This document shows positions 1 to 64,000 of a DNA stretch of 64,000 bases, piece after piece. The number at the start of each line of letters is the position of its first letter. The stretch's first letter is position 1. The notes under the pieces were generated by a model. It did not search any database and had not been told where the DNA came from. It worked only from the letters and a program-made list of their open reading frames with translations. The stretch is from Paecilomyces variotii (lineage: Eukaryota): NCBI GenBank assembly GCA_004022145.1, contig RCNU01000007.1; one strand, given 5' to 3'. The translations under genes were made by a program, and so were the position numbers.

Positions 1-1416
1 CTGGTGCATGGGCGGAATGCAAGCAGTGGTCGTCTAGCTGCTCTTTCAAATGCAAACCTGAGAGACCAGATGGTTCTGATTATTGCTTCTTCTCAGTATA
101 TAACTAGCAGAAGAAGAGAGTGGAGATGGTAAGTAATTAGTTAACTTTACTTTTAGGCCAAGTACATACATACTTAAGTAAGTACCAGCCCCACCAAACA
201 TCAGCATCGCCAGTGTCGACCATCATGAACATTACAGTCGATATCATCCTCCCTACACAGAGGTCATGCTCAATTCTCAGTGGGAATTACAACTATATTG
301 ACGCCAATTCCAGAGACAGTCCCCATGGAATTCCCCTTCGCTCTGCGCTGTCAAACGAAGCAATTCATGTCTCTCCACACAAATCCGACCTCGATCCCAG
401 TCTACTCATAGATTGATATCGATGACTTACTCATGAAAAACAGAGTATGGAGCCACCTGGGCACTTAATCAATCATATACTTGAGCCAGGAGTCCCCCGG
501 ATAAATGCTGCTGTTCAGCCCTTCCTGGAACTTCTCTTCTTCTCCCGTCAGACGTCATGGACCAATATACACACGAGGCAACACGAGAGGGCATATCCCT
601 TGTAACCCCATGGGGTCGATCGGTACACAACGCGAGAGGCGGCACACATTTCTCTAGAATCCAATTCCTATTCGATCGCAACAGAGGACAGGCTGGCTGG
701 GTGGTATTTAGTCCAATGGCATCCTGGTTCACCTCGGACAGCTTAGAAACCCGTCTGCCCCCCATTGGGAGACTGTCGCACTCTGCACGCGATACATATC
801 CAAAAGAACCATGGGATCTGTCTGGGGTAAGTCTCAAGCTGCGTCAAATCGCCCTCTACCCGCTGTCATCTCTCCAGGGCCAGCCATCCTGGCTTCTTAA
901 GACGCATCGATGATTGGCACTTCGCTCAGCCATCGTCCTGCCGTGGAACGAATAAGCCATGCAGTTGACCAGAAATGCCATACACATATATGCTTCCGTG
1001 CCATATGCTGGAGGTAACGCTCCCAGACATCATTCCTGCGCTTTAACAAACCGGGTAAGACGAACTCGAAGGAAATGGTCGTGACTCGTCTGCTTCCTCC
1101 GACTGCCACTGTAGCAGGGATTCGCCGCATCTCTTCCAGTCAGGATGCCATCCACGGTTTCGTTCTTGTGATATACCCCGCATGCCAATGAATGATATCC
1201 ACGAGACGGTGATCCGGGGTTAATGCTGCTGTCCTCCCTGCTGTGCAGGTGGGAGCGATATAAGGGTTTCTGGCTGCCTCCCCCCTAATCACTCTTAGCA
1301 CTAGGACTGTCATGCCCAGTCTACATATCTGCCATCAAGAGACACACACACCAAACACAGCCCAGAGGGGGCATCTGAACAGATTCATCACAGATAACTG
1401 AATATCTTCATCAATC

Positions 1417-1789
1417 ATGTCCGCTGCACCTCAACTCTTCGAGAAGCTCCTCACTATCCCCACCCGTTCGAGGCAGGGTGCCGGCACTCTGAGAAGCAGG
1501 CTCTTCGGCACAGGTATGTAGTACAATGGCATCTCATCTCCAGCCCCTCCTTTCCCTCCTCTATCCTCATCTTCATCCATCTCATTCTATCTGACCCTCT
1601 TCACTTGAGTGACAAGTCATACTAATCACACAAACCTCATCATGAACAACAGACAAAGCCAAGAAAGAAGGCCAAATACTTCGAACCTCGCTGGCAATTC
1701 ATCGCCCCGTCTGGGTGACAGCGGGAGGAGCAACCTACGCCACCATGTCAGCCGTCTATGTCGCCTTACGATGGTTGAAACGTATATGA
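1417..1789 (+). CDS. Small two-exon hypothetical protein (77 aa) with a C-terminal hydrophobic segment; absent from the ORF track
   Basis: ATG 1417; exon 1417-1513; GTATGT donor 1514; ACTAAT branch 1621; AG 1651-1652; exon 1653-1789 in frame to TGA. Product MSAAPQLFEKLLTIPTRSRQGAGTLRSRLFGTDKAKKEGQILRTSLAIHRPVWVTAGGATYATMSAVYVALRWLKRI. Confidence 0.65.
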
Positions 1790-2633
1790 AAAAAAAGCAC
1801 CCCCTTTCATACCTGAAGGTAAGTCCATCATACTCCCCTCTCAGCCTGTCTCAGATCTAACCCCTTACCCTAAGTGTACCGTACACCAGGTAGATTTGTA
1901 TATCCTACGCTATCATTGAACGTATACGTTTCTCTTTCTCTGGGTGTTCCAAACATCGAATACTTCGACTGCTTTTCTTTTTTTACCTTTAAGTCAAGAT
2001 AACTACGCACCATTATCATATCATATCATAAAGCAACGAATTCAGCAGGGATGGGTTCCTGGCCCTTTATGATTTCTCTCTCTATTCTCATTTAACCTAT
2101 GAGATGATGAGAATCTGACCAAGTCCCTCCCTCTCTAGCGAGCTAGCTAGCTGGTTAACTATCTCTTTACCTTCTTTAGTCATGATGAATGTCTTTTTTT
2201 ATATTGGTCCTTCGAGTCGTGAAACGATATCATGCTATGGATTTAACAGGAAAACATTATAACTATTCTACTATTGGAATCCATTAAGCGGCAATTTATT
2301 TTCTATCCCTACAAGAAATGAAATGAGAAATCAAAAATAAACCCCCACAGAACAGATCAAAAGTCCAGTCATCATTCTTAATACCCGATAGCTTTGACAT
2401 TATCTATGATTCATTATGTACTCGTCTACCTAACATGCATACATACTCTCGACGTCTCGACGTGCAGTTCAAATAGGACCAGAATTACCAATCCGCTCAC
2501 AAATATAATACAAACAAACAACAAAACCCCAAAACTGCACTCATATCTTAGGTAGGTATTGACGTATGTTCCCCCAAAAAAAGAAATTGCCAAGAAAACA
2601 AGGAAAGGAAGCGCAAAATGGATATATCCAAAA

Positions 2634-5326
2634 TCAATAATTCTCCGGTAAACTACCAAAAGACGGAATCTCCCCACAGGTAAAATCCGGCTGATACGCC
2701 AATTTAGGCATGAAACCATTCTGCCATGCTGTTTGATAACTCCACTGCGCGGCAGACTCTGTCTTCCACGTCCAGTAGAACCAGCCGTGGGCCTTTTCGT
2801 ATGCGAACATCTGTGCCTCCGCGTAGGTCAGGAGCCATTTCTTGTAATCGTCAGAGTAGGTGGTTGGGTCGGCGTTGGCGGCGCTGCACTCGCAGTTTGG
2901 TGATGTAGGACATAGAGGGGTCGTGACGGACGTGTCGGAATCGCCTGTGTCGTAGGTGCCGGTCCAGCGCGTTCCCCAGCCGACATTGTTGAGGAATTGG
3001 GCGCAGTCGGTGTCGGATTGGGACCATTCGCCGCAAATGGTCGGACCCCAGCTGTAGAGAGAGAGAGGGGGGAGATGTCAGTTGCCAGTTCTTGTTTCAT
3101 AGTTGTATTCGAGAAATAATGACTTACCCCGCGCTCGTGCTGTCTACCTGCCCAATCATACCGACCCAATCCGTACAGATCAAATTGATCTTGGCCGTGT
3201 GGTTCATGCCAATCTCGCCTGTGTTGAAGATCGTGTACTGGTGCGTATCCAACAACATGTTCGAAGGCCCATCCTTCAGCATCGAATGCCATTTAGCTAG
3301 GTTCAAGAATCCATCTCCAAAAGCAATCCAGGCGGTGATCCCGTTCTTCTGGACCAGCTCGGTCACCTGCGTCGTCCAGTTGAGAACCGACTCAATTGGC
3401 AGACTAAGCATCTTTGGTTCGTTAACAAGACCATAGATCGTGACGACGTTCTTGTACCGAGGCTGGGCGAAGAATTGCGAGAGCTGGTTGTGGATATCAA
3501 TGGAACGTTGCCGGTTCAAGTCACCGTCGGTTCCGTTCAACCACCCAACAGTGCCTTGACGACCGCTGTGATTCCATCCGTTCTGGCTTCCAGGAATACC
3601 GTGGAGATCCAGGTTGACTCGCAGTCCGTATTTTCTACAATACTCGATTGCCCGGAGAAGGTATCGCCAGGCAATCTTGGGAACATACGGATCTCCGTCG
3701 TAGGTGGTGACGGCCCAGTACGAGTACTGAATCCTGACATGGTCGAGACCGGCCTGTGCGATTTGTTGGAAGTCTTGCTCGGTGATGAACGTAGCATAAT
3801 GTTTCTCGATCGTCGATGCAGCCGACTGTCCCAGTTTCTGTGATAGTGTATACTCGTCTATAACACCGGCCTGAGACGAGTAGGAGTCGAACAGAGAAGG
3901 CGTGATGAAAGGCTCGATGGATAGCCAGCCGCCCAGGTTGACTCCACGAATAGGCGTCTTCCCATACGTGAAGTTCTGGTTCAGAGGGGGAACATTAGGA
4001 TTTGGACGAGCAGAATCGTCCCATGTAGAATTCAGACCCATGATCGGGAGTCCACCAACGGTCTCATTTGTGTAAGTGACATTGAAGTCTGTCGTAGTGT
4101 ACCAAGTGAAAGGGTCCAAAACAGTCCCCTTCGCAGACGCCTAGTGTAGATTAGCAAAGACCACACTGAATTACCTATGATTATATTCCCGAAGAACAAG
4201 CAAAGAATGAACTTACCGGAATACTATCCGGACTAATGCCTTTGAGGTTCGAATTCGAATCCCCGCTGGAAGAGCTGGAGTCACTTGAATCATTGCTCTT
4301 TTTCTTCGAGACAACAACGGCCGTTGGGATGATGATAATGAGCAAGAGAATGACAACTCCAATGGCAATCCATATCCACTTCTTTTTCTTTTTGGCCTTC
4401 TGCTGTTCCATATATTCGTCTCCACCCTCTTTTCGCCATCGCTCCTCGAATTCCGGGCCACCACCACCTCTTCCTTTCAGCTTGGAATGGGGACTCCTGC
4501 CCTCCTCCATTATAGCCCCTGAAACGATTCTTGATTTTCTGCTCCTCCGTGGTGGTGTATCCTCCGCAGATATAAAGCCGCGATCTCTCTCTCTTCGCCG
4601 CTGCTTCTTCTCTTCCTTTCGCATTAACTCCCTCTCCAGTATCTCGTTCCTCTCGTACTGCGTATCAATTTTGGACAATGCGTCACTGCTCAGGAGCTGA
4701 GACGAGCTATTTGCCGAATCAGCGCTGGTATGCTTCGCAGCAACCACCTCGCGCTCATATCGCTCTCGCTCTCTCTCACGGTCTCTTTCTCTCCGTCTCT
4801 GCCTGCGCAGCTCCCTCTCCAGTTCCCTATCTCTATCAAAATCATCCTGCATATCCAAATCACGATGTCTTCTCTCTCTGACTCTGGCCCCTCTGGTCGG
4901 ACTCCCATCATAATCCAGTGCCCTCTCCCGTCTTCGATGGCCCTCGCGATCCCGTTCGCGATCTCTCTTCTTTATAGGCGACGTAGCCGGTGACTCCTTC
5001 GCCTTTGACCTCTCTCTCCTCCTACTACTCTCTCCAGCCCTCTCATGACGAGGACTGGACCGAATAGGCGCCGGTTCTGCAAGTCTCCTTCGCGAATCAA
5101 CCATCATCGGATCCTCCTCATATCCCCTCTCATCATCGACATCTTGATCCTGGGAGCCGTAGTCTCGCGACTCGCCGCGCACATGGCGAGGGGCGCGATG
5201 CCTCCTTTCATCAGGGCTCTCGTCGTAGACGAATTCATCGTCATCATCGTTGCGGTATCTGCGATACGAACGATCGCGATCGCGATCGCTGCGATAGCGA
5301 TCACGACTGCGTGCCTGGCTCGGCAT
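2634..5326 (-). CDS. exgD: Glucan 1,3-beta-glucosidase D (GH5), type II membrane protein
   Basis: Exons 5326-4217, 4140-3128 and 3051-2634. Arg/Asp/Glu-rich N-terminus, a single TM helix (WIWIAIGVVILLLIIIIP), and GH5 motifs RGVNLGGWLSIEPFITPSLF, DLHGIPGSQNGWNHSG, VNEP, CGEWS and GWFYWTWK. Confidence 0.92.
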
Positions 5327-7229
5327 GTGGTATTTATGTCGACGGTTCGTTGTTCAAACTAGAACAAAAAAGAAAGGCACTCGCAATGTTGCAGATCGTC
5401 CCCGCAGCAAGAAGTGTAGTCGTTAAAAGGGAGAAAGAATACCGTCAATGTCGAGATTAGAACTGAACACCCTGATGCTTCTTCGAATTGAATCAAACAA
5501 GGAGCGTAAATCCGAAATCAAGAATGCATCGCGATCATCATCCTCGCCGTCAAACATCCACCATCGTCATGATCATGATCGTTACTATCATTACTTATAA
5601 AGAAAGATAATAATAATAGGTAAAGGCAAGAAAAGAAGTCACTCCTCGAGAAAAGAGAAATAAATCCCCTGCAAAAAAAGAAAAAGCCAAGCAAACAAGA
5701 GGCTAAGTTGGACAGGTATTACTTATCTAGTTAATTATCCTCTTGGCTTGCTGGTTTTCGTATCAATCCGAAACAGGATCGGATGTAAACAAAGAACGAG
5801 GATTCGATGTCAACACGCGCACGCACGCCACAGCTCCCCCGTTCAATCGATGATAGGAAAGCCAGAAGTGCTCCTCGAGAGGACTATACGTCGATTTCTC
5901 CCTTTTTCTGATCAGAAACCGATCACCAAGACTTCCAAGTGCTTCTTCGAGCTTCACGAGGTCAGATGGTCCTGCCAAGCCGCTTGAGCTGCGAAAGCGG
6001 GGAGACGGATTTAACAGTCGATGGTTGCCCGAAGCAACGAGGGTCGTAGGGCTCTCGTGCGGGTTTCTATCTATAGTATTCACTTTTGTTAGAGTAGACA
6101 TTGTTCCTATACCTAGTGTTTTCGCGTCATGGACCAAGCACAGAGTAGCTGGCTGATTTTCCTACTTCTATATTCTCCGGATATAGATAGATCTGGGGAA
6201 GGAATGATCGTCGAGCTCTGGAAAGGATCCAGGAATGCTACTAGTAACTAACTACTCTACGTGCTTGGGCACAAAACGGTGCATGGCGATCTTTGACCGC
6301 TGTCAGTTCTGGAATGTGACCATTAACAGAAATCTATGTCGGAAATTCGTTCAGATAATTACAGACGGGGCGCGTGTATTGTATCAAGACAAGAAGAAAA
6401 AGGGCTGGTATCGTGCTCGGATGTGCAAAATCAGGGACATTGCCCACAAATTCAAAATCATGTATGTACGAGACAGACCGATCCCCGTCGCTGGTCATGC
6501 AAGTTTCCAAACGCCCGAAGAAAATGAGAAAACGAGAAATTGCATAGAGTACATCAGCGTGGATATCCGAGTATCACGCCAACTCCCAACTTGTATGGAT
6601 TCGTAGCTAGGCCGGTCAGCCGGCTCACTCACCGTCTGCACAACTCCGAAACAAAAAGAGAAATAGTTTGAAGAACACGCAGAAAGGGGGGGCTGCAAAT
6701 ACAGCGTCAAATTAAAGTCTGTAGAGCAACGACAGGGAGTCCACAAATCATAGCCGCCATGCTCACTGGGAGATGCAAACGTCAGGGGGTACTGGGAACG
6801 AGACGCGAAAAAAATAAACACGGTATCAATCGACATTGTCGAGAGTCACGTCGGATACAAATCAGGCCGGGTGAGGATGCCTGATAAAAAGGTCTTCATG
6901 GAAGGCCAAACAATTCTGTTCTTCTTTTCGGGTGGATGATCTGTCAATAAGTTCCACCCTGTAAGAAGAACAGGCTTTTGCTCACGGTATACTGCTCTAG
7001 TGTGGTGGTTTCCATCTCAGGCGATACGCAGGTGACCACTGATTGCAAACTCCGGTGCCCTCGGTGGGAAAGTCTTCAGCCATCGCGTATAAAGTTTCTG
7101 GGGAGCCACGTTGCCGACTCGTCATGCAAAGGGATCATGCAGATTGGCGTCTCCAACCCAGCACAAAATGACGCCAGAAAATAGGGGATACCAGCATAGC
7201 CAATTCCGTGCGGTTCCACTGACACCTGT

Positions 7230-9326
7230 TCAGCTAATGATCTGTCGTGCTCCCTCCTTGCCGAGCACACCAGGTTCCTGCGGTTTGGGACTGCGGTCTC
7301 GGCCTTTCTTGCGGCTCAGGAACGAGAGCATGCCACCGCTGCCAGCCTTGCCCTTCCCACCAAGACTCTCATATCCCTCAGCAGGCAAAGTGGAACTCTG
7401 GTCAGCTAGTTCACTCCAAGGAGCGGTTTCATCCAGGACCATTTGGACGCCACCACCCTTGCTCGGTTTACGCGTTGACCCCTTCTGGCGAGGCAGAGGT
7501 CGAGAGAATGATGTGACAGGGGGTGGTGGAGGGGGTTGTCGGTCCGGAGGAGAGGATGGAGACGGTTCGGGCGTCGTCCTACTCTGGCTGAGTGCTTCTC
7601 CAAGCGGCGAAATGTTGTCGGCTGGATTTGATCGGCTCATGGATCCCTCTGTCCGAGGACCAGGGGAGCCTCTTCCAGAATCTCGGTCAGAAAGCTGTCT
7701 TGAATGGGTAGAGCCGCCCTGGGTCGCGGCCTCTTCGGGATTCCTGTAGAAAAGTCAGGTCTCTTCTCTCGAACGAAACTTCTAGCAGGTACTTACATCG
7801 TCGCGGCGAGTGCAGCTGCGGCGTTTCTAGGATCAATTGAGTCAGAAAAGATACATTTCCCGCATTTATATGGAAAACGTACCCTTGGTAATGGACAGTT
7901 GTGTAGTCAAAAGGTTCAAACATCGTTTCGATCATGCGATGAAGTTCATCTTCGCGGATTTCCTTCGCGGTGGCATCCTCCCTCAATTCCGCTCGAGGCT
8001 TCTGCCGCCGTGCCCTAGCTTCCAAAGGAGCTTCTTCCAACAACAGTTCCTCCAGATCATACGTTGCATCAAAGTTCGTCTTCTCACTCGACGGTGTGAA
8101 GATAGGAGGTATCTGTTTCCTTTCCAGCTCTTCAAAGTCGAGCTCAGCAAAGAAGGGATGAGACGTGAAGGTTTCAAATCCGGCAGCACCAATTCTCTTT
8201 GACCGATCCTTTTCCATTAATGCAGCCATAGCTCGCAGACACGGAACAGAAACGGCTGGGTTGGTGACATAGTATTTCGGCTGGGCCCGGATAACGTTTT
8301 CGCTTAAGCTCTCCTGCGAACGGCCGTCGAAAGGTCTCTGTGCTGCGTGTTAGCTGTATAGTCGCCGGAACAGAAGCAGTTTGGACACGGACCTTGTTGT
8401 ATATGCACTCATAGAACGTAACACCCAGCGACCACCAATCTACCTCGCAGAGGTATCCGTTGCCTTCATAGACTTCTGGAGCCAGGTATGCTAGAGTTCC
8501 GGACTTGCTCGTGAGGGGTTTTGAGGGCTTGAAATCAGAAGCCACGTTCTAGATCAGATGGAACTTGTTAGAGATGATCGTGTTTCGTGGACTCGTAAGG
8601 ACTTACAAAATCAGCCAAATGCACATGGCCTTCGGAGTCGAGCAGCACGTTATCGGGCTTCACATCTCTGTGCACAATGCCCTGTCCGTGGATGTATCTC
8701 AATGCGCATCCTAGCTCTGCCATCCAAAATCGCACTGCTTCCTCCGTAAAAGACTTCCTGGAGATATGGAACCGGAGATCACCACCATTCATGAGATCCA
8801 CCACAATGTAACTTCGCGACAGTTAGTTCTGGGAGGCAGCTGAGAGGGACTGCTAAGGTGTAGCGGGACGTACATATATTCAATGTCCTGGAAACTGTAT
8901 CTCAAGTTGCATAGGAATGGGTGGTTCAGATGCTCCAGCATCCTCCTTTCCCGGATAATATTCCGTACGCTCTCTGATCGAACCACTGTCGAGTTAGGAC
9001 AGTCAGCCGGTAGTTCTTCCCATCCATGAGCTCTTTTTGTTCCAACATACCCTCTTCTTTCCGAATATATTTCAAGGCAAAGGTCAAGCCAGTATCTTTC
9101 CGTTCCACGATACGGACCTTGCCAAATGCTCCCTTACCAACGACCCGCAGGAGGCGAAAATGGTTCAGGTTCACTGGAAGGAAGCCAATGTCAGTCCACC
9201 TGCCCAAACATAACAATTATTCCCCAATGGAAGCATGCCCTCGATGAGGCATCCCACAGAGCCAGTGGACCGCAAACACGAACCTTCATCGGTGAAAACC
9301 ACCGGCTTTCCCTGAGAGTTACCCAT
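7230..9326 (-). CDS. AGC-group Ser/Thr protein kinase, YANK/STK32-like, multi-exon
   Basis: Start [14 protein letters not shown] followed by a GT donor; motifs [36 protein letters not shown] and tail [15 protein letters not shown]. The ORF pieces join at GT-AG introns. Confidence 0.88.
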
Positions 9327-12300
9327 CTCGACCTGTACCTCGGATGGACCAGGCGCTCATTCAACAATTGTCTCCTCTTGTCGGCATTCCCGGACGGCTA
9401 GGAAGTATCCGACTATGACAGAGGCAAACCTGCAACGGCTGGCAAAGGATCGCAGCCGCCGGACGGAGGGGGGTTGTCAGAGGTCGGTGGGCGACGTGTC
9501 GGATGGGATGGCTTGTTCTCGGCTGAGAGGGAAGCTGGGTCGAGGACCAGAAGGTTGAGCAATTCGAGTTTGGGGATAATCCCTGTAAGGCTAGGCCGGT
9601 CAGCACGAAGAAACGGGTTCCATGAGAGACCTGGGCTGCTCAACGGCCGTATTGAATGGAAAAAGTCACGGTTGACTTCCCGGACAGCCCCAGGAGTCCA
9701 GATGGACGAAGAGACAAAGAATAATGCTCGGAACTTACCCCGTACTTCGCTCGGGGCACGCCTAGTACAACTCGATGTGGAACTCCACTGACGATGACAA
9801 TATCTCCGGCAGCTTGGACACGCGCAATGGGCGTTGTCAGGAGCACTAAGGGCCAGCGAAGTGTTGCGCGGAGGTGCAGTTATCGCAGCGGGAGCGGGAG
9901 CGGGCGTTGTCTCCCGTCAGTCACACAGGAGAACAGAACCTGTCGACTTGCTGCTATGCGGTCCAGTCAGAGTCGAAGGAGACCTGTCCTACGTAGACCA
10001 GATAACTTGCTCGACGGCGGCGGTCGTTGCGCTGGACGGAGAGAGATCAGCAAAAACGTCGAGGACCATACACGAGACCCTCGTCGGAAATCTTAGCTTT
10101 CCCCTACGACTTCTCGGGGGAGGCGGTCTATCGTGACGGGGCTCGAGACCAAAGCACCTGGAGACGGCAACCAGCAGTGAATGAAGGCTCAATGGTCTCT
10201 TGTCGCGCGCGAAGTGGCGCCTTGAGTGTCGAGCATTGCCAGAGGAGGACGGGGAGAACGCCAGGCGGCCGCTTAGACCCACGAGGGGGGAAAAGATGCG
10301 AGGCTAAACAACCACCAGCAGTGGAACCGACAGCCCACCAGCTAGCGGCGCATCATAGATAGATCGCGAAATCGGGACAAGACGAGATGACCAGGGGAAG
10401 GGAGCTTGTGTCTAGTGAGGGAGAATGAAGGGGAGAGAAGAAGGTTGACCACGTCCCCAGCCCCGGAGAAGATGATCGATGCTAACGAGATAGTATCTAG
10501 AGGTATAACTAATGGGCTGATTGAGCCTCCTTCGTGTACATATATGCATGCAGCCTGTCCCGACCGGTATAATACTCTACTCGTATTATTCTTCTACTCT
10601 AGGGCATCACTATCTACTCTAAGGACCACTGTGATGGGACCACTTGGAGAAACATTCAGGCTTCTCCGCTGGTCTGGCAGATCCTCCATCGAGTCGTCGA
10701 CCATGATTGCTGCTTGTTTCTGTAATCCATCGCTTGTCCCCCTAAATAATAATTCCCGGCTGACGGGGTGACCCCCTTGACAGAACTCGATCGAGGTTAC
10801 ATCTGTTACCAAGCGGCCAAAGGGAAGTCCTACATACAAGAATAGATACAATCCTTAACCATCCCATCACCCATAATGGATGTTTATCTGCTGACCGCTG
10901 CGACCGAAGCTCGTCTCTCCTGAGTCCTGAGCATTCCTCCTGGTAGATAGCGTTGGGGCCGGCTCGGCGTCCTTTCTCTTTGCAGTCGATCTGCATCCGC
11001 AGCTCCAATCACGCATGGAATGCTTCAGCAGCCGCCGGTCGGGCGCGTGGCCGCCACGTTTTCAGTCACTGGCTGCTGGAAGTTCAAAGAAAGTTGAAAC
11101 GCTGAAGATACTCGTGATGATACACGGTTCCCTAACACCGAACCAGGGAACTGGCTGAAGGGGAGTGGACTTATTGACGCCGTAGCCGACGCTTAAAATA
11201 ATATGACATGGGCCATATAATATTGTTGTCGCATGAATGGTTCACAGAACCCTGAGCTTCTGAAAGGACTGGACAGCTATGCTTGTTCTTAGTGTGACGG
11301 GTCGAGGGATCACTCTCCTGGTCAACAGCAGCAGCACCCAGCAAACTTTCTTGCCTTGCTATTACTATCTACCATTGAGAGAAATTGAGGGTGTCCTCTG
11401 ATTTTTTCACGATGGCGCCCGTCAATACGGACACGACCTGAGACCTGGCGCAACGGGCAGGATCAGCAGCAACCGAGCGTTGACGGAACACCTGTCATAT
11501 CCAACCATCCAGCCACCTAGTGCCGACCGTCGAAGCAACTAACTATAATGATCACAAGTGATAACGACAGTTTGATTCATATTAGTATAGTTTGATTACT
11601 ATGACTAGTATATCGTTTGCGGCTCCAGACAGGATGCTCCTCCCAACCGTTAACGTTTGGATCGAGGCTCTCGAGAGCATCAAGATTCGGGGATCCACCG
11701 CTAGGGAGGATTAAACTCGGCCCCCCGGACGGCTGTTGGCGTTCGTCCTATCCATCCTACTACTCTAAATTGGCAAACGCCTGTTGCGTTCGCATGAACT
11801 CTCAAGACAAGACAATTTATGATCATCACTGGGACTTTTGCACAGACCTGCGAGCATAATCACACTCGAGTCCATAGTTAAGCACCCGAGAAGACCCGGG
11901 ATACGATATACGAAACTCAGAGTCAGCTCCATTTCCCCCTAGCGCTCACTTGGCCCAGCAGCCACAGCTTCCAGAAAAAGGCCCCCTTCCATGCAGGGGC
12001 GCGGTTGCGTGGCATCTTTTTTCAGCGCTGCATGCATCTAACCAACTTACTAGTTGTGTCACGCAGGGGTTGGACCGATGGAATCGTTAGTGCTCTAAAC
12101 TAACCCGGCCCATCTACTATGAGTTTGGCAGGTCGACTCGAGCCTAGTTTTAGTCTACTCTACTCCGTACTTCGTACTACGACTTCTAAGGTTTCTCTCG
12201 CTCTGAAATTGGCGGTCACCTTATTATCCATATTATCATCCTATTCAGACTGCTCCATAGGACTACTTCACTAGCAATGTCTTTTGGTCGGTAACATCCA

Positions 12301-13816
12301 CCTGTGACGTATCGTGGCTCCATAGATTGTTGCTTGACAGCGGATACAGGGGAGCTATTTACTACTGAGAAAAAAGAAAAGAGAAGAAAAGAGAAATCAA
12401 CTCTATCCAAGGCCATCGATAGGAGGTAGTCTTCCATATCTAGCTAGTATCCGTTTTATATGACCTTCTTCCAGAACGACAACCCTGCTAACAGCTCGCC
12501 TCTCCTCTTAATGATCGACCCGGGACAAGCTTTCGCGAAGCTTCAACAAAGAACCGACAACCCCTGGGTAGTGCCCCAAGTGGATCTGTTCCATCATCAT
12601 CATTATCGTCATTAGAATATGCTGTCTCCATTAGAGATCCATTCCGGAGCTTTTCCGTAAGGAAAACACAGCGATGATTCAATAACGCCTCCGACGCAAG
12701 ATCCGATCAAAATCAAATACTCTAGAAGATAGATAGACAGGTAGCCAGACAGACAAGTACCATAATCGTAAACGCATCAAACCAGCAAAAGCTCACTATT
12801 TCAAAAAGAAAAAATACAAATGCAATAAAATAACTCAAATCTACCTATTCCGTACTAACATAGAGCCCTAAACTCATCTCCTCCTTACATATACATATTA
12901 GTAACTAAGTCCATCCAAGATCGACAAGACATCATCATGCATTATATCAATGGAGGCAAAAAAAAGACCCCCAGAAAACCCTAAATTCGAAATACCGACT
13001 CTCACTCTCATATGCCGACACTTAACTAAGTACCCACCTCCCCTAAAAGGGACGAGAGTAAAGTAAACAAAGCACAATCTGAAACTAGAGCAAAATCGAC
13101 GTCTAATAAACAAAGAAATTGATCTAGATATCTAGTTAGACCAAATAACTAACTAAGTAACTAGACTAAGTACTTAGTTAGAGACCCAGTCAGTCGAAAC
13201 TGGCCCTTCTAAGTTAACTTAGTTAAGTTATTTAAAATGAGGGAAAGAGAAAAAAAGGGATTTTGGATGGAGAGCAACTCTTAACTTAACTACTCCGTAA
13301 AGTAGTTGGTTAGTGCACTGTTTAAGATCGTCCTTCCTTTTCTCTTTCCTAGCTTATAAAGGACTGTATCTACCATCTCTTTTCCTTTCTCTTGTTTCGT
13401 CTGTTATCTTTCTGCTTCTTCTTAGAGGTCCTTGGGGCTGCAGTATAAAGAAGATGGAGGAATGAAATGGAAAAATGGAGTTCTCTCTATCAAAATCTAT
13501 GTAGAGTTTATCACCTCGTCCGTGTGTCATGTCGTCATGTCGTTATGTTACAAGAATATATTGTGAGATAAGATGGATCGCAGTATTTAGAGTGGAGTTT
13601 GACGCGAGAAGCCATGCTTCGAATGATCCATCGCCTATCCATGTGACTTCTATTTACCATTCGTATCATCTTTACGCGACATTAAGTGATGGGGTTAGGA
13701 CCGATCTATGGAGCTGCGTCTACGCTGTAGTCGGGTCAGAATATTCCGCTTTTACAAAAGTCAGGAAGCCAGATAGAAGAGGCCAATCACATATCCCATA
13801 TAGATGACACCAGGCC

Positions 13817-13838
13817 AGAGAGAGAGAGAGAGAGAGAG
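13817..13838. repeat. (AG)n microsatellite
   Basis: About 11 AG units seen directly. Confidence 0.9.
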
Positions 13839-14079
13839 CCAAAGTAAAGTTGTACGGAAACCCTCGAAATACATACTATCGCCTGACGCCGCATTATCCA
13901 CCCTTATTCCAAGATATCCATCGCACCGTAGCCCAGCAGAACAAATAATTGATCAGAGACTATAGATTAGTCCGCTCAGAAAACCGTGCAAGACCCTATC
14001 ATAATTGCTTAGGCCATCCAGTTATACGCCCATGTGAGAACCTTAACCGCATGGCAGCCCAGTGCTTCACACGTCAGCT

Positions 14080-17000
14080 TTACCACCGCCGGCCATAGAC
14101 TGAATCTTCAGCCCTTGGAGGCTTCTTTTTCCTGTCCTTTTCCATAGCCGGCGGAGCTGTACGACGTGCTTGACCAGAGAAGCTGGACGACTGCGAGATG
14201 CTACGGGAGTAGTTGCCACTCTCCTCGTCCTCGTCCCTTGGAGCCAGCAGTTTCGTTCTCTGGTTGAGCTCCAAGGCACCCGGATCGGTTTCGAACCTCT
14301 CGGCATCGCGACCGAAGAGGGCCATCATGTCGCGCATTGTAAGCTTACCAGCGGCCGTCTTTCCTTCGATGGTAGCATTCGCGAGTTCGCGCTTACGCTC
14401 CTGGAGATCCAGGATACGCTGCTCGACGGTGTCCTTAATAGTCATCTTGTAGATCTTGACGTCAAGGGTCTGATTGAGGCGGTGGACTCGGTCAATAGCT
14501 TGCTCCTCCACAAACTGTTAAAAGAAGCGTCAGAAATTGTCTCTATAGATCTCTCATGGGTTCACATGTTACTCACCGGATTCCAAAATGGCTCGAGGAG
14601 GACTACTCTGCTTGCAGCAGTGAGGTTCAGCCCTAGGGCACCAGCACGCAGACTGCAAAGCAATACACGTGTCCCTCGGCTGTGCCTCAGTTTCTCAAGG
14701 CTTGCTTCGCGCATGTCATTTCTCATTCCACCATCGTAGCGACTAAAACCGATGCCTGCCCGTTTCAAGAAAGGCTCGACCTTATCCAGCATTGAGGTGA
14801 AAAATGAGAAGACAATGAACTTGTAGTCGTGCGACTCGCGCTTGAGGATCCGCATGAGATATCTGATCTTGGTGGAGGCGAGAACGTCGTCATCTTCATC
14901 ATCGTCGAGCTCCTCTTCGCTTTCTGTTTCAGCTTCGCTGTCAGACTCGTCCTCAGTGTCAGGGAGGCTGATGACACCGGTCCTTTTGCGACTAGGGGAC
15001 TCGATTTCGTCTTCATCCGTCTCTGAGTCTTCGGCATTGATCCACTCGCCCCCACCTTCTGCATCCTCATCATCAGAACCCCCAGCTTTACCAAGATCAG
15101 GCGCTGCCCGCTGATCTTCAGGAACGATCCATTCGCCGTCATCCTCGTCATCGCTATCAGTTATGACACGCCTATTTCTCCGAGAGCGGGCTTTCTGGGC
15201 CTCTGATAGACTATGATATGACTCTGATGTATCTTGCTTCTTCTCCTTTCGATGCTTCTTGTGCTTCTTCTTTTTCTTTTCAGGCTTCGCAATAACGTCA
15301 GACTTTAGTTCTGCCTCACACTCCGCGCATCTGCTGCCACCGGCCTTAGCATCTTCTCTGCTCAGCTCCGTCTGGCAGACATCGCACTTCTTAGTCACGA
15401 CGCTGAGACCACCAAACAAGTCTGCAACGCTGTCGAGGTCATCTTCCTTCGCTGCTTTAGACTGCTTCGAGGAAACATTATTCAATAGCACATCCTTGTC
15501 GTCCGCTAGGTCACTCTTGACAAGATCTGGATGGTTACAAGCTTGACGAAGGCGAAGCAGCAGAACCAAGGCACCAGTATAATCCATCTTCGCGCCCCCC
15601 ATCATTTTTTCCAGGCTGCGGTCGGTACGCTGTTCAAGACGTTTGTAAAACTCCATCTCTGCAGGCGTGAATTCTGCATCGACCTTGATAACCTCTCGTT
15701 TTGTGATTTGGAAGCCATTAGATGTTTTCTTCTCGCCATTCTCGTCAGCTTCTCCAGGTTTGAGATCATCGTTCAGCTTCAAGACATCCTTAGTGCGGCG
15801 CTTCATGAAAGCCCTGAGGTAGACCTGCAACCGCTTGATGGCGAGAGCACCTCTACCGTTGTTCAACGGCTTGGTGATCTGTTCGCGCCAAGCTGCCAGA
15901 TCATTGTATGGCTTGATTCGCAAGAACTTGATCAAGCTCTGAAGCTCGTCCAGGTTATTCTGTAACGGTGTACCAGTCAGGCACCATCTATACTCCGCGT
16001 TCAACGCACAGGCCGCCTGTGTCGACTTTGCGTTTCGGTTCTTGATCGTATGCGCTTCGTCCAGTATGATGCGATACCAGTAAACTGAAAATAGGCCAGA
16101 CTTGGCTCTTTCACCGGAGCTCGCATGTTCTGAGCTAAGGGTACCGTAAGTGGTAATGACCACATCGTATTTCTTCAGATCATCGGCCATTTTGCTCCGA
16201 CCAGCACCGTGATAAACGCCCACGCGAAGCCGATGGGAGTCTTCAACTTTGACTGCAATCTCGGACTCCCACTGTTTGATCAAGGCCAGAGGAGCAACAA
16301 CAAGTGTTCCTTTATCAATGACACGGGAAAGCTTGGCTTTTTCTTTTTGGTCTTCCTCGTCATCGTCATCGTCATCGTCGCTCGCTCTCCTAGTTTCCTC
16401 ATCTTTCTGGGAAGTTTTGCGGTTGGTGAGAATCAGTGCAATCGCCTGTACTGTCTTTCCGAGACCCATATCATCTGCGAGTATACCACCTTTAGGGAGG
16501 ACACCTCGGGTTTTCTTCTGTCCGGTTTCCTTATCACGCATCCATCTAACACCATCAATCTGATGAGGCAAAAGTTTGACCTTGAGACCCTCTATCGTGC
16601 CGTCGTCTTCCTCTTCATCTTCCTCGTCTTCACCCTCCTCCTCTCCTTCTTCTTCTTCTTCATGATCCTCCTGCTCTTTTTGTTCTGGTCTTTTGACTTC
16701 GTCATCAGTACCGCTCTTATCATTTGTCACCTCTTTTCCTTTGTCCTCCTTTAACGTTTCCGTCTCAGCTTTGGTATCGTTGACGTTGACTCCCTCCAAC
16801 TGAGCAGCCAAATCGTCAATGTCGGATTCGAGCTTTCTGTCCGGTTTGGCTTTCTGTTTCTTCTTTTTACCAGATTTCTTCCTGCCTTTCCGTCGCTCTG
16901 GCTTATCTTCCTCGTCCTCAAATGCACCCTCGAGCAAAGCCTTGATGTTCTCGTTGGCCTTGGCGGCATCCACGTAGGAGTACGCATCCATCGCCGAGAC

Positions 17001-17549
17001 TTCTTCCCTGTAGTGGCTGCTGTTGGTTGCGAAACCGACCTCATTTGTCGTGAGATCAATGAAGTTCTTGAGGTTATTCGATGCGCTGGTCATTTTCGTC
17101 TTATTCGGCTTCGAGGAGAAGATCTGCCTGGGTGCTCGCGGAGTAGTCCACGTGTGATTCGTAGGACGAGCAATCTCAAAAACGTCATTATCAGCGAGAG
17201 ATGACTTTCCTTGGTGATTATATTCAGACGGCCTGACCGGCTTGAATGGGTCGAAAGGATGACTGCGCTTTGCAACCGGAGTTGCCAGGGGCCCGGGCGT
17301 CCTTGCCAGTTTTGATGGACTAACATCACGACCATGCTGAGAATGGTGTGGTTGTGAACTGGATTGGGCTGGTCTATGATGCTCAGGCCGTGCTTGACTC
17401 GGCTTAGGTATGTTGAAAAGGTGCATTGACTGGCTGTTCATCGGGCGGAGAGGCGACGGTTTACCAAATTCCGGGTGCGCAGCAGATGACTTTTCGACTG
17501 GTTTCCGAGGGGAGACAGGCCCCTGCGGCGGTTGTCTTTCATTGACCAT
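14080..17549 (-). CDS. SNF2-family helicase/ATPase, Rad5/Rad16/Ris1-like
   Basis: Exons 17549-14577 and 14514-14080. Motifs GGILADDMGLGKT, RIILDEAH, LTGTPLQN, LLRLRQACNHP, GLNLTAAS and QAIDRVHR. Confidence 0.93.
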
Positions 17550-18515
17550 TTTGGATGATATAGGTGTTGTTGTTGTTAGGTGTGGCGATTGTGACGGCTC
17601 GACGCACCAAGATCAGATGTCGTGCTCGAGGTCCCCGAATCTGACTTCACAAGCTCTAAGAGAACGAATGTCTATCTCAGAAGAGTACAGATGAACGACC
17701 CATGAGGAGCTTCCAGTGTAGCGTTCTGGTATTCTTTTGATCTGATCAGCAAGCGAAATTAAAGATATTGGTGACGTCCACTCCTTGGGAACGCGTACAT
17801 GGAGGGGTACAAAGGAACAAAGTGACTCACCTGGCTCAGTGCCAGAACTTATCCTATGGAGCTGTCTGAGATAGTACACCTGTACAATGGAATAGCGGTC
17901 TAGACTAGACGTCGTTAGTCGAAAGGGCGGTCTCTCAGATTTCCCACCAAAATGTTCTTCTGAACTTTCGTTTATCGATAGCGGTTCTTTTGTTTTGTCC
18001 CGCTTTCCGGGGTGGGCGGTGAGATGCCCCAGCAACGGATTGAGCGCCTCAGGCTGCAACCCAGCGGACTATCGCAGCGTCGACATTACCTAGACTACCT
18101 AGGTAGATAATTACATTTTAGATTCTTTGTTCCTTGCACTGGTATTGCATCTTAAATGTTTTAAAATCTCTCAATTAGCATTTGCGTGAGATCGGGGGTC
18201 TCAATTTATCTCATATTGCCTCGTAAGTGATCCTGCTTTGCCAGTTACGCTATCACTCAATACATATTACATAGTCCCGCTACGAAAATCAACAGGAATG
18301 CGTGTCATCATCGGATACATGTGCTATTGTTCGTTATGTGCTTGTAGCTAGATATCCAAAATATTATCTGGGCCAAGTAATATATGTAACCAGCTAACCG
18401 TCCCCATCACTCACGCTTATACCTCCAAGCAGGCATATTTCCGGAGAACAATTAATCGACTGACATCGGCCCGGAAATAGGGAACTAAGTTGATTATAGT
18501 ATAATGGCTATCAGA

Positions 18516-19549
18516 TTATAACTCTCCAATCACACTTTTTAGGATCTCAGGGACGATAGTCCCAGCATCGCCTTGGAAGAACCAGTCTCCTGGCTTCAGT
18601 CCATTAGGACCTCCGGGGACGTCATTGGAGTCCATGTTTATGACAGCAACCCTTGCACCCATTTGACGAGCTTTGTCAACGTATCCTGCAGCAGGCCAGA
18701 CTTTGGCACTTGTGCCGATGACGAGAATCAGATCAATGGGGCCTGATATGATCCACCTGTCAACAGCATTCAAGGTTCGCGATGGTAATGACTCGCCGAA
18801 CCATACTACTCCCGGGCGAAGCAGTCCCGTATTACACTTGGGGCAGTGTGGTAGATCATCAGGTGTCAACTCTGGTATAGGTACTCTGGCGTCCGATATA
18901 TCAGACTCCCCTTGTTCAAACCCGGGCTGTGCTAGCCTAGATTCCATTGCACTATAGAGGGAATTTGTGGCCTCTTCTCCGGTTTTATCATCGGCGGAGG
19001 GCTTTGGCTCCGGGCCTGTTTTGGGAATAGCGAGAGCAGGGACGATTGGGTCAGTAAAGTCGTCTTTTCTTGAGTAATCGCAGTAGAATGAGGTGCATTT
19101 TACATCGAATAAGGAGCCGTGCAGCAGGTGTAGCTGCTCTGGCGGGTGGTTTGCACGTTGGGAAAGACCTGGTTCATGGGATGGTTAGCGACTGCGGATG
19201 CCGCATTTTCAGAGGCGATCATACCGTCTACGTTCTGACTTAGTGTGATAAAATCATTGTTCTTCCTGGCAAGCTCAGCTAGAGCATAATGTGCCCGATT
19301 CGGCTGGGCCGATAATGCCATGTGTCGCCGATAACTGTAAAATTGCCAGACCAGACCAGGATTTGCATTGAAGGCTCCAGGTGTGGCCAGTGATGTAGCG
19401 TCGTGTGATCTCCAGAGACCGCCGGCACCTCGAAATGTCGGTAGGCCAGACGACGCAGAGAGACCAGCTCCCAGCAGAGCGAGTATCCGCTTACAGCCTT
19501 GGAGGTATTCGGTGAAGGATTGGAGATCTGCTGCGGGGATCGAGGCCAT
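18516..19549 (-). CDS. NAD-dependent deacylase, Sir2 family class III (SIRT5/CobB-like)
   Basis: Exons 19549-19225 and 19168-18516. Motifs GAGLSASSGLPTFRG, QNVDGL, LHGS, CxxxxC..CPKC, RPGVVWFGE and GTS; a YxxR acyl-pocket motif in WQFYSYRR. Confidence 0.9.
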
Positions 19550-20512
19550 GGCGGGCAGATGGTCAGAGATCTGTATTTACACTCTGGCGGCCGGTGCGTC
19601 AGGTAGATTCAGCTGCGCATTGACGAGAAATAGATAATATATGACAGACTGGTGCGATATACCAGAGTTTGGTATGGAGAGATAAGAGCATATATTTGCG
19701 CGTTGAGAGGAATAATACTCTCTTAGCTCCGCCCGCTCAGATCTCTGCTGCCGTGCGACGTATGACGTGGGGTCTGGACCACTTTCTTTGTCTGCCCGCT
19801 CACATCTCTGTATCCGAGACGCGGAGTATGGGCCACTTTCTTTGTCCGCATTTCAAACCCGCCCAGTGTATGGTAGTGTCGATCGCTTGAGGGGTTTATA
19901 ACTTTATCATTTGTCCCTAGTTAATAATGCTATGGGACTATCTAGTCGTCCCTGTTGGAATAGCCAACCAGGGACCTACGCCGGTCCCCGGGAGGCGCTC
20001 CGCGCCTGAGTACGTAAGCAGTGCAGAGTTCACATGAGATTATGTTCGAATCTTTACAAAATAATCTATAGCGAAATATAGACCTGGTAGGTTCAACAGG
20101 GCTGGCAGAGCAGGTCTAGCTAATTCAACAGATCTGGCAACCCTGGCAGGGTAGGTACGATAGCCAGGGCCAACAGATTAGCAGGGGTGGTGGAGTAGAT
20201 GGAATAGGTATGCAGATTAGTATTTATTTTGATCTCCGAGCAGTGAATGCGATAGACTACCAAATGTCCACGGTGTAGACAACTGGTCGGAAAATTCTGC
20301 TGGCTGTTGATCCCGTTTAACGCCTCGCCAGCGCTCCGCGACAATACCTTTGCCCGCCGACAATATATATATCTTTGAGTGCCCCTGCCCATTATCCGAG
20401 TACTCATTCCCCGCAGATAATCTAAAGTGAAGACAAAGAAACATAATGACTTCGATTGATAACAGATCATTTTATCACTCCTTTCAAATCGAATATTCGT
20501 TCTAATGCGATG

Positions 20513-20536
20513 TTTTTTTTTTTTTTTTTTTTTTTT
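20513..20536. repeat. Poly(T) tract upstream of the tRNA cluster
   Basis: Run of about 24 T seen directly. Confidence 0.9.
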
Positions 20537-20655
20537 CACTATTAGTACTTGACACCAGCACTACTACTACGGAGTAGTTCGTCGAACTTACCATTTCTGG
20601 ATTTCCGGAGTATGAGCATAAGTAAAAGCATTGGCGCAAAAATATCAAGCAATTC

Positions 20656-20764
20656 GCCTCTGTGGTGTAGTTGGTCTCATCACGCGAGTCTCATATCTAT
20701 ATGACCCTGAAGGTAACTTCAGGGAGTGATCTCGAGGTCACCAGTTCGATCCTGGTCGGAGGCA
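20656..20764 (+). tRNA. Elongator tRNA-Met(CAT) with 33-nt intron (20696-20728)
   Basis: Acceptor GCCTCTG/CGGAGGC with G1-C72, anticodon arm CGAGT-CT-CAT-A[intron]A-TCTCG, T arm ACCAG-TTCGATC-CTGGT, and a downstream T-run. Confidence 0.93.
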
Positions 20765-20859
20765 TTGCTTTTTCATACAATTTTTTCCAATTTTTTTTCC
20801 GTCGTCAATGCCAAGAACCGTCAAAAACCGTACTCCTCGCTTAAAGTCACAAGCAAACC

Positions 20860-20971
20860 GCCTCTGTGGTGTAGTTGGTCTCATCACGCGAGTCTCATAT
20901 CTATGATATGACTCCAGAGGTAACTCTTGGGAGCGATCTCGAGGTCACCAGTTCGATCCTGGTCGGAGGCA
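20860..20971 (+). tRNA. Elongator tRNA-Met(CAT) with 36-nt intron (20900-20935)
   Basis: Mature sequence identical to copy 1; the intron has diverged. Confidence 0.93.
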
Positions 20972-21336
20972 TTGCTGTATCACTTTTTGCAGTGTATTTT
21001 GTGTAACTCTAGCTTGCTATGCAAAACCTTGCTGATTTTTTTTTTGCCTTTCCTCTGCGGTGCCTATGCATAAAGCGTCGTGAGCTATATAATCGAGTAT
21101 ATTGTCCGGATATTCTTAGTAACGTCGGGATTTTCGTCATATATTAACTAGTAACCAGCTTGCTCAGTTAATATAGTTATGCTGCTAACCGAGAAATTAC
21201 TTCTCACTCTCTCAGAAAGTAAAAATTTGCGGTGCGTGATGTGTACTACTGTTAGTACTCAGCGTCAAGTTACCAAGAACGCTCAGCTCGCGCTTGGTTC
21301 ATGTACCACACATCTTTAGCTGAATCTCAAGAAATA

Positions 21337-21445
21337 GCCTCTGTGGTGTAGTTGGTCATCACGCGAGTCTCATATCTATATATGACCTTGAAGGTAACTT
21401 CAAGGAGCGATCTCGAGGTCACCAGTTCGATCCTGGTCGGAGGCA
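21337..21445 (+). tRNA. Elongator tRNA-Met(CAT) with 35-nt intron (21375-21409); D-loop 2 nt shorter
   Basis: Same cloverleaf as copies 1 and 2, with TTGGTCATCAC in place of TTGGTCTCATCAC, and a T-run terminator. Confidence 0.93.
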
Positions 21446-22263
21446 TTTCTTTTTTCGATTTTTTTGGGCATCGCCACCCACTTATGTCCTTCCTTCACCG
21501 AGCTTCCTTCCTCATTGTGAAGATCGGTTTTTTTTTGACCGTTCGGTCCCTCCATCGGTTTACGAAATGATCATTAGCTAATTTGTATACTAAGCGTAGA
21601 ACAAACAGGCGCGCAGAGCATCGAGAGACTGTATCAAAATCTAGATAACTAAAGAAGCTAACCCGCAGCTATACCAATGGTACATCTGAAATGGGGATCC
21701 AGCTATAGAGCAAGTGGCGATTGAAAAACATCAGTTAAGCACGCAGAAGAAACTACAGACTTCCGACAGAATAGGCAAAGAATGATCGAACTAGGAGATT
21801 ACTGTGACGTTGCGAGAAACAATAACATAACATCCCAATCCAGACTAAATAAAGGTAGTATCAGGAAAGCGGACATATGTGGGATTCGCTGTTGACATTC
21901 CAGCCGCCTCTCCCTTGGGGTTCACACTGGGAGCCATGTCGCTCCGTGCTCAGGACCACCAGTGGATGACGGCCCAGTCAGTACATTCTGTAATCTTGTC
22001 GATTCGATACAGGGTTGCTCATCGAGTATCTGCTGTAATCATCCTCTGTGCAAGAATGATCCCAGGTAGGAGTCAAAGTTGTCAGTGAGAAGCCAACATA
22101 TTGCTGGCGCAAGTACTGCTGCAAGGTGGACTATAAAGGCATCATAACGTAGTATTCAGATCGAAAAGTCTCCATCGAAGGACCATAAGAGCCATGGTTG
22201 TAGAAATCCCCACAAAAAGAGTAAAATAATGATTGAAAATGAATAAAGAATCGTATCTGACAA

Positions 22264-23121
22264 TCAATGCTGTTCTTCCTTGGGAAGGGTGACATTGACC
22301 GCATCAACCGCATAGGCTCGATTCTGTTCATTCATGCGTGCCACATAGGAGGTGATATGTTCAGGTACCTCCTTGATGCGATTTTCAGGACTAGGAAGTG
22401 GATATCCATATGTCTCCCAGACGGGGACAACACCGGTCCAAACACGCCCAGTAATCTCATCCTTGTCTTTGTCTTTCCGCTCATCAGATACGCCCCCATC
22501 TCGGATCTTACCACTTCCATCAACTACTTTGACCTTGAGAATAACGGTCGAGGACATCTCGGCCTTGTCGGGTGGGACACGGGTGTTATCCCACCGATCA
22601 AATACGACCGAGTTAGTAATGAGTTTCATAGCCCACAGCTTCTCTTGCTCATTCGTCACGAGCTTTGCATATCCGTGCAGAACGGCGGACCGGTAGTTGT
22701 AGCTATGTGAGTTGGGCGTCAGGGATAGAATCAGGCCGTCGACCTTGGTTGCTGCTATACAGACTGGAAGACCTTCTCCTTCTGAGGATCGTGCCAGGTT
22801 CATGATCCGCGAACTGACGTATCCATGCAAGTAGCAGTCTAGAGGCTCATCAATACCCGCTGACGGGTAGTCGAAGGAACCCATCTGCCCTATCATGGGG
22901 AGAATGGCGGGGAAGGGATCGGAGGGACCTGGACTGAAGGAGACATGAAGAACTGGCGTCGAGTTGACAATGCCATGGATAGCTCCCAGGTCATATGTTG
23001 CTACGATATTAAGCACTCATGGTCTCCTTAATATGATCTTGGAGCTGACATACTTACCGCGGTGTTTGTACCTGTTGACCGTGCTGGACGGACGTTTTGG
23101 ATACGTGAGTGTCTTTCCCAT
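22264..23121 (-). CDS. Flavin-nucleotide-binding protein (pyridoxamine-5'-phosphate oxidase-like split barrel)
   Basis: Exon 1 MGKTLTYPKRPSSTVNRYKHR, GTAAGT intron, then ATYDLGAIHGIV..LHVSF..YLHG..HSYNYRSAVLHG..VWTGVVP. Confidence 0.85.
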
Positions 23122-23569
23122 GATTTATTATACTATGAATCACGACAAATAGAGTGTCAAGGGACGAATATAGGATTCTGAGACTGAAAAGCAGCCTTGA
23201 TATAGGAGATATCTTGCTTGGCACATGAATAAAGTATACGTCCGTGCAGTCTCTCCGCCTTTACTTATACCTCCGGGTTCCTATCAGCTATAATGATGAC
23301 TCGAGGTCAGCCAGAGCTCTCCTGAACCCTGTCCGCCGCATCCTGTTCCCTCAATGCGCCATCTATTGGGGCGATAACGATTGTAAGTCGCGGGGGATCG
23401 CGAGTCTTTTCCCTTCCCGGCAGGTACAACCGTGATTACCGCCTGCCTGATTGGTGGATTGTGCCGAGCCCGAGTCCTCGGCCTGAGCTCTCCGGAGATA
23501 AACTGGCAAAGCAGCAAAACGGCGTTGTTCATTGCTTTGTTGTAGCAGCCCGCCTTTGAACTCGCGACT

Positions 23570-25647
23570 ATGTCGGCGAGTAGATCATTGTTGCGCCAAT
23601 GGCCTCGTCTCCTTTGTCGCCCGTCTGGTAGCATCTCCAGACCGTGCTATGTGCAAGCACGTCTGCAGCTTGCTCATCTGAGGACGACACCTCCGAGAGG
23701 CTATGCCACGGTCTCCGCGGCGGAGTGCAAGCTCGGACAGCCAGTCCACGAGACACATCCCCATATCCTCCAAGCTGGTGAACGTGAGTGAATTGGATTT
23801 CTTGCAGCTTATAGCTGTCAAAAGTAGCGACTAATATTGGAGTAGTGACTCCAGGGATAACCGCTCTCGAATACGCCCAGCGTCGGTCCAAGCTTGCCAA
23901 TAAGCTCCCCAAGCATGCCATTGCTGTGGTGGCAGCTGCGGAAGTCAAATACCGTGCAGCAGGGATATTTTATGAATACCACCAAGACCCGGACTTCTTC
24001 TATCTGACAGGTGCGCGAGCCCTGCATGGCTGGAAAACAAGTTGAGCTGAAGCTTATGGTTGGGTCTTTTTAGGGTTTAATGAACCAGGCGCCCTGGCCA
24101 TTATTGGTAAGGCATAGTATATGCACATCATGCAAGATGGAGGTTCTGACTATGGATGTAGCCAATGATGGATCCGGCAACAACCATATCTTCCACCTTT
24201 ACGTGCGGGAAAAGGACCCTCGAGTTGAGCTGTGGGACGGAGCACGGTCTGGTACACAGGCAGCCATGGATGTGTTTAATGCAGATGAGGTATGCGGTGC
24301 GGTGTCTTATTTGTATGTTGGTCTATGCTGATGATTACGGTAACTACTAGACTGGCGATATCGAGAAGATTAAAGATATCCTCCCTTCGATTCTCTCTGG
24401 GGCTACAGAAGTCTACACGGATATCAAGGCTTTCGATCCCTCACGATCGGTACTATCTCATTACCTCTATGGCTCTGCTGGAGAGTCAGATTCAATCAAG
24501 AAGCTTGTCGATCCTCGCAAAGTCAAGCCGCTGCGACCAATCCTCAACGAAATGAGATTATTCAAAAGTGAGAGTGAGGTGGTAAATATGCGGCTGGCTG
24601 GCCAGGCATCTGGCAGAGCTTTCACGGATTCTATGAAGGGCGACTTCACCAGAGAGAAGGAGCTTAGTGCATTTCTGCAGTATCAGTTCAAGGCTAACGG
24701 CTGCGATGGAAATGCTTTTGTCCCTGTTGTTGCGGGTGGTCGTGTAAGCTTCAACAGCCTGCCCTTACCAAAATTGACCCTAATATTTTCCAGAACGCTT
24801 TGAGCATACACTACACAAGAAACGATGATGTCCTGAGGTAATTACTGCCAAGATAGTCGATGAGTGCAAGCTAAGTGTTATGATAGAGACGGAGAACTGG
24901 TTTTGGTGGATGGTGGTGGTGTGAGTATTCCCCTCATGAGCAACGTACGACATATTGACGGTTAGCAGGAATACGGCCACTACATCACCGATATCACGAG
25001 GACCTGGCCTGTTAACGGAAAATTTACTGACCCTCAACGAGACCTGTACACTGCTGTGTTGAACGTGCACCGCAGCTGTGTGGCACTTTGCCATGAAGAT
25101 GCTGGGCTGTCTCTTGATAAGCTACACGAAATCGCAGAAAACGGTCTCCGTGACCAATTGAAGCAGCTAGGCTTTGACGTCTCTGGGAACGTATGTCAAA
25201 TGCCGACTCCCTCATCTAAGACACCTGGATCTTAACATGTGATTAGGCCATGCGGACGCTGTTCCCCCATCATCTGGGTCATTTCATTGGCCTCGACGTC
25301 CACGATTGCGCTGGCTATCCAAGGCGCTATAACCTCAAAGCTGGCCAATGCATAACGATCGAACCGTAGGCCAATCTTCTTCTCTACACCAGATTTGATG
25401 CGGTTACTAACGTCCTCCAGCGGTATCTACGTTCCCGACGACGACAGGTGGCCTGAGAAATTCCGAGGCATTGGGATCCGTATAGAGGACAGTGTGTGCG
25501 TCGGAGATGACAGCCCGATCGTTTTGTCACCAGAGGCCGTGAAAGAGGTACAGTTTGTCGACTCAATGGGGTCTCCATCCCTGTGTCGGTTGTTGCTGAG
25601 CACTAACAAGTAAATAGGTGGAAGATATCGAGGCCTTGCGGGGTTAA
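23570..25647 (+). CDS. icp55: Mitochondrial Xaa-Pro aminopeptidase / intermediate cleaving peptidase 55 (M24B), many introns
   Basis: Arg-rich presequence, [47 protein letters not shown] and GIRIEDSV. Confidence 0.9.
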
Positions 25648-26320
25648 GCTGTAGACTAACGGAAAGATACCCAAAACATATTCCTGTACCATAGAATTAC
25701 TGCAATGAAAAGCATGACAACTAGGATATCGGCTGTTTTTTTGGGATTGTTTACCATGGGCAGTAGTTGTTTTGAATCTGTAGTACACGTAACAACAGGC
25801 CACTGCGGACGGCAAGAAGGCTGTAAAACGAGCACAATGTCCTTTAACGAGCAAGTGAACAAACCAACTACTTGAAAGACGCGTTCTGCCATGCTGAAGA
25901 ATGCTCTGTAGTTGCGCGCTGGATGTTCAAGGTCCATGCCGAGGCGACAGGCGCGCTACGGTTGGTTGTCCGGCAGCCCCCAAAACAATTCGCGGGCGTC
26001 TCCACCAAACAAGAAGCTTCCCTCACACGTTCACTGCTCTTCTCTCTACTTCCTCCCATTTAGCAGCAGCTCGCCCAAGAGGCTGATACGGACTCACCAC
26101 CCATTGCTGCACTGCAGGGACTCGATAGCTGGCTATATTGATCGCTATTACACCCCCATTGCCTGTTGTTGTCCGCTATGGGTGTCTTCTGAAGTCCCCT
26201 GAGCCTGTACAGACGTGGGCACGTCGCGTGCTCTTCCATTAAGTGGTCCAGTACCCCCCCCTTCGCTGGTCACTGTCGCTCTCTGTTGTGTCTCCCTGCT
26301 TGTGTGTATATCGTTACCAT

Positions 26321-28576
26321 ATGGCAGCAGTATTCATACCTCCTTCGCCGCGGACATCCCTTGCCATGTCGACTCGACGAGCTCCTCTCGCGAATGTGCC
26401 CAATGCCGCCAACTCACCCCACCGGACTGGGATCGCTGCAATGAAGCGCTCCCGGACAGCGGGCTCTCAGGTCGATATCCCTTATGGCCAGCCTCCCCCA
26501 AAGAAACAACACGTGGACCGAGAGGAGTTGGAACCACGGTCACCGACTCGACCAAAGACGACGATCTATCCAAGCGCAGAGTCCAAGTTCTTCACCAAGC
26601 GAACCAACAATGCTCAGCCAAGTGCTTTTGAGAAGAAGCTGGTAGCAGCTCGGGATAAGGAACGGCTATCACAGACCAAAGGGGTCAGATATGAGAAGAC
26701 ATCGGCGGAGACCCTCGACAATATACGGCAGTGGCAGAGACATTACCGCAAGGCATTCCCGCAGTTCGTATTTTACTTTGACAGCATCCCCGAAGATGTT
26801 CGAAACAAATGCTCAAGACAGGTGACGGCTTTGGGTGCGGTAAGTGACTATTTCGTTGGGTCGTCTTATTGGTTCCTTTCACTTGTTCTAGGGGCTCGTC
26901 CTGTTCAATGCCTCGCGGGGCATGTGAATATAGAAACATTCGAGCGTTTAAATTCAATGCACTCCTCGTTTCCATCCTACGTGCTAATGAAAGGTAACAG
27001 CGTGAGGAAAAATTCTTCTCTCGTACTGTCACCCATGTCGTTACGACTCGCCCTATACCCCCCGAGACCGACGTCCCTGCTGCCACCGAGATGAACGCTA
27101 CGACAGCGATGGAGCAACAGTCTGTCGATGGTCCTGTTCAGACAGTTAATCCGTCCTTGCTTGAGAAGAACGCGGAACTCAGCTCACATATGTCGCTGAA
27201 GTCGAGAAACCCATTCGATAGACGGGCAGATGCAGATCTTCGACGTGATCAAGGTGGACTGGATGTGCTTCACAGGGCTCGCCAAATGGGTATGAAAATA
27301 TGGGCTTTGGAAAAATTGCAGCGGATGATTACTACAATCAATGATGGAGATGCCGCACTGTCGAATCACTTAGCCCGCAGTCACACGGTTGGAACTGGAC
27401 GAAACCGAGGAGACACCGATCTATCTCAGGTCCTTCGAAACGAGCTTAATGGCCCTTCAGAACGTGATCCTTCCTCGTATATGAAGGATATGGTCATGTT
27501 CAAAGGGCCGTTTATCTACGTTCACGATATGGATGAAAAGACGCGACCTGTGATGGTTAGAGAATACCCCAAAGTTGCAAAACGCCAGGATGGTGCATGG
27601 CCGCAATTTCGAAGCGCTCCACTGGGTAAATGTCCTTTCATCGACGAGCCACCGTCGAGGAAAGAAATCGAACGGGCGCGCCTTCAGAAAGAGAAGGAAA
27701 AGAAGGCTGCCGCTAAGATACAGCATGACGCTGAACAAGAGAGCAGGAACATGGATCCTCCGGAGCGTGCAGTTGTGAAAGCAGAAGCCCAGGAGACCGA
27801 CGTTGAGACTGTTGCACCTGTGAAGAGAGAGGAAAGCGTGCCCGCTTCCAAGGAGACGGAACCACAAAAAATGCTTCCCGTACGACCTGCCTCTCCTAGG
27901 AAGAGCTCAGAGAGCTTTATTCCTCCTAACTTTCCACGCGCCGGACCATTCCACCTCGGCCGGGAACCCGCTGCATCTGGTGTCCAGCCATCCAACATCA
28001 CGTCAGCGATTCGTTCTCAGATGATTTCCTCTACCGCTGCTGCCCCTGGAGCAAGGGCTGGTGTCAGTAAGGAAGTTCACGAACTGAAAAGGAAAGTTCT
28101 TGAGAAGAGCAATGGCGGAATCTCGACAAGCGGAGTGCCCTCGTCCCTCCGCACGACCGATCTGTCAGGAGCGGCAAAAGCAGCAAGGGGACAGCCCACA
28201 AAGACGGGCAGAGGGAGGACGCAGGATGCTCTTGCCAACATTAATGAAGAAGAAACGACCCAGTCGGAGGATGACGACGGCAACAAGCAGCGCGCAGCAG
28301 CTAAGAAAGCTAGCAGTCAGAAGAAGCAGAAGGAAAAGAAGTGGGATCCCAAGCCGGGCTATTGTGAAAACTGTCGGGACAAGTTTGACGACTTTGACGA
28401 GGTAAGTCGGCGTGGATTTCAAGAATTGTGTGTGCTGCGTTGTGCTGACCATGCTTTAGCATATCATGTCGAGAAAGCATCGCAAGTTTGCGACGACATT
28501 GTCGAACTGGGCTGAGCTGGATGCGCTCCTTTATCAGCTCGAGCGTCCTTTGAAGGAAGAATACGACTATATATAG
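26321..28576 (+). CDS. nimO: Dbf4/Dfp1-type regulatory subunit of Cdc7 kinase
   Basis: Motif N (WQRHYRKAFPQFVFYFD), motif M (FKGPFIYVHDMDEKTRPVMVREY) and a C-terminal zinc finger KPGYCENC..HIMSRKH after splicing. Introns at about 26840-27000 and 28402-28459. Confidence 0.9.
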
Positions 28577-30538
28577 GAAGGGTGCATATATTCGTCGCCG
28601 TTTGCAAGATCATCAAACTCATATCTAGCGCCAAGTTCCCAACTGGCAGCCGTGCCGTGACACATCTGCTGCCACTAATTTTGCGCATCATGCTCCCATT
28701 CATTTATTCCTTCTCTTGTCTGCCTCGAATCTGGTGGACACGAATATCCATTGCATAGGAGTTGTCTTACTGTCGCACTTAATTTTGAGCTTTCGATTCT
28801 CGGCGGCAACGGCATGCATGCATTCTGTGGCGTCCATTTTACTATCATTAGGCGTCTGCCGCTTACGATCCACAAGACTCATACGGCCTGGCCTTTATAC
28901 TACTTTTTCTTTTCTACCACCTACACTTTCTTCTATCTTCTCTTCTAAAAAGTTTCACCATTCTCTTCTTTCTCTCCTTGATTACGCGGTGATGCTTGCA
29001 TTCGTGCTTTGAGGCGTGTATTCATAATTCTGGCGTTGGTATGTACAGGTTTGTCTGTCCTCCGCGAGACTATATTATCTCGACGGAAGCGAATGTCCCG
29101 TTTGATGGAAACGTTCATGATGACAGGGGAACCTACTACGACATCATGACTGTTCCAAATGGGGAAAGACCACAAGAGTATGGGGTCTGCTTCGTGGCGG
29201 TTTCAATACAGGAAAGTGATATTTCATAAACGTAACATTCCGTGATCTCAAGGCCGGAAGAGAGAATCTCCCAACATACTATTGGGGACTCTCGCATTCG
29301 TCTCGATCGAATGATGAGGGGGGTTTCCATTTCCATACAGTAGAGCTGACCGCTGGGTGATACCTGATGGGGGGGATAGTATTGGTTTCTGGTTTTGCGG
29401 CTGACTTTTCTTTGTACTCTGCTCTTATTCTTAGTTAGCAATCGAATAACTTCAACTGCACCTGTACTAAGTAGGGGCATTTCCCTAGCCAATAACCGGT
29501 AATAATATTTAGTAAGATTCGTCGTCCAAGTCCCTCACCAGCGACATGCTCAGACAGATGTGTCAGCCCAGATACTAACTAACTATTCGGCATCGGAAGC
29601 AGGGGAATTCAATCCATAACTACCGAGTTCCGCCTCGTTTATCATTCTAAATTCTCACACGCAACCTTCAAACTCTAGAGTAGTTAGTCCGATCCGAATG
29701 GATTTCGGGACTAGTAATCGTTGCGAACCCGTAGATTATCCTGGAAATACAGCATGTACGATGAATTCGACCGAAGCCTCTAATCGATCCCTGCCTGACT
29801 AGATAGATTACTTATCCTAATATGGGAAAGTAAGATAAAGGAGGGAGAATAGGAGATGATGTGATGCGGAAAGAAGTGGGATGAGTTCATTTGTAAAACA
29901 AAAGAGAAAGGAAAGTCTCTTCCTGCAGGGATGTTTGAGGTCCATACATATCGATATCGTATAATGTGGTTCTTCCTGTCGTGCTGGAAGAGATATGTTC
30001 CCATGTCTGGGGAGGGATGGCTTTTTGTGAAAGTTACCGTTGCTGGGTATGAGGTATCTTTTCCTCTGGTTGAATCTATTGATAGATTGTTCTTCAGTGG
30101 CGGCTTTATAGTCCTGTTTGGGGGTGCGTTCAAACTGATATACTTGATACCATATTAGTGAATCTTCATGACCACAAAGTTCGCGGCTACGGTCTCTGCT
30201 TGGACGGGAAACCCTATGTCATAGCTAAGGACGTCGCTGGAGAAGTACATAGTTAAACTCGGTTCTGGACAAACCACCGCCAAAGTAGCAGACGCTAGTC
30301 TTACAGACAATAAAACTGCTACATTTCATCTTAATGCTATTGCGAAATATGTTAGCATTTGCCACTTAATAGGCCTTGTAAATGTAGTTGTCCTGTTATT
30401 ACGCCACTGTACCATCCCAACTTCCCAAAACGGAAATCAACAAAACACAACACAACACATCAGCCCACCATAAAAAAAATACAAAAAAGCTCACATCCTC
30501 ACCTCTCCTTTATATCAGAGAGCTGTGAAGATGCTACG

Positions 30539-30733
30539 AAAACCCCGCCTTGCTTTTGGCGGGCAGGGTTTTACCTTTTCTAGGAACTGAGGAACATTTC
30601 TGACGGTCACTGGTGCCCAGAGCTGCTGTTTTTGCTCTGACGCCCTCACGCCGACCCCGAGGTTCGAACCAGGGAGCCTCTAGCTAGATAGAGCGGTGGG
30701 TGGGTGGTAATCCAACCACTGCGCTATCTGGAC
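30539..30733 (-). ncRNA. Degenerate tRNA-like Pol III unit (pseudo-tRNA, SINE-like element or structured ncRNA)
   Basis: A box TAGCGCAGTGG (30726-30716) and B box GGTTCGAACC (30670-30661). Acceptor and T stems are mismatched. Two hairpins follow, then the first TTTT at 30542-30539. Confidence 0.5.
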
Positions 30734-31999
30734 TCCGCTGTTAAATGGGATTATGTTATTCTGGAATATAGGGGGCTTTTTTTCTTTGTTTGCGGGACCT
30801 GGAAGGGGAGGTGTCACGTGGGGATAGATGACCCGAGAGTTTTACTGAGAGATGTTATATTGGATGCATTGGTACGGTAGAGAAATCTAGTAGTTGTGAT
30901 TGCTGTCGTTAACTGTCCTTAGTAGCAATCAAGGACACTCGAAGAAGTTCATTCGTATCTGGGGTTTTCTGCATATCTTTTCACTGATCTGACTGTTGCA
31001 TACTGCTAATGGGAAAGCAATCCTGCAGCTGGTAGAGCTCTCCTAAGCACTAGCTGTCCAGGGGGGATCCCGTCTGTATAAGTATACGTCCTGGGGTCCA
31101 CTTGGTTTATAGCACCCCTGATATAGATCAGCGTACCGCCAGAAGAGGCTATTTAAGCTAATAATGCATAACCTCTACATAGAATATTATCACTGGCCTA
31201 ACTCACTATGGTTGAAGTGCAATAATTTGCTGCCCATAGACTATATGTCAATATCCTTTGTTAACTACGATGAGCGTATCTACCCAGTAGCAAGTCTATG
31301 CATTAGCATTCCTACTATTTCTATACAAGAGTAGATCGGCAGCAGGACTTTAAGACTACGTACTTATTAGGAGCGTATTTCCGGACACTGGCCAATTTAT
31401 GGTATTTCATTTCGATGGTATATTTAGCCATGTGACCTTATTCTTGCTGAGTTAGCTATCCATTTCTGCTATGACTGGGAAAGATCAGTCTGGCGATTAT
31501 GTCCTATGACTATATGCTCTGTATTATCCGGTAGTGTAATGTGTAATGTGTAATGCCTTTCTTTCTGTTCTGAGAGATGGCTAGACACTGAGTAAAACTT
31601 TTGGGATATATTGCCCGTTGAAGACGTATCAGCATCTATTCGGAGACGTCAAATTGCCGACCAGTGCAAGATATTCCGCTTACATATCGATCTGCAACGG
31701 AGATCCTGGCTAGACTAAGTTATTGCACCATATTACATCTTATTGCACAAGCCCTTAGGCCGCGCCAGAGGCGCGTCCCGGTCTTGCTTATAGAACTGAT
31801 TTCTTAAACTATTATAGTAATTCACTGAATAAAAAGCTATATATAAACTTATAAGGTATAAATTATAAGCAGATAGAAATAATAGTTAATAAAATTAATT
31901 AACTAGTTATTTTGCCTATAGTTATATTATTAGAGATATTAAAAAATAAATAGAAAGAGTTATTTATAATATCTTCTTTATATTATATCTTTAGATAAG

Positions 32000-33652
32000 A
32001 TAGCTCTATGCTGGGCTATATATAATAATCTTAGCTATAGATAGCGGCCTTACCTTTTACTACTATATATTACTTCCTTATTATTATTATTATTATTAAA
32101 TTATTGCTAATATCTTTATCTATTTTTAAGTTAAATCTAGGTTTATATTAATATTTATATTAAGATTAATTTATAGGTTTAGATTCTCTTTCAGACTTAG
32201 TCTTAGCCTTATCTTTAAAATCCCTATTAATATTAGGGGTATTTATAAGGTTCTTTAGCTTAGATTTAAAACTAGGTCTAGGATTAGGGGTATTAATAGG
32301 ATATTTTAACTTATATTTCTTATGCTTAGAAATATCTGTAGAGTTTTTTAACTTAGGCTTTAAAATCTCTATAAAGTTCTTTAGCTTAGATTTAAGTAGA
32401 TATTTAGGCTTCTTAGGGGGTATTCTATTTTCAGGTCTAGTATTAATTAATATAGATGCTAGTTAGTTAAGATTAATAGCTTTCTAAGGGCTTAAATAAG
32501 TATTAGAGAGCATATTAAAAAGGATATTAAATAAGATATTTAATAGATTATTAGATAGGACTAACTGCTATAAGGCTTAGAGAGTTATATTTTAAGATAT
32601 TATTAATTATAAGGCTAGGGGGGCTAAATTCTAAGAACTTATTAGCTTCTTAAGAAAGATAATAGGTTGCTTTACTACTAGCTCTATAAATTTAAATACT
32701 ATATTATAGTAGTATTTTAGGCAGGCAGATATTATTTTAGTAATTTATTCTATTACTATAAACTCTCTAAAGATTTAAAAAAAAGATAGTAAGGTAATAG
32801 AGATATAGAGAGCCGCCTTATTTAGATATAGATAAAACCTAATAAACTCCCTATTAACCTCTATAATTTAGTTAATAGTTAGGAGCTTTATATATATCTA
32901 ATACTTATTCTAGGGGATATTATAGCCAATATAGAAGATATTAATAATTATCTTATTATCTACCTTATTATTATATATAGTAATCTTAATAAAAAAGATT
33001 AGGTGTTTTATATTATTTTTAGGGGTAAAATTAATTATCTAGCTAATTACTTATCTATTAAATAATAGTATTAATAAGATTAAATAGGGGATATAGCTAG
33101 TATACTCCTCTAAGCTAAGGTTACCCTAGTATAAAATATACAGATAAGCTTTAATTATAATCTTAAGGGCATTTAGTAGGTCCTATTTAATAAATAAAAC
33201 CCCTATATATACTATAATAGTATTAGGTAAAAATTTTAATAAGGGGTTATTATAATACTTAATTATTATATTAATAAAGTCTATAATAATTAGATCCTTA
33301 AAATAAGTATATTCCTTTATAACTGTATAGAAGTTAAAGACTAACTATAAAGCCTTTAGCATTGCCTATACTAAGTTTAAGACTATAATACCTATAATAG
33401 TATAATAATTAGTATTAATAGTAGCAGATATAATAATAAAGTAATAGAGGGGAATTAAATTAAATATTATTTAATATAAATAAATAACTATAGTCTAAGT
33501 AAGAAATAATATATAATAGAGCAGACCGACTTACAGGTAAAATATCCTTTATATATAGAAATTAATAGCATAATCTTAGGGAGATAATCTTAAAGAAATA
33601 ATTTTAATCTTCTAGAATATCTTTAGCAGTAGTATAATTTTAATAATAGCAT
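32000..33652 (-). pseudogene. Second Helitron ORF relic downstream of RepHel, intron-containing, possibly tandem OB-fold
   Basis: Candidate ATGs at 33652/33572 and a GTAAGT donor at about 33534. De-RIP reading gives beta-rich segments KYYNNP..DTIVV..G.LFV, GDPS.EEY..P and WNKYW..KLPT..IVEV.GEF.G, then a low-complexity tail. The fold assignment is inference. Confidence 0.4.
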
Positions 33653-33679
33653 AATCTTAATTACCCTATTAAAGATAGA

Positions 33680-36600
33680 TTTTAAACAGTCCTATATTAT
33701 TAGAATTAGTAGAGTCTAATTTTATTAAATCTAATAATATAGTTCTTAATAGATAAAGTAGGTCTAGGGCTAAAGCTAAGATTAATAAAGCGGGTAAAGC
33801 AAGTAGATTAAGGGGTAAAATAAAGAAATACTAAAGAACCTCTAGATAAACCTTATTAATAATTAATTAGGCTTTATTATCTGGGGAAAAGAGAATTAAT
33901 AGATTTTAGGCCTAAGTTATTTATAATATAATAATATAGAACTAACTATAAATAAAAATAGAGGTTTATAGATTTATCTTAATATATTTTAAGAACTATT
34001 CTTAAGATTTATTAATAATTATAGTAAAGGCTAGCTAAATAGAGAACTAAAGGCGGTATAATATAAAATAGAACTTATTAAGGGCTATTATTAGCTTAAT
34101 ATAAAAAATAAGATAAGTCTCCCTATTAAAATTATTATTATTAAGGCAAATTTTTAAATAATAAATAATTATATATAGCAGGATTAGCTAGATATTATTA
34201 TAAAATTCTTTTAAGGAATTTATATTATATATTAAGATAAGAGGAACCCCTATCTTTACCTACAGCTTAGCTAAAGAGATCTTAATTAAAATAATATTAT
34301 AAAAAATTTTAACACTAATCTTTTTATATAGCAGACCTTTATTAAGGTTATAAGTATTTATTAAGTATAGTATAATAATATCCCTAGGGAATTAAGCTAG
34401 CAGGTAAATATTAATAGATTTAATATCTATATTTTAAGAGGTTAGAATAATATAGCTATAAAAAAATCTTAAGTTTTAAAAAATAATCTATAGGTTATAA
34501 GGTGGGTAGATATAATTAATAAACTTATCTATATTAATAATCTAGTAAATAAAGGATAGCAGTAAGATATTGCTTATTAACTCTAGCTTATAGCTAAATT
34601 ATAATAGCTAATAAATTAATTAATAATTCTCTTAATTTATTATCTTTAGCTATATATTTTTTATAAGCAGTAATACCTATAATTAGTTAAAAATATAAAT
34701 ATATTAAAAATAGGCTTCTATAATCTATACCTAATTATTATAAAAAATAATAAGTAAGATTTATTAGAAATTATCTCTTAAAATAGTTAAGATATTATTA
34801 AAGGGCTTATTATATCTAGGCAGGTTATAATAAAGATCTTATAAGGTATAATCTATAGTATTATATATATAATAATATATTATTATTATCTTATCCTAGA
34901 TAATTAAAGAGATTGCCTAGATAAGGTCTATTAAATATAAGCTATAGTTAATATAGTAAATTAACTCTTCCTTAATATTAATTAGAATATAGAATTATTT
35001 ATAGGCAATATAACCTTTAAGAAGAAATAAAATAGCGATCCTTATTAAGGTAATATAAAGAATAATCTTACTTTAAGACTAGAGGTAGCTATATAATATA
35101 ATATAAAGAAAGGTCTTTCTTATATCCTTAAAACTATAAAAGAAGAAATAAGTATCTATTAGGGTATTTATTATAGCTTTAATAATTATATTAAAAGCCT
35201 AATACTAGTTATAATTTAATTATAAGATAAGATCCTCTACTTATTAAATAAGTTTAATATAATTATAGCTTATCTTTTAAAGAATCTTTAGATTTAGGGC
35301 AGCCTTATATTAATTATTTAAATAAGGAGAGAGCTAATAATCTTTTAAAATCTTCTCCTCTATTAAGAGATTAATAGTAATAAAAAAAAAGCTATAATTA
35401 TAATAGGGAATATAATTAAAGATAAGATTATATTATAATTAATTATACTAAATATAATACTCTAGGTTATTATAGATATTATCCTTATATTTCTCTTAAA
35501 GCCTGCTAATATTTAAAAGGTCCTTAAAGATTATTATTATAAAGAATAATTAATAAAGTTAATAGCTAGTCTCTATATAATAGGCTTCTTTAAAGTATAA
35601 ATCTTATTTATTTTTACCCTATAAGATTCTATAAATATAATAGGCCTTATAAAATATTAGATAGATATAACTATCTATAGTCTAAATATTCTTAAAGCTT
35701 ATAAACTTATAGACTATTATAAGCAGATAGTAAAAAAAGTAAACTTTCTTATAAAATAATAATACCTACTTTACCTAATTAATTTAAAAGGCTTTTATTT
35801 AATAATATATCTATTTCTTTTTTTTCTATTTTTAAATAAAATAGTAAAGAAAGTTATAGAATAATAATAACTTAAAATTCTCTATATTAGCTTTATATAA
35901 TAATAGCAGTAAAAGCTTACTTACTCTCTTATTAATATTATATTAGAGAAAGGCTAATAATTTTAATAATACTTACTCTAAATAATTAGTAAGCTTTTTA
36001 ATAGACGCCTTTATATTATAGATAATAAGGTAATCCTCTAATAGGTAAATATAGAGGGTATAAATATTAGGACTAATCCTATAGGTAAAAAATTTAAAAA
36101 GATACTAAATTACTTCTAATACCCTAATATAATAGCTATTAATATAATTATAAATCTTATTAATACCTATATTTAGCTCTATAATTATATAGTTAAGTCT
36201 CTTATAGATATATTTATATAGGTATTTAATTATCTTAATACTGCTATATATCTTTATATTAATATAGGCCTTATACTACTATATCAGGTAAGGGTTATAG
36301 AGAATAACTTATTTATTCTTAATCTCTAAGAAGCTATTTACTTTAATTAAGTCTTAAATTTAAATCTATATCTTTTTTTCTTAGCAATACTTAAGATAAA
36401 AATCTTTAGTTAAGATAGTTTCTTTATAAAAGGGCTTAAGAAAATTTTTTAAGCATCTTAATACCCTATTAATCTCTTTTATATAAGGGGCCTTAGGATT
36501 ATAATAGCTATATAATTAATAGATTAGATTAATAGTAATAATATTATAAAACTTAAGATTCTGCTATTTCTAGAGTTTTAGCTATTTAAAGGTTGCTTAG

Positions 36601-38800
36601 CTATTAATAATAGGCTTAGGCTTATTAATAGTAAAAATCTCTATATAAATAATCTTATTAATATATTTAATAATAAATATTTTAAAGCTGCCTTTAACTT
36701 AAAGAAGAAAATAAATATAAAGGAGATTATATTTCTAATATTTAACTACCCAGATATTAATAATATATTCCCTAAAGATTAAATCTTTATATAGCTTAGA
36801 TATAAGTTTTAACAGCTTAATATAGAATATATAGGCTATTAAGTTAAGATAATTTTCCTAAGACTAAATAGGAACGCTAGTTGCGTCCCTAATAAGTTTA
36901 GCCTAAATCTTATTCTAATATAGGTTTACTATAAAAGTAATAAAAAGATAAGGCTTTTTAAATTTATAGATAATAGCTATAGAGTCTTAATAGTACTATT
37001 ATATAAAGCAATTACTACCTATAAAGCTTAATAGAAGAATATATAATTTATTTATATTAATAGGATTAGTGCTAATAGCTATAGTAAGAGCTATTTTAAT
37101 AATATTATATCTCTTAGCTTAGAGTTTATTTTAGTACTGTTTAAACTAATTTAACTTATACTACTTAATAAATAATTATAGATTTATAATAAATTATTAA
37201 TAAAGATAGCTAGTATATTATACTATATTAAAATTATCTAGGTATTAAAATAAAAGCTAGTAATAATAAATAAGTAATATAATTTATATCTATTAATATT
37301 TTTAGCTTCTATAGATAAGACTTAGCAGCTAAAGCTATTAGTACTAACCCCTTTTATCTTAAAAAAAAAAGAATATATTAGAGGAGAATATATAGCAGGT
37401 GCAAATAGTAGATTAATATAAGATATTATCTTAAATTAATTTACTAGATTATTAAGGAGCCCTAGAGAGCCGATATAATTTTCTCAGTTTTATCTTTATA
37501 TTATAGCTATAAGTTATATTTAAAAATAACCTAGGGTATATTATTATTATCCCTAAAGTAGATATTATCTTTTAATATCTTATTATTATTAGATATAATA
37601 TCTATATTCTTTTTTAACTAATTAGATATTAAGTATTATAAAAAGGGGGATTTAGTAAGGTAAAGATAGATATTATAAAAACTTACCTAATTATACTCTT
37701 TTATAATATTTAAAATAAAGCCTATTAGTTCTATTATTGCAGTTGCCAGATTATAAAGATACTTATTATCTTTATTAAGGATTAAATATAACTATAGGAT
37801 AAGATACAGGTACTATAATCCCTAATTAATATAATATTTAAGGATATTATAAGCATAATAAAAGACTCTTTAAAATAAATTAATCTTATAAAGTAATATA
37901 TCTAATTACTATATAATCTTAATATATATCTAAGGTATTAAATTATATTCCTGTTATATTTAATCTGCCTTTTAAAAATTAAGAAAATAGAGCTATATAA
38001 AAGAGAGTATTACTCTATATAGGGGGCTAATTTAGTAATAAAATACTCTCTATAATTAAAAGACTTACTAGTATTGCTAAGGGGCTAAATATTAGTTATT
38101 TATATAGGCTATAGAGGTAAAGGCTAGTAATATATTAATTAACTAGATATTTTTATAAAAGAGAATTAACTTTAGATTATTATTATTAAGGTATTTTTTT
38201 AATAATAATAGCGGCTCTTGTATTAATTCTATATTAAGGCTAGGCTTTATACTACTACTCTTATAGTAATAGTTAAAGATATTACTATTAATAATAATCT
38301 TGCAGCTTTAAAATAAAGCATAATAATATTTATATTAAATATTTATATAGCTAAAGAATAATTATTACTACTCTATTATTAATAAATAAAAGGCCCTAGA
38401 AATAGTTTTAATAGCTTATAGTCTAATTTTAATTATTTTTATAGGAGGTCTGCTTTAAGATATTTTAAAATAATAATTATAGATATTATAGATAGTATTC
38501 TTTATAAAATAGTTCTAATATTAAGGGTTTATATAATATAAAGAGTAATATATAGGCTATATAGCCTCTAGGATAGAGAGAAAAGACTACTTATAATTAC
38601 TACTGGATTTATAACTAGGAAATTAAGATTAAGACCTTCTTAGCTAGGTTTACTAATGTATTTAAGCTTAAAAATAAAATTATATATAATATAAACTTTA
38701 TAACAGCATATAAGATAAGTTAGAGATAATTAAAACAGCCTAAGAAGAGAACCTACTAAAGAATCTACTAAGGAATCTAATTAATTTAAAAGAGGAGATA
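33680..38800 (-). pseudogene. Helitron Rep/Helicase (HUH endonuclease + PIF1 helicase) relic
   Basis: De-RIP reading, in order: CxxCxA..CC zinc finger (~38300); FITFTANPxW (~36915-36955); VEYQKRGLPHVH (~36705-36750); KYLYKYIYKG (~36195-36230); GPGGTGKTF (~35105-35140); IIWDE (~34890); RLQFPIRLAFAMTINKSQGQSL..VFTHGQFYVAMSRV..VYPEVL (~34060-33835). Some small frameshifts occur. Start and end are approximate. Confidence 0.9.
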
Positions 38801-40924
38801 TTTTATAATAATAACTTAATTATAATATAATTTATAAAAAGATTAATAAATAATAATAAAGGCAATAAAAATAATTATCTTATTAAAGTTATTAAAAATA
38901 TTAATAATAATATATAAGGTAATAAAGTAGATTAAATCTAGCTGTAAGACTAGCTAGTAGAGATAAGAGATATAAAATAAGCCCTTATTCCTGCAATAAT
39001 AGCTATTAATACTTAAGTTATTATTAGACTTAATAATAAGCGCTGCTGCTATATATAACTATAATACTAAGATTATTTAAAACTTATATATATATTATAA
39101 CTATATCGCATATAGTGCCTATAATTATTAACTTATTTAAGCTATCTTTTAATAATCTATTACTAGCAGCTATTATAAATAATATTAGAAGATAAAGAGA
39201 TATAATAGTTATATTAAATATAATATTAGAGTATAGTTTAAGTAAATATAATAAATAATTAATAGGTAGACTTATATAAATACCCTATTATATATAACTA
39301 GGCCTTAAATATATATTTAATACAGCCTCTTTTAGCTAACAGATAATATAGATTATATAGATTATATAGATTATATTAATATATAGTACTGCTAGAAATT
39401 ATTAAAGATAATTTAAATAATCTTAAAAATATAAGCCTTATATTAGTATTAAGATAGCTAGAATAGCAATATATTAAAAAATTAAGATAAGATATATTAA
39501 AAATTTAAAGTAAAATATAATAGAGAAATAAGGCAAACTGCAATAATTTATCTTAGGATTAATATCTAGGAATAAGATAAGATAAAATAATCCTAGGGGC
39601 TAGAACTAATCTTATAAGAGATATTCTATCTATTATCTAAAGAGAATTATATAAATATTATAAAATCTTATTTTAATATCTTGCTAATATACCTTATTAC
39701 TCTAGAATTTATTATATAATTAGAATTAATTAACCCGCTATAGAGAATATAGCCTTAATCTCTAATACTTTTAATACTCCTAACCTAACTTTAAATATAT
39801 CTTTTTTTAGTAAAGTAACTAGGTAAAAATAATTATATTAATAGCCTATATAGTAATTAAAGATATTATCTTATTAATTAAATATATAACCCTAGTTAGA
39901 TCTTATTAGAGGTTATATATAGAAATATAAAAACTAATATAATAAGTATTCCCTTCTCTAGATATAGTTAACCTCTTACTAACTAATATAGCCTATTAAT
40001 AGCCTAAATATACCTTACCTCCTGCTAAACTAAATAAACTAAATAAATTAAATAAGATTAAAGACTTAGGGTATAAAGATAATAAAAGGTTATAGATAGA
40101 GGAATCTTAAATACTATTAAATATATCTTATTTTAATAATTATAATTATAGTAAGATATTTAATAATAATAATAATAATAATAATAGCACTTACTATATA
40201 CTAATACTAGCAGGTATTAATATTAAGCCTATTATTAAAGGTATAATAATTTATACCTAGATTAATAACTATAGGATAATAGTAGTTTTAGATAGTAGTA
40301 ATCTTCTTAAAATATTAAATATATTACAGTATAATAGCTATTAGGGCATTATTAAGGTATATTAATAATAGCACTATTAGCTCTAGGAGTATCTTATATC
40401 TCTAGTTTTATTTCTTAGCCAGTTAGCACTTTATAATTAGTTAGAACTTAAATTAATTAGTATAAGGGATTTAACCTAGATATTAATATTATACTGTAAT
40501 TTAGTATTATACAGTAATATATATATTTTAATATAGTAGGTGTAGTAGTAGTATTATAGGAAGATATATTAAGACTTAGCATAGAGTCTTTAAGCGAGTA
40601 GGTATTAAGAAGGAAGAGAAGGATATTTAGCTTTAGAGCTCAGAGTAGAGCTAGAGGAGAAGCTTTAGCTGTAAACTAACATAATAAACCAATAATAATC
40701 TGATGCTAAACTGATACTGAATAATAATAGAAAGATAAAGCTGATTATTTTATTCTAAATAACTGAAAGGTATCTCCTTTCTGTCCTTTGCTGCTTTACT
40801 TATAGACTTTTTAAAGACTTTAAGCAGAAGTATATAATCTCTTAACTAATTATATTCTTTATACCGATCCTCCCCACTATAGTAGTAGTACTGACTATAG
40901 ACATTTTTAATGTTTATATCTCTG

Positions 40925-41210
40925 GTTGTTATGCCTAACTATACTGGCTTAGCATATATATTTAGCTAATAAACAAAGCCGGAGGTTAGCGGGTCTAAGA
41001 GATTTTAATATTCATACCTTTAATTGCTATACCTAACTATACCAGCTTAGTATTAGCTTCTAGCTATTAAGAGGCCCTAAAAGTTAGTGGGTCTAAAAAG
41101 TTTTAATATTCTCATAGATAGTTATTCTATATAATTATACCAATTTAGCATTTACTATCAGCCAATAAAAAAACCTAAATCTTTACCGGCCTGAGGTATT
41201 TCTACACAAT
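40925..41210. repeat. About three degenerate 98-bp tandem repeats near the Helitron 5' end
   Basis: CCTAACTATAC at 40934 and 41032 with a related copy near 41130; GGGTCTAA..TTTTAATATTC at 40991 and 41089. Confidence 0.75.
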
Positions 41211-41754
41211 TAGTCGCTCTATATAGGCAGGTTCCACATCTCTAGGGATCTAATTAGCCTGAGGGGACTTAACGCTAAAGTTTTATAACATTTACTTAGA
41301 TATTCCACACCACGTCGGGTGCGCTAACTAGCAGACGTCTCGGAAGCATAAGCAGACCAATGGAAAATATAAGTACATGGAGGTTCAGTAATTATGCGCA
41401 TGATTATAAATGAGCACGACAATAGCCCCGCGCGTCTTGCCTCTTTTGTCTTCTATCTGCTTCGACTTGACGAGATGGGGTGAGGACCAGGGGAGATTGA
41501 CTGACTTCTTCCGAGTGGGAGGTGGCGTACTCCTGCGGCGGGACCGTACGGTCCGGGAGGGAGGAGATGCATATAATTATTATACCTGTCGCCAGCACGG
41601 TCATGATTTGGAACTTATCGACTGAGTCTGTACCTTTCAGAGTGTTGGTTAACCGAGCTTCATTTATCAAAGTGCTGCCTTCAAGTCTCTTTTTAAGGAA
41701 ACTTTGCGCTCCAAGACTTCCATCTGCTATTAGACTTATACATCACCTAGCAAT

Positions 41755-43002
41755 ATGGCCATCAAGAATGTTGCGATCATCGGAGTATGTTTTCCTGGTA
41801 GCTCTCTTTTTCAGTGAAGTTTTGAATTCATCCGGATTATTTTTCTAATCGTCAGCTTTCATTCATTTCTTGTGACTTGAATATCCGCTGAATATTCCCC
41901 ATGGAATAACCCTGCCTTGTTTATTGTCAAGTCACTATTTGATGCCAAACAATCACTAACAAGTCTGTGCAGGCCGGAGGAAACTTAGGGTATGCAGTGT
42001 CTCCATTTTCCAGAAAGCAGAACTCACAAGCCACCTCTTAGTTCCGGCCAAGGACCATACTAACATAGCATGACTTTCTTAGTCCTTCCATTGTCAAGAA
42101 CCTCACTTCATCCCCTCACAACTACAACGTCTCCGTTCTCTCCCGCCAAGAATCCAGCTACAAGGCTCCAGAGGGCGTCACCCTTATTAAAACTGACTAT
42201 AGCCCCGACTCCCTTGTTTCTGCTCTGAAGGGACAAGATGCAGTTGTCTCCGCTATTACGACCTCCGCCGTCCCTGAGCAGAAGAAGATCATCGATGCTG
42301 CTATTGCTGCTGGTGTGAAGCGATTCATCCCTTCAGAATTTGGATGCGATTCTAGCAACTCGGTCACTCTTCAGAGGGTCCCGCCGTTGAACTCCAAGAA
42401 CCAGATTCGGGAGTACTTGGAGAGCAAGCAGGACCAGATTGAATGGACCGCTATTTACACAGGTTCTTTCTTTGATTGGTATGTGTTCCATTCTGTATAA
42501 CCATATAAGAAAAGGAAGCCCTCTCGTTAGCGTTAAACTGACCAGTCTCACACACAGGGGCCTCAAAGTTGGCTTCCTCGGATGCAACCTCCCTGAAGCC
42601 ACCATGACCATCTTCCCGGCCCAAAAGGACGTCCTCTTCTCAACGTCGACTCTTGACTTCATTGGCAGAGCCATCGCACAGACTCTCTCGCCATCTATCG
42701 CCCCCAAGACCGCCAACCAGCGGCTGCGCGTGCGCAGCTTCACCACATCCCAGACCCAAATCCTCGCTGCTCTTGAAAAGGCTACCGGCAAGAAGTGGAC
42801 GGTCGCGGAGGCAGACCTTGATGCAAGCGTCAAGGATGCAGAGGAGAAACTGTCTAAATCCGACTTCAGCGGCGTGGGAATCCTGATTACTGGCGCGCTC
42901 CTTGATCCTAAGTGTGGGAATAACTTTGATTATAACCCGTCGAACGAGCTCCTGGAGCTGCCGACTGAAGATATCAATACTGTGGTTAAGTCTGTGTTGT
43001 AG
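41755..43002 (+). CDS. NmrA-like / isoflavone-reductase-family oxidoreductase
   Basis: Spliced MAIKNVAIIG|AGGNLG Rossmann motif, ALKGQDAVVS, AGVKRFIPSEFG and WTAIYTGSFFDW; GT-AG introns. Confidence 0.9.
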
Positions 43003-43212
43003 GTGGCTACCAATAAGCTTCATATCAACCCAATGAGCTATCAGGGACTGTCTCAATGTTCTCACACTTTCTGGGTATAAAGCCCACCCGGCCTGCTGAG
43101 TGACGCAGTGCCTTATTATTTGATAATTCTATCTACTTGATTCTTATTTCACAACAATCAGATATTCATTCTTCAATCGTTCTCACCTTCTCAGAAGCAT
43201 CTTAGATTGATA

Positions 43213-44508
43213 ATGGGATTACGTCTTTATCTTGCCGGTAAGTCATCCTTGCGAGGTAATTATTTCAGGGTCTTGCCGCGAAATCCGTAGAGTTCTATAT
43301 ACAACTACGGCTGTCTCAATTGACTTAGTCGTATTAGTAGGCAGGGACTGAGCTTTGATTTTGGACGAGGTAGCTGGACGCGTTGCGACGTATCTTTTCA
43401 TTTATCTTTCACATTGAAATCAAGTGCTCCATGACCGCCAGCCAAGTCACTACTACAGTACTGTCACTTCTCCTATCACTTCGCAAAACTGTCACCACGC
43501 TCTATCTTTAATCACTACTATTACCAACCCGTTGCGAGATTCTGATATCGCCGCTCCCTTCGGTGCTACTATCATTATCAAGATTGTTTTCTTGATTTCG
43601 ACTGTGCCGCTCATCCAGACTCCACTGCTCATCACGATTGTGTTGTTGATCTCGACTGCGCTCGTCAACACGGTGAATGCAGGAGATGTGGCCAGCCTAT
43701 TCAACGTCTCTGTCAACGATGTCCAGGAACTGAGAGAGTATATTGGCATATTCATCGACGGCAGCGAGCTTTGCAGAACCCATTTATCCCGTCGCGATGG
43801 AGTCAGGCTCGAACATTTCATAGAAGAGAAGCTTGCTGAGAACACAACTCTCCCAGATGCATTTCGTATCAAGCGTGATCATCAAAATTTTCCCAGGCTT
43901 GTAGCTCTCGTCAAGCAGAAGATCACGGAAAAATGCCGCCAACGCGCCAAACGCAACAGTCGCGCTCACTCGGATACCTGTATCAGTGCCCTGGCAACAA
44001 TTGGCCTTCGGTTCTCTGACGATAAACAGAGTAAAGACTATGGTCTTTGCGCTTTCCGCGATCTCATGAAGGACGACATTACACCAACGGGGGATACAAT
44101 CAGGGTTGAAGATTTTGACTACCAGAAGTTTCTGCAGAGAGTCAACTCCACAGCAGTAGCGACAAGGACAGGCGATGGCGAATCTAAGATCGTGTATAAG
44201 GATCGCAACGGCTCCGCTGCAATCATTGATGAGATCTCATGGGCGGCTGCCATCATGCAACTTCTTCAGGACGCGACTTCTGCTAAACATCGATTCGTCT
44301 TCCATCTGGAACGGAAAGGTATGTACATCTCCTCTGTTTACTTGGAAAGGCTATTTACCTGACAGACCCTCTAGTGCAAGATATCTCTGCAGCCCCACAA
44401 CCGGATGGCGCAGACCGCCGCAATACCCGACGACTTTCCTCTGCTTCTATAAAATCAGAGCCTGATACAGCATCTCCGCAAAAGAGGCGGCGTCTGGATT
44501 CCGACTAG
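43213..44508 (+). CDS. Hypothetical protein with an N-terminal hydrophobic stretch and a C-terminal NLS-like PQKRRRL
   Basis: Putative exons 43213-43237, 43425-44318 and 44366-44508 splice in frame using GTAAGT and GTATGT donors. No family recognised; exon 1 is uncertain. Confidence 0.55.
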
Positions 44509-45211
44509 GTCTGGAGAAGGCAGAAAGAAAAGTTTCTGATCCCTATTCCCTGTTCCTTGCGATTTGTTCCCTTTCGGTTTGATTAATTTTTTTGCGACTT
44601 CGTCTCATATTCATGTTCATATTCACATACTCTGTTTACAGTTTTAATCCCTGTCGAATAAACCAGCCTCGAAGTTATTCGAATCCGTCATCATTAAGGA
44701 ATGACATAGCTGGTCGGGAGATTGATAGTCTGTTATTAGCTAAAACATGAGATTTCTGTCACAATACAATTCCAACTTGATGTGCAACAGTAGCTGTGCC
44801 GATTAAGCAGCAGAGCGTTGTAGATCGCGGGGTAACTAGATAGCCAGTCCCGATATGGAAAGAACCTCGGTCGGCCTGTCGGCGCGGAACAACGGCCAAC
44901 CCGGAAGCCGGGGAAAGAAAATCAACGCCGGCAGAATCGAAGATGCTCCGAACTACGCAGCATATACCAGCACGTCAAGGCCCGCTTTCTTTATAAGAAC
45001 ACCTTGAGGCACTGGCTGCCGCACACAATGGATCTCTTCTCCTTAATATCAATATCCGTTTCCTTTTTCCATCCACTACAGCCACCCGCGGAGTGATTGC
45101 CACTCAAGGCACCCTAAGGCGCCCACGAGATCTAGATACGATCTCGATACTCCGCATTCAAGTGAATACTCATAGAAATACCAGTTTGCCGAACAGACGA
45201 CCCTCGACATC

Positions 45212-46333
45212 ATGGCTTCCAAAGCTGCGGCACAACTGAGGTTGCCGGTACGGCCTCTCATCAAGAACATGGCAGTAATTAATCGTTTTTCTTCGATCAA
45301 TTGCTTGTCGACGCCGGCTTTCCTTCGTACCCCGCCTTTGTCTTCTTCAGCTCCCTTCGTACGACACAGCTCCCACTCTCCACTGGGTACCCCGTCCCCA
45401 AATCCAAGAAAGAAGGTCACCATAAACACTATTCAGAATCTTTACAAGAAGGGCGAGCCAATCACGATGCTCACAGCACATGATTTCCCAAGCGGGCACG
45501 TTGCTGACGCCGCCGGCATGGACATGATCCTGGTGGGGGATAGTTTGGCCATGGTGGCTTTGGGCATGGAAGACACGAGTGAGATCTTGATGGATGAGAT
45601 GCTTCTGCACTGCAGAAGTGTCTCCAGAGCGGCCAAGGCCGCGTTCACCGTATGACCCCTTGCCCCTCACTGCTGGATTTCTGTCAATGTAGCTAACGCA
45701 ACTCCGTACCAATAGGTCGCGGATCTTCCTATGGGATCGTACGAGGTATCCCCCGAGCAGGCTCTCCAGTCAGCCATTCGCATTATAAAAGAAGGCCGTG
45801 TGCAGGGTGTCAAGCTTGAAGGCGGGGCGGAGATGGCCCCGACGATCAAGCGTATCACCCAGGCCGGAATCCCGGTCGTGGGGCACATTGGCTTGACGCC
45901 GCAGCGCCAGAATGCTCTCGGAGGATTCAGAGTGCAGGGGAAGTCAGTGGCTGGAGCATTGAAGCTTCTCGAGGATGCGCTTGCTATCCAGGAAGCTGGA
46001 GCATTCATCATGGTTCTCGAGGCAGTGCCCGCTGAGGTCGCAACTATTGTCACGAAGAAGTTGCGCGTCCCTACCATTGGTATCGGTGCAGGTAACGGCT
46101 GTTCCGGCCAAGTCCTTGTGCAGATAGACATGTCTGGCAACTTCCCGCCCGGCCGCTTTCTGCCCAAGTTTGTCAAACAATATGCCGACGTCTGGGGCGA
46201 GGCCATCAGAGGTATCAAGCAGTACCGGGAGGAAGTCAAGTCACGTGCGTACCCCTCGCAGGAATACACTTATCCTATCCCCAAAGAGGAGCTTGCAGAG
46301 TTTGAAAAGCTCGTTTCCGAACGGGAACAATAG
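45212..46333 (+). CDS. panB: 3-methyl-2-oxobutanoate (ketopantoate) hydroxymethyltransferase, mitochondrial
   Basis: ITMLTAHD, ILVGDSLAMV, DLPMGSY, VKLEGG, GHIGLTPQ and TIGIGAGNGCSGQVLV; intron at about 45650-45716. Confidence 0.95.
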
Positions 46334-46641
46334 CGATGTCGATTTCACTCTGCAGGTAATATACACACTGATGATTCATGCGACCGTTTCTTGTTTTATT
46401 CCTGCGAGCATCACGATCATGACAAGCGCTACCACCTGCTGTCAGCCGTCAGTTCACATCATATGTGATACCCTGGCGCTCCGTGATACCAATATTAGTC
46501 GATGACCTCAATCGCGCAGACAAGGCATGGTTTGATGGAGCACCATCCTATGTAAATAGTATTTGTCTTTTTGTCCAAGTCATCAGCATGATGGCGTGAC
46601 CTGAGTTGAGGCAGACGAGAGTCGTTCTTCCAAAAGTTGCT

Positions 46642-47689
46642 TCATCCAAACGCTGGCGTCATGGAGTATGCAACTATCAGTTGGTCATCTGTCTTGAAGC
46701 ACTGCAGTTTACATTCTGTTAATTTGTATCGATAAAAAATGATATTGTTACTTACCCTCCAGAGACCACCTACGCCTTCATCTAGCCCCGGCGCGAAGAC
46801 ACTGTTCACGTAACAGAAAACAGAATCGGTATCTTTGCAGTCTAGTTTCTTTCGAAGAAACTTCACCACAGTTTCGAACTTTTGAGAAGCACTAATCTTG
46901 AAGACCCTGTTCTTCAGAATAGGTGCTGAGGGCAGCGGCTGGAAACGAACGGTCACTGGAGATTTCCTTGATGTCAGAGACTTTCAAACTCATCAATCAC
47001 ATATTATATCGAAAGTGATAGAATGCGAGTACAGTAGGAACAACTGTTAGGCTAGTGCTGATGACGCAAAAAGTATGGGTATGGCGGGACATCCTCATCC
47101 TGAAACGGTCACGACAGAAGGGCCACATGATAATGAAAAACGACAAAGTAGACAACGAAGCTTATACATAAATAGCAAAAAGAAAAGAAAACATAGGGAG
47201 AAAGAAGTAGTAAAGTAAAAAGTCTCTATGTCTCGTGTTTCGAGAAAGTGCAGGATCTTTTTATCTTTCGAAACATTGGCATCTCGCCATAGCTTTTCGA
47301 GCTCGGGGACGGCAAGAAAACAAACCAGAATGCCTCAATGCCAAAAAAAAGATAGATTAAAACCAGGAACCCAACAAATATAATACCCTCAAAATACAAT
47401 AAAAGTTAAAGAAACAAAACATACCTTTCCCCGTATCCAAAGCCTCCACATCCGCAAGAGCCTGATGAGCGTCACGTGGGAGACCCGTCAAGACGACCGA
47501 CGCAGACATCGTCAGCGGCAAATCCGCACCATGCTCATCGTCTGGGATAGGAGTAGTTCCAGCATTGGTAGCACCCTCGTTACTGGGTGTTCCGCTTCTG
47601 GGTCTGCGCGCGAGACCTGCTCCGGTGCCTGAACTGGACGGATTAGGTGAGTTGCGAGCGGAGCGATCTGGGGAGGGGGAGGGCTCCAT
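46642..47689 (-). CDS. atg12: Ubiquitin-like autophagy protein Atg12
   Basis: Exon 47689-47425, intron 47424-46956, then [29 protein letters not shown], a short intron, and C-terminal YSMTPAFG. Confidence 0.95.
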
Positions 47690-48399
47690 GGTTTCGATGG
47701 ATAGATTTTCGTGTCTTTCCAGAAGGGTTTTGGGTGTGTTATTAAGTGATATGTCTAGGGGGAGTTCAGAGCGTAGGATGATAGTGGGATTTGATATTGG
47801 ATTAAGATGTTTTATTGCTGGTCTCTGACGGGTGGAAAGATAGCGAGGTAAATTAGTTACATACTTAGAAAGGGCGGGGTGCTTAAGTACCTAAGTACCT
47901 AGTAGGCAGCGGAAGACAGCCTCCAGCTCCGATCCACTTGATCCGAAACAATCAACGCATTGAAAAGGGCCAGACTTGGTATAAATATGTCATGTAGAAA
48001 ACGAAGAAATAATTTCATGTCTAGCCATATTGAGCATTTACTATTTCGATCCACTAAATTTCAAGCGATCATACTATCATACTATTCATACAACTTGTTG
48101 TTGGACTCTTTCGAATCTCATAAAGGAACATGCCTCGTTCTCTAGATGGCTGAACAGTGCGAGCAACGTGGAAAATTGCTTACCATAGGAAGCTCTGGCA
48201 TTCGGACGACGATACACGCTCTGATTGTGCACTGGAGAGCTCAGATAACTGTTCAGGGCGTGTCGCTGACGGAAGTTACGATAGCAGATATAACACTCCC
48301 AGAAAGGACTGTTGAACGCGCGATCGGTAGCAGAGAACTCGGTAATATCCTGATATCCACCTAATCTGCTTGATGATAATGATACCTAATGGGTCATAC

Positions 48400-48712
48400 T
48401 GGCGTACCATGCCGGAGGCATGGTAAATCTGGGCGATTGCAGCATGCGTTTGGAGAAGAACATGGCTAGGAAGCTCAGTATTGTTGCCGTGTGGCCTTGT
48501 GAAACGAACATATTCCGGGCGGCCATCCTCAGGGTGACTGAGAGCATGAGGCAGGAGATACAGACAAGTCTTGATCTTATATACGTTCTCCTCATCCTGG
48601 TTTAGTAAGCATAAATTCTCTTCATGTACTTTGGGTATATACTGACAGTGCTTTCGAGAGCAAGTTTGAATCGGCCGAATTGATCGTTTAGGAATAGGAG
48701 TTGCGGTCATTG
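48400..48712 (-). pseudogene. Fragment of a fungal HNH endonuclease (HNH_2-type) gene
   Basis: NDQFGRFKLALEST, an intron, then DEENVYKIKT..LPSHVLLQTHAAIAQIYHASG. Frameshifted near 48695 and missing the N-terminus. Confidence 0.6.
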
Positions 48713-49817
48713 AATTCCGGGTTCATTTATCCAATCTGCCTTCATGACATCCTGTGTAGCTATGGGAACTCCATACCGCTCGACCGAAAAGGAGAACTCC
48801 TTTATGGTCTCCCCGGCTCTAACATTAGCTATATTATAAAATGGCATGATAAAATGAAGGACGAACTTGCGGGGACCGAGGATTGCAGTGAATAAACGGT
48901 GAGCAAGATTAGAGAGAGAACATTAATCAATTTTCTGGGTGATACAACAGCAAAAAGTTTGTTTTCCACCAAATGGTAGGTGATCTAACAAACTCTCAAT
49001 GATCTTCAGTCCTTATTGGATAGAAGACAGTATCCGGTCAGTTTTTCTCGTGCATCTATCTCCTCGATATACAGAGCTTCTGGATTAGAGGACAGAGAGG
49101 ATAGACACCCACTCAGATCACTTAAGGCCTGAGTGAGCTGAGAGTCTGTCATGACGAGAAATGTAGAAAGAGCTCATATCTAGATAGAAATGAGATGGCT
49201 CGAACCTTTGGGGGCCACCTGGTTGTCGGAGTTGTCGCGCAGCCCAACTTTGGTGAATGTCGGAGTGAAGTGTTCCACGATCCCGTTCTTGCTCATTTAG
49301 GTAGCTAGCAATATTAATGATAGCTTGAAAGAGAACTCGCCGGATCTAGGAGGTTCCAATTGGAATGAGGCGGTTAAGACTTGAAGCTCTCCGGGCGAGA
49401 AGGCCAGGCAAAGGGGCCGCTGAAGCCTGGTTGGCTTCAATAATCGGCGGGGCACCTGACCCGCTGATCCGTGACCGGCGTCTCCAATTCTAGCCTGCCA
49501 TATCATCATCGCCGCCGCTGCCACTCCTGCCAACCTCTCCTTCTCTCGCCTGATTATACCACGCTTCGTCCATAAGTGTTTGCTGCCCTTCTCGCAACTT
49601 TACCTCTGAAATATTTAAGCCCTGCTGCTGTCAGGGTTCTCTCTGCCTGTTGCAACCGACATACTTCTCTAACTGCCCCGCTCTGCCCGCCGATACTTTA
49701 GGTGTGCACCGAGCTTATCAGTCCCCTCATTTCAGCACGCACTCGCTTTCAGAGTCTTTTAGCTCTTCTTAAAGCAGATAGTTCAATACTGCACCGAACA
49801 GCCTCACATATTTCAAG

Positions 49818-50915
49818 ATGAGCAGCCCCAAGCGCAGAATCGAGACCGATGTAAGTGGCTGTGACACTTTAGGGCGCAACAGATCTATGGCATTTCTATG
49901 GAGTTGAAAGCTGACCTGGGGTTCTTTTTCGCATTCATTTAGGTCATGAAGTAAGTCTTTAACCTGATTTATACAAATGTGCTCTGTGGTTTAGCTAACA
50001 TGGAACTTAGGATGTACGTTAATCCTTTGCCACCGCCTTTCCCTCCGTCTGCCTCGTCCGACGGCTCAATCCACATTATCTTGGGAAATGAAAGGATATT
50101 GATGATATAAATTCTCAGGTTGATGAGTGACTACGAGGTTACTCTAGTGAATGATAACAGTCAGTACTTGTGATTTCCCTATGGCTGGTATTCTCTGTCG
50201 CTGACTACGCTCCCAGTGTACGTCAAAATTGATTTTCCAGGGGTTACTTCTGTATTTGATGTTCATACAGCCTCTCCACAGGCAAGAATTCTACGTTCGT
50301 TTCAAGGGACCTGAAGAAAGTAGGTGCCAAGCCTTGTGATCCAATAGTCCGCATTACTGACCATGCTGTAGCGCCATTCGCTGGTGGTCTCTGGAAGATC
50401 CATGTAGAGCTGCCCGATCAATACCCATACAAGAGTCCAAGCATTGGATTCGTCAACCGTATATTCCACCCGAACATTGACGAACTGTGAGATTCCGTGG
50501 AGTGGCTTTGTATGCGAAACAGGATTAACTTGACTCCATTAGTTCCGGCTCCGTCTGCCTCGATGTTATCAACCAAACTTGGTCTCCTATGTACGATATG
50601 ATCAACATCTTCGAAGTCTTTCTTCCGCAGCTTTTGCGTTACCCCAACCCTTCCGATCCCCTGAACGGCGAGGCGGCGGCCATGCTCATGAGAGAACCCA
50701 AGAGTTATGACGCTAAAGTCCGAGGTAGGTGGTTGTTGACGCTTCGCTTGGAATGCTATCTAACCAGGATGCTCTCAGAATATGTGGCGAAGTATGCCAG
50801 CAAAGAAGCTGCGGACGAGGCTGGGGAGGACACCGAGTCGGAAGACGAAATGAGTTCAGTTGGCAGCTACGAGTCTGGCGGCGAAGAGCCTGCTGGTGAG
50901 ATGGATGACGTCTGA
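49818..50915 (+). CDS. ubc8: Ubiquitin-conjugating enzyme E2, Ubc8/UBE2H type, nine exons
   Basis: Exons 49818-49850, 49943-49950, 50011-50013, 50119-50159, 50217, 50282-50319, 50372-50486, 50543-50724 and 50779-50915 give [50 protein letters not shown] and an acidic tail. Confidence 0.93.
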
Positions 50916-52073
50916 ACGCCTAGTCCCCCACTTGGACATCTGGCACACGGGTTTGGATTACCAGGGACTATTCATATTGTATTGCATCATATTCCCCCCT
51001 TCTCACGGTTTAGTTTCACAGGAATCTGGCTAGCTGGCGTTATCTGGGCGGAGTTGAGAGGATCTCTTGCCTGGCGGCAATAGCGGGGAGTATAGGCAGG
51101 CACATTCGTCATGCCGCGATCGGCCGGTTGGGATCCGGCGACAACTTGGATGCTCAAGATCTATGATCAAACTGCTTCGCTCACTCGTCTTCCGGCTACT
51201 GGCTTCAACCTTTGACATCGGAGTTCTGCAACCTATCACATTTCCTAAGCGAGTCAATGGCTCTGCACGAGCACCATCTAGCATTGGTTTTTGGTCTTTC
51301 CCGGACTTCATACATGATACTTCCTGTCATTTACTTTACGGACCTATTCTAGAATAACAAATTAGTATAAGATATATATAAAACGAGACTCCACGCAATC
51401 ATACCCAATTCTAGACATTGCTCTAGATTGTGCAGGATATGGTGATAACGGGACGTCAAAAATCGTGTCTTGTTCATATCCGCAACATGTTCTAGTATAC
51501 TGGTTGGAAATCGCATTCATTGGTATCTATAAGAAACATCTGCCAGAGCCCCGTCTACCGACCAGCCGGCATACCATGCATATCAAAAAAGAAGGTTAAA
51601 CTAGAGGCAGAAAGTGATGACAAAGGGGAATAAGAAAATATGGAAGCAATGGATGGAAGAGTCACGGGCGGCCTATAATAAATACAGATCTGACCCTATT
51701 CCGAAATGAATTGTCGAGAGTAGACGCGGATGCTAAAACTGAAACTGAGAAAGAGTGCTACGCGAACAAAAATGCTGAAACCCGGTCACAAGACAGTACT
51801 TAAGGAAAAGCGTAAAGAAAGTGATGTCTGATGAAGGATTTCCTGCCAACCTCAGATCTGTCCAAAGCAAAGGAAAAACAAAGAGGAATGGGGTATGATA
51901 GCGGGTAGTAAGGATCTGCCTCATTCTGGGATATGACCCCAAAGCCAACCCTGACGATCAACGTGCTCAATATGTCCAGTCATAGAGCATATAGGTTGTG
52001 TGTGCAGAAAGTGAAGACGGATGGATGCTGACTTTCCACGGGAGGAGTTCGGAAGATGAAAACTTCGTGCACT

Positions 52074-52791
52074 CTAGGTGACCTTCAACACGCCGAATAC
52101 ATCACCCCCATTGCCCGCGGTTTCGAATCCTCGAGATTTCTTTCCTTTCCGTGTTGGGATAACTACTTCACCCCAGTGCTTCGGTACGGGAGCGACCTGC
52201 TTCTGCGCTGGAATCACCGCCGCATCGTCTCCAGTGCCTGGACATGATGAACCTCCTGTAGATCTCACACTGCCTGTCTCGCCGCTTGCTGCTCGGGATG
52301 ACGTACTAGGAAGGGCTGCTCGTGGCTGGAGATGTGGTTGAGGTTGGAGAGCCCAGATGTCAACGACAGCACTAGAGAGGGTCGGGAAGTTAATGATGGT
52401 TCCAGTATTAAAATGGGCCTTCTTGAAGTGAAGGCAGATGTAAGAACTACTCACTCTGATGTCCGTTGACATATCGCCTCGAGAGCTTCTCGCTCGCGCT
52501 TGAGGTCTTCTGGGTCAGGCTGGTAGAGGTGGTGGGCCTGGTTTAGTGCGCCGTAGCCATATCCTGGCTGATAAAGCTCATCGTCTAGAAGCCGAGCTGC
52601 CTCGGACTGTATCACCAGAAGTCAGCTGCGTTGCTATCGAAGAATTGTACGGAACGATTCGAATTCGCTGATACGAGAAGATCATATCCTTCATCATCAT
52701 AACAGCCATCCAAAAGGAATGTTGGGAAAGTCGCACTCACATCATGGCTTTCTCGGCGACCGAGGCCAAGGCAAGATGCGCACACGCCCAT
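52074..52791 (-). CDS. LAMTOR1/Ego1(Meh1)-like vacuolar anchor protein
   Basis: Exons 52791-52741, 52606-52455 and 52371-52074. N-terminus MGVCASCLG (Gly2 plus two Cys, an acylation signature), acidic dileucine EAARLL, and EREALEAICQRTSDAVVDI. Confidence 0.75.
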
Positions 52792-53378
52792 CTATGCCAC
52801 TGGTTGCTTGGTGGGCACGTCTGTTTGCGACTCTTTCAAGGCGACGAACGACAGTTAGGAACGCGGCAATCGGGATTGAAATTGTTCCTTTTCGATCCGT
52901 TTCAGCGGTAGACCCATGGAGTATTTCGGCGATTGGCGCAGTGCCAGAAGAGCTATCGGGTTGAGAGGGACATCCACGAGAGATGTCTGCTCACAATCGA
53001 GATGGACAGTTGCGTTAGTTACGGATGATGAGATGGGCTGGGACTGGCCCGTGCGTTGCGTCCGGAGTTCCTATCATTGAGCGCACGCACTTTCATATAT
53101 CCACGTCCAATACCTCGGTATCCTCGCCAGAAATTAACACCGAGCATTTACCTCCGAGAATTGGGACGTGGCCGCAACGGCTCGAAACCCGTGTCGATAG
53201 CCCAGTGATTTTAGACCTCAGATCAAGCTTGATTCGGAATCCTCCGCACAGCGATCAACTCCGCAGATTGTTCCTCATGCTGTATCAACATCCGATAATT
53301 TATCAATTCGTGGGAACCGATATATAAGTTTGAGACTGGTCGCGATTTTCTTGCGACAGTGTTCCAGCTCAACACGGA

Positions 53379-54552
53379 ATGTTCGATCTTCCAGACGCAA
53401 AACGGTATGTCCCACTCCCAATAATCTGAATTTCATATGATCATCTTTGCAGTTATTATGAGACATTCATATGAGGAAAATACAGTATCCTTTCTACATA
53501 TATATTGCAAGATCCACCCAAGAGATCAAAATTCTAACTCTGCGTGTCCAGCGTCCGTCGCGATGAATTAAGCTCCCCTCCCTCTTCAGCGCTCTCATCG
53601 CCAGCACTCTCTACGAACGATGCCAACGAACGTCTGGGAAAACTCCTTCAATTCGAAATACCGCCTCTAGATGTGAATTCAACCGAGGCCCCTGGCCAAG
53701 CGGCCAACAACCCTGATCCGGTCGATGCCCCCGCCCCAGAGGAAGCAGAGCAGGAGTTTGAGTTTCGACTGTTCAGCAGCGCTCCAGCGAAGCCCAAGAC
53801 GGACGGTGCAGTTCCTGCTGGCACCAGCGCGGATACGACAGGAGATGGAAATGCAGAACGTACACAAAAGTTACGAATCAGGATCCGGTCACCGACACCT
53901 GGAGATGTGAGCGTTGGTGAAGGGCGATTTGTGGTTCCTTTCAGAGGATGGGAGTATTATTTCACGACCCCGACTCTCCTAGGTGGATATGGAAAAGAAG
54001 ATATTGCGCGCATTGAAGAGAGAGCTGCTGCTAAGAGGGCGGAGTTTGAGAGCATTGCCGTTAGCCAGACTCAATTATTTGAGTGGGCCAAGCAACCTTG
54101 GGTATGAACCTTCCCCGTACTGCATATTACATTTCTTCGGGATTACTTTTTCTGGAGAGTAACTGCTTCGTCTTTGGTTTCGATTAATTGACTGACTGTA
54201 TTTCTACAAGCCCGGTTGCCACCTCCCTTGGCGTGTCATCCGACTAGATCGTGCAAAGACAAAACTCCCACGTCCTTCTGCCGACCCCACCGTTATTCAA
54301 CTCGTCAATCCGAGTATCAAAGCGTCACCGAAATCGCGCAAGAAGCCAGGAAAGAAGCGTCGGCTCGTTCTGCGCAAGCGCGCCGCAGCTGCAGAGGCAG
54401 CCAAGCTTACGGAAGCAGAAAAACGCAATAAAAGAAACCGCGAAAAGAAGATCAAGAGAAGACAGAAGGCAAGGGAGCAGAAAGCGGCTTTGGCAGGTGC
54501 AGGTGATAGTACGCAGGCCAGTGTGGCTGATGGAGAGGAGAACACTACATGA
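53379..54552 (+). CDS. Conserved fungal protein, DUF2011-like, with basic C-terminus
   Basis: MFDLPDAKR|VRRDEL, EQEFEFRLFS, W|PGCHLPWRVI, KKPGKKRR and EKRNKRNREKKIKRRQK; two introns. Confidence 0.75.
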
Positions 54553-57500
54553 AGTGATTCGGACAATAGGGGTGCAGAGACCACTGAATATGCTGCGGGA
54601 ACTGCAATGACGGATCACGGTAATGATATCAAAGTTTGCTTTTCAGCTTCTAGTATAATATACCGCTATATGGCATATTTCAATAGCATACCATAGACTC
54701 CATATGGCCTTACATACATCATGTATTTCATCTGTGTCTTGAGCTGCCGCACCGAATGTTGCAGGATTGGCATCCTGAGCAGCGCTATTGATTCCGCGCA
54801 ACCCTGAGCTAATCGTAGATGTTAGAGAAAAGACTGGACCGAAAGATGCCCCATTCAGAATAAGTGGTAAGAGCTCTTGAATATCCGTACTTCCATCAGG
54901 TGCGAGTTGTCATATGCCTTGAAATAGTTGCCCTCTTGTCGTTTTGTATAAAGTCTGCCCGTAAGTATCGATGTTTTTCCTGCGAGTCGATGACCAGTGG
55001 GATTGGCTTAACAGGGGCGAAAACTTCGTTTGAAGTGTCCATAATGATGGAAGTCCTTGAATTCACAATTCAACAGTTTCCAATGGCCATTGCATTATGT
55101 GGTTCATAAATTGGAAAGTTGATTGCTTTATGAGTTAGTTGAAGAACTGAGCGCGGGTTATTCTCATCGATGACGAATGGGTTAAAATCCGCGGGTACAT
55201 CGAAATCGTGCCACAGACGATCGTTCTCCGCCTTTATCAACAGTGGCATTAGCCCACGGAAGTCCTCAATGGCATTGAAGTCCTCAGAATGAAACATGCA
55301 TTTCTTTATTGGGAAAAGATATAAACGACACCACGGCCGATTATCTTCGTCGGGAGCTTGAACCCGGCACGCTTTAATCAGAGCTCTCCGGGAGTTGGAC
55401 TGAGCTCTGCTGCCCACCGTGCCCGCGCCAGTTCTGTATACTGAAGAGGGCCCGGGGCTCAGGGGTTTTAAGCAAGCAACTAGCTGTTCGCTAGATGGAT
55501 CCGCATAACTATCTGCTTCCGTGCCATTCAGGATTTGACACATGCTGATAATGGACCACAGGTGTTTGCAGTTCTGGTGAGCCCCAGACACGGAATGATG
55601 CTTTCATAGACGTCTGCTGTGCACATTTAACAGTCTCCATGAATGCATGTCATAGTGACTTCTCCAAGGCTTCGAGATTCAGCATGTGTGAATGCAGCTC
55701 AACCGGAAAAGGCCTCGAAGAATATTTCTGAGAATGCCTGAGCGGTTATTCACCCAGTATCTGGTGAAATCCTCCTCCTATTTGACCCCGCTCGACCAGG
55801 CGAAGGGCGAGCATTCAAGTATATAGCCCGCTCTCGAGTGGCCTCGACTCTTGATTACTTTCTCATCCAGGATGGATTCATCACATCTCCAAAACGGTTT
55901 TATCCTTTTTGCAAGGTCAACTCTATTGCTTTCAATATCTCACATTATTTGTGTCTATGGTCGTTCCTTCCCATAAACTATAACTAGAATCTTTACTACA
56001 ATCTTTCGTGGCTTGGTAATCTTTTCGTTTCTCTCTCTTTTGATCACCATTTTGACAGATACCAAAGCTAAATAAACCCAATAATCCCCATACACAAACA
56101 CCTTCACCTATTTCTACCTTCTGCTTTGAATGCTCCAAATCTCAATTAGGAGATTATTATATATAATACGCCAGCATAACTTGTTATGTATTATTATCAA
56201 GCAGATTGAGTGGATATATAAGGATATCATAAAATCAAGTTCTTTACTACCGATCATGCGCCCAATAGCTCTATATAGAGTGCTATATCTACCATCATTG
56301 AAGTCAACCAGTGCCCCTTTTGCCTGGGCTTCTCGCATGGATGCCCGGAAAGCTTCAAATCCTTCCGCAGCTTCGGACCTGCAGTCTATCGAAATGTCTA
56401 TCTTTTCAATATCCCCCTATCCGTTCAATAAGGCAGTAGGTCGACGAATATGATCTCATTCCAGTGCCCGAAGTTGTCCGTAAGTGTTTATTCTGAATGC
56501 CATCTATTTCTTGTGAAGAGTCCCTAAATTCTAACTTTCCCAGTTTCCCGCATAGAAGAAATGGAATAGATCCCACAAATAAGCCGCCGGTGCGATGGCG
56601 GTTGGATATTATTCTCCATTACTGCGTTAGGCTCGAGCAGCAACGTGTTGCTGCTATCGATCCAAATAGGGCCTATTACTCCTATTATGTATAAATGCTA
56701 ACCTCCTCCTGACCGGAAAGTCGGACTATAGCATATGGCACGGAGATCATGGAATGTCGAGTTCGTCATTTAGGCCAAGATCAAACCATAAAGGTCTGCA
56801 ATCTCTTTCTACAATTTCGACCAAAGCATCAGTTATATCAGCGGTCTTTATTAACTTCTTTCTTATTTTCTCCATCGTTGCTTGTGCTCGTATTATTCCG
56901 AACTATCTAACTATAACCAGCTTCTTGAATTCCTTATTACTATTATATCTTTAGCTCTTGTGCTGATGTGCAGTTTTTGCAGATTTTAAGCTTACTATTT
57001 TTGGAGACGGAGGTATCTCGTCAATGTTTTTCCTATCTATATCTCACGAACTATCAACACTCCGAGTGAAGCCCAGAAGGTCCTGACACAGTATTTTCAG
57101 TTCGAAATTAGCAATAATCTAATTATACAAATACCTAAAAATTCGCCTAATTGTCCTATTTAATATTAATAAAGATAAGCGCGTTCTATAATTATGCTAG
57201 GAGTCACAAGATACTCGAAAGCGACTGCGAAAGCTCGTTACAAACTATGGGAATGATTTTGTCAAAAACAAGCATGGGATCAAGTCCTATGATGACACCG
57301 ACACGTGCACATGTTTTATATCGTGCTATACATTTCGTTTTCAGCTCTAACATGAGTCTTACTAAGAATATGAACTCCTAAAGGCGGGCGACTCTACTAG
57401 AAAATTTGAAAGGCCTCCTTGAAGCAAATCACTCAGTTAACACTTTTGCTAAAAGCTGGGCTGCCCTCTGGCAAGCTGATATCGGACCCCTGCGCAGGAT

Positions 57501-58829
57501 TGTAACCTGGGATTTGATTGTAGCGTCCACGGTCATTGCTAGTCCTATGTAACTAGACCTTGTTCAGATCTGCAAGTGTTCAAGGCTATGATATTTAGTG
57601 AGGGCCTGCAGTGGACAGATTCTGCAATAACGCCATCTCCTTTTGGAGAGTCAGGCTACGTCGCTCAAAATATAAGCGAATCTGGCTCCCTTAATCATCA
57701 AAAGATGCTTAAGAAGATATGTCCCTCGAGGAGTGGAAAGATGCAGAGACAAATTCCCAGACATCTCTGACCGCATGTATGTACGAGGAGTGCATGTTTC
57801 CGACCAGTGCATTCTATAGTTATCATCCCATACGCACTGGGTATATACGAGAACCGTGTGCAAGTAAGTCTCCTTTCTGTCCTTTTCTCTTTTTTTTGTA
57901 TCTCTTATTATTACAAACTTTCTGACATAAGTCTTCAGGAAGAAGATATACGCAATATCTAGACCTCACTCTTTGCGCTATTCCTGGACATACAGGATGT
58001 CATAAAGGCGGACTGGATTAACAAGCTGTTGATCAGGTGAGTACACCCAAAAGGCTAGAATTCAATATCCTTAATTAATACATTACCCTAGTGCCTGAAG
58101 AGAGACCAGCAAGCCTGCGTAATACGCACGCCGACCAGGTTGTTGTAGCTGCACACATTTTCCCGTTCAGCAGAAAATCGACAATTTTGGGCTTCTTTCA
58201 TGAGCTCTTTCTATCTTTCTTATCATGCCAGACTCACATCTAACTCGGGCCCTAAATGACCTGAGTTGGTCTATATCCTCCCTGTCCTCTAATCCGGACG
58301 TTCTGTATATCGAGGATATTGGACGCTATTTCCTCTTGCTGCTGAACCCATGTTCTTAATCTGAGAATTTTGCCATCGGAGCGGACGCACAATCCGACCA
58401 CCACAGCAATAACCTGGTTACACAGGTAAGCCATTTGCCCCAGACACATCTCGACATTGTATCTAGCGACTGATCAAACTCTCCACCACATTATATTTAC
58501 TCTCCTCCTGCTACTGAGACCAATACGCCACTTATCTATAGCAGCTATAATGAGAAAATGGCATCTCGTTTATCTACATCTCGTTTGTCGGCCGAAAGAA
58601 AGTTCCTTCCTTTTTCTGCTACAGAATTCCCTTCTATTATTACCTATCCTCCATTTACCTCCTGTCTATTCTCTGTCTGTCGTGTCCTGTCCTGTCCTCT
58701 CTGACAATATGAGGCGCTTCGCAACTACTGCCTCTGCGACCTTCCACTTGACTGCTATCCTCATCCACAGCTACTTCTTTGCTGCATTCTTGGTGCTCAT
58801 GATGGTTGATTATAACACTGAATGCCCTG

Positions 58830-58897
58830 CTCTTATTTACTCTTCGCCTGCTATCCTTGATCGCAAACCTGGAGGTGTCTCTCGATTCCGTACCAAT
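58830..58897 (+). pseudogene. Tiny Ty3/gypsy reverse-transcriptase-like fragment
   Basis: YSSPAILDRKPGGVSRFRTNY resembles the gypsy RT motif SSPVLFVxKPGGGLRFCVDY. Confidence 0.5.
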
Positions 58898-59498
58898 TAT
58901 TTATTGATGGATTTGGCCTCTACAGAAATATGTACCGCAGCCTAACAGGCGTTTATCTAATTCCAGCTTGTTTAACTGCGTCAGAAAGAGCTAAGGCAGC
59001 GAATATATTTCCGATAACACTGGGACCGCATGCCAGCAACTTTCCTGATGTAATATCGTCTCTGTCTCGACTTACAGCCCTGGATAAAGGAATCAGCATG
59101 CATCTTAATCAGCTTTTGTCCTCTCCTCTATTTTTGAGCCTTACGGCGTGAGTGAGAGCCTACGTATGGTTTTCGACGGCCAATGGACAGTAACGAACCC
59201 TCTAGCACGCCTTCCGGCTCCTAAGCTGGATATTACGATTGGTGCTTCTATATGGCAAACGGCCTATATTGACACAGCTCTCTCACTGGAGGCGCTCCTC
59301 TGCCCCGTTGTCTGCTGCCCAGAGCTTATGGTACCGACGTTTACAGTGGAAGCCAAGTGCTTCCAACATCCTGAGTATGCGGCTAGACAGAACAGGCTCA
59401 ACGGGGCCATAATGCTCCGTAACATCCAGGAGAAGAATGAGGAGGTAATGGTCAGCACCTTCTGTCTTGCATTCCTTGGAGATATGCCGCAGCAGCAG
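58898..59498 (+). pseudogene. Interrupted CACTA/Plavaka-like DDE transposase fragment
   Basis: IDGFGLYRNMYRSLTGVYLIPA..NIFPITLGPHASNF..LDKGISMHLN, an insert at 59110-59438, then EEVMVSTFCLAFLGDMPQQQ. Confidence 0.55.
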
Positions 59499-59764
59499 GT
59501 TTACCAGACGTTAGTGGCTGTCAGAGGTTTGGCTGCAAGGACATACGAGCTCTTTCCGAATAGGTCTCCAGGGACGACATACAGCTGAATCGACGAAGAT
59601 AGTGCGAACAATGTACACAGTGCATATGCTATCTGAATAAGGGCAGGTTCAACGACGACTTCTCCAGGGCCCTATGGTACTAGAGGTTCCTGCCAAACGA
59701 ACTCGCACTCTAGGGAACATATCCTCGGAAATCCAGTCCCCAAGGATCCTAGGCATTGCCTATT

Positions 59765-59862
59765 TGTACAAACTGCGAATGACTACAGCGTATCACCCCA
59801 GTGCTGAAGGGCAGTCTGAGCGGACCAATGCGACTATGGAAACCATGCTCAGATATCTCCTA
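59765..59862 (+). pseudogene. Ty3/gypsy integrase core fragment
   Basis: KLRMTTAYHPSAEGQSERTNATMETMLRYL matches the integrase motif TTAYHPQTDGQSERxN. Confidence 0.75.
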
Positions 59863-60557
59863 GTGGAACAATGTGAAGTTCATCATCTTCAACAGGTCCA
59901 ACATGCGCAAGCACGTATCGAGGAGCTACAGCAGTTCAATGTCCGACGTTCAGTCTAGCATGGAAGAGAAGTCTTTTTATTCTTTCGATGCGCGCTAACT
60001 GACTCTACAAGAATATCGTGATTGTCTTCTTGCATAAGGCATTCTCCTCCACCAGATCCGTTATTTCGGACAAAATCATCCGTCTTGCTCATTGAAGTTC
60101 GAACGGACATTTTTCCTCCGTAAATGATACAGATAACCTTTTCAGGCAAGTTTGTCTTGGTCACAAACAAATGCAAACTCTTCCTGGTTGACTAAAGTTG
60201 GGGGTATGGTGTAAAAGCGGCAAGAGATCTATACTCTTGGGCCAATAAAATGCGTATTTTCTATCCATATTGTATACTCTCGGTCCAAATGTGGGCGAAA
60301 CTCCTAAGACCAAGGCCGTACTGACGCCCCTGCCGTGGATTCTGTATAGTACGTTGAAAACTGTGGATCTAGATCGGAGGCACGAGAATGGATCAATTCT
60401 ATAGAGTCTGCAGAGTTTTCGATAGACATAAATAGGAAGATGGCATACTGTTTTTCTTTCTTGGAATTCATTCAATCTACAGGTTCGCAGTATCATACGT
60501 AGATTGAGACTACCTCGTTAACTTTATGATTGATTTCTTGAGTGAACTACCGCAATA

Positions 60558-61614
60558 ATGCCTTCCTACGCTATTACAGGTGCTAGTCGAGGACTTGGGG
60601 TAAGTTGCAAAGGGTTGAATTTCCACGTCGATACATGCTGACCATTGATCCTCTGATATAGTTCGAGTTCGTCCGCCAATTGTCCCAGACGCCAGGCAAT
60701 GTCGTTATCGGCCTGGTCCGGAACAAAGCCACAGCGGATCTAAAAGTCCAAGCACAGGGACTTCAGAACGTTCATATCATCGAAGTCGACTACACTGACC
60801 TCCCGTCTTTGAAGGTATAGGGCACCATAACAATTACCTTTTAAGAGTGCTAATAAAGAGATGCAGAAAGCGGCCGAGGAAGTAAAGGGTCTTACTGGCG
60901 GTGGTCTCGACTACCTAATCAATAACGCCGCCCTTGTATCCCATATTAGCTCTTCCAAGACATTGGCTGATTTGTATGTCGTCCTGGTCTCCAAGATGGA
61001 AAGTACACAGTCCAGATTCTAACATTTCACTCAATAACAGCGATAATGATTTCTCTACCATGGAAAAAGATCTCCGTGACAGTTTCGACATCAATGTCTT
61101 AGGCGTCATCAAGACGATTAATGCCTTCCTCCCGCTTATCAAGAAGGGAACTGTCAAGAAAGTCATCACGATATCTAGCGGAATGGCCGATCTCGAATTG
61201 ATTAACGACCTCGAGATACCTGTCGGGGCTCCATATTCTATCAGCAAGGGCGCCGTGAATGTTGCCATGGCCAAGTATAACGCTGTCTTCAAGCAAGAAG
61301 GGATACTCTTCCTTTCCATCTCACCGGGTATGGTGGCGACAGAGAGAGCAACTGAAGGTTAGTGATGGTCCTTTTGCTTGAGATTGAAGTAGTCGTTTGG
61401 AAACTAAGACAATTGCATAGAAGTTTCCGAAGAGGAGAAAGAAGGTTTTGGTAATTTGGCTGCCAAGTTCGCGGCATATGCGCCAGACTTCAAGAGGCCA
61501 CTGACGCCAGAAGAGTCCGTGAAAGCTGTACTCTCCGTGGTGGAAAAGGCTAGTGTTCAAGGTGGGTATGGAGGACAGTTTATTTCTCACCTAGGCACGA
61601 AGAAGTGGCTGTGA
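60558..61614 (+). CDS. Short-chain dehydrogenase/reductase
   Basis: MPSYAITGASRGLG|FEFVRQL, LDYLINNAA, YSISK (YxxxK) and ISPGMVAT; four introns. Confidence 0.9.
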
Positions 61615-62625
61615 AGGAACTGGTGGCTGCTAGGAAGATTGACTTTGAGGAATAAAGCCATGAAATCGAATCTCATTCTCGCCATATCAGGTCCATGTAT
61701 TTCATTCATAATGAGCTTATTTGTTGCACTGGAGGATCCAGTATGAGTAGGCGGCAATGGCTGCCGCCTTGTGTATACAGTAGTAGACCAGTTCGAAACT
61801 TAACTACCATTATTAGAATACCCTGACAAGAGCTCAGCTTATCGTTATGTTTCCTGGAAAGCTCTCGAGAGATTGGTAATTGGGTCTGAGAGACAAACAG
61901 CAGTGTATACAGGTGAAACTATTTCAACTATCATGACACATTGGCAGTCGTATGGTGCTGGAGGCTGAGATGGCACTTGACAGATCTAGACAGTATTTAC
62001 GCCAGGTGATATAAACCGCGAGCGATTTATGCATTCAGGACTAGTTGTTTTCCCGGACAGCTGCCTGGCCATCCAACCACTGCCGGAAACACGTACGGAG
62101 TAAAGATATGGCCACACGAAAAAGGGGAAGATCCTCAGTCGTTAAAGGAGAGAAAAAGCTATGACCGACCATTACAGTATTACCCAGTGCTTCCAACCTT
62201 TCTGAGTCACGTCTCAGTAGTTAGTTAGCTTTTATTTTTAGCAGTATGCCGAAGACGCATCCTATTCTTCACGGGTAGATCACATGCTCAACTGCTCGAA
62301 GAGGAGAGGCGAACATTCTCTACTGATTATGATACCACAATCAAAGGTATAAGTTGTTTCCACATGCTTTGAAAAAGAAGTCAATAGAGCCATGGTCACT
62401 TATCACCTTAACCTAGGATCATCTCACTCCCAGTAACTCGTGCCGGTTGCCTATTGACGAACTCAGTGTGCGGGTAATCCCTTCCAATTTCACTTTTCTC
62501 TCCGTTTTCCTTTTCTTTACCTTAAATAGTACCTAGAAGTCTCCCATCTTCCTTTACTACATACTTCATCCGAGTACAGAAGCATCCTTGACGAAGAATT
62601 GGTTAAACATCCGTTACAGACAAGC

Positions 62626-63615
62626 ATGGACAGCGTTAAGGTGAACGTTAACCTTCTACCGTTCGCAGACGTCCAAGATTCCATCACCAAAGCTAGGAAC
62701 GAGTGGACAGAGACGAGAAACTTTAATACGGCTCATCATACGACCGATGAGATATTAGCAGTGGTTCCGGAAGAGAACGGTCTCCGTCACGTTAAACCGA
62801 GTATCTACCCGACAAGGACTAGCCATTGGCTCGGGTTGATTGCTTCAACTCAAGGAATGAGGACATGGCATGTTTTCGAGATATCGCGCTATTTAGCAGA
62901 GGAACTCGCTTCGCTGTATCTAACGTGGTGTTCGGGCAGACATTTGGGCGATGACACTCGTCAGGAATTAAAGTCCTTGTTCCCTAAGACTACAACAGTC
63001 GGGGTTAAGGCAGAGGATGTATTTCAGGGGGATAAATGGTTCCTGCGTGTCGATTACTGCAGCGCAAAGGACAGTGAAGCGGGTCATTCTGTCGTGGAAA
63101 GTTTAGATAACCTGATTGATCGCCTATACACGTCTATGCGGGCAATCAGGGCTATTACCGATATCCTCGAAGAGGACCCTCGCGAGAAGCCAAAGATCTT
63201 TTTGATACCTTTCAATGCAGCCATGGACTGCTCGAGAGAGTGCCGCGTTTTCTGCCCACCTCACAAGAACCGCGTTGCCGCGATCTCTCAGTACCGTTGG
63301 ACTGAGCCTTTCATCTTTAGGGATGCAGCTACTGCCCAGCAAGAAGCCCACGAGATCTATTCCGCAGCGTGCATCCTGCATTCACAGATTCTCGAGCATG
63401 CCGAAAGGACAGCTGACGCTGAGACGCGCAAGAGAATACAGAACGAGGGCTTTACCTTCGATATTTTGAGGCCAACTTCGGGGGACATCCAGTTAGTGGA
63501 GATTAACCCCTTTGGCGCTATGAGTGGATGTGGAAGCTGTCTCTTCCAGTGGATCCGAGACGCTAAACTACTTTATGGGTTGAAGGAGCAAGTGGAACTG
63601 CGGTTCGCTGTTTAG
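62626..63615 (+). CDS. Cdc123/D123-like (R2K clade) ATP-grasp protein, intronless
   Basis: WFLRVDYCSAKD, ECRVFCP, AAISQY, GFTFD and LVEINPFG..GSCLFQW. Confidence 0.75.
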   Translation: MDSVKVNVNLLPFADVQDSITKARNEWTETRNFNTAHHTTDEILAVVPEENGLRHVKPSIYPTRTSHWLGLIASTQGMRTWHVFEISRYLAEELASLYLTWCSGRHLGDDTRQELKSLFPKTTTVGVKAEDVFQGDKWFLRVDYCSAKDSEAGHSVVESLDNLIDRLYTSMRAIRAITDILEEDPREKPKIFLIPFNAAMDCSRECRVFCPPHKNRVAAISQYRWTEPFIFRDAATAQQEAHEIYSAACILHSQILEHAERTADAETRKRIQNEGFTFDILRPTSGDIQLVEINPFGAMSGCGSCLFQWIRDAKLLYGLKEQVELRFAV

Positions 63616-64000
63616 GAGAGCATCCTTTTGCTGGAAAAAGAAACGTGTTTTTAAGACCGTTTCGAGTTTACACTGCTTCCATGCTCGATCTTGCGATGAT
63701 GATTGAAGTGTGCTCCCGTACCATATCTCGATCACTTGATATCCCCCCGGATTGCTTGGGGTTTGTCGAAAGAATGGGGCACAGCCACCACCAACCAACA
63801 GTTTTGAAAACCTTGGCCGCGTTGCTTCAGGGATCACGCAGCATCTGGAGCATAGGGTATGCAAAGCCCTTTGCCGTCATGAACTGATATTTTGCCAGGG
63901 TCCTGTGGCGGCCTTCCAGTGAAAAGCGGAGCAGCCATTTATAAGCGTTCAAATAGCGCCGGTAGCTATGGCTTCGTTTGACCTGCGGAGAAGTGATCTG

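Follow-up and report, generated by a model that had tools for sequence, protein, structure and literature searches.

Within the window (the whole stretch of 64,000 nt of DNA that was analysed), positions 31748–41300 form a block with a GC content of 0.214 (21 %), compared with 47–49 % outside it; the 1-kb intervals from 32001 to 41000 had a GC content of 0.19–0.25 and the remaining intervals 0.38–0.55. RIP is customarily recognized by TpA/ApT ≥ 0.89, (CpA+TpG)/(ApC+GpT) ≤ 1.03 and a composite index > 0, for which the block gave values of 1.37, 0.32 and 1.05, respectively, whilst the composite index was negative in the flanks (−0.46 and −0.53). All 37 of the 500-bp intervals within the block lay on the RIP side of these thresholds, compared with eight of the 208 beyond it, and in both its index values and their restriction to the repeat 31748–41300 had the character of RIP-mutated repeat DNA. 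Dinucleotide odds inside the block showed depletion of CpA (0.24), TpG (0.16) and CpG (0.24) and enrichment of TpA (1.42). No ORF of at least 80 aa starting with ATG, GTG or TTG was found between 30134 and 41403, and only two stop-to-stop frames of at least 90 aa occurred within the block, both at approximately 32166–32466. The initial annotation had described an extremely TpA-rich ORF desert of about 9.5 kb, which agrees with these values, and had named RIP as its cause, which is borne out by indices and a dinucleotide depletion confined to the block and by the transition-dominated differences between copies described below. A Dbf4/nimO-like protein encoded in the flank is 95 % identical to a Paecilomyces variotii protein. 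In P. variotii, the closest named species, RIP has been demonstrated by experiment and blocks of approximately 20 % GC have been reported (PMC6300479).

Six-frame translations of the block, with stops read as X, were used for protein searches. Frame 1 of the minus strand gave Pfam matches to Helitron_like_N and then PIF1, both above the gathering cut-off (Table 1); the other five frames gave no Pfam match at E ≤ 1, and no further domain beyond these two was found in any frame at that level. The Helraiser chain 7lcc_A matched frame 1 with E 6.4e-48 in a single collinear stretch (query 234–1370, chain 404–1466), and residues 187–1342 of the relative P0276 aligned in one piece to frame-1 aa 1309–2493 (about 1,185 codons). 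The alignments of relatives to this frame reached aa 2492–2507, the latest ending at 2507. The protein-library search returned 4268 matches at E ≤ 1e-3 (best 1.2e-75); each of the five best that were tested possessed Helitron_like_N, PIF1 and Pif1_2B, and plant and mite relatives were present among the best matches. The canonical RepHel order claimed earlier for the minus strand was thus recovered in one frame, and the alignment to RepHel proteins proposed as a check gave a collinear Helitron_like_N/PIF1 match.

The 1,152 codons of the core (aa 1341–2492) contained 94 stops, comprising 50 TAA, 44 TAG and no TGA, as expected from CpA>TpA and TpG>TpA changes. Reversal of C>T/G>A changes raised the agreement with relatives from 0.22–0.27 to 0.47–0.64 in all 12 of the relatives tested, whereas equally permissive transversions gave 0.34–0.41 and shuffled columns 0.16–0.20. 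As read from the sequence, the catalytic motifs are recognizable and differ from those of relatives by RIP-type changes. The His positions of the HUH motif are now TAT codons, reachable from CAT, and would be His after C>T reversal (residue numbers and function in Helraiser from PMC4778049). Reversal of C>T/G>A can likewise restore Walker B, the KSQGQ-like motif and the Arg finger, a TAA stop standing at the expected Arg-finger position of motif VI, a label assigned by eye. The Rep, Walker A/B and C-terminal helicase motifs listed by the initial annotation can therefore be read from codons that fit RIP-type change.

Table 1. Coordinates of features in and at the ends of the AT-rich block
Feature	Position	Strand	Description
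Predicted whole Helitron	31748..41300	-	9,553 bp, RIP-mutated; breakpoints from strain contigs, composition
5' terminus TC	41299..41300	-	Host A precedes on element strand (flank ...GGAATA)
3' terminus CTTG	31748..31751	-	CTRR variant; followed by host T (flank TGCAAT...)
Subterminal 3' hairpin	31761..31775	-	6-bp G+C stem CGCGCC/GGCGCG, 3-nt loop, 13 nt from 3' end
RepHel pseudogene core (Rep nuclease and SF1 PIF1-like helicase)	33780..37376	-	Single frame, no indel required
Probable N-terminal transposase part	37639..38163	-	Minus frame 3; P0001 residues 135–312
Helitron_like_N (Rep) domain	36723..37238	-	PF14214, E 1.6e-8, 35.4 bits, cut-off 28.9, aa 1355–1526
HUH motif, now Y-I-Y (TAT ATT TAT)	36711..36719	-	Opposite Helraiser H593-A-H595
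Two-tyrosine motif KYLYKYIYK	36201..36227	-	Helraiser KYLFKYIYK, Y727/Y731; both Tyr kept
PIF1-like helicase domain	34641..35219	-	PF05970, E 2.8e-16, 60.2 bits, cut-off 25.9, aa 2028–2220
Walker A remnant SFKDIRKTF	35109..35135	-	Relatives GPGGTGKTF; G>A or C>T can account for every difference
Walker B remnant LIIXDKI	34887..34907	-	Relatives LLIWDD / LLIIDE
Late helicase motifs, KSXEX (KSQGQ-like) and motif VI stretch	33915..34022	-	Codons, possible pre-RIP residues
Two tandem units of ~98 bp, 72 % alike	40905..41152		5' subterminal region
Stretch with excess contigs	40375..41148		Summed contig depth

Upstream of Rep, the only relative to match was P0001 (E 1.5e-7 in a six-sequence search), and this weak match to a single relative makes the segment concerned a probable N-terminal part of the transposase; an intron or an indel would be consistent with the switch of frame ahead of Rep. 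A zinc finger had also been proposed, at no stated coordinates, but because RIP turns both Cys (TGY) and His (CAY) into Tyr (TAY), which is abundant in this DNA, such a pattern is indistinguishable from chance. That the element is complete has consequently been demonstrated at its two termini and across the Rep and helicase domains, but not over the first approximately 130 or more codons or in the zinc finger. About 2.7 kb 5' of the ORF and 2.0 kb 3' of it have no recognizable content.

The insertion is in an A^T target without target duplication. The element ends in CTTG rather than the canonical 3'-CTRR, which we take as a variant and not as grounds for exclusion, since such ends have been published for HELPO2 (PMC4289320) and among maize and Helraiser de novo ends (PMC4778049). 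The hairpin sequence is almost free of RIP changes, and the 66-nt 3' end folds as DNA at −15.3 kcal/mol (z −3.68), a value equalled by one of 200 shuffles; it lies 13 nt from the 3' end, where canonical Helitrons have theirs at about 10–12 nt. Self-comparison of the element revealed no terminal inverted repeats, and complementarity between the 5' end and the 3' subterminal region was not in excess (293 of 300 shuffles equal or better).

Contigs from four strains (runs X17, X18, X20 and X14) were placed on the window. X18, X20 and X14, which come from three studies, each had one contig (16729, 9063 and 6995 bp, respectively) with an empty site, in which 31746 was joined to 41300, skipping 9553 positions with one ambiguous letter. 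The predicted empty site GGAATA^TGCAAT (31747 to 41301) was thus seen in three other strains and both termini were fixed to the base, save for this single letter, which permits alternative ends CT...TTGT with insertion at T^G. X17 had a filled site, with contigs spanning both junctions (30700–32040 and 41097–42300). As Helitrons make no target duplication, an empty site cannot separate insertion from clean excision, and the polarity might be the reverse, in which case the Helitron would be ancestral here and a precise excision or deletion would have removed it from the X18, X20 and X14 lineage; somatic Helitron excision footprints in maize are mentioned as background in PMC4289320. The left flank of the empty-site strains differed from the window by 2.8–4.4 % (29–46 of 1047 positions) and these strains contained only 0.37–0.43 of the flank's words, from which they may be one lineage, leaving a single event to be explained either way. 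We nevertheless consider such a loss unlikely, as a copy carrying 94 stops is unable to bring about its own excision, a precise deletion of 9.5 kb without repeats at its ends would be improbable, and the empty state was found in strains of three studies.

Sister copies, which RIP had led the initial annotation to expect, were present in all four strains and differed almost exclusively by transitions (transitions : transversions, counted as places, 429 : 10 in X17, 1309 : 43 in X18, 1047 : 50 in X20 and 909 : 51 in X14). The empty-site strains still had contigs on all 30 of the 30 bins, with approximately 88–90 % identity in the pieces listed. In two X14 contigs 41300 was followed, with nothing in between, by RIP-mutated versions of the 31748 end in a head-to-tail junction, which indicates that these are the ends of a repeated unit. 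Summed contig depth, which is not copy number, was 1098–1669 at 40375–41148 in X17, compared with 23–119 in the other bins, and 9121–11947 in X14, compared with 43–785. A G>A difference at position 40827 was present in 19–31 contigs per run, and loose contig ends lay at approximately 40784 and at 40863–40881. The segment 40375–41148 is a short sequence common to another abundant repeat, nested or captured, and because it behaves as a different and more abundant repeat there may be foreign or nested DNA within the unit. Fungal RIP blocks of high AT content frequently consist of nested elements, and the whole block could be a mosaic in which RIP has blurred several transposons that inserted independently, of which only the middle 4–5 kb would be a Helitron; protein similarity is limited to 33780–38163, and 40375–41148 draws far more contigs, with loose ends of their own. 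[quoted passage not shown]

That the AT-richness arose without RIP, from native AT-rich DNA, foreign DNA or the ordinary decay of an old pseudogene, is extremely improbable, since nothing specific favours it and, whilst methylation-driven deamination could also yield the depletion of CpG, it is opposed by the depletion of CpA and TpG with enrichment of TpA, by about 20–43 transitions per transversion between copies, by some 1,150 codons that require no indel where ordinary decay brings indels, by stops that are solely TAA or TAG, by a frame recovered clearly better by C>T/G>A reversal than by the transversion control, and by the experimentally active RIP of P. variotii (PMC6300479).

The block at 31748–41300 is very probably a single full-length, autonomous-type canonical (Helitron1-like) Helitron, inactivated by RIP, on the minus strand of a Paecilomyces-like (Eurotiales) genome. 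The canonical type is predicted from DNA features and from the strength of the match to Helraiser. The element thus documents well a kind that is already known, since both Helitrons degraded by RIP and ends in CTTG have been published before. By homology with Helraiser, the RepHel transposase would have introduced a nick into single-stranded DNA at the 5'-TC end, carried out unwinding 5' to 3', paused at the 3' hairpin and cut after CTTG. The strand would have been pasted between the A and T of the intergenic GGAATA^TGCAAT without duplication of the target; we infer the order of these events, as well as an ancestral empty state. Because the family was multi-copy, it would have been exposed to RIP in sexual cycles, with C>T and G>A changes mainly at CpA/TpG. 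RIP would thus have driven the element to 21 % GC with 94 stops in its core, and would have altered key catalytic residues (HUH His to Tyr, and Walker A Gly to Ser, Lys, Asp or Arg) without breaking the reading frame. This copy can no longer serve as a source of transposase.

It is conceivable, if rather doubtful, that RIP kept acting on this insertion after close strains had split. The X17 junction contigs showed three differences from the window over 1341 positions and 11 over 1204, and the longest X17 interior contigs listed were 2.4–3.9 % different (15–52 differences each); the latter were the sole X17 contig at several of the listed places, and the X17 changes ran in both directions. The X17 contigs may instead be paralogues, or the assembly of the window may contain base-calling errors made at methylated cytosines. 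If RIP did continue, the locus would record ongoing RIP in nature and, together with the barely mutated termini and the head-to-tail arrays in another strain, would mean that the family was recently active in the species complex; dead copies may then remain movable in trans, given an intact master copy in some strain.

[quoted passage not shown] Neither definition fits this element, which lacks an asymmetric terminal inverted repeat, sits in an A^T target and showed no additional Pfam domain in any frame at E ≤ 1. FoHeli1–5 of Fusarium oxysporum and relatives, which are Helitron2-like, are also RepHel elements of Pezizomycotina, with lengths of 5–11 kb; FoHeli1 copies in F. solani carry the hallmarks of RIP, and tandem copies have been observed in Metarhizium acridum (PMC5148889). 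The FoHelis, however, have asymmetric terminal inverted repeats, ends such as TCAG...ATTTT or TGCCT...CTCCTGT and a TNAT^A/T target (PMC5148889), all of which our element lacks, having instead the canonical TC and A^T pattern. Fungal Helitrons have been suggested to be mostly non-canonical (PMC5148889), which would place the element in the less common canonical class within Pezizomycotina. The RIP-mutated Tn123 from AT-rich regions of P. variotii offers a block of a like kind, of approximately 20 % GC with CpA-biased C>T/G>A changes, but is a Tf2-type retrotransposon and not a Helitron, an element type that does not appear in the main text of that paper (PMC6300479).

HELPO2 of Pleurotus ostreatus is also fungal and, judged from its description, resembles the element in its AT insertion specificity, its subterminal hairpin, a single ORF that encodes both Rep and helicase, and its CTTG-3' end; its host is a basidiomycete, and RIP is unmentioned in that paper (PMC4289320). 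Helraiser (Helibat1; 7LCC), a canonical Helitron1 of vespertilionid bats, shares the RepHel order, the HUH and two-Tyr motifs, Walker A/B and the position of the Arg finger, as well as the 5'-TC end, an A^T target without duplication and a subterminal 3' hairpin (PMC4778049). The present element differs in being a fungal pseudogene whose raw identity is low after RIP. In Helraiser a palindrome of 19 bp makes up the hairpin and is placed 11 nt from the end, compared with a 6-bp stem at 13 nt here, and the 3' end is CTAG rather than CTTG (PMC4778049). Head-to-tail joined ends are found in both, as circles in Helraiser and as RIP-mutated genomic tandem junctions in the family described here (PMC4778049).

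Public contigs from four sequencing runs labelled as the same organism were placed on 30700–42300. In three runs, from three studies (X18, X20 and X14), one contig each joined 31746 to 41300 (16,729, 9,063 and 6,995 bp, respectively), the joint leaving out 9,553 bases, its position ambiguous by one letter. The initial annotation, made from the sequence alone, had placed the limits of the block at 31748 and 41300 and predicted the empty site GGAATA^TGCAAT, with 31747 joined to 41301 in other strains; the contigs of all three strains matched this prediction exactly. Contigs of the fourth run, X17, spanned both filled-site junctions. Given the clean empty-site joints and the filled junctions, the entire block is mobile as a single unit and was inserted at A^T with no duplication of the target.

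Read on the minus strand, the element opens with TCTAAG, preceded by a host A, and closes with CGCGCC-TCT-GGCGCG-GCCTAAGGGCTTG, followed by a host T. The 3' hairpin has a 6-bp G+C stem and lies 13 nt from the end; the 66-nt 3' terminal stretch was predicted to fold at −15.3 kcal/mol (z −3.68), with one of 200 shuffles equally good. The element ends carried no terminal inverted repeat, and the asymmetric terminal inverted repeat of the Helitron2 type was also absent from them. The termini were far less mutated than the interior, with a GC content of 0.42–0.48 over the last ~100 bp at either end. The 9-mer TTATTGCAC is present twice near the 3' end (31720–31749), once at 31720 in the host flank outside the element and once at 31741, where it straddles the insertion point; this doubling is probably due to chance.

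The insertion is intergenic, ~3.2 kb downstream of a Dbf4-like frame and ~770 bp upstream of an NmrA-like frame. The Dbf4/nimO-like protein shared 95 % identity with a protein of Paecilomyces variotii and 99 % with one other protein, the next named matches being from Thermoascus and Rasamsonia (64–68 %). Compared with the window, the empty-site strains differed by 2.8–4.4 % in the left flank and by 0.8–2.1 % in the right.

Positions of the element and of the nearest recognisable gene on either side
Feature	Position	Location	Basis
Dbf4/nimO-like regulator of Cdc7 kinase	ORF 27091–28512 (region 26998–28515)	left, nearest recognisable gene	protein similarity
RIP-mutated Helitron	31748–41300 (minus strand)		
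NmrA-like / NAD(P)-binding frame	42069–42497	right, nearest recognisable gene	

The GC content of 1-kb windows was 0.19–0.25 over 32001–41000, compared with 0.38–0.55 across the remaining window. The whole block had a GC content of 0.214, a TpA/ApT ratio of 1.37 and a (CpA+TpG)/(ApC+GpT) ratio of 0.32, giving a composite RIP index of 1.05 versus −0.46 in one flank and −0.53 in the other; relative dinucleotide abundances were 0.24 for CpA, 0.16 for TpG, 0.24 for CpG and 1.42 for TpA. When 500-bp windows were scored by the customary RIP thresholds, all 37 within the block were positive, compared with eight of the 208 outside it. No start-codon ORF of at least 80 aa was present between 30134 and 41403. 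Taken together, composition, RIP indices, RIP-window counts and the absence of ORFs show that the ORF desert of TpA-rich DNA reported in the initial annotation is real and well beyond chance.

A small RIP-like patch was seen outside the block, at 12751–13500 (GC 0.36–0.37, TpA/ApT 1.36–1.74, (CpA+TpG)/(ApC+GpT) 0.67–0.76), and showed no similarity to the Helitron. Within the block, 32166–32466 was the sole stretch without stops over 98 codons, which was true for both strands. It sits amid short tandem repeats (period 12–33) spanning 32138–32557, was thinly covered by contigs of the other strains and is probably low-complexity DNA, not coding.

The six frames of 31748–41300 were translated with an X for each stop and scanned against Pfam at E≤1. 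Minus-strand frame 1 contained Helitron_like_N at aa 1355–1526 (35.4 bits, cut-off 28.9) followed by PIF1 at aa 2028–2220 (60.2 bits, cut-off 25.9), and these were the only domains detected in any of the six frames. The RepHel order (Rep HUH nuclease, then PIF1-like helicase) proposed earlier for the minus strand was thus recovered, and its collinearity was confirmed by a search of frame 1 against all PDB chains. In this search one distinct sequence was matched, the bat Helitron transposase Helraiser (7lcc_A, E 6.4e-48), which aligned in a single stretch (query 234–1370 against chain 404–1466). In a full HMMER scan covering 1.84 billion representative proteins, 4,268 matched at E≤1e-3 (best 1.2e-75); the five top matches tested all possessed Helitron_like_N, PIF1 and Pif1_2B, and the top match bearing a name was a hypothetical protein of Trichophyton verrucosum.

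Over aa 1309–2507 of frame 1 (37376 down to 33780), the relatives aligned without a frame change. Further upstream, residues 135–312 of a single relative (P0001) matched frame 3 at 38163–37639, for which an N-terminal exon or an indel is a tentative explanation. After RIP, a zinc-finger pattern such as that in the initial annotation is indistinguishable from chance. The element also has ~4.7 kb of non-coding-looking DNA, and in the 5' 2.7 kb and the 3' 2.0 kb a Pfam search of all six frames (E≤1, with sensitivity lowered by RIP) detected neither another ORF nor a captured gene.

Four results agree that the damage to the block is RIP: the types of stop codon, the ancestor-compatible share, the motif codons and the lack of indels. 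The 94 stops in the 1,152-codon core comprised 50 TAA, 44 TAG and no TGA. The ancestor-compatible share was defined, over all aligned positions, as the proportion at which a relative's residue could be reached from the window codon via T→C and A→G changes. For 12 relatives this share was 0.47–0.64, compared with a raw identity of 0.22–0.27; the controls gave 0.34–0.41 (equally permissive transversions), 0.24–0.30 (opposite direction) and 0.16–0.20 (shuffled columns). The HUH motif reads Y-I-Y with TAT codons (CAT>TAT), the two catalytic tyrosines are kept (KYLYKYIYK), Walker A reads SFKDIRKTF versus GPGGTGKTF, Walker B reads LIIXDKI and the KSQGQ-type motif reads KSXEX. A TAA stop lies at the expected Arg-finger position, a label given by eye from a partly visible alignment. 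These codons fit the Rep HUH, Walker A/B and late helicase motifs that had been recovered by reversing C>T/G>A changes; in Helraiser, the roles of H593/H595, Y727/Y731, K1068 and R1457 are covered in passages of PMC4778049. Finally, ~1,150 codons were free of indels, which fits a process making transitions only.

RIP needs repeats, so sister copies were expected, as had been argued from the sequence, and contigs over the element were indeed found in the strains with an empty site. In X18, X20 and X14, these contigs covered all 30 bins of the stretch. The sister pieces listed were ~88–90 % identical (e.g. 68 differences in 587 bp), and the ratio of transitions to transversions was 1309:43 in X18, 1047:50 in X20, 909:51 in X14 and 429:10 in X17. 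In two X14 contigs, 41300 (the 5' end) was followed directly by the 31748 end in RIP-variant form; these end-to-end joints carry RIP-type changes and so represent genomic arrays. The three empty-site strains also had loose ends in common, at 33926 and 37068, which continued into the same unrelated sequences, suggesting that these strains share truncated relics of the element's family elsewhere in their genomes.

In all four runs, the summed contig depth over 40375–41148 was 10–80 times that of neighbouring bins, summed depth not being equivalent to copy number. A G>A difference at 40827 was present in 19–31 contigs per run, and loose ends near 40784 and 40863–40881 ran into different, shared sequence. 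This stretch appears to be a short segment of a different, much commoner repeat within the Helitron 5' region.

A blastn comparison (E≤0.01) with the other 54 kb of the window revealed no further copy or fragment of the block, and metagenome contigs gave no matches to RIP-tolerant patterns from the 5' terminal 31 nt or from the high-depth stretch. No near-intact sister transposase was present among 266 proteins (150 + 116; one representative per 50 % cluster), for which the highest ancestor-compatible share was 0.66, on a short alignment. Among the 219 aligned over at least 800 positions, the highest share was 0.65 and the median 0.53.

The X17 junction contigs differed from the window at 3/1341 and 11/1204 positions (0.2–0.9 %), and the longest interior contigs listed (33190–39370) by 2.4–3.9 %, the changes overall in this strain being nearly all transitions. 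RIP acting after the strains split could explain the interior differences, as could contigs from paralogues or errors in assembly or in base calling at methylated C. Four X17 joints (38345>33453, 38897>36167, 40859>32225 and 40884>36045) were also seen; these contigs were placed at 88 % likeness and the joints may be repeat artefacts.

By homology with Helraiser, the transposase would nick at the 5'-TC and make a phosphotyrosine link, unwind 5' to 3', halt at the hairpin and cut past the 3' tetranucleotide. The strand would then be integrated at an AT dinucleotide, and tandem arrays could arise by read-through or re-initiation, steps that we infer from the model in the relevant passages of PMC4778049. 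Several copies would have gone through sexual cycles and then been mutated by RIP; mutation of multiple copies by RIP was shown here, and its timing is presumed.

P. variotii has a bimodal genome with regions of ~20 % GC and experimentally active RIP (PMC6300479, main text). The main text names only a Tf2-type retrotransposon as the source of these regions and does not contain the word 'Helitron', which the supplementary repeat tables may list; the passage found in literature pairing Paecilomyces with Helitrons concerns maize Helitrons only. In a genome of this type, a Helitron accounts for one AT-rich block devoid of genes, such blocks being traced in that text only to the retrotransposon. 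With its base-exact ends and presence/absence polymorphism, the locus makes a clean marker, and it exemplifies how to find transposons overlooked by ORF-based annotation once RIP has acted. Filled and empty strains could also be compared for effects of RIP or heterochromatin on a neighbouring gene, given the proximity of the NmrA-like frame. The element is well resolved and helpful for annotation, and leaves the present understanding of Helitrons and RIP unchanged.

All the canonical Helitron features tested were present except the exact CTRR tetranucleotide, from which the CTTG end of this element departs. This end is also reported for Pleurotus ostreatus HELPO2 elements (PMC4289320), for maize Helitrons and for the de novo ends that Helraiser produces (PMC4778049). 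The best-studied Helitrons of Pezizomycotina are Helitron2-like (PMC5148889), and the Fusarium FoHelis described there possess Helitron2 features that this element lacks; the element shows that a canonical-type Helitron (TC / A^T / hairpin) with a CTTG end exists in Pezizomycotina. RIP-marked Helitrons have been reported in the same source, e.g. FoHeli1 in F. solani. Since its features are canonical and both CTTG ends and RIP-marked Helitrons are already documented, the element is a further case of a known kind and is not surprising.

Follow-up and report, generated by a model that had tools for sequence, protein, structure and literature searches.

A ubc8 gene of nine exons lies on the plus strand at positions 49818 to 50915 of the window, by which we mean the whole stretch of 64,000 nucleotides of Paecilomyces variotii contig RCNU01000007.1 that was analysed. 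The model was built in this analysis; its 558 nt of coding sequence are in frame and specify 185 residues, and all eight introns, which range from 52 to 105 nt in length, begin with GT and end with AG.

The run search listed 24 runs, and contigs of four of these (X1, X4, X7 and X11) were aligned to positions 49650-51050. X4, X7 and X11 belong to three studies and carry two organism labels; their labelling as RNA is itself a guess, and we treat them as cDNA on account of their spliced form. Each of these three informative runs yielded a spliced contig, in which the introns are skipped at GT..AG joints, and the sampled-word share of X4-X11 (0.47-0.54) is near the value of about 0.49 estimated for fully spliced mRNA. 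X1 was discarded as evidence on splicing. It offers a single contig of 10,033 letters, unspliced throughout and with 11 differences from the window, yet its library is recorded as metatranscriptomic RNA-Seq. The X1 contig is DNA or unspliced material of another, related strain.

Exon 1 (49818..49850) contributes 33 coding nt, beginning with the ATG, and is preceded by the 5′ UTR, the contigs of X4, X7 and X11 spanning 49650-49852. Intron 1 (49851..49942; 92 nt, GTAAGT..TTTAG) is spliced out in the contigs of all three runs. It is followed by two microexons: exon 2, of 8 nt (49943..49950), the letters of which are present between the sides of the joint in X4, X7 and X11, and exon 3, of 3 nt (50011..50013, GAT). 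These are separated by intron 2 (49951..50010; 60 nt), which is drawn from the model and the RNA contigs. The letters of both microexons are found between 49852 and 50119 in X4 and X7, where they end in GAT. Intron 3 (50014..50118; 105 nt) is spliced out in the same two runs. Exon 4 (50119..50159; 41 nt) and exon 6 (50282..50319; 38 nt) are given by the model and the RNA contigs alike, and between them lies the arrangement that is the subject of this report: intron 4 (50160..50216; 57 nt), exon 5 (50217..50217), which is a single T, and intron 5 (50218..50281; 64 nt).

Further downstream, intron 6 (50320..50371; 52 nt) is removed at a GT..AG joint, 50319 to 50372, in X4, X7 and X11, and the same runs show the joint of intron 7 (50487..50542; 56 nt) at 50486 to 50543. 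That of intron 8 (50725..50778; 54 nt) appears in the three runs at 50722 to 50777, with a cut that can be moved two places rightward. Exon 7 (50372..50486; 115 nt) and exon 8 (50543..50724; 182 nt) are covered by the RNA contigs, and exon 9 (50779..50915) has a coding part of 137 nt that ends in a TGA stop, after which the 3′ UTR extends past 51050.

Two introns of the 5′ half were also seen in retained form. A minor contig of X4 (record 4, 49823-49951; depth 107 vs 5071) keeps intron 1, and a contig of X11 keeps intron 3 (in the piece 50011-50156), where reading on in frame would lead to a stop. Such contigs may represent precursors before splicing or transcripts with a retained intron.

The encoded protein matches the Pfam UQ_con domain (PF00179) in exon 7 (47.7 bits, E 1.6e-12) and again in exon 8 (54.1 bits, E 1.7e-14), the cut-off being 27 bits; the cysteine of the catalytic motif is in exon 8. 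A related full-length protein (P0255) scores 136.8 bits against the same domain. The best named protein matches are called ubiquitin-conjugating enzyme E2 H, E2 8 or Ubc8 by their sources, and exon 9 encodes an acidic C-terminal tail, which fits the Ubc8/UBE2H subfamily. Four proteins (P0005-P0008) from Paecilomyces variotii and P. lecythidis (Eurotiales) are 100% identical in exon 8 and 98-100% identical in exon 9, P. variotii providing the closest named proteins. Judged from its predicted product, the gene is a Ubc8/UBE2H-type E2 of a filamentous ascomycete. Yeast Ubc8 and human UBE2H are described as the E2 of the GID/CTLH ligase (e.g. PMC6037477).

Elsewhere in the window, a block at about 31800-41000 is AT-rich, with a GC content of about 0.21. 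Its TpA/ApT index is 1.37, compared with 0.74-0.77 in the flanks, and its (CpA+TpG)/(ApC+GpT) index is 0.28, compared with 1.19-1.28. Such values are typical of repeat-induced point mutation, and the block probably consists of degraded repeat or transposon sequence.

The initial annotation had proposed that one Met codon of ubc8 is split over three exons, and the sequence bears this out at every position. The codon belongs to the peptide N-D-N-M-Q-E-F: its A is the last letter of exon 4, its T is exon 5, and its G is the first letter of exon 6. Positions 50215-50219 read AG-T-GT, so that one genomic letter stands between the acceptor AG of one intron and the donor GT of the next, and T50217 is the sole AG-N-GT site within 50160-50281. 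Both flanking introns are complete, and their lengths of 57 and 64 nt may be set beside the 52-105 nt of the other introns. Intron 4 has the donor GTCAGT, the acceptor CCCAG and, as had been pointed out, a branch-site-like GCTGAC (50200-50205), which is found 12-17 nt before its end. Intron 5 has the donor GTACGT and the acceptor CACAG; it is without a strong branch motif, the weak candidate being a TTGAT about 22 nt from its end. Inclusion of the T gives N-M-Q-E-F at the junction and keeps the nine-exon model open over its 185 residues, while translation of a model that skips the T gives the expected frameshift and early stops. Among single GT..AG introns placed across the region (donor at 50130 or beyond, frame kept open), none restores N-D-N-M-Q-E-F.

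The RNA contigs support the presence of one additional letter in the mRNA. In X4, X7 and X11, 38 letters on 50119-50156 run on without a gap into 42 letters on 50278-50319, which contain one mismatch, and the joint can be moved by three. Exon 4 ends in the same three letters that precede the final G of intron 5; the joint has therefore slid, and the mismatch is charged at 50281. The 38 and 42 letters with one mismatch at that position thus make 80 letters, or 41 + 1 + 38, where the extra letter is not G. Skipping of the T would leave 79 letters over exons 4 to 6, and the use of a donor at 50164 would leave 83 with no mismatch. The contigs of X4 and X7 match the exons and UTRs of the window without differences except for this junction letter. 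The form of the exon 4/6 junction that has the length expected with the T is the only one seen, in all three spliced contigs, a count to be read with the fact that contigs drop rare variants. Since the window's own contigs show a single letter other than G, and T is the only AG-N-GT candidate, we take the extra letter of the window's mRNA to be T. In the RNA check suggested in the initial annotation, the contigs thus favour the junction with the T. Intron 4 is covered by no contig of X4, X7 or X11, and no splicing intermediate for introns 4 and 5 was seen among the aligned run contigs or the 80 metagenome loci described below.

Conservation of the AG-T-GT arrangement had also been suggested as a check. 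Metagenome contigs scanned with the exon 8 peptide gave 80 loci, both flanking peptides being present in 71; with the window, this makes 72 anchored sequences. The Met codon is laid out as A / intron / T / intron / G in 55 of the 72, which represent 45 distinct sequences, and the AG-T-GT with its T is retained in all 45. A contiguous ATG occurs in 16 of the 72, eight of which are fully spliced transcript or metatranscript contigs, and a single locus (L058) has one intron only, as A / intron / TG. In the two-intron orthologs intron 4 measures 46-87 nt and intron 5 measures 50-95 nt, and their intron sequences fall into 38 groups with almost no common 8-mers. When the 124-nt stretch of the window was shuffled, AG-T-GT with both halves of at least 36 nt arose in 0.05 of the shuffles; shuffles of the 45 distinct orthologous stretches contained AG-T-GT in 0.034 on average. 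The observed layout exceeds chance.

One pair of loci connects transcript and genome. Exon 4 of the transcript L025 is identical to that of the genomic locus L043 at 41 of 41 letters, and in L025 it is followed by T and then by exon 6, while L043 reads AG/T/GT. L025 and L043 come from one species or from two near ones.

Taxa were assigned roughly, by comparing exons 7-9 with 45 named proteins and taking the nearest. Those nearest to the two-intron loci include proteins from Thermoascus (L006, 142/142 residues), Parastagonospora, Pyrenophora or Alternaria, and Xylaria-like fungi, which, apart from three class labels that were checked, we take to be members of the Eurotiomycetes, Dothideomycetes and Sordariomycetes. 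An assignment by summed tblastn identities was dropped, as it was confounded by long mis-annotated proteins.

Other intron states are found at the same codon. At least five of the loci with a contiguous ATG (L029, L031, L061, L066 and L073) are genomic, as shown by a later intron that they still contain. L029, L031, L061 and L066 are divergent loci with no intron at the Met codon and with the next intron kept; in L073 all five 5′ introns are absent and the later ones are kept. Besides these and L058, the sequences with other intron states include L063, L001 and L039. The intronless loci are divergent, such that 111-123 of about 142 residues match any named protein. With relatives that have no intron (L029, L031, L061, L066) or one intron (L058) at this place, gain and loss of introns around the one-nucleotide exon become traceable.

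The two small exons upstream are less uniformly kept. Among 68 anchored sequences, the 8-nt exon is retained in 37 and the 3-nt exon likewise in 37, as GAT in 34, GCT in two and GTT in one; 16 have other layouts in this region (for example, a fused 11-nt exon), and in 15 it is contiguous. Skipping of the 3-nt exon stays in frame, and many database proteins are consequently without one M after V-M-K.

We conclude, with a probability of roughly 0.93, that T50217 is a one-nucleotide exon, probably used constitutively, in a ubc8/UBE2H-type gene of nine exons, flanked on each side by a complete intron, the two introns presumably being removed stepwise. One competing possibility had been raised in the initial annotation, the use of a weaker donor at 50164 to give N-S-Q-Q-E-F. 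A single intron of 118 nt, from this donor to 50281, would then be removed, S-Q would replace M, and the T would be intronic. Translation shows that this route is indeed open and in frame, and its donor, GTACTT, could in principle serve. It predicts 83 perfectly matching letters over exons 4 to 6, which disagrees with the 80 letters and one mismatch of X4, X7 and X11; N-S-Q-Q-E-F occurs in 0 of 257 fetched proteins; and the 45 orthologous stretches do not generally share the additional GT that lies four letters inside intron 4. As the real route for this gene it is thus very improbable, and use of the 50164 donor is possible as a rare side product.

The one-nucleotide exon leads to systematic annotation errors, gene predictors routinely failing at this place. 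Among the 120 proteins listed by the exon 8 search, 64 have the upstream peptide N-D-N. It is continued correctly by M-Q-E-F in 12 of these, mostly from transcript contigs of about 1 kb. The most frequent continuation is S (23/64), which likely results from reading intron 4 as coding. In 14, N-D-N is followed by M and then Y, F, S or L, as would be expected if intron 4 had been spliced and the T and the next donor read as coding; such proteins are recorded for Aspergillus, Paecilomyces, Botryosphaeria, Diplodia, Plenodomus, Alternaria, Thyridium and a Xylariales species. Other wrong junctions likely account for K-F-Y (6/64), S-M-Q-E-F (2/64), T-P-F (2/64) and the remaining five proteins. The two with S-M-Q-E-F, P0102 (Thermochaetoides thermophila) and P0119 (Pseudocercospora fijiensis), have an extra S before the M, which may be a real difference in gene structure or an artefact of annotation.

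The 5′ end is incorrect in each of the four named Paecilomyces records (164, 188, 205 and 216 residues). Protein searches with exons 8 and 9, a cluster look-up and the fetched candidates produced no full-length protein of the window's own species with the correct junction, and none of the listed proteins equals the nine-exon model. P0169 (Logan) and P0171 were set aside as witnesses to the junction: the former begins only inside exon 8, and the latter has a mis-joined frame. The Thermoascus aurantiacus protein P0015 has a wrong start and the right junction; at least one public annotation therefore already includes the one-nucleotide exon implicitly.

In several database gene models of relatives the peptide is N-D-N-R-Q-E-F, as would follow from a G in place of the T. 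Together with the fact that the window's own contigs define the extra letter only as single and not G, this could be taken to mean that a single intron is removed and that the extra letter stems from a non-canonical boundary, from editing of the G at 50281, or from an artefact of the assembler or aligner. We regard this, too, as highly unlikely. The contigs of three separate studies agree with each other; in the L025/L043 pair the letter is T, and the genome supplies a T between AG and GT; and the T is kept in 45 of 45 orthologous stretches though the surrounding introns have diverged. The models with R are the product to be expected of a transcript mapper that, being unable to place a one-nucleotide exon, forces the T onto the G, much as happened when the window's own contigs were aligned. 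That the spliced contigs derive from a processed, intronless second copy, the locus itself not being spliced in this manner, is the least probable explanation, for although metagenome loci with a contiguous ATG in genomic context do exist (L029, L031, L061, L066, L073), these are divergent sequences, whereas X4 and X7 match the UTRs and exons of the window with no differences beyond the junction letter, and the retention of intron 1 in X4 and of intron 3 in X11 marks the transcripts as products of this intron-bearing locus.

How might a one-nucleotide exon be spliced? Introns of filamentous fungi are usually recognised across their own short lengths. We propose that introns 4 and 5 would each be recognised in this way by the spliceosome and removed one after the other. 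In the 45 orthologs the median distance between the branch A and the 3′ end of intron 4 is 11 nt (range 8-27), which places the A about a dozen nt from the donor of intron 5; at this distance both sites are probably not occupied at once, which points to stepwise removal. Steric hindrance at microexons, where the adjoining splice sites are too close for joint occupation, has been described (PMC4674806).

The signals of intron 4 are the stronger ones. A pyrimidine at donor position +3 is found in 7 of 45 intron 4 donors vs 19 of 45 intron 5 donors, and a YTRAY close to the 3′ end is lacking from 1 of 45 intron 4 sequences vs 16 of 45 intron 5 sequences; the sequences are related by descent, so that neither pair of counts is independent. 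Because its signals are stronger and those of intron 5 weaker, intron 4 would be removed first, whereupon the A of exon 4 and then the T would adjoin the donor of intron 5. By the rules of pairing with U1, (C/T)A before T/GT fits better than AG, adding two pairs. Removal of intron 4 exchanges the AG before T/GT for (C/T)A and would thus improve the fit of the intron 5 donor to U1. On these sequence features, splicing of intron 4 before intron 5 is somewhat favoured.

If the introns are removed stepwise, as is likely, the resemblance to recursive splicing is confined to mechanism. A zero-length recursive splice site was considered and rejected, as the T stands between the AG and the GT and the letter stays in the mRNA. 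The arrangement is like the stwintrons of Pezizomycotina in that two U2-type introns are in immediate contact and, as is likely for ubc8, are removed consecutively. In the stwintrons the inner intron interrupts a splice signal of the outer and no letter between them is kept (PMC5639578, PMC6616335, PMC12403724); in ubc8, by contrast, one nucleotide is kept between two abutting ordinary introns. A reading of introns 4 and 5 as a stwintron was rejected, since one letter stays in the mRNA and the signals of both introns are intact.

Closer parallels are found among published one-nucleotide exons. APC11 of Arabidopsis thaliana (Guo and Liu 2015, PMC4674806) has, like ubc8, a one-nucleotide exon between spliceosomal introns that is essential for the frame and has been mis-annotated. 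It is described as constitutive and was tested by GFP reporter constructs in Arabidopsis and rice (PMC4674806). The two cases differ in that APC11 is a different gene, of a plant, with another letter (A333), examined by reporters (PMC4674806), whereas the ubc8 exon is supported by assembled RNA contigs and comparative sequence. Among fungi, the CYP621A P450 genes of Fusarium (Nelson and Syed 2026, PMC12940212) resemble ubc8 in having a one-nucleotide exon in a conserved motif, with AG and GT on its flanks, that was missed by predictors; it is backed by public RNA reads (PMC12940212). There the exon is G (AG-G-GT) in 24 genes of one genus (PMC12940212), while in ubc8, which is a housekeeping E2 gene, it is T (AG-T-GT). 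Unlike the one-genus CYP621A exon, the ubc8 exon occurs in sequences with nearest named relatives in Eurotiomycetes, Dothideomycetes and Sordariomycetes.

The Fusarium CYP621A paper counts its case as the second of its kind and the first fungal one (PMC12940212). A long-read annotation of Coprinopsis cinerea, published before that claim (Cell Genomics 2025, PMC12230235), counts 13 one-nucleotide exons in 13 genes, as well as 57 exons of two and 27 of three nucleotides, which establishes one-nucleotide exons as a feature of fungal genes. Coprinopsis cinerea is a basidiomycete, and the passages of that paper on these exons name no ubc8 case and describe no conservation across classes (PMC12230235). 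Our full-text literature search, the scope of which was articles outside subscription journals and without supplements, found no one-nucleotide exon for ubc8 or UBE2H.

The exon of ubc8 joins the published one-nucleotide exons of Arabidopsis, Fusarium and Coprinopsis, and is unusually widespread. It is notable for its wide retention, for the 3-nt and 8-nt exons that adjoin it and for the annotation errors that it has caused. We offer tentatively, as a possibility that we consider rather less likely than its opposite, that the AG/T/GT exon had a single origin, early in the ancestry of Eurotiomycetes, Dothideomycetes and Sordariomycetes, and was kept by descent from then on, with strictly ordered splicing of intron 4 and then intron 5. 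If this is true, no other known one-nucleotide exon would be as widespread and probably none as old. The ubc8 gene, with its exons of 1, 3 and 8 nt, would then be a natural substrate in which a spliceosome that works by intron definition is seen to require practically no exon, and the ordered splicing steps might gate the amount of Ubc8.

Follow-up and report, generated by a model that had tools for sequence, protein, structure and literature searches.

The region at 58.3–59.9 kb of the window (the whole 64,000-nucleotide stretch of Paecilomyces variotii DNA that was analyzed) is a patchwork of short coding fragments in a 5-kb spacer between two ordinary housekeeping-type genes, and we regard it, with a probability of about 0.6, as inert repair debris without a function of its own. 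At the same probability, the pieces are better accounted for by a rearrangement plus break repair that drew on captured or copied filler DNA than by nested transposition. A striking-looking mosaic would thus be ordinary genomic debris, which spares follow-up effort. At the same time it offers a clean natural case, in a RIP-active mold, of a fragment of one gene set between neighboring codons of a transposase fragment. Break repair with filler DNA would be expected to leave such a footprint, and in Eurotiales it is little documented.

A Plavaka transposase fragment split by a DUF7924 fragment

Two pieces on the plus strand, at 58864–59112 and 59433–59498, together make up 315 bp from the interior of a Plavaka (CACTA/EnSpm-related) transposase gene. 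The first corresponds to approximately residues 390–471 of the 777-residue relative P0004 and holds the conserved block FIDGFGLYRNMYRS. It is matched by 44 of 184 candidate proteins at E ≤ 0.01 (best 8.9e-33, 72% identity), all 44 find this stretch by tblastn, four of them carry PF18759, and our own Plavaka profile aligns to it over positions 399–478 with an E-value of 3.1e-44. The second piece, '...FCLAFLGDMPQQQ', is matched by 34 of the 44 relatives at E ≤ 1 (tblastn) and by profile positions 478/479 to 501 (E 2–3e-6), exactly contiguous with the first. A hand count of residues across the insert, begun at the conserved G that follows 'LTALD' and ended at the 'FC' in 'FCLAF', gives the same number in the window as in relative P0001, so that the second piece continues the first at the spacing of that protein. 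The first-pass annotation had proposed both a CACTA/Plavaka-like transposase piece and the rest of the transposase, and both are real. What is present amounts to about 105 residues (390–495 of P0004) of what would be a complete catalytic transposase, and the profiles find no further part of Plavaka or DUF7924 better than E 2 in the 64-kb window. A second Plavaka-like piece at 48692–48480 (tblastn E 0.002) was rejected, having gone undetected by the family profile.

According to one account, Plavaka elements have terminal inverted repeats of the form TGT..ACA or CATCA..TGATG and target duplications of 2–3 bp (PMC12730594). Terminal inverted repeats flank neither any piece nor the whole block within 55600–60600, and target duplications were not found there; the Plavaka sequence is therefore a fragment, not an element. 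The earlier description of adjoining, co-oriented, short internal coding fragments of unrelated genes without element ends thereby holds.

Between the two transposase pieces, on the same strand, lies a DUF7924 gene fragment of 320 bp, likewise internal (59113–59432; approximately residues 187–297 of the 392-residue relative P0046), which includes a PD...ExK-type motif, 'KLDITIG ... FTVEAK'. The insert falls between neighboring codons of the Plavaka piece and no transposase sequence is lost. Its identity, anticipated as a nuclease-like piece from 'PTFTVEAK', is confirmed by a profile of 16 DUF7924 relatives (E 7.7e-33) and by a phmmer search of 1.84 billion proteins (E 2.3e-21, 58% identity to P0046). 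Of the 19 matches listed, 15 pass the Pfam cut-off for DUF7924 (PF25545), while the piece itself, at 19.2 bits, stays below the cut-off of 27 (E 0.001, profile positions 48–138 of 225), as a partial domain would be expected to do. In the P. variotii paralogue P0064, the alignment starts with the first residue past the junction and runs up to 'NIQE', reaching both junctions and leaving essentially no unassigned filler at the ends of the insert. At its right end the piece stops inside a paralogue exon, and the loose end of the paralogue's contig runs on in frame. The bases shared at the insert ends, read from the window sequence, come to at most 2–3 nt ('CAG').

DUF7924 is present on none of 45 Plavaka-bearing contigs (291 kb), so the two do not belong to a single element, and DUF7924 as a Plavaka passenger gene was rejected on the same count. 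The earlier label of mobile genes accordingly finds no support for DUF7924.

Just left of the main pieces, 58771–58818 on the plus strand is a degenerate second DUF7924-like scrap of 16 codons with two stops. It is the best match of the peptide of P0046 residues 170–205 in six frames of 3.5 kb, with a score reached by none of 300 shuffles; P0061 also points to this site, though without significance (191 of 300 shuffles). The small and large DUF7924 pieces show no DNA similarity to each other (score 19, null mean 18.1; 173 of 500 shuffles reach the observed value). Searches for further DUF7924 scraps gave nothing significant (15, 18, 279, 30 and 71 of 300 shuffles reach the respective scores), and a minus-strand profile match at approximately 57.8–57.9 kb has an E-value of only 4.5. 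In run X9, contig loose ends resemble, as read by eye, a C-to-T / G-to-A mutated copy of approximately 58771–58873.

The DUF7924 family

By fold and motif, DUF7924 is a PD-(D/E)XK nuclease-like fungal family, with nuclease activity as a prediction. In VIA-align of the predicted model of P0055 (pLDDT 77.7), two mitoribosomal proteins lead the list (Z 12.6 and 11.5), and from rank 3 down the matches are mostly restriction-type nucleases, with BpuSI at Z 9.1 (rmsd 3.8 Å, 148 residues), DrdV at 8.8, HsdR at 7.8 and EcoRI at 6.1. Foldseek on the DUF7924 model returned mitoribosome chains at TM 0.3–0.38, an ambiguous outcome taken alone, and the DUF7924 profile finds only designed proteins among PDB sequences. 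Residues D239, E281 and K283 show little or no variation across 15 sequences, and the window piece retains 'LD' and 'EAK'. An uncharacterized fungal family gains a fold-level assignment to PD-(D/E)XK nuclease-like proteins.

The integrase scrap and the presumed reverse transcriptase motif

Approximately 270 bp to the right of the Plavaka pieces, 59773–59865 (plus strand, about 95 bp) encodes LRMTTAYHPSAEGQSERTNATMETMLRYLLV. Its PDB matches are integrases, retroviral or Ty3, in 7 of 7 and 9 of 9 cases, aligned on YHP..G..ER.N; the best has an E-value of 0.012 over about 31 residues, and Ty3 Gag-Pol is among them. No Pfam family matches, including rve. When the ORF was searched against 5.8 billion proteins, 79 candidates were returned, none at E ≤ 0.01. 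An atlas comparison gave a best score of 0.86 for an unnamed entry and placed an integrase cluster first at rank 21 (0.85), which is at most a lead. On these alignments we consider, with moderate support, that the piece derives from a retroelement integrase core, possibly of Ty3/gypsy type. Of the gypsy integrase motif reported earlier, the integrase likeness thus has moderate support, and the gypsy type is a possibility.

The presumed gypsy reverse transcriptase motif at 58841–58900 (plus strand) found no such backing. It has no Pfam match, none of its four PDB matches is a reverse transcriptase chain, and its 34-residue core has no PDB match. Its right half is Plavaka sequence in another frame, positions 58873–58900 encoding 'RCLSIPYQLF' of the transposase. 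With this piece gone, there is no gypsy frame on both sides of the other pieces. Among 32 ORFs of Plavaka-bearing loci no gypsy pol gene was found, only a LINE-like reverse transcriptase/endonuclease and a DDE_Tnp_1_7 transposase.

Break repair versus nested transposition

We propose that breaks in the chromosome would have been sealed through end joining, or else by brief copying of DNA from other sites (filler DNA, templated insertion), the repair pasting in fragments of 320 bp or less, and that at least one larger rearrangement may then have put the block beside integrase-bearing DNA, with its breakpoint at 59536|59537. Since 320 nt of DUF7924 sequence stand between adjacent Plavaka codons without loss, a captured or copied insertion is easier to envisage than nested transposition followed by deletions. 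To the right of the Plavaka fragment, a tail without an assigned parent (59499–59536, plus strand) stops where a relative has a structural breakpoint: a contig of run X5 joins sequence ending at window position 49037 (minus strand) straight to 59537. The junction 59536|59537 being a rearrangement breakpoint in the relative, not every junction needs fragment capture. Repeated fragment capture, as initially put forward, is hence supported in part, by the clean DUF7924 insert, and is not needed for this junction.

In nested transposition, a retroelement would have been hit by Plavaka, and Plavaka by an element carrying DUF7924, each being trimmed to a stump afterward. The Plavaka–DUF7924–Plavaka order is indeed nested, and RIP-mutated retroelements are described as common in P. 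variotii (PMC6300479). Nevertheless, we consider this course unlikely. The outer reverse transcriptase arm is not real, hence a single nesting layer is left; the DUF7924 piece comes from the interior of a gene, its right end falling inside a paralogue exon; deletions would have had to trim the flanks of the inserted element exactly to the Plavaka codons while leaving the codons themselves untouched; and neither termini, target duplications nor any joint occurrence of DUF7924 and Plavaka among the 45 contigs was found.

Filler at repaired double-strand breaks is known to include captured retroelement cDNA, organelle DNA or nearby sequence. The likeness of our patchwork to filler DNA and templated insertions lies in short, internal, unrelated fragments inserted cleanly, with neither element ends nor target duplications and with little or no loss of the target (see also PMC2567098). 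In contrast to repaired breaks of that kind, the events here are old and the mechanism is inferred from sequence. A limited literature search found no description of filler-DNA break repair in Eurotiales. Template switching by FoSTeS/MMBIR likewise produces short segments from different places in one orientation with sharp junctions (see also PMC2621351). However, the interleaved pattern that would point to alternating templates (DUF7924–Plavaka–DUF7924–Plavaka, with the small scrap as its first member) was tested here and dropped, since according to P0064 the large DUF7924 piece already includes the segment that the small scrap repeats.

RIP status

The stretch is not RIP-mutated, its composite RIP index being -0.43 against +1.10 in the AT-rich block at 32–40.5 kb of the window. 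RIP is reported to be active in P. variotii (PMC6300479). A RIP-tolerant alignment of 58400–60100 against the AT-rich block gave scores of 38 and 39.5, compared with 36–48.5 in 10 shuffles, and hence no relation. In Neurospora, RIP needs roughly 0.4–1 kb of sequence. The pieces here are at most about 320 bp long and lie under that length, which would explain why they stayed unmutated.

With the degenerate transposon relics of P. variotii and other RIP-competent fungi, as far as PMC6300479 covers them, the patchwork shares broken transposon coding pieces in non-coding DNA. Typical relics are long, AT-rich and RIP-mutated, as in the 32–40.5 kb block, whereas the stretch described here has normal GC content and pieces of 320 bp or less. 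Transposon coding scraps of up to about 320 bp can thus sit unmutated in gene-rich DNA while RIP destroys full copies, and annotators may turn such scraps into orphan genes.

Strain comparison and a composite mobile element

In run X5, 58287–59103 and 59129–59391 show no difference over 1080 nt, while five flanking contigs differ at 74 of 3439 nt (approximately 2%). Constraint or recent spread may lie behind this zero-difference block. A further X5 contig of 234 nt is also identical, and X5 may contain two genomes. Its contigs leave 59392–59536 uncovered, and missing cover proves nothing. In addition, the four good pieces of the patchwork are stop-free in their native frames over 242 codons, an outcome with a probability of 0.09 under neutral decay at 10% divergence and 0.016 at 20%, and likely only below approximately 10%. 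It follows that the pieces are young or else under constraint.

Such identity would suit a mosaic made elsewhere that arrived whole, as a copy of a composite mobile element (a defective Plavaka or Pack-CACTA-like element with a captured host fragment). Gene-fragment capture is documented for CACTA-type elements (PMC6379663), and the 1.2-kb block 58317–59536 combines identity over the 1,080 nt covered in X5, between flanks of about 2% difference, with a right edge that is a structural breakpoint. Against this, no inverted terminal repeats surround the block or any part of it, and by eye its ends are unlike the Plavaka termini given in PMC12730594. Moreover, run X2, which has the identical sequence, shows no additional contig of 80% or greater similarity on 58454–59086 or 59298–60774, so that over most of the stretch a further copy was not seen in that genome; one bin between the two intervals, 59087–59297, carries extra depth. 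Pack-CACTA and Pack-MULE elements resemble the locus in joining CACTA-related sequence to an unrelated gene fragment (PMC6379663), but they keep terminal inverted repeats and carry captured DNA between them, whereas here there are no repeats and the fragment lies inside transposase coding sequence. We therefore hold a composite element to be distinctly improbable.

The orphan gene model and possible functions

An annotated gene model (58550–59588, plus strand) runs across the patchwork, with a CDS of 58550–58889 and 59113–59588, a GT..AG intron at 58890–59112 and a product of 271 residues. Its exon coordinates were recovered by script; the product is 'hypothetical protein C8Q69DRAFT_528695 [Paecilomyces variotii]', and protein P0045 is 100% identical. 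The intron coincides almost completely with the first Plavaka piece, and the reading frame restores no parent protein. P0045 is the sole member of its 90% cluster, and outside the DUF7924 part it has no relatives among 5.8 and 1.84 billion sequences. Two contigs of run X14, which is RNA only by guess, cover 58263–58522 and 58582–58889, and the second stops exactly at the annotated splice donor, a hint of real transcription and splicing of the model. X14 contigs are missing on exon 2 and equally on the neighboring dehydrogenase gene; missing cover proves nothing. In the repair-debris reading, the gene caller would have read an orphan open frame across the debris, probably with weak transcription as well.

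A functional locus (a chimeric orphan gene, a non-coding RNA or a small-RNA source recording several transposon classes) would agree with the annotated model and its open frames, with possible transcript contigs ending at a splice donor and with the lack of any difference from a relative across 1080 nt. Yet it is highly improbable in our judgment, as the protein lacks relatives beyond its DUF7924 fragment, the frame rebuilds no parent, the RNA nature of X14 is a guess, no Rfam family matches, and close target copies are absent for most of the stretch. The last point also leaves the suggested small-RNA or RIP memory of transposons without support: with no further contig in X2 at least 80% similar on the two intervals given above, most of the stretch would give rise to RNAs lacking a close target in that genome. 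No cluster-based transposon memory is known in filamentous fungi. Animal piRNA clusters do contain co-oriented fragments of several transposon classes in one locus, but here only two or three pieces are transposon-derived, pieces of non-transposon origin lie among them, and close targets were not seen in the genome.

A long shot, to which we nonetheless allow some room, combines repair with function. The block 58317–59536 would then be a young chimeric orphan gene made of repair-pasted scraps, with the first Plavaka piece spliced out as an intron, and either unchanged or recently spread between lineages whose flanks are approximately 2% apart. If true, gene birth would have been caught in the act, with debris of transposons and of a nuclease gene as its raw material, in a fungus with active RIP.

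Assembly and the surrounding spacer

An assembly chimera, which the first-pass annotation had named as a possible refutation, deserves practically no weight: an independent short-read contig of run X2 (3146 nt) spans 57667–60812 with no differences and no gaps, all sampled words of 58400–60000 are present in four runs from four studies, no point in its support was found, and a short-read unitig misassembly shared between them is unlikely.

The spacer also collects short duplicates of non-transposon DNA, as indicated by 58200–58316 (plus strand), a 117-bp copy with 83% identity (blastn) of 49177–49058 on the minus strand, of which other copies with their own flanks were seen as contig loose ends. 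A 30-bp copy of the same 49-kb locus is likewise found in the spacer by blastn. Among 109 short spacer ORFs, Pfam gave nothing above chance apart from a weak HNH_2-like match (E 0.012), and Rfam and tRNA searches returned zero matches. The ORF with this match lies at 58025–58153, a segment that another contig matches at approximately 86%, and extra contigs occur in 12 of 30 depth bins of run X2, mostly at 55.9–58.45 kb.

Setting and Integrity of the Mosaic

The patchwork at about 58830-59870 on the plus strand is real but ordinary: one of its pieces is unsupported, one junction pair is neat, and one conservation signal lacks an explanation. It sits in a gene-dense ascomycete chromosome region (genes for an SNF2 helicase, Sir2, Dbf4, ketopantoate hydroxymethyltransferase, a UBC enzyme and a short-chain dehydrogenase), within a spacer of ~5 kb between an ORF end at 55603 and the start of that dehydrogenase gene near 60559. 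An assembly chimera is rejected, since a single 3146-nt contig of sequencing run X2 covers 57667-60812 with zero differences and zero gaps, and all sampled words of the mosaic region are present in four runs from four studies.

One ORF of the mosaic is 100% identical to a portion of the 271-aa 'hypothetical protein C8Q69DRAFT_528695 [Paecilomyces variotii]', for which protein database searches found no relatives beyond its DUF7924 portion. The gene model over the mosaic joins CDS 58550-58889 and 59113-59588 across an intron (58890-59112) that corresponds almost exactly to the first transposase part. Run X14, whose RNA nature is only a guess, has contigs over 58263-58522 and 58582-58889, and the second of them stops at the annotated splice donor. 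No RNA family or tRNA was found in the mosaic region.

A DUF7924 Fragment Between Adjacent Transposase Codons

For the ORF at 58861-59151, 44 of 184 candidate relatives match at E<=0.01 (best E 8.9e-33, 72% identity), four of the 44 carrying PF18759, the Pfam Plavaka transposase domain. Aligned back on the window, all 44 match 58864-59112, and 34 of them also match the 'FCLAFLGDMPQQQ' block at 59421/59433-59498. In the 777-aa relative P0004 the two window matches correspond to aa 390-471 and aa 474-495, and in P0001, P0002 and P0008 they adjoin or overlap by 1-2 residues. A profile built from 12 full-length relatives is matched first over its positions 399-478 (E 3.1e-44) and next over 478/479-501 (E 2-3e-6), with no further match better than E 2.4 across the 64 kb. 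A hand count over the aligned span, which starts at the conserved G following 'LTALD' and stops at the 'FC' in 'FCLAF', gives the same residue number in the window as in P0001; the split cost no transposase sequence. PMC12730594 assigns Plavaka to a 'CMCT' clade that also includes EnSpm/CACTA, Mirage, Chapaev and Transib, with short termini of the CA..TG type and target duplications of 2-5 bp; this justifies the 'CACTA/Plavaka-like' label of the first-pass annotation.

A 320-nt insert (59113-59432) separates the two transposase parts. Its Pfam DUF7924 match is weak (E 0.001; 19.2 bits, where the cut-off is 27). Exhaustive phmmer searching retrieved 19 proteins at E<=0.001, namely 15 above the Pfam DUF7924 cut-off, two below it and two unrelated low-complexity proteins; leaving aside the protein encoded by the window itself, P0046 ranks first (E 2.3e-21, 58% identity). 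When a DUF7924 profile of 16 relatives (318 positions) was searched against the six-frame window, the insert was the sole match (E 7.7e-33, positions 91-191). The P. variotii paralogue P0064, from other strains and belonging to the 90% cluster of the insert's closest relative, aligns from the first residue past the left junction to 'NIQE' at the right junction. As it reaches both ends, both junctions are sharp and leave no unassigned filler. In run X9, the contig of a paralogue matches 59394-59431 and beyond that point carries different sequence in the same frame (loose ends, by eye); the right end of the insert therefore falls within an exon rather than at an element or exon boundary. The right arm of a 19-nt inverted match (58655-58673/59430-59448, 79% complementary) falls precisely on the DUF7924/Plavaka junction. 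The match does not rise above chance for this region, which has six pairs of this kind in 5 kb.

Nature of the DUF7924 Family

D239, E281 and K283 (P0055 numbering; D and E-x-K) are invariant or nearly so across 15 relatives. In a VIA-align comparison of the AlphaFold model of family member P0055 (mean pLDDT 77.7) with 48,161 chains, a long series of nucleases of the restriction type (BpuSI with Z 9.1 and an rmsd of 3.8 A across 148 residues; DrdV, 8.8; HsdR, 7.8; EcoRI, 6.1; NgoMIV, 4.9) follows below two top matches. Motif conservation and these structural matches make the earlier label 'nuclease-like' reasonable, and DUF7924 is reasonably regarded as a predicted nuclease-like family; an atlas look-up, taken as a lead, gives a PD-(D/E)XK cluster at 0.91. 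Two proteins of the mitoribosomal large subunit head the VIA-align ranking, above the nucleases (Z 12.6 and Z 11.5), and a link between DUF7924 and these proteins is possible. Foldseek against the PDB gives ambiguous matches to mitoribosome chains (TM 0.3-0.38). The family may be mobile: PMC13412767 names it among the most copy-number-variable families of the Neurospora pangenome. However, among 45 metagenome contigs that bear Plavaka (291 kb in all), none carries it.

Origin and Mutation State

For a gene fragment set so cleanly inside a transposase fragment, the best reading is that break repair inserted captured or copied DNA: it would have pasted an internal DUF7924 fragment between neighbouring Plavaka codons. 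A rearrangement, again as the best reading, would have created the junction 59536|59537. The fragment capture proposed earlier for the whole patchwork is supported for the clean insertion, and the latter junction is better read as rearrangement. Nested transposition would call for later deletions that end precisely at the Plavaka codon on either side. A composite mobile element is an unlikely but possible reading, with neither ends nor second copies seen here; no inverted repeats were found flanking any piece, in agreement with the original remark that element ends are not visible.

The mosaic carries no RIP mutation (composite index -0.43 versus +1.10 in the AT-rich block), and RIP is described in PMC6300479 as experimentally active in Paecilomyces variotii. 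The AT-rich block (32-41 kb, GC ~0.19-0.25) has a strong RIP signature over 32000-40500 (TpA/ApT 1.36; (CpA+TpG)/(ApC+GpT) 0.26), and no relation to the mosaic was detectable, transition-tolerant alignment included. The four good pieces contain no stop in 242 native-frame codons, an outcome whose simulated probability is 0.09 when neutral divergence is 10% and 0.016 when it is 20%. The speculation that the locus serves as a small-RNA or RIP memory is unsupported, and RNAs from most of the stretch would lack a near-identical target: no second X2 contig at least 80% alike was seen over 58454-59086 and 59298-60774.

Retroelement Motifs

All seven PDB matches of the ORF at 59641-59958 are integrases, as are all nine of a trimmed 57-aa piece (including Ty3 Gag-Pol; best E 0.012), which align on 'YHP..G..ER.N'. 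Pfam and a large protein search returned nothing for this ORF. We accept a putative integrase-core scrap of ~31 residues (59773-59865); the integrase resemblance of the reported gypsy motif stands, and it may be of gypsy type. The gypsy RT-like motif is not sustained: it has no Pfam match and four unrelated PDB matches, its 34-aa core has no PDB match, and its right half (58873-58900) encodes Plavaka residues when read in a different frame. Where it had been claimed, a degenerate DUF7924-like scrap (58771-58818) matches P0046 with a score reached by none of 300 shuffles, and an X9 contig resembles, by eye, a transition-mutated copy of ~58771-58873.

Variation Between Relatives and Duplicates in the Spacer

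Run X5 bears another organism label and may hold two genomes, because its contig set is ~2x the size of those of the other runs. Over 58287-59103 and 59129-59391 it shows no difference from the window in 1080 nt, and it is also identical over 60187-60420 (234 nt); across five flanking contigs, 74 of 3439 nt differ (~2%). Mosaic ancestry, recent spread or constraint are possible causes of the identity over 58287-59391. One 669-nt X5 contig runs from ~30 nt like 58287-58316 through 24 nt identical to 49060-49037 (minus) into 59537-60124 (8 differences). By joining 49037 (minus) to 59537 it places a structural breakpoint at 59536|59537, compatible with a ~10.5-kb inversion between relatives, of which one junction (49037/59536-59537) is observed.

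Two further spacer pieces, 58200-58316 (83% copy of 49177-49058, minus) and 57992-58021 (87% copy of 48755-48726, minus), occur in an order different from that at the 49-kb locus, where the copy looks like the beginning of a transcribed gene. Downstream of the duplicated 117-bp piece, the ORFs of 47300-48720 (minus) carry a C2H2-like 'C..C ... H....H' word. Pfam gives no match for them, and the region looks like a gene without family assignment. The segment 58025-58189 is a further short duplicated gene fragment within the spacer: its ORF has a weak HNH_2-like match ('VVAAHIFPFS', Pfam E 0.012), and 58025-58153 matches a separate 1541-nt X2 contig of the same genome at ~86%. Of the 30 X2 depth bins, 12 hold extra contigs, and almost all of these 12 lie to the left of 58.45 kb. 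Short dispersed repeats form a mosaic in the left part of the spacer, 55900-58450, where many bins hold extra X2 contigs at least 80% alike, with loose ends at 56109, 56510, 56563, 56663, 56758 and 58025.
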